20,000 nucleotides of DNA from an uncultured virus (IMG/VR IMGVR_UViG_3300031335_000002) (taxonomy: Duplodnaviria > Heunggongvirae > Uroviricota > Caudoviricetes). Under the pieces are notes generated by a model. It ran no database searches and was not told where the DNA came from. It saw only the letters and a program-made list of their open reading frames with translations. This document shows, piece by piece, positions 1-20,000 of the stretch (its first letter is position 1; the number at the start of each line of letters is the position of its first letter). The stretch lies in the IMG/VR virus record IMGVR_UViG_3300031335_000002, one strand, 5' to 3'. A program made the translations under genes and the position numbers.

Positions 1-65
1 TGTTGCCACCAAAGAAGTTAAGTAACGCCCTCAGATTATCACTTACTTGTATTGTCCTTTTAATT

Positions 66-2783
66 TTAGATTTCTTTCATTTCTTCTACTCTCATGAGCT
101 TGTCTGTATCAGCCTGCATCCTTCCAGTTTTATGATTGTAATATAGCTTACCAGCAGGGCCGGTTTGGCCAGTGAAGCGACACTTGAGTACACTTAGCAT
201 CATAGTGTTTCGCTCTTTCTCGTCGTCTGACTCTTGGTTTCTTGCAAAGCCAATGACGTCGAAAGAAATCTGTTTGATAGAACCAGAATTGTGGGTGATT
301 ATATGGTTACCCAATAAGAACCTACCGTCTCCGTCTAAGGTAAAGCCATAGTATCTATCTTCATTAAGTTTCTCAATGATAATTTCTCTTTTTAGACAGT
401 CATTACGTTTCCTACTAGGTGGTACTCTTGATGACTTTTGACAAGGTATCTTATCTATTGCACCTGAAATCGTTACTTGGTAAATAGTAGAGTTATATGA
501 AGAATAGCTTGTTGAAGTTATCTTTTGAGGGCGACAAGTACTATAAAAACCTAAAGACCTTGCAATGTCCTTTACATCTTCCGCCATTGTTTTATCTTTC
601 TGGTAAAAATAAAAACACCTGTCTTTCTTTGAGTAAGTTCCGTCTGTATCTATTAACCCGGCAATTAACTGGATTCTATTTTCCCTAGAGTTAAACTTAT
701 AGTCAGGAGGAATGTGTTTGTTATTTAGAACACCAATATGCCTTAATTTATTGAGTAAATCACCTTTTGTAGTAGTTACAAAGTTGAAATATTCTTTCTT
801 TCTATTAGATGGTGTCTTCAAAGTTGCATTCAATTCTTTACTTACCCTTTTTGCAATACCTAAGTCAGAAGCATCCATGATCCTGAAAGCAGACTTAGAA
901 CCGTCTCCAAGCCAAACCCCTAAAGAGTAAGGGGGTATAATAAGATCCTTATTATCTAGTTCATACCCTTCCGAGAAGTGTTGTTTACACCTAACCTGAA
1001 AGCTTTTACTTTTATCTAAAAAGTCTTTAACTTTCATATCAAACATTCTATTATTTCTTGATAGAGTCAATACATGGTTCTCATTACAGATAAAATAATC
1101 TTTTGATGTTTTGTTAGATACTTTATACATACGTTGTTCACCGGTTTTTAGGCTCATAACTGTTCTTGGTAATGAGTCTGGACCCATGAGCTTGTCACCA
1201 ACTTTGATGTCTTGTACTTTTACTTTTCTACCCTTATAGCTTAATACTTCTGTGTCATAAGCTAAACAACCTTTGATGTCGTCTAGGGACGGAATACGAC
1301 CTTGTTCAAAAGTTTTCTGGTCGTTGTTTCTTTTACGAAGGTGAGAGATTAGACCAATCCACACATCATACTTCTTAGCTAGATGCAAGAGACTGTTCAT
1401 AATCTTGTCAATGGCTTCATTACCAGTAAGCCCGTCTGAACCTTCAGAAACAAGAATTGTAATGTGATCGATAAAAAGATACTTACAACCTTTCAGACAC
1501 ATGAACTCTAGGTGGTCCATAATAGACCCGTCGCTGATAGAGCCTTGATGGTCCAACACCAGAATATCTCCATCTGCGAAGACCTTATCAAAGCCTTCTC
1601 TCAGGTTTTCCATAGGGACATCTTCGTAAGAGGGGTTCTTGTTGATAGCCATACCAGAGAGCTTCTTAGTGTACTCCTCTGGTGACTCCTCTAGGCTGAT
1701 GATACCTACCCTACTAGAGGAGTGAACCCATGCCTCTCCGGTCTCCTCTGAGACACCCTGCTGTAGGTGGTAAACGATCTCTCTCATTAGGGTAGACTTC
1801 CCAGAGCCTGTGCCAGAGGTCCAAAGGGTGATTTCACCAGTTCGTATACCTCTAAGCTTTTCGTTTAGACCCTCCATATAGTCTGGGTAAGGTACAGACT
1901 GTTTATTGTTATATGCCTCTAGCCTTTCCCAGAGGTCTTTACCGTTAAGAATAGCAGCAGGAGAATACTCTCTAGCATCAGCAATAGCCCAAACTACGTG
2001 GTCTATGCCATACTCTTTTGCATAGTCGCAAGCATCCTTTACACCATCAACTGTCTGAACAACTTTAACCTTGTCGTAGCCAAGTATCTTAGCGGCTTCT
2101 TTAGTTGCTTTTTGACCGGGTCCGTCATTATCAAACCAGATAACAATCTCATCAAACTTCCTGAGTTCCTCTCTTACGTCAATTAAGTCTTTTGTTGCAA
2201 CGGAACTTTGAATAGAGTAAACAGGGTAGTGTCTTTTATAGATGCCGTAGTTGCCATCTTGTACTTTCATACAGTCGTCTTCACCTTCGGTGATTACTAC
2301 CCTCTTACCCTTGTTTGGGAACAGACCCCAACCAAACAAGCCTTTCATTTCACCTACTGTGCCTTCAGAGAAATCCTTAGGTAGAACTCTCTTCTTATAG
2401 CCTTTTGGAATACCATCATCAATGTTATAGGCATAATAAACTGCTTCTTGGTCTCCATCATCAAAGTAGGATACTTTACAGTTGTATAGCTCCATTGTTC
2501 GTAGAGATATTTTCTTCAACTCGTATTTATCCGAGTCATAGGCATCAAATACAGCTTTGGCAAACTTAGGGTCTTTACGATCAGACCAACCCTTTGGTTT
2601 CTTAGAGTATTCCTCCTTTGTTTTATATTCTCCGGTACCCATTTCCTCTCCAGTATCGGGATCAAACGACCCTGATTTAAACTTTGCTCCACATTCTGCA
2701 TTATGACAGTAACCACCACCATCATCAAAGACTGTGAAGCTGTTACCCCCATGAGCGGGGCAAATCTGATTATACTTGGGCAT
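66..2783 (-). CDS. T7 gp4-like DNA primase-helicase precursor containing an intein (about 578 aa after splicing)
   Basis: N-terminal Zn-binding Cys/His cluster (CPAH...CHNAEC), TOPRIM motifs (ITEGEDD, WFDNDGPG, KDACD), Walker A SGTGSGKST, Walker B LFIDH, ISHLRK, and DDIKG|SGSIKQ restored when the intein is removed. Confidence 0.95.
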   Translation of the reverse strand: MPKYNQICPAHGGNSFTVFDDGGGYCHNAECGAKFKSGSFDPDTGEEMGTGEYKTKEEYSKKPKGWSDRKDPKFAKAVFDAYDSDKYELKKISLRTMELYNCKVSYFDDGDQEAVYYAYNIDDGIPKGYKKRVLPKDFSEGTVGEMKGLFGWGLFPNKGKRVVITEGEDDCMKVQDGNYGIYKRHYPVYSIQSSVATKDLIDVREELRKFDEIVIWFDNDGPGQKATKEAAKILGYDKVKVVQTVDGVKDACDYAKEYGIDHVVWAIADAREYSPAAILNGKDLWERLEAYNNKQSVPYPDYMEGLNEKLRGIRTGEITLWTSGTGSGKSTLMREIVYHLQQGVSEETGEAWVHSSSRVGIISLEESPEEYTKKLSGMAINKNPSYEDVPMENLREGFDKVFADGDILVLDHQGSISDGSIMDHLEFMCLKGCKYLFIDHITILVSEGSDGLTGNEAIDKIMNSLLHLAKKYDVWIGLISHLRKRNNDQKTFEQGRIPSLDDIKGCLAYDTEVLSYKGRKVKVQDIKVGDKLMGPDSLPRTVMSLKTGEQRMYKVSNKTSKDYFICNENHVLTLSRNNRMFDMKVKDFLDKSKSFQVRCKQHFSEGYELDNKDLIIPPYSLGVWLGDGSKSAFRIMDASDLGIAKRVSKELNATLKTPSNRKKEYFNFVTTTKGDLLNKLRHIGVLNNKHIPPDYKFNSRENRIQLIAGLIDTDGTYSKKDRCFYFYQKDKTMAEDVKDIARSLGFYSTCRPQKITSTSYSSYNSTIYQVTISGAIDKIPCQKSSRVPPSRKRNDCLKREIIIEKLNEDRYYGFTLDGDGRFLLGNHIITHNSGSIKQISFDVIGFARNQESDDEKERNTMMLSVLKCRFTGQTGPAGKLYYNHKTGRMQADTDKLMRVEEMKEI
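288..1268 (-). mobile_element. Intein (327 aa, precursor residues 506-832) with LAGLIDADG homing endonuclease domain
   Basis: Starts CLAYDTEV, block B CNENHVL, LAGLIDADG-like motifs LGVWLGDG and IAGLIDTDG, ends YYGFTLDGDGRFLLGNHIITHN followed by Ser+1; interrupts the conserved helicase motif DIKG/SG. Confidence 0.95.
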
Positions 2784-2784
2784 T

Positions 2785-2943
2785 TTACTCCTTTAGCATA
2801 GCCTGCGTCCAACTCTCAAGGGAAAATTTATTATCTCCCAAGAAAGACACCCCACCAATAGGTTTATAGCCTTTTTGCATAAGACTATTAACTTGGCTCT
2901 CCAATATATACCTATCAGAACACTTAACTACTTTGTATTTCAT
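2785..2943 (-). CDS. Small protein (52 aa), DUF1737-like
   Basis: Start re-assigned to MKYKVV behind an AAGGA RBS; the pattern VNSLMQKGYKPIGG...QAML resembles the DUF1737 family. Confidence 0.6.
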   Translation of the reverse strand: MKYKVVKCSDRYILESQVNSLMQKGYKPIGGVSFLGDNKFSLESWTQAMLKE

Positions 2944-3415
2944 TTTTCTTATTCCTTTCAAGGATCTTACGTTTGATTTTAGCAGCATACTTTTTTGTAG
3001 CCGGGGGAACGTTTTCGTGAGGAACAAATTTAATTGCTGATATAACACGATTATATGAAGCGTACTCCCCCGAAGGAAGGGTAGAGGTTATAGAGTCAGA
3101 GAGCATTTGCAGGTAAACCTCTCCGTAGTAAAGACCACCTTTTGTTTTGTAGAGATCAACTATCTCAAACTCAAATGCGTTTTTTCCCAATTTGTTCATA
3201 TCATCTTTAAGATTTTTAGACGAACCCGCATAGGTTCTCCAAGAATGTTCTTTTCCGTATCTAGGTGATTTCTTTAATCCGTTATACCTAAACACTTTCT
3301 TGCCAATGTAAAATTTACCGTCACTTTTTCTTGTGATACAATAGACAAACCCAAACCACTCCGAAGTTCTAAATTTTCTTCGGAATGACCAGTGGCCTAG
3401 GTTGTCCTTAGACAA
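2924..3415 (-). CDS. GIY-YIG family endonuclease (start uncertain; TTG at 3415 proposed, ORF is open to 3553)
   Basis: FGFVYCITRKSDGKFYIGKK matches the GIY-(x10)-YIG motif, followed by WRTYAGSS, FEFEIV and a late YN. Confidence 0.8.
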   Translation of the reverse strand: MSKDNLGHWSFRRKFRTSEWFGFVYCITRKSDGKFYIGKKVFRYNGLKKSPRYGKEHSWRTYAGSSKNLKDDMNKLGKNAFEFEIVDLYKTKGGLYYGEVYLQMLSDSITSTLPSGEYASYNRVISAIKFVPHENVPPATKKYAAKIKRKILERNKKNEIQSS

Positions 3416-4292
3416 TAACGGCGTGGGAATTGGTGATTTCTTCGTATTCTTCTGGGTCAAATGTCCAAATGTCTCCTTTTGTCCTCCAGATATGAAGGAG
3501 ACTACCATTGAACAAAAGCTTCTTGAAACCCTCGTTACCGTATTTAAGACCATACTTAGAAACTACCACCTCTTTGTGTTCTTGTGGTGTTGTCAAGCCC
3601 GACAAAATCTTACCTGCCTTGATTGGTCCTATTCCTTCTATACCCGGAATATTGTCAATGGAGTCGCCGGTCAACATCTGTTTCCAGAAAAATATATCGG
3701 CTTGTTCCTCATTGACGTGCCAACGCCTCTTAGCGTTAACCTCTGTTTTTGGGTCTAAATGATATCCGGGTATCATGTCTAGGTCTTTGTCAACCGTGAC
3801 TACAACATAGTTATCTTCCCCTAGCTTGGTAGCCCAGACACCAATAGCGTCATCTGCTTCGTAACCTTGACAGTAATGGGCATCAAATACATCTACTGCC
3901 CAGAACCTTAGCTCATCAATATAAGGCGCTCTTTTCTTATTAGATGTTGCCCTTGCTTTTTGAAGCTTGTACTCTGGATGTATTTTCTTTCGAAAGTTAT
4001 CCTGAGAGTTGCCAACTGCCATTGAGTACACAGCCTCTTCTTCTGGTATGTAGTGGCTCTCGAATATGTGCTCTACAAAATGCTCAAAACGGTCTTGAGC
4101 GTGTTCAATTGAAGGCTGATAGGTTTGTTTTGCTGCTTCTATCTCCTTAAGACTTGCACCTCTCCACTCCATCTCTTCTAAGTCAGCCTTAGATGCTGGT
4201 TTTTGCCAACAAGCCATGTGAACAAGAATATCACCATCGATTAAGAGTCTCCTGTTCTTTGGCTTATACTGGATTACTTCCTGCATTATCAT
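3408..4292 (-). CDS. 5'-3' exonuclease / RNase H-like flap nuclease (T7 gp6-like); true start probably ATG at 4286
   Basis: LLIDGDIL, NFRK...YK..R, EADDAIG, DKDLDMIPG, GDSIDNIPGIEGIGPIKA (H3TH motif). Confidence 0.92.
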   Translation of the reverse strand: MIMQEVIQYKPKNRRLLIDGDILVHMACWQKPASKADLEEMEWRGASLKEIEAAKQTYQPSIEHAQDRFEHFVEHIFESHYIPEEEAVYSMAVGNSQDNFRKKIHPEYKLQKARATSNKKRAPYIDELRFWAVDVFDAHYCQGYEADDAIGVWATKLGEDNYVVVTVDKDLDMIPGYHLDPKTEVNAKRRWHVNEEQADIFFWKQMLTGDSIDNIPGIEGIGPIKAGKILSGLTTPQEHKEVVVSKYGLKYGNEGFKKLLFNGSLLHIWRTKGDIWTFDPEEYEEITNSHAVIV

Positions 4293-4575
4293 CTTCCTCT
4301 GAAATTAGGTCAAGATCAATTCCTTGCATTACAGCACTTAGGATTTCAGTCATCACCCCCTCATAAGCCTGTTGAAAAGCAACATCTTTTCCAATTGGGA
4401 AATCCGATACAATCTCAATTGGGTAATCTGTCCCTTTCTTTGATGCCAGTTCACTAAGAGCAACTGCAACATTTGGAAAAGACTTTACCTCTAGTCGGAA
4501 TCGATAAGTGTATTCTTCTCCCTCACCCTCTTCATGGGTAATTCCGTATTCGTATTTGTTCATATTAGTATCCAT
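4264..4575 (-). CDS. Hypothetical protein (acidic)
   Basis: ORF packed in operon order, overlapping the start of the exonuclease. Confidence 0.65.
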   Translation of the reverse strand: MDTNMNKYEYGITHEEGEGEEYTYRFRLEVKSFPNVAVALSELASKKGTDYPIEIVSDFPIGKDVAFQQAYEGVMTEILSAVMQGIDLDLISEEDDNAGSNPV

Positions 4576-4578
4576 TGT

Positions 4579-4749
4579 TTACTTTTTTGCCCCGCGAATA
4601 GTCTTTGGTTTGAACCATTTCCAGTCATTGACTCTTTCATTTTCAAAAGGTCTTGGACGTAGCTGTCCTGTAACCGGGTGATACTCTTTTTCTCCATTGA
4701 GAGGATGCAACCTATTAACCTTTTTGATATTCTTTGGTTTCTTCTCCAC
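4579..4749 (-). CDS. Small hypothetical protein (56 aa, GTG start; below ORF-track cut-off)
   Basis: Open frame (V/M)EKKPKNIKKVNRLHPLNGEKEYHPVTGQLRPRPFENERVNDWKWFKPKTIRGAKK* fills the gap between neighbouring genes. Confidence 0.45.
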   Translation of the reverse strand: MEKKPKNIKKVNRLHPLNGEKEYHPVTGQLRPRPFENERVNDWKWFKPKTIRGAKK

Positions 4750-4760
4750 TGCGTATTCTT

Positions 4761-5063
4761 TTATACCTTCTCCCCATACTTTTGGGGGTGTAGAGAGAAG
4801 TTTCCTTCAAGTTCATTTTCCCAATCTACACCTAGAGCCTTTAGGAGTGCTGCAAGACACCTAACGTCAAACCTGACTGTGTCTACTCCAAAGTCTGTGT
4901 TTTGAACAATTTGAAGAACCCCATCTCTTGATATGTACACTTTCATAGGGTCTCCAGTAGGTTGCCTTTGGAAGTCTATAATTCTGACTCCAGACTTATT
5001 CTCAACGTTAATCAATATGTCTGGTAGCCTGTTTTCTTTTTTGTTTTTAGTCTTATGGGACAT
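4761..5063 (-). CDS. Hypothetical protein
   Basis: ORF overlapping the upstream stop, same strand as the operon. Confidence 0.65.
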   Translation of the reverse strand: MSHKTKNKKENRLPDILINVENKSGVRIIDFQRQPTGDPMKVYISRDGVLQIVQNTDFGVDTVRFDVRCLAALLKALGVDWENELEGNFSLHPQKYGEKV

Positions 5064-5256
5064 TTAGACCTTTCGATTTTACGAACTCTTCAAGCTCTAG
5101 AATTCTATACCACATAGAAAGAGTGAAGTTTGGTAGGTCATGGTGAAAGTTCAGACCTGTGTAGTAACCATGTCTCAAGACTCTACCGGGTTTATCATTA
5201 AAGTTTTTGTTGAACTCAATGCTATAAGTGTCGTCAATCTTTTTAACTTTGGTCAT
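5053..5256 (-). CDS. Hypothetical protein
   Basis: 67-aa ORF immediately downstream of the DNA polymerase. Confidence 0.6.
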   Translation of the reverse strand: MTKVKKIDDTYSIEFNKNFNDKPGRVLRHGYYTGLNFHHDLPNFTLSMWYRILELEEFVKSKGLNVP

Positions 5257-5286
5257 TGATTGTGTACCCTATCTTTCTTATTATGA

Positions 5287-7314
5287 TTAGTGGACTTCAA
5301 AGTAGTCTTTTCCAGCTTTACAATCCCCGCATACCATAATGTCAACACCGAATTCTTTCGGGGCTTCCTTAAAACTCTCAATGATGATTTCTTTTGCTCT
5401 TTCAACGTAATCGTTTCTTACTTCAATATTGATCTCATCATGATAGAACAATAGGAATCGGTGGGCAATGCCCTCTTCTTTAAACCTACGCCAAATCATG
5501 GAGATAGTTGCCTTCATAACGATCGCCTCAGCACCTTGGATGAGGTAGTTGAGAGCTTTATGAGGCTGATTGCAATAGATATGTCGATCGTCTAGACCTA
5601 CGATAAATCCTTGCTTTTTTACAATATTTTTAACACGATTGATCAAGCTATCAAGGTTTGGATAAGCCTTTTGGAACTCCTCTTTAAGTTGGAAACCAAC
5701 AGACTCGGGAAGCTTTAGAATCTTGGCAAGTTTAGGCCCTCCGGCACCGTAAAGAAATGCAAAAATGAAGGGTTTGGCATCTGCTCGGCTGACAATAGTT
5801 GATGACTTAAGAATAGATGTAGCACTACGAGAAAGAATATTAGCATTGTTCTGATGCATGTCTCCTTCGAGAAGTTCTTTTAGGAACTCATCATCTTTCA
5901 TGTAATGAGCTAGAAGCCTTAGCTGACAACCAGCGGAGTCAGCCGACACAACAGACCAACCCTCTTCAGCAATAAAGAGGCTTCTGACTTCTTTCCCAAG
6001 TGTAGCATTACCTGATGGTAGATTTACAATAACGGACTGAGTCTGTCTAAAGGTTGGTGTACCAATATTAATAACATCTCCGTGGAGACGATCATCATCA
6101 GAGAAATGATCTTCCCATCCATCCATAATTGATTTACGAGACCTTAGAGTGTAAAACTCATTAATGTCTCCTGCGTTATCAAGCAACTCTAACGAAGTAC
6201 TAGTAATTTTTGGGGAAGTCCTTTTCCAATAACGTTTACCTCTTTCGTCAAACTCCCACTTACCATTCCAGTCATCTGGCTCCCAGCCAATTTTCCATAG
6301 ATATCGTTTAACTGAGTCTGTAGAACCAATATCAGCATCACGGAATGTTACACGACAGTAATCACCCCAAACACCGTAGTTGTTCTTCTTACCTGCATCC
6401 TTTGGTAAGTCAAAGGTTTCACGAAGTGCTTTCGAGAACAGACCATTCTTTTGAACAGCCCATTTCTTAGCAAAGCCACCAGTGAAGTTGTCGTGATCGT
6501 ACTCGTCTGTGTATCTTATGGTGTCAGATTTATACCCTTTCCGATCTCCACTGATCTTCTGAGGCTCTTTACCAAGACGAGGATTAACTTCTGATGTAAT
6601 CTCATCCATACGTTTGTCAATTTTATCGATAACATCACAAACGCTTTTCCGATCAATTAACCAACCGTTAATGAGTTGTTCTGCGGCAATTCTAGCAGAG
6701 TCTGTCTCAATTTGGATAGCTCTTACAATGTTCTTCTGCCCTGATTTGACCATATGGGTTACTTCGCCTAGTAGTTCTTTATAAATAGGAACCATAAGAC
6801 GAACGTCTTGTTTCATATACTCAAACATTTCTTTACTGAACTTAGTAAAGTCTGTCCATTCACCTTTGTAGTTGTCAAGGTGAATACCCCATCGGGCAAG
6901 GCTGTGGCTATCACCCATGACAAGCTTAGGTTTTTTAAACAAACCAAAATCACCCTGTTCATTCCGCCATTTTAGATAGTTTTGGTAGTTCTGATCAGAA
7001 GCATCAAACCTATTATAATTGAGCACTCTAGACATAACATGGGTATCAACAAACTTATCGTGATTATGCTTGTACCATGTTATACCGTTAAGTCTTGCTA
7101 GCTTAATAAGTAGGTATTCGTCGTAGCCCGCGCCGTTATGAGCAGCGCGGACATCGTATGTACATAGGTCTCTTAAAAACTTTTCAAATTCGAGAGGACC
7201 GTACCATTTTTCTTCCTTAGTATCAAGGTCTATAATACCGCCGCAGAACCATCTGTCTGCGCTTCTTAGGAACCCGTTTGCTTCAGTGTCGTAGACACAC
7301 CTTCGTCTAGCCAT
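5287..7314 (-). CDS. Family A DNA polymerase with 3'-5' exonuclease domain (T7 gp5-like)
   Basis: ExoI YDTEANG, ExoII AHNGAGYD, ExoIII YMKQDV; polymerase motif A VSADSAGCQLRLLAHY, motif B RADAKPFIFAFLYGAG, motif C FYHDEI; AGGAGG RBS. Confidence 0.96.
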   Translation of the reverse strand: MARRRCVYDTEANGFLRSADRWFCGGIIDLDTKEEKWYGPLEFEKFLRDLCTYDVRAAHNGAGYDEYLLIKLARLNGITWYKHNHDKFVDTHVMSRVLNYNRFDASDQNYQNYLKWRNEQGDFGLFKKPKLVMGDSHSLARWGIHLDNYKGEWTDFTKFSKEMFEYMKQDVRLMVPIYKELLGEVTHMVKSGQKNIVRAIQIETDSARIAAEQLINGWLIDRKSVCDVIDKIDKRMDEITSEVNPRLGKEPQKISGDRKGYKSDTIRYTDEYDHDNFTGGFAKKWAVQKNGLFSKALRETFDLPKDAGKKNNYGVWGDYCRVTFRDADIGSTDSVKRYLWKIGWEPDDWNGKWEFDERGKRYWKRTSPKITSTSLELLDNAGDINEFYTLRSRKSIMDGWEDHFSDDDRLHGDVINIGTPTFRQTQSVIVNLPSGNATLGKEVRSLFIAEEGWSVVSADSAGCQLRLLAHYMKDDEFLKELLEGDMHQNNANILSRSATSILKSSTIVSRADAKPFIFAFLYGAGGPKLAKILKLPESVGFQLKEEFQKAYPNLDSLINRVKNIVKKQGFIVGLDDRHIYCNQPHKALNYLIQGAEAIVMKATISMIWRRFKEEGIAHRFLLFYHDEINIEVRNDYVERAKEIIIESFKEAPKEFGVDIMVCGDCKAGKDYFEVH

Positions 7315-7721
7315 TCGTCTCCTCCTTGGAAAGTCTCGTTAGGAATACCGGGATAAAAGAGATTCATGTCTACACCAAGGTCTTTACACTGTTTAATCTT
7401 TCCCATGTGTGCCCAAGGAGCAAATTCCCGTGGCTGTTTCTGTGTATCAGAAATGCGGTTGTGAGCATCCATAAGATACCAGATTGCCTTTTCTAGCTCA
7501 ATACGCTCATCATCTTTTCGACCAAGACGAGTTTGATACTTTAGTGCGTTGACCACACTCGGTGTAACATAGGGATTGATCTTACTACCAATGTAGGCAG
7601 CAAGGTCATTGTATCCAATGTCCCTACCAGTTTGCAAGGCTCGGATCATTTCCTCTGCCGGAATCAGTTGGTGATGCTTAGCTTGCACCGAGTTTTGGCC
7701 TTTTTCACGTTCTGTTGTCAT
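7266..7721 (-). CDS. DUF3310-like protein (family includes T7 gp1.7 nucleotide kinase)
   Basis: NALKYQTRLGRKDDERIELEKAIWYL matches the N..KY..R.G.K......L.KA.WYL signature. Confidence 0.65.
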   Translation of the reverse strand: MTTEREKGQNSVQAKHHQLIPAEEMIRALQTGRDIGYNDLAAYIGSKINPYVTPSVVNALKYQTRLGRKDDERIELEKAIWYLMDAHNRISDTQKQPREFAPWAHMGKIKQCKDLGVDMNLFYPGIPNETFQGGDEWLDEGVSTTLKQTGS

Positions 7722-7745
7722 ATAATACCTCTTCTTTAGTTATAG

Positions 7746-8047
7746 TTAAGACTGTTCCTTCTCACTCTGGAGAAGGTCTGTTTTCTTAGCGTACACTGGG
7801 ATTGCCTCTTTTTTGTGGTGGTTATAAAAGTTTGCGCGTCTCTCTGTGTCATACATCTTTCCTCTAAGTCCTATCAACGCTGAAGTTTGTTCTTTCTCTG
7901 TTCCGTTTCGGGCAACTACATCTCTCCACCTCTTGACACTGAATACGTGGGGGACCCACCAACCAACACAGACCTCTTCATCTTTAACGTCTGCTAATTG
8001 CTTTTCAAACGGCGCTTTTTTTTTTTAGTTTCAAAGATATCATCCAT
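7746..8047 (-). pseudogene. Roughly 100-aa hypothetical gene interrupted at an A11 tract (programmed frameshift, phase variation or sequencing error)
   Basis: A long open frame (APFEKQLADVKDEEVCVGWWVPHVFSVKRW...EKEQS*) lacks a start at its 5' end; two ATGs coupled to the upstream stop come into frame with A12 (8047) or A10 (8043). Confidence 0.6.
7981..7999 (-). promoter_or_regulatory. Candidate phage RNA polymerase promoter AATTAGCAGACGTTAAAGA
   Basis: 17/19 identity to the intergenic motif at 9438-9456; resembles the SP6 promoter ATTTAGGTGACACTATAGA. Confidence 0.55.
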
Positions 8048-8555
8048 TATAAGCTTCTTCTTCAATTTCATCAAGTGCCTTAGAGAGATCATAACGCAGG
8101 GCTTCTGCGCTAATGTATCCGTAGAGACGTGCTACTTTGTCTGCAGCAAAGTCTTGAGACCAGTGGTTACCCTCTGCCATGATTGCCGCTCGTTCTTCAA
8201 ACTGGTCACGACACATCATAATTTGTTCTTTTGTTTTAAGCTCTACTAAAGCCATAGGATTGTCCTTCCATTCGTTGCCATAAGTTTTCCCAAAGAAGAA
8301 AGCCCATTTATAAGGATCGTCTAATACTTCACAAGAGCACCATTCCCAGTTAGAGATGTCGATATTATTGTAACGAGCATTCGATTCTATTAAAGACATA
8401 TGCGCTCGCATATCAACCATAGTATAACACCCATCTCTAATAAGCATGATGTAACCCTTTTGGGCACAGGGTCCACTCTCAATAAAGTGTAGGCTGTAAT
8501 TTTCATCTACTAGGCTTAGATTACCGCTGTAGAACTCCATGAATCTTTCAGACAT
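8040..8555 (-). CDS. Hypothetical protein
   Basis: 171-aa ORF with GAAAGGG RBS. Confidence 0.75.
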   Translation of the reverse strand: MSERFMEFYSGNLSLVDENYSLHFIESGPCAQKGYIMLIRDGCYTMVDMRAHMSLIESNARYNNIDISNWEWCSCEVLDDPYKWAFFFGKTYGNEWKDNPMALVELKTKEQIMMCRDQFEERAAIMAEGNHWSQDFAADKVARLYGYISAEALRYDLSKALDEIEEEAYNG

Positions 8556-8578
8556 ATTCTCAACCCTTTCAGTTGTTT

Positions 8579-8601
8579 GGGGAGGCTATTATAGCCCCCC
8601 C
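8579..8601 (-). terminator. GC-rich hairpin (possible terminator or processing signal)
   Basis: GGGGGGGCUAU-A-AUAGCCUCCCC pairs on the minus strand with one G-U; the U-rich tail lies on the plus strand, so direction is ambiguous. Confidence 0.4.
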
Positions 8602-8614
8602 TTGTTTTTGTTAT

Positions 8615-8710
8615 TTATACTTTCGAGCCGGTAAGCATTACACGACCTTCTAAACTAACCATGTAATCGGTCAAGCTGGGGGATAGACGCCACTCTTCGG
8701 TGGTATTCAT
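8615..8710 (-). pseudogene. Truncated NUMOD4-motif ORF (31 aa), probable homing endonuclease remnant
   Basis: MNTTEEWRLSPSLTDYMVSLEGRVMLTGSKV* matches the NUMOD4 start E.W.......Y.VS..GRV but has no nuclease domain. Confidence 0.6.
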
Positions 8711-8716
8711 GGCCTA

Positions 8717-9364
8717 TCACCCTTGGTCAAAAGGGATTTCGTCATCAAGATCTTTTGGTGTAGTCTTTTTACTCTTTGGTGCTGCTCGACCCTTCTTTGG
8801 TTGGGCGTCAGCTTTCTCTAGTGCCTTAGAACCAACATCACCATCTTCGTCACCATCTGGATCAACAACCTTCATAGAGTTGACGTGCTCAAACTCTTCT
8901 TTAGGCCGAGGTACATAGCGGTGAAGCTCTTTAACAGAGAGACCAAGAAAGTAATGAACGTGTTTAGTCACACCATCGTGCGTGTATTCTCGTGTGAAGA
9001 TACGAACATCACCAATCGATCCATTACCAACGATCTTAGGATCGCTGAAGGCCTCTCCTGTATCACCGCGAAGGATCTCAGGCGGGCTGGATTCTTGGCC
9101 GTTTGCCTTAAACTGGTTACGACGAAGCTTCCAACGATAGAAAAGAATAGTCGACTCTTCATCGTCTTTGTCTTCTCGAACAGCTTTTACATGTTTAGTA
9201 GCGTTATACTCTTTACGCCACTTATTGGCCTCTGCCTTGTCCTCTGTTCGCAGTTCGACTTCCCAACCCATACGAGGATTACCATCGTTATCGTCTCCGA
9301 TTTTGACAGGGTTGTTAGGGTCAGCCTTCAACCAGAAAATGGTAGCATCTTTGATAATTGCCAT
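8717..9364 (-). CDS. Single-stranded DNA-binding protein (T7 gp2.5-like)
   Basis: Position in the replication module, VGNGS motif, acidic C-terminal tail DLDDEIPF. Confidence 0.75.
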   Translation of the reverse strand: MAIIKDATIFWLKADPNNPVKIGDDNDGNPRMGWEVELRTEDKAEANKWRKEYNATKHVKAVREDKDDEESTILFYRWKLRRNQFKANGQESSPPEILRGDTGEAFSDPKIVGNGSIGDVRIFTREYTHDGVTKHVHYFLGLSVKELHRYVPRPKEEFEHVNSMKVVDPDGDEDGDVGSKALEKADAQPKKGRAAPKSKKTTPKDLDDEIPFDQG

Positions 9365-9437
9365 GTTTTATTACATCCTGTGTTTCGAGAGCTTATAAAT
9401 TTTGCTCTCTTATAGTGCGCACTTAGCGCTGTCCTCT

Positions 9438-9456
9438 TCTTTAACGTCACCTAATT
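9438..9456 (-). promoter_or_regulatory. Candidate phage RNA polymerase promoter AATTAGGTGACGTTAAAGA upstream of the SSB gene
   Basis: Intergenic, directly after a stop codon; SP6-promoter-like; second copy at 7981-7999. Confidence 0.65.
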
Positions 9457-9723
9457 TTATGTTACAGGCCAAGCAACTAGAATACGTCCTTCTCTTCTTT
9501 CTGGGTGTATGTAAGGTATAGCACCCCAGAAGAGTATATCACAAAATTCTGATCGCTCAAATGCTTTCAAAAGTTTAGCGTGCTGGTTAGCGGTTGTTAG
9601 TTCTACTGCAACATAGTCTTTTTTAGAGTGGGGAGGTAAAAAGAGTCCAACGTAGACTAGCTTAAGATCCTCGCATATTTCTTTCAGTTCGTCAAGTAGC
9701 TCATCTAATTCTTCTTTTCTCAT
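9457..9723 (-). CDS. Hypothetical protein
   Basis: 88-aa ORF with GAAAGGA RBS. Confidence 0.7.
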   Translation of the reverse strand: MRKEELDELLDELKEICEDLKLVYVGLFLPPHSKKDYVAVELTTANQHAKLLKAFERSEFCDILFWGAIPYIHPERREGRILVAWPVT

Positions 9724-9752
9724 CTTTTCCTTTCAACCAGTGCTGAGCGTCG

Positions 9753-10154
9753 TCAAACGGGTCGATGAAGACACTGCCTAACTGCAACTGTAGGCCACAA
9801 TCCAAACGGAATTGCGACAAGTTTCTCTCTTGAGTCGGACTCTGGATCATAGGTGACCATCCCAACGATAGCTCCTTCAATATCAGCCCTCCCTATTACT
9901 TTGAACAGACAAACAGCATCTTTAGGTAAAGTACCTTGGAATGCACCCGGTGCTTTTATCCAGAACATCATACCCTTAAAAACTATGGTAGGCTCTACAC
10001 AGGGATCTAGGCTGTAAATTGCTATTATTTCAGACTCCAGTTCTTCAATGCGTTCAAGCAAAGCAATATGAATATAATCCGCACAACCAAGAGACCTTAA
10101 CTTCTCAATTCGTTCTCTTGATATATTTACTTTTACTTTATTATGCAAAGGCAT
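9753..10154 (-). CDS. Hypothetical protein (start uncertain)
   Basis: 133-aa ORF overlapping the RNA polymerase stop. Confidence 0.6.
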   Translation of the reverse strand: MPLHNKVKVNISRERIEKLRSLGCADYIHIALLERIEELESEIIAIYSLDPCVEPTIVFKGMMFWIKAPGAFQGTLPKDAVCLFKVIGRADIEGAIVGMVTYDPESDSREKLVAIPFGLWPTVAVRQCLHRPV

Positions 10155-11535
10155 AGTCTGATTCCTCTATTTTGCTAAGATCTAGTTTGCCTCTTTCTGG
10201 CATTAGATCTAAAGAGTTAAGTTCTTCTAAGATCTCTCTAAGAGGATCTATTTCATGTAGCCGTCTAAACGTTTTGCGTACCCTGTAGAAGAGATCTTCC
10301 ATATGGGCGGCATGACAACCGAAAGAGTCATGTACCACAACAACTGAAAATGAGCAATCATGTACAGTATGGGCCAAGTGTGCAGCATCCAACGAATGTA
10401 CGATGTTTGGTGCAGCCCCTGTTTTTTGCTTGCTTTCGTTAAGAGTACTCTCTTCCCAAACTTGAATTTGGACCCACAGAGTTTTGGGTCCATGTTGTAG
10501 GCGTACGCGTACAGCCTTTGCTTTTCGATACTCTTGTACCACTGGAAACCCAGTAGTTGGTGTATGCCATGTGAGCGGCTTATTTTCTTCATTTGCTCTC
10601 TCCGCAAGGGTTTCAAACAGCCTGAGCATTCTAGCTGGGCCTTTTAGTTCATCATAACAGGTACGATATACTAAGTCTCCTAACATTATACCCCAGAGAT
10701 AGTCCTTGTCTCTCAGATAATCGCTAATACCTCTGGTGTCCTCAATTACTTGTTGACCCATACCGTAGGGGGTACCGCCATAACCGAGTGTCATAGTATT
10801 TCTCTTGACGCTTGATCTCCTCTGTTTCTTAGTTAATTTGAGCCAATAGACAGGGAATAGCTTTTCTCTAAGATCCCTATTACTCTGTTTCCATTTCATA
10901 AGATTCTTATAGGCAATTTCCTTACGATCTGACCCAAGAGGAGCTTCAGAGTACTTCTTTTGCAGCTCTATACCCTTACTTTGCACAGCACTAAATCTAT
11001 TTACTACTTTCTTAGGTAGTTTGCTACGCATGTCTTCTAACCTAGACCATACCTTATCAGCAATGAACATGTATACATCGCCGGGGGTAGCTTGAGGTAC
11101 AAGATTGACAAGAGGCGCAACCTCTTCATCACGGGACATAGCAGCAAGGTGTTGAACACCATTGTTACTACCGTCTATGAAGACCGGTAGGCAAGACGGG
11201 AAATCTTCTGATTCTTCACCTCGCTTTTCCCACGCAGTCAAGGCTTCAATTTCAAAGCAAGAGGCTAAGAAAGAGAAAGGTTTATCAGCTTTCATCCATC
11301 CACGATGAGAAAGCGGATCGCGCGCGTAATCTTTAATATAATGCAAGTTATCTTCTACCCATTCAACTCTTTCTTTTAGCGGTATCTTGTCTTCTCCCCA
11401 TACATTTGCAGCATAGGTGTATAACCACTTTTGGCCGTTAGGACCTAGCGGGACTGGTTCGTCCAGCATTAGGATACCGCGAGCGTTATCTGAAGACTGT
11501 TCATGTAAGAATGCCGTGTTGGGGTAAATCCTACC
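10141..11535 (-). CDS. T7-type single-subunit RNA polymerase, exon 2 (464 aa)
   Basis: Begins GRIYP; motif A DGSNNGVQH, motif B RSSVKRNTMTLGYGG, APNIVHSLDAAHL, motif C VHDSFG, C-terminal YAFA (T7: FAFA). Confidence 0.95.
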   Translation of the reverse strand, partial: GRIYPNTAFLHEQSSDNARGILMLDEPVPLGPNGQKWLYTYAANVWGEDKIPLKERVEWVEDNLHYIKDYARDPLSHRGWMKADKPFSFLASCFEIEALTAWEKRGEESEDFPSCLPVFIDGSNNGVQHLAAMSRDEEVAPLVNLVPQATPGDVYMFIADKVWSRLEDMRSKLPKKVVNRFSAVQSKGIELQKKYSEAPLGSDRKEIAYKNLMKWKQSNRDLREKLFPVYWLKLTKKQRRSSVKRNTMTLGYGGTPYGMGQQVIEDTRGISDYLRDKDYLWGIMLGDLVYRTCYDELKGPARMLRLFETLAERANEENKPLTWHTPTTGFPVVQEYRKAKAVRVRLQHGPKTLWVQIQVWEESTLNESKQKTGAAPNIVHSLDAAHLAHTVHDCSFSVVVVHDSFGCHAAHMEDLFYRVRKTFRRLHEIDPLREILEELNSLDLMPERGKLDLSKIEESDYAFA

Positions 11536-12256
11536 CATATTGTTCGCAGAAGATCGTTAGTCTTCTACCGTAACATGCGACCAAGTTTTTCCAGCCCTTA
11601 TTTGTTTTATGCACCACTCCGTGACATTGAGCTTCTTTGCAAGAGCTTTCCTCTTCATATTAGGCCTCTTCTTTACTTCTATCACTTCTAGCTCTGTAAG
11701 TTTCCTCATTGGGTTTTTCCTTCCATTCATCCTGTAAGAATGAAGTTGATTGTGAGAAGGAGTACATCTTTCTAGATTACAAAGGCTGTTGTTGAGTGGG
11801 TTTCCGTCTATGTGGTTAACCTGTGTCAAGCTAGGCACCTTTAAGATAAAACTATCCGCAACAAGCTGATGAACTGTTTTTGTGCATCTCTTTGATTTAT
11901 AACATAGAACTAAAGTCAGGTAACCTTTAGAGTTTTTAGTAGGCTTGAGATATTTACCTTTTTTTAACGCCATAGTTCCACTGAAGGGAACAAGAGTATC
12001 TAAAAGACGTACTTCTCCTTTATTAGATACTTGGTATACGGTTTCAAAGCCTTTAATATCTTTCCATATTCGCATGTTCTGCTCCTTATTACTAAGAAGA
12101 TCGGACTATATCATACCTATACTAGGCCTCTGCGCTTCGAGCCACTTGGCTCTACATAATAGTCTCTACACCTTCTAATTAAAAATTAGCTTGGCTCGGT
12201 ATTGTCACATTGGATGTTTACCGAATTCACAGAGTTTTACTTCCGCCATAGGATTA
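11536..12256 (-). mobile_element. Group I self-splicing intron (IA2-like, 721 nt) in the RNA polymerase gene
   Basis: 5' splice site after U with P1 CUUCCGU/GCGGAAG (U-G pair); P3 CUCUG/CAGAG; P7 elements GUAGAGACUA and GAUAUAGUCC; terminal G; P10 AAUCCUA/UAGGAUU; removal restores the in-frame sequence DFR|GRIY. Confidence 0.93.
11557..12075 (-). CDS. Intron-encoded NUMOD4-HNH homing endonuclease (I-HmuI-like architecture)
   Basis: IWKDIKGFETVYQVSNKGEV (NUMOD4), VHQLVA, VNHIDGNPLNNSLCNLE (HNH), C-terminal HTH-like LAKKLNVT...IRAGKTW. Confidence 0.92.
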   Translation of the reverse strand: MRIWKDIKGFETVYQVSNKGEVRLLDTLVPFSGTMALKKGKYLKPTKNSKGYLTLVLCYKSKRCTKTVHQLVADSFILKVPSLTQVNHIDGNPLNNSLCNLERCTPSHNQLHSYRMNGRKNPMRKLTELEVIEVKKRPNMKRKALAKKLNVTEWCIKQIRAGKTWSHVTVED

Positions 12257-13057
12257 ACGGAAGTCGAAGTTATATAAGTGGTAGAAAGTTTTATCAAGGT
12301 GGAGATTTGCAAGCTTTCGGACGGCTTCCGCTTCTATTAGCATAGACCGTTTTTTCTTGTTGTCGACCTCTCTATAATATTTGAACGGAGACTCACTATA
12401 GTCTTCGGATTTTTCCATGAAGTGTTCATAGACTGCAAAGACATCCTTGTTGATCCTCCATCCAGTGCTGCTTAGTTTATTTAGAACATAGAAAAGCACT
12501 TCCATTTCTTCGCTGGGTCTTTTAAATGGGTCAAGTTGCATGGCAGACCCTCTTTTAACAATTGGTGTGCCAGTAGTTGAATGATATGGATATCCCTTGG
12601 CCCAAGGTGCTGGGACGATATTGACAGGAAACATGTCACAATTGTCCATATCAATTGTATCAATCAGAGTCTTGAGACGTTTCCAATCTTCTGCTACAAT
12701 AACATAGGCTCTGTGCTTAGAGACCTTTGTATTTCGATTTGTCTTTTCTTTTGTGTAAGAAATCAAGCCAATGTCTATGAAACTTATTACAATAAACCAC
12801 CCAGCATGGATTTCCATAATAGAGTCTTGTGGTAGCTTGTTCTTTTGTCTTAGCCTACGACCAATAGAAGCAGATAGCTCTACCAGCGTTCCTCTTCGCT
12901 CAATTGCTCTCAGAACATGGGGGTAACTGAAGGCGATAAGGTTTTCCGCAGATAGTTTCTCTTCCGTGAGCCAGTAGGCACCATTTCTGGTGTCAAGATT
13001 TTCAAGACGGTAACTTAGGTCTTGTTCGAGGGCTTCTAGAGTTTCTGATGCTTCCAC
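12257..13057 (-). CDS. T7-type single-subunit RNA polymerase, exon 1 (267 aa, GTG start)
   Basis: AGGAGG RBS; P.PW, LNKLSSTGWRINKDV and terminal YHLYNFDFR, equivalent to T7 FPYNMDWR. Confidence 0.9.
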
Positions 13058-13073
13058 ACCGCCTCCTGTTATC

Positions 13074-13607
13074 TTACTTATGGAAGTAGTTATGAGTGTT
13101 ATCGTAAACTTTTAACCAGTTATAAATAGAATCCTTACTACATCCAAACTTTTCTGCGGCTTTAGTAGGACCTACTTTAATAGCCTCTTGACATGCTCTC
13201 ATACGAAAGGAATCATCGTAGTCTCCGACGACCTGAAGGATATCCCCAGTTTTACCGAAAGTCGGTTCCCTTAGCCTTGTAGTTCTCCAAGCAGTAGAGT
13301 TCGAAACCCCGTAACGAGCTGCAGTCCCAGAGATAGAGAAACTAAGGAGCTGATCGTTCTTGATTATGTTTTGGTTATTTCCCCAACCAGAGAAGTTAAA
13401 CCTAGGGTTTACCGATCCTTTAGTCTGATCCTGCGTCTTGGCCTTACCAGAACATGCTTTTGAAGATTTCTTCGACTGGCCTTTCACTATCACTGTTTTC
13501 GTAGGTGTGTGACAGTTTGTCGTTGATGAGTCCAACGACGACTGGGAACTGAGCGTTTTGTTTTGTGACTTCTGCCTTGCTGGCTTCAACTTTTCTAGTA
13601 GGCTCAT
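13074..13607 (-). CDS. Putative DNA-binding protein with two helix-turn-helix-like segments
   Basis: TAARYGVSNSTAWR and AAEKFGCSKDSIYNWLK; basic, low-complexity N-terminus; start uncertain. Confidence 0.6.
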   Translation of the reverse strand: MSLLEKLKPARQKSQNKTLSSQSSLDSSTTNCHTPTKTVIVKGQSKKSSKACSGKAKTQDQTKGSVNPRFNFSGWGNNQNIIKNDQLLSFSISGTAARYGVSNSTAWRTTRLREPTFGKTGDILQVVGDYDDSFRMRACQEAIKVGPTKAAEKFGCSKDSIYNWLKVYDNTHNYFHK

Positions 13608-13719
13608 AAGGAATTACTCCATTCTTAATAAATTCTTTATTGATTTCTTCAAGTTGATTTTCTCCAAGAAACATTTCATAACCGTTTCTAAGCGTAATTA
13701 CTTGATATTCGTTTTTCAT
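13444..13719 (-). CDS. Hypothetical protein
   Basis: 91-aa ORF with AAGGGG RBS; overlaps the next ORF by 164 nt. Confidence 0.5.
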   Translation of the reverse strand: MKNEYQVITLRNGYEMFLGENQLEEINKEFIKNGVIPYEPTRKVEASKAEVTKQNAQFPVVVGLINDKLSHTYENSDSERPVEEIFKSMFW

Positions 13720-13744
13720 AGCTTACCCCTTCAGATAGTTTCTC

Positions 13745-13927
13745 TTATAACCTTGGACCAAAGCCGTCTTTGTTAGATAGTATTAATAAGAACACTAGCA
13801 CTAGGCCTGTAACAACACTAGCTAGTCCAAATGTGGGGTAATCAATCCACCAAGGTGCATCGAAGTACCATACTATGGTGTAGACGGCCCAAGATAATAT
13901 GACGGAAATCCAGTAGAATATAATCAT
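13745..13927 (-). CDS. Small membrane protein (two hydrophobic segments)
   Basis: ATGA overlap with the HD gene stop, GAGG RBS, hydrophobic helices. Confidence 0.65.
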   Translation of the reverse strand: MIIFYWISVILSWAVYTIVWYFDAPWWIDYPTFGLASVVTGLVLVFLLILSNKDGFGPRL

Positions 13928-14538
13928 ACTCGATACACCTCCGATTGCATTTCCATATCACTTGTCTTTGGGTTTGATCCGAGGTCATAGTTTGATCCGT
14001 AGAATCGGAAAGCCCGTAAGATCAAAAGACCCACGTCTTGACGAACACCAAGTTTAGATGCCTGACTAAGGATGCTAGCAATCAGAGTTTGCTCCTGATC
14101 CATGCGTTCTGGTTTTATAGAAGCTTGAAAAAGAAGGCTATCAATTTGATCCAACATTCTGACAATATCTTTCTGGCGGTCTGTAACTGCTGCGGGGTAA
14201 GTAAAGCTCCTTGAACAATGGAATTCAAACCTCTTCATTTCATTAGATTCTAGATTGTCAAGAGCTTTCTTTAGTTCAGGAGATTTGTTTTTAGCATGAT
14301 GAGGTGAGTCACCTGCTGCAAACTCTGGTGCATCATGCATAATGATATACAAAACTGTTTGTAGGTCAACTTCTTTTTTAAAAAGAGACAAAAGCAGCTT
14401 CACCATACGAGCAGAATGTGCGTCTGTGAGATCTGCCGAGTTTCTGAGGCTATGCTCATGGTGTGAGTGATAACGATTTACGAAACCAGATCGCCACAAC
14501 GTGAACGTTTCTACTGCGTTTTCAATTTCTTTAGACAC
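13924..14538 (-). CDS. HD-domain phosphohydrolase (YfbR/DatZ-like deoxynucleotidase family)
   Basis: R-YH, AHS, HDAPEFAAGDSP..K..PELK and downstream LDQID follow the H...HD...E...GD...D arrangement of YfbR-like enzymes. Confidence 0.8.
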   Translation of the reverse strand: MSKEIENAVETFTLWRSGFVNRYHSHHEHSLRNSADLTDAHSARMVKLLLSLFKKEVDLQTVLYIIMHDAPEFAAGDSPHHAKNKSPELKKALDNLESNEMKRFEFHCSRSFTYPAAVTDRQKDIVRMLDQIDSLLFQASIKPERMDQEQTLIASILSQASKLGVRQDVGLLILRAFRFYGSNYDLGSNPKTSDMEMQSEVYRV

Positions 14539-14719
14539 TGTGTGTAATCCTCATACGCTTGATTGGTTTATTAAGATAGGCGCGACATTCAAAGAATTCA
14601 AGGGGATTTACCCCGCCATTTGGGCGAACTTTCATAATGTATTTAGCGACTTTACGCTCAAGACTTTCGGTGTTTGTAGCAGTAATCTCCTTAGTTTTCA
14701 GGATTTTGTTATTTGTCAT
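14531..14719 (-). CDS. Hypothetical protein
   Basis: 62-aa ORF with AGAGG RBS, overlapping the HD gene start. Confidence 0.6.
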   Translation of the reverse strand: MTNNKILKTKEITATNTESLERKVAKYIMKVRPNGGVNPLEFFECRAYLNKPIKRMRITHSV

Positions 14720-14732
14720 TATTTGCCTCTTG

Positions 14733-14775
14733 AAAAAAAATTAGGTATTTACCCCCCGCCCCGAAGGGCGAGGGG
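14733..14775 (-). terminator. Strong UUCG-capped hairpin with a delayed U8 tract (probable end of the early region)
   Basis: CCCCUCGCCC-UUCG-GGGCGGGGGG 10-bp stem, then UAAAUACCUAA, then U8. Confidence 0.6.
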
Positions 14776-14892
14776 AAAGAGACATCACTCACATTACCAG
14801 ATTTGCACGGTTTTATTAGGATTCTTGGCACATTTGTGCTAGATAGTTGTAGGTGTGGTTACGATCAAACTTCCCGATAGACACGTCATAAC

Positions 14893-15228
14893 TTATTTTA
14901 GCATCTTTTCGTTGATTTGACACAGATAGCCATAACCAAACCCTATCGGGATAGTACACATCCTTTTTAGGATTCCAGCGTCTTCGAGAGCTTTAGCAAC
15001 GCCCTCGTTTTCTGAATATTCTTTAACTAGGGCAAAAGAGCTACGCAGGGGTTTGGGAACAGCTTTTTCCATAACACCAGCTACAAAGGCTGTAGGCCTA
15101 GACCACAGTTCTCCGTCTTTGGAGATATGAATAGCTAATGAGCCATCTTCATATGTCTCAGAAACATCAACATCATACTCTCCTTTGGGAATATATTTGC
15201 TATGCAGGAACGCCTTTATTTTTGCCAT
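14893..15228 (-). CDS. Hypothetical protein (111 aa, start MAKIK)
   Basis: GGAGG RBS precedes the ATG at 15228. Confidence 0.7.
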   Translation of the reverse strand: MAKIKAFLHSKYIPKGEYDVDVSETYEDGSLAIHISKDGELWSRPTAFVAGVMEKAVPKPLRSSFALVKEYSENEGVAKALEDAGILKRMCTIPIGFGYGYLCQINEKMLK

Positions 15229-15422
15229 GTCATCCTCCGATTCCATGAGTGATGTAAAAACCTGCAATAAGCAGGGTGAATAGGGCGCTTACACCCAGTA
15301 GATCTACTAAGAAGTTCCGCATCGGAGTTTCCATCTTGGATTGTTTCATTGAATTTCTCTCTGTGCCCGTAAAGAACGGAAACAGCGTTATCTCTATAGC
15401 GTCGGTAGGGTGATTGTTCCAC
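15216..15422 (-). CDS. Hypothetical protein
   Basis: 68-aa ORF (GTG start) filling the gap; weak support. Confidence 0.35.
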   Translation of the reverse strand: MEQSPYRRYRDNAVSVLYGHREKFNETIQDGNSDAELLSRSTGCKRPIHPAYCRFLHHSWNRRMTWQK

Positions 15423-15470
15423 CCTCTTACATCCTATTCACGGTCTCTATGGTGGGAGTTGTTATCCGTA

Positions 15471-15683
15471 TCACGCTATTTGGATATCTTGTATTCCTAC
15501 ACAAGCCTTTAACATGACTTGCAGCATCTTAAACAGTCGGGGGCCGATATGGATAACCAGTAGACCGATTCCCTTCCTGATAAGACGTTTAAGGAATTTC
15601 TCTAGGGAAGGCCAGACATACTTGAAGAACAAGTACTCAACAGCTTTCTCTATCAAAACTACAAGACACCCGAAGAAGCTCAT
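15471..15683 (-). CDS. Hypothetical amphipathic/membrane protein
   Basis: GAGG RBS; 70-aa hydrophobic and basic ORF. Confidence 0.55.
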   Translation of the reverse strand: MSFFGCLVVLIEKAVEYLFFKYVWPSLEKFLKRLIRKGIGLLVIHIGPRLFKMLQVMLKACVGIQDIQIA

Positions 15684-15728
15684 TAGCTTAACCTCGGGTG
15701 TCTGTCAGAGTTTCCTTCATTGAACCTC

Positions 15729-15848
15729 TTACTTCTTTGCGCAGATTACCTCTGACACCACTAGCGCGATGGTATAGACAGCTACAATGACTGATGCAGC
15801 CATAATAGTGACTATGATTGTACAGAGGGTTGAAATGAAATTTATCAT
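15729..15848 (-). CDS. Small membrane peptide (39 aa, MINFISTL...)
   Basis: ATGA overlap with the upstream stop, AAGGTGG RBS-like sequence, one long hydrophobic segment. Confidence 0.55.
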   Translation of the reverse strand: MINFISTLCTIIVTIMAASVIVAVYTIALVVSEVICAKK

Positions 15849-16240
15849 GCCAAGACCACCTTGACAAGAAGTTTGCTCGTTTCCCATGCTGTGATCAAGA
15901 TCGACATGGGGAAGATCAGCGGCATCATCATTAGAAACACAGTCAAAACTGCGAAACCGTTTCCAGCCCAAGTAGCAAGCCCGTGAAGAGAGGGATGCTC
16001 GATGTGGGCGTCATAGAGACGAGTGATGAAACACAAGCTGAGAGTCACAACGGTTGCAACAGCCAGAGCTAGAGCCGAGCTAGCCACGCTGGCAAAGATA
16101 TCAAAAGCCATTACAACCGAGAGGTAGACTGCAACCCCCATAACACAGGCCACAGAGATTGCCATAGCTGCACGAGCAGCAGGCTTACGGCGAAGAGTGT
16201 TCCACTTGTTGCGGAACCAGAGTTTGATACGATTAATCAT
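15845..16240 (-). CDS. Membrane protein (about three hydrophobic helices)
   Basis: AAAGGA RBS; basic N-terminus followed by long hydrophobic stretches. Confidence 0.75.
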   Translation of the reverse strand: MINRIKLWFRNKWNTLRRKPAARAAMAISVACVMGVAVYLSVVMAFDIFASVASSALALAVATVVTLSLCFITRLYDAHIEHPSLHGLATWAGNGFAVLTVFLMMMPLIFPMSILITAWETSKLLVKVVLA

Positions 16241-16251
16241 TGTTGTGTCCT

Positions 16252-16557
16252 TTATTTACGAGGCTTGCGGTTGGCTTTACGCAGAGGTTTAGTCTTACGT
16301 GCTTTTTGACGAGTAGAATGAGGATCGAAAGCTTTTGCTCTCTCTCCGGCCTCTGCAGTTTTAGCAGCAACCAGTTCTTCCAGTTTGGAAGACTCATCAG
16401 TGGAAGTCGAGGCGCTTTCCTCCGCCTGAGTTTCCTCTTTAGGAGCGTCCTCTTTCGTCGTCTTGAAGAACGACTTCAGAAAGTCCAGAAGCTGGGTCTG
16501 AAACTTGATTGTTTTGTCCGTAACTTTACGAACGATTTTTTTGATGAAGTTGAACAT
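16252..16557 (-). CDS. Hypothetical protein (amphipathic N-terminus, acidic middle, basic tail)
   Basis: AAGGAG RBS. Confidence 0.75.
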   Translation of the reverse strand: MFNFIKKIVRKVTDKTIKFQTQLLDFLKSFFKTTKEDAPKEETQAEESASTSTDESSKLEELVAAKTAEAGERAKAFDPHSTRQKARKTKPLRKANRKPRK

Positions 16558-16662
16558 GTCGTGCTCCTTTTTGTATGACGACGATTGATTTTGCCCAGCA
16601 TTCTAGTGCTGACTTGTTAGTTATTTTTTGGACAGAATTTAGTTTCTGCCTTTTATCGTGGT

Positions 16663-16884
16663 TTATGCTGCTTCGGTCTTCGAGAATACAAGAACCATCA
16701 GGGTGATCAGCCCTATGATATTCTTTGCAATACCCAGCCCAAGGAGCACACCAGCAACCCACCCGAAGGTGACGCTGACTGCGAAAGCTCCGTAGATGAG
16801 GGCGATAGCGATAGTGACACTAGCGATAGTGCTGATGATGGCCATAGTCATAGTAATGCTCCTTGAGCTTAGTGTGTTTGACAT
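16663..16884 (-). CDS. Small membrane protein (73 aa, two hydrophobic helices)
   Basis: Hydrophobic ORF starting MSNTLSS just after the repeated trailer element; no clear SD. Confidence 0.6.
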   Translation of the reverse strand: MSNTLSSRSITMTMAIISTIASVTIAIALIYGAFAVSVTFGWVAGVLLGLGIAKNIIGLITLMVLVFSKTEAA

Positions 16885-16886
16885 AG

Positions 16887-16930
16887 TGAACAGTTTATAC
16901 ACATGTTCAGGTGTTAGCTTTCAAAGCCCG
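16887..16930 (-). repeat. Trailer element copy (CGGGCTTTGAAAGCTAACACCTGAACATGTGTATAAACTGTTCA)
   Basis: Identical to 19315-19358 and 19675-19718; variant core at 18517-18544. Confidence 0.9.
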
Positions 16931-17185
16931 TTAAAACTGAGAAAGCTCGTAGGTCATGAGCGTGAACTCAAGAGTGTCCTTGTAAGACATATAGACTTCC
17001 CCTTCATTTGCAAAGCTGAAAGGATCAGACCCATCGTCAAACATGAGATCACAGTAGATCCCTTTCTTGTTGATGACAGTTGCGTACGCTGTAGACCTAC
17101 CATCTTCTTTGATGATACCAGTGAACAACTCTGTATCTATATCTTCGTGCTTACTGGTCCCGGTTTGGATGATCTTGAGTGACAT
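16931..17185 (-). CDS. Hypothetical protein (84 aa)
   Basis: GAAAGGG RBS within the repeated leader. Confidence 0.7.
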   Translation of the reverse strand: MSLKIIQTGTSKHEDIDTELFTGIIKEDGRSTAYATVINKKGIYCDLMFDDGSDPFSFANEGEVYMSYKDTLEFTLMTYELSQF

Positions 17186-17189
17186 GGTC

Positions 17190-17259
17190 GTGCCCTTTCA
17201 TTGAGCGTTGGGTTGATGAACTTTCGTTCATTATAGATGCTTCGTTTTTCTCACTTTTT
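17190..17259 (-). promoter_or_regulatory. Repeated early promoter/leader element (TATAAT box, GAAA-loop hairpin, 21-bp repeat, RBS)
   Basis: Identical to 19564-19640 and 19924-20000 apart from a 7-bp duplication in those copies; perfect TATAAT at 17230-17235. Confidence 0.7.
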
Positions 17260-17314
17260 CTCGTACGTTTTTCCACCTTGTTACATGGCAACATCTAGTG
17301 TTTCTGGCTTGCGG

Positions 17315-17659
17315 TCAATGTTCATCATCATCACCCGAAAACCAAACAGTGTTGCTAGGGCCTTCAACCGTATAGCTTTTTTGGCATAGCCCCTCACAAA
17401 GAAGTTTTGCAAGTTCGTTGGTTCGCTTAAGTATGTCAGCCTCACTGATCGGAAAACGTGGGTACTGGATGCGACTCACACAAAACCCAGCTTCGTCGCC
17501 ATCGGTGTATATATAGTCCAAAGAGGTGACCGCATAACAGTCACCGATCTTGTCGCAGTATTCTCGGACAATTATCTTTGCCAGCGTCACGTCACCCGCC
17601 ATCCAAATTTTATGGGTGCAGGATTTGTTTGTTAGTGATGTCATTGTCTCAGTTTTCAT
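17315..17659 (-). CDS. Hypothetical phage protein
   Basis: GGAGG RBS, ATGA overlap; the YIYT.G.E.GF.V..I.YPRFP pattern is recalled from other phage hypothetical proteins and has not been checked. Confidence 0.75.
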   Translation of the reverse strand: MKTETMTSLTNKSCTHKIWMAGDVTLAKIIVREYCDKIGDCYAVTSLDYIYTDGDEAGFCVSRIQYPRFPISEADILKRTNELAKLLCEGLCQKSYTVEGPSNTVWFSGDDDEH

Positions 17660-18486
17660 GTTGGCCTCCCAGCCACAAGATTGGGGAGATGAACAGCTTG
17701 CGCTTCGATAAAGTTTACAAAGCTTATCCGCTCCGCTCCCAGTGATGTACCGCCGCGAGTCTTGTTCCAGTGAGTCCGGGCATCGTCAGATGTGAACCAT
17801 CGGCAACCGGCTTTAATCCATACTTGGTCATCCCTGACCACGCTGAAAAATTCATAGCCGTCGACGCTCGGCCCAACACGCAAAATACCATGAGCCTTAC
17901 TTAGGTCGGCACCACTCAGATTAGCTTCACGCAAATTGGCACCACTCAGATTAGCTTCACACAGATCGGCATAACGCAGATCGACATAGCTCAGATAGGC
18001 ATAACGCAGATCGGCATAGTGCAGATTGGCATAGCACAGATTAGCCTCAGTCAGATCGGCCTCATTCAGATTGGCATAGCTCAGATTGGCACCATGCAGA
18101 TTGACATAGCGCAGATTGGCACCACTTAGGAGAGCACCATGCAGATCGGCATAGCGCAGATTGGCCTCACTCAGATTGGCATAGCGCAGATTGGTCTCAC
18201 GCAGATTGGCATAGCTCAGATCGGCATAGCGCAGATTGGCACCACTTAGGAGAGCACCATGCAGATCGGCATAGCACAGATCGGCCACAGTCAAATCGGC
18301 CTCACTCAGATCGGCATACCGCAGATTGGCACCACTTAGGAGAGCACCACTCAGATCGACGCCGTTTTCTATAGCCCATCTTACGGCCAGACCAATTTTT
18401 GCTGGGTCCGAAACGTCGTCGGTGCAGCCAAAGTTAGCTGTGAACTGGATTTCTCCGGTGTGGCGGTTTTGGATATCGTATTTCAT
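17656..18486 (-). CDS. Pentapeptide repeat protein with C-terminal domain (intact paralog)
   Basis: Long A(D/N)Lxx repeat array; C-terminal IKAGCRWFT...ARTHW domain; AGGAGG RBS. Confidence 0.93.
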   Translation of the reverse strand: MKYDIQNRHTGEIQFTANFGCTDDVSDPAKIGLAVRWAIENGVDLSGALLSGANLRYADLSEADLTVADLCYADLHGALLSGANLRYADLSYANLRETNLRYANLSEANLRYADLHGALLSGANLRYVNLHGANLSYANLNEADLTEANLCYANLHYADLRYAYLSYVDLRYADLCEANLSGANLREANLSGADLSKAHGILRVGPSVDGYEFFSVVRDDQVWIKAGCRWFTSDDARTHWNKTRGGTSLGAERISFVNFIEAQAVHLPNLVAGRPT

Positions 18487-18547
18487 TTTGGCCTCCTAGC
18501 CACAAGATTGGGTTGATGAACAGTTTATACACATGTTTAGGTGTCAT

Positions 18548-18575
18548 AATAAGACCTGACTAATCAGATCTTATT
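18548..18575 (-). other. 12-bp hairpin between the pentapeptide paralogs
   Basis: AAUAAGAUCUGA-UUAG-UCAGGUCUUAUU with one U-G pair. Confidence 0.5.
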
Positions 18576-18623
18576 GGGTAACATCTGTGCTTCGATAAAG
18601 TTTACAAACGTTATCCGCTCCGC

Positions 18624-19277
18624 TCAAGAGTGGCCGTCGGCGCTCGGCCCAACACGCAAAATACCATGAGCTTTACTTAGATTGGCCTCACTTGGGAGAG
18701 CACCATGCAGATTGGCCCCACGCAGATTGGCCCCACGCAGATTGGCCCCACGCAGATTGGCCCCAGTCAGATCAGCCTCACTCAGATTGGCATAGCTCAG
18801 ATTGGCACCATGCAGATCGGTCTCACGCAGATTGACAACATGCAGATTGGCACTATGCAGATTGACATAGCGCAGATTGGCATTACTTAGGAGAGCACCA
18901 TGCAGATCGGCATAGCGCAGATCAACATAGCTCAGATCGGCATAGCGCAGATTGGCATGGCGCAGATTGGCATGGCGCAGATTGGCACCATGCAGATCGG
19001 CATAGCGCAGATTGGAAACATGCAGATTGGCCTCACGCAGATTGGCACCACTTAGGAGAGCACCATGCAGATCGGCATAGCGCAGATTGACACCACTCAG
19101 ATTGGCATAGCGCAGATTGGCACCATTTAGGAGAGCACCGCTCAGATCGACGTCGTTTTCTATAGCCCATCTTACGGCCAGACCAATTTTTACTGAGTCC
19201 GAAAAGTCGTTGGCGCAGGCAAAGTCAGCCGTAAACTGGATTTCTCCAGTGTGGCGGTTTTGGATATCGTATTTCAT
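18624..19277 (-). CDS. Pentapeptide repeat protein, C-terminally deleted paralog
   Basis: Same N-terminus MKYDIQNRHTGEIQFTA; A(D/N)Lxx repeats; net 111-nt deletion and GGA>TGA relative to the neighbouring copy. Confidence 0.88.
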   Translation of the reverse strand: MKYDIQNRHTGEIQFTADFACANDFSDSVKIGLAVRWAIENDVDLSGALLNGANLRYANLSGVNLRYADLHGALLSGANLREANLHVSNLRYADLHGANLRHANLRHANLRYADLSYVDLRYADLHGALLSNANLRYVNLHSANLHVVNLRETDLHGANLSYANLSEADLTGANLRGANLRGANLRGANLHGALPSEANLSKAHGILRVGPSADGHS

Positions 19278-19367
19278 GTTGGCCTCCTAGCCACAAGATT
19301 GAGCGTTGGGTTGATGAACAGTTTATACACATGTTCAGGTGTTAGCTTTCAAAGCCCGTTTATTGCT

Positions 19368-19559
19368 CTAAACCAGAGCAACAATAAATGCAACAATTGG
19401 AAACTGTGCAATTATTGCAGTAAAAGCATAAGCTATTGGGGCTGCCCATACTGCGTTATAAACGGTTGCTCCAACAACAGTAGCAATTTTCATTGCAGCA
19501 AAGTTGATCCCAAAAGAACCTAAGATCGCAACGAAACCAGAGATAGCAATAGCAAACAT
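19368..19559 (-). CDS. Small hydrophobic membrane protein (63 aa), copy 1
   Basis: Almost entirely hydrophobic; GAAAGGG RBS. Confidence 0.7.
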   Translation of the reverse strand: MFAIAISGFVAILGSFGINFAAMKIATVVGATVYNAVWAAPIAYAFTAIIAQFPIVAFIVALV

Positions 19560-19563
19560 AGTT

Positions 19564-19640
19564 GTGCCCTTTCATTGAGCGTTGGGTTGATGAACGATGA
19601 ACTTTCGTTCATTATAGATGCTTCGTTTTTCTCACTTTTT
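19564..19640 (-). promoter_or_regulatory. Repeated early promoter/leader element
   Basis: Copy of 17190-17259; TATAAT at 19611-19616. Confidence 0.7.
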
Positions 19641-19727
19641 AGTGGGCTTTTTAGCAACTTGAGCGTTGGGTTGATGAACAGTTTATACACATGTTCAGGT
19701 GTTAGCTTTCAAAGCCCGTTTATTGCT

Positions 19728-19919
19728 CTAAACCAGAGCAACAATAAATGCAACAATTGGAAACTGTGCAATTATTGCAGTAAAAGCATAAGCTATTGGG
19801 GCTGCCCATACTGCGTTATAAACGGTTGCTCCAACAACAGTAGCAATTTTCATTGCAGCAAAGTTGATCCCAAAAGAACCTAAGATCGCAACGAAACCAG
19901 AGATAGCAATAGCAAACAT
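19728..19919 (-). CDS. Small hydrophobic membrane protein (63 aa), copy 2
   Basis: Identical to 19368-19559. Confidence 0.7.
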   Translation of the reverse strand: MFAIAISGFVAILGSFGINFAAMKIATVVGATVYNAVWAAPIAYAFTAIIAQFPIVAFIVALV

Positions 19920-19923
19920 AGTT

Positions 19924-20000
19924 GTGCCCTTTCATTGAGCGTTGGGTTGATGAACGATGAACTTTCGTTCATTATAGATGCTTCGTTTTTCTCACTTTTT
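19924..20000 (-). promoter_or_regulatory. Repeated early promoter/leader element
   Basis: Copy of 19564-19640; TATAAT at 19971-19976. Confidence 0.7.

Follow-up and report, generated by a model that had tools for sequence, protein, structure and literature searches.

A putative group I intron encoding an I-HmuI-type endonuclease within a T7-type single-chain RNA polymerase gene of an uncultured phage

The introns in the DNA polymerase genes of SPO1 and Bastille, which carry the endonucleases I-HmuI and I-BasI (PMC11878797), are close counterparts of the element described here. They share with it what appears to be a subgroup-IA-type ribozyme, a NUMOD4-HNH gene of PHROG 59 placed in a loop and insertion in a conserved polymerase motif. 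In contrast to our element, which is known from its sequence, they reside in DNA polymerase genes, and both splicing and nicking are proven. A second counterpart is gp210 of PhiPA3, where a group I intron with an HNH nicking enzyme adjoins conserved residues in the gene of an RNA polymerase (RNAP) and the nicking enzyme targets an intron-less homologue (Birkholz 2024, PMC11620839). That gene, however, encodes the beta subunit of the multi-subunit virion RNAP of a nucleus-forming jumbo phage, an enzyme unrelated to the single chain considered here. The enzymes described for AR9/PBS1 are multi-subunit as well (PMC12350094). A further group I intron is known from a T7-superfamily replication module, but its host gene encodes a DNA polymerase and not an RNA polymerase. 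In the N4-like phage ZC08, an 'HE insertion' in the gene for RNAP subunit 2 was reported by Amgarten 2017 (PMC5418858), along with the proposal that N4-type split enzymes arise by endonuclease insertion. The closest cultured relatives of the phage studied here are DSS3_VP1 and DSS3_PM1 (Naomviridae, Noahvirus), of which DSS3_VP1 has a reported terL intron (Rihtman 2021, PMC8323127).

The DNA analysed is a stretch of 20,000 nt, termed the window, in which all intron and RNAP features lie on the minus strand (Table 1). Three open reading frames follow one another at 13057-12254 (267 aa), 12075-11557 (172 aa) and 11538-10141 (465 aa), the outer two being halves of an RNAP. Excision of the 721 nt from 12256 to 11536 yields a polymerase of 731 aa reading FDFR|GRIYP, which shares 63.7% identity with the RNAP of DSS3_VP1 across 733 aligned columns. 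The latter gene is uninterrupted, and FDFRGRIYP lies within a single ORF of 732 aa in both DSS3_VP1 and DSS3_PM1. Exon 1 by itself matches residues 1-268 of the DSS3_VP1 enzyme at 63%, and its GTG start is preceded by a Shine-Dalgarno (SD) match with an anti-SD duplex of −10.3 kcal/mol. It ends with TTCCGT, the first intron codon, at 12256, is an in-frame TAA, and exon 2 opens with GGTAGG. Among 20 in-frame joins within ±4 nt, FDFR|GRIYP is obtained at offsets 0,0 and 3,3, and offset 1,1 prints the same peptide; of these, only offset 0,0 has a U before the intron and a G at its end. The intron boundaries proposed in an earlier note on this DNA, 11536 and 12256, are supported to the base: this U/G join is unique among those tried, the DSS3_VP1 junction is identical and a metagenome contig skips just these 721 bases. 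With a single chain, a DxxGR motif and motifs A, B and C at residues 388, 511-520 and 669-671, the predicted spliced product has the makings of a T7-type single-subunit RNAP, again as the note had proposed. T7 RNAP is matched at E 6e-50, and exon 2 aligns from its G424 onward, which places the intron inside the DxxGR (here DxRGR) motif, between T7 R423 and G424. The DxxGR motif acts near the polymerase active site.

Table 1. Features of the window and of introns in related polymerase genes. Assignments are predictions from sequence comparison and RNA pairing.
Feature	Coordinates	Strand	Remarks
RNA polymerase exon 1	12257..13057	-	267 codons, GTG start, ends YNFDFR, PHROG 414
P1	12239..12264	-	final 8 bases of exon 1 with the internal guide, intron nt 11-18; U(-1)·G11 marks 5' splice site
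Group I intron, 721 nt, IA2-like	11536..12256	-	in-frame UAA first, terminal G; RF00028, exon join, contig skip
Internal guide, 5' part	12248..12255	-	intron nt 2-9 pair with exon-2 nt 2-9 (11534-11527), forming P10
Catalytic core P3-P4-P5-P6-P7-P7.2-P8	12103..12234	-	Rfam, pairing, covariation
P9 hairpin	12082..12099	-	7 bp, GNRA loop GUAA
P9.1, 5' arm	12070..12078	-	holds HNH start codon; 9 bp with 11580-11572 in last HNH codons
NUMOD4-HNH homing endonuclease, I-HmuI family	11557..12075	-	172 aa; looped out of P9.1
P9.2 hairpin	11546..11568	-	8 bp, overlaps HNH stop codon; 3' region z −2.26
Terminal G (omega-G)	11536	-	G of ATG 11538-11536, taken as start by ORF callers
RNA polymerase exon 2	10141..11535	-	464 codons, begins GRIYP, Pfam RNA_pol 4e-82
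Motif-B introns	L060:3761-4483; L044:3674-4199; L062:537-1357		two different introns one base apart
RNAP2 introns	ZC08 L072:19714-20675; Moonfish L102:3001-3244; ZQ2 L103:460-703		Rfam
RNAP2 introns	MIF8 L104:2970-3217; pYD6-A L105:2924-3171 and 3497-3753		Rfam

As foreseen in the earlier note, automatic annotation calls two genes here: ORF callers split the gene at ATG 11538 and thereby mimic an N4-type two-subunit enzyme, an annotation that the present analysis corrects. If that annotation were true, the intron would be dead and the gene would be one in pieces, made as two polypeptides, the second from ATG 11538, like N4 RNAPII or Aeh1 nrdA. Both halves are indeed open frames, an in-frame ATG precedes exon 2, and split enzymes of the N4 type exist, for which the insertion origin mentioned above was proposed (PMC5418858). 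The ATG, however, lacks an SD sequence (duplex +0.1 kcal/mol vs −5.0 to −11.4 kcal/mol for seven other starts). Nor is the triplet kept in the two distant loci with an intron at the same site. Where the window intron ends with the triplet ATG, those of L060 and L115 end with TTG and ACG, which leaves the terminal G as the one conserved base. Moreover, the break in the window cuts DxRGR, whereas N4 gp15, which ends at residue 269, retains the motif whole as DKRGR at 236-240, and the hallmarks of an N4-type heterodimer, i.e. two genes with their own starts and a split after DxRGR, are absent. An invariant ribozyme core among close variants argues against a dead intron as well. Two separate polypeptides are thus extremely improbable, and we treat the locus as one gene with an intron. 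In N4, the natural split follows the DxRGR motif by about 29 residues and leaves the motif intact; the window intron therefore bears on the idea of a split by insertion without lending it direct support.

Within the window, RF00028 is the sole Rfam match at E<=1. It scores 53.4 bits (E 3e-11) at 12266-12082, barely above the cut-off of 50. This covariance-model result, combined with P1, P10, a covarying core and the terminal G, bears out the earlier note in placing a group I intron inside the RNAP gene. P1 folds at −12.8 kcal/mol (z −4.58), a stability matched by 0 of 200 shuffles. Of the 731 T positions of the gene region, 2 begin a P1-like run of eight pairs with U·G first, and one of the two is the splice site. 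P10 consists of eight consecutive pairs. Its register also pairs in intron 1 of L060, where both partners of the pairs at exon positions 3 and 6 differ from those of the window. P10 thereby keeps pace with synonymous substitutions in the exon. P7 pairs 12166-12160 with 12108-12103 and contains a bulged A and the invariant G-C of the guanosine site, a pair whose role in that site is established.

The window intron can form P3, P4, P5, P6, P6a, P7, P7.2, P8 and P9, and across relatives covariation is seen in P3, P4, P6, P7, P7.2 and P9. In an alignment of six introns (five distinct rows), scored against a structure taken from the window row and hence biased towards it, 89.9% of 258 cells are paired and two-sided changes occur in 24 of 52 pairs. 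This level of pairing was reached by none of 500 shuffles, and slid controls gave 35-42%. P5 (60%) and P8 (50%) are weakly paired across the alignment; in the window intron, P8 pairs and stands beside the other group I features, namely a U·G P1, the core, P9, P10 and the terminal G. P2 is missing, and an insertion with P7.2 separates P7 from P3'. The IA2 subgroup, a phage type, is distinguished by extra helices P7.1/P7.2 between P7 and P3' together with P9.1/P9.2. Judged by these features, the window intron may be IA2-like: P7.2 pairs in 100% of cells and P9.1/P9.2 are present, with no convincing P7.1. Long-range stems equivalent to P9.1 were found in L115 and, by eye, in L060. The P9 hairpin, whose 3' arm is the SD sequence AAGGAG of the HNH gene (12087-12082), is in its region alone no more stable than shuffles (z −0.29). 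Seven close variants show zero substitutions in intron nt 1-181 and 677-721. It is nearly certain from these comparisons that the element is a group I intron, well preserved and carrying an ORF of the I-HmuI type.

The ORF matches Pfam NUMOD4 (1.5e-13) and HNH_3 (2.2e-7) as well as PHROG 59, in agreement with the intron-encoded HNH protein of the earlier note. Its sole PDB match is 1u3e (E 3.4e-8), which we take to be the I-HmuI structure. H88, N96 and N109 align with H75, N83 and N96 of 1u3e, presumably the I-HmuI active-site residues, and N87 stands in place of D74, as it does in three sister proteins. The order of the two domains, NUMOD4 and then an HNH domain in which active-site residues are present, points to a homing endonuclease of the I-HmuI family. 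More distant HNH relatives lack an RNAP flank in 75 of 76 cases. The nuclease might be weakened, because Arg103, present in 10 of 10 close copies, replaces the Trp found at that position in 61 of 76 relatives, a rough pattern. This residue favours a scenario in which the intron still splices, with its nuclease decayed or dead and the element inherited vertically after homing was lost. That such decay occurs in the group is illustrated by two sister introns, in L044 and L045, where deletion has left a GIY-YIG remnant. On the other hand, the HNH frame, its SD sequence and the residues aligned with H75, N83 and N96 are intact, and the HNH gene has accumulated up to 17 substitutions among the seven close variants with pN < pS in six of the seven, which speaks against a dead nuclease.

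In databases, the insertion site is occupied in a patchy manner. L060, whose RNAP is 45% identical, carries an intron of 763 nt at the same site with a core 79% alike and an HNH protein 51% identical; its Rfam score of 43 bits lies under the cut-off. The same-site intron of L115 (RNAP 38% identical) measures 802 nt, scores 58.2 bits and encodes an HNH protein 46% identical. The nearest relatives of L060 (86-91% over the middle exon) are uninterrupted, and the branch of the window is sister to an uninterrupted RNAP gene in a midpoint-rooted FastTree phylogeny of 50 sequences (at least 600 residues covered, plus L062). Such occupancy in three distant lineages fits homing, repeated loss being the alternative. 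Other introns were found at motif B. One is placed before the Tyr codon in L044, L045 and L062 (74 bits), and its GIY-YIG-like ORF is whole in L062. L060 contains a second intron, with an HNH gene, one base further on (63.7 bits). The splice sites mark the motifs that offer homing nucleases a hold even where the polymerases are no more than 36-45% alike. A tmRNA match in L060 fell far under its cut-off and was dismissed. L074 and L079 were found with the pattern of the exon-1 end plus TAA (seven loci, five of them known), had no RNAP or Rfam match and were put down to chance. Of the 13 loci sharing a 17-mer of the core, five lie on known contigs and the other eight had no RNAP match.

The distribution among close relatives bears on vertical inheritance. 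Exon 2 was found at 67 IMG/VR loci, many of them near-duplicates: 58 are uninterrupted at the site, five are split and four stop short. The split loci are L060 and four that are near-identical to the window (L005-L008). Four metagenome contigs, 97-100% identical to the window, all have the intron. Its presence in 8 of 8 other close IMG/VR and metagenome copies suggests near-fixation and favours vertical inheritance. DNA from salt lakes or lakes is the source of the 24 runs listed, four of which (X17, X22, X23 and X24) were compared. In X23, one contig joins 11535 to 12257 and thereby skips exactly 721 bases, with 30 letters on its short side at a min_likeness of 80, a setting at which joints can stem from other organisms. 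In this run, the intron-less contig has a word depth of 106, while contigs with the intron reach 619-656 and the left flank 963. No intron-less joint was present in the contigs of X17, X22 and X24 (three of the four runs), and contigs cannot show absence. An intron-less target thus appears to coexist with the intron-bearing form in the same habitat, which argues against lost homing; this exact intron-less form would be the natural target. We regard vertical descent with a failing nuclease as unlikely, albeit a reading to be taken seriously. The earlier note's suggestion of homing onto intron-less alleles is upheld as an inference by the X23 form and the patchy occupancy, tempered by the possible weakening signalled by Arg103. 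As an aside, another element with a motif-B-intron-like flank shares about 31 nt of the core (12133-12164) in all four runs.

Splicing chemistry can be assumed from known group I introns. The RNAP gene would be transcribed as one pre-mRNA. Ribosomes translating the unspliced RNA would presumably halt at the UAA observed as the first codon of the intron. The core would fold, an outside guanosine would attack the U·G site of P1 and P10 would align exon 2, so that the exons could be joined at the terminal G to give a single-chain polymerase of 731 aa, an anatomy and product deduced by comparison. As the pairings place the ribosome binding site of the HNH gene in P9 and its start codon in P9.1, translation of HNH and folding of the ribozyme probably compete. 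T4 introns sequester the ribosome binding site likewise, which keeps ribosomes off the core (PMC2988022). During co-infection, the I-HmuI-like protein would nick intron-less alleles near the site, and the intron would then be copied into the nicked allele by recombination. A mobile selfish group I intron that targets the conserved DxRGR motif, and not a regulatory device, is in our judgement a highly probable description of the element.

The opposing possibility is a co-opted switch, where slow or conditional splicing postpones the polymerase of the second stage, or where the nuclease, like PhiPA3 gp210, acts to the detriment of competing relatives. A two-stage transcription cascade is plausible because a close genome, G002, has two polymerase genes, the second being large and DSS3_VP1-like (59% over 1001 aa), and PhiPA3 sets a precedent for interference (PMC11620839). 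Most relatives, however, do without the intron, and the presence of different introns at several motifs is expected of selfish targeting. Scans for promoters and terminators remained at chance level, and the lack of a promoter signal above chance also counts against a switch. A co-opted function is therefore improbable. Of the idea in the earlier note that splicing gates transcription, the sense of a required step holds, and the regulatory sense has not moved beyond plausibility. A wider picture can be drawn, in which T7-superfamily RNAP genes are an overlooked and repeatedly invaded home of introns (DxRGR, two adjacent motif-B sites and motif C). In this salt-lake population, the coexistence of an intron-plus majority with an intron-less minority would then mean that homing is active, or that wild relatives interfere with one another through their nucleases, and splicing would time the second transcription stage of a two-polymerase phage. 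We offer this combination as conjecture that is rather doubtful as a whole.

The element itself is of an ordinary known kind, and its host gene seems to be undescribed. Our search, in which freely accessible papers predominated, returned no published report in which the gene of a single-chain T7-type RNAP harbours a group I intron. The novelty claimed in the earlier note stands to that extent and has to be narrowed, as the nuclease insertion in ZC08 RNAP2 was published in 2017 (PMC5418858). The locus would extend the host genes of phage group I introns to single-chain T7-type RNA polymerases. It adds a base-exact intron-less form, a site common to three distant lineages and unrecognised introns in N4-like phages. 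At least five cultured N4-like phages contain unannotated group I introns in the gene for the RNAPII small subunit (RNAP2). Those of ZQ2, Moonfish and MIF8 (one each) and pYD6-A (two) score 74-94 bits and are unmarked in the records. The ZC08 insertion is a group I intron by Rfam (88.9 bits) and splits motif C; an asd match in ZC08 was dismissed as far under its cut-off. No ribozyme is named for ZC08 RNAP2 in section 10 and the 12 supplements of PMC5418858, and the word 'intron' is absent from the Moonfish paper. These five phages resemble our case in that a T7-superfamily polymerase gene is broken by a nuclease-bearing element, but they differ by a heterodimeric N4-type enzyme, an insertion mostly in motif C (HD) rather than DxRGR and another HNH type.

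In cultured phages, no RNAP-annotated match to the window intron or the two motif-B cores was present among the best 40 of 41, 60 of 242 and 40 of 227 records, many of which are unannotated. Three of these were opened. The match in RCIP0099 is a DNA polymerase intron (L108:2962-3170, unannotated), that in CRP-7 a ribonucleotide reductase intron (L110:2431-2641, unannotated), and phage cp4 had no RNAP near its match. A cultured single-chain RNAP intron was not found in a set of 2733 records less 43 with no place covering 80%. At L099:1415-2446, four group I intron matches (94-105 bits) fall within about 1 kb.

The phage to which the window belongs shares its replication module and gene order with DSS3_VP1 and may belong to the Naomviridae. 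Eleven of 14 tested window ORFs match DSS3_VP1 in order (ten plus the second RNAP half, 34-71%), its DNA polymerase at 60%. G001 (65% complete) and G002 (87%) are near stand-ins for the genome of the window. The second large RNAP gene of G002 is represented in part by L107:3-2990, which is 59% like an ORF of 1493 aa in G005 and ends at the contig edge. A trait of the Naomviridae is dU-substituted DNA, accompanied by a cytosine deaminase. In contrast to DSS3_VP1 and DSS3_PM1, which encode this deaminase, no such enzyme (PF00383) was found in G001 or G002; it is present in G005. The text of PMC12669031 likewise describes a failure to find the deaminase in relatives. Thymidylate synthase was not found in G001, G002 and G005 and does not discriminate. 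An ORF of 171 aa (8040-8555, minus strand) occupies the slot of the DSS3_VP1 deoxycytidylate deaminase and gave no Pfam or PHROG match and no usable Atlas match. A YfbR-like HD protein (13924-14538, minus strand) is 43% like DSS3_VP1_050, a putative dTTPase proposed to remove dTTP (PMC8323127).

Further mobile or repeated sequences occur in the window, all on the minus strand. The primase-helicase gene (66-2783) contains an intein with Hint and LAGLIDADG domains at approximately residues 506-832, whereas DSS3_VP1 has none. Between the exonuclease and primase-helicase genes lies an ORF of the SegE-type GIY-YIG family (2924-3553). As DSS3_VP1 has a gene at this position too, with 56% identity, the ORF is probably conserved and not a recent invader. 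Two paralogous pentapeptide-repeat-like ORFs (17656-18486 and 18624-19277) have near-identical N-termini, and two identical ORFs of 63 aa (19368-19559 and 19728-19919), 360 nt apart, represent an exact duplication or an assembly repeat.
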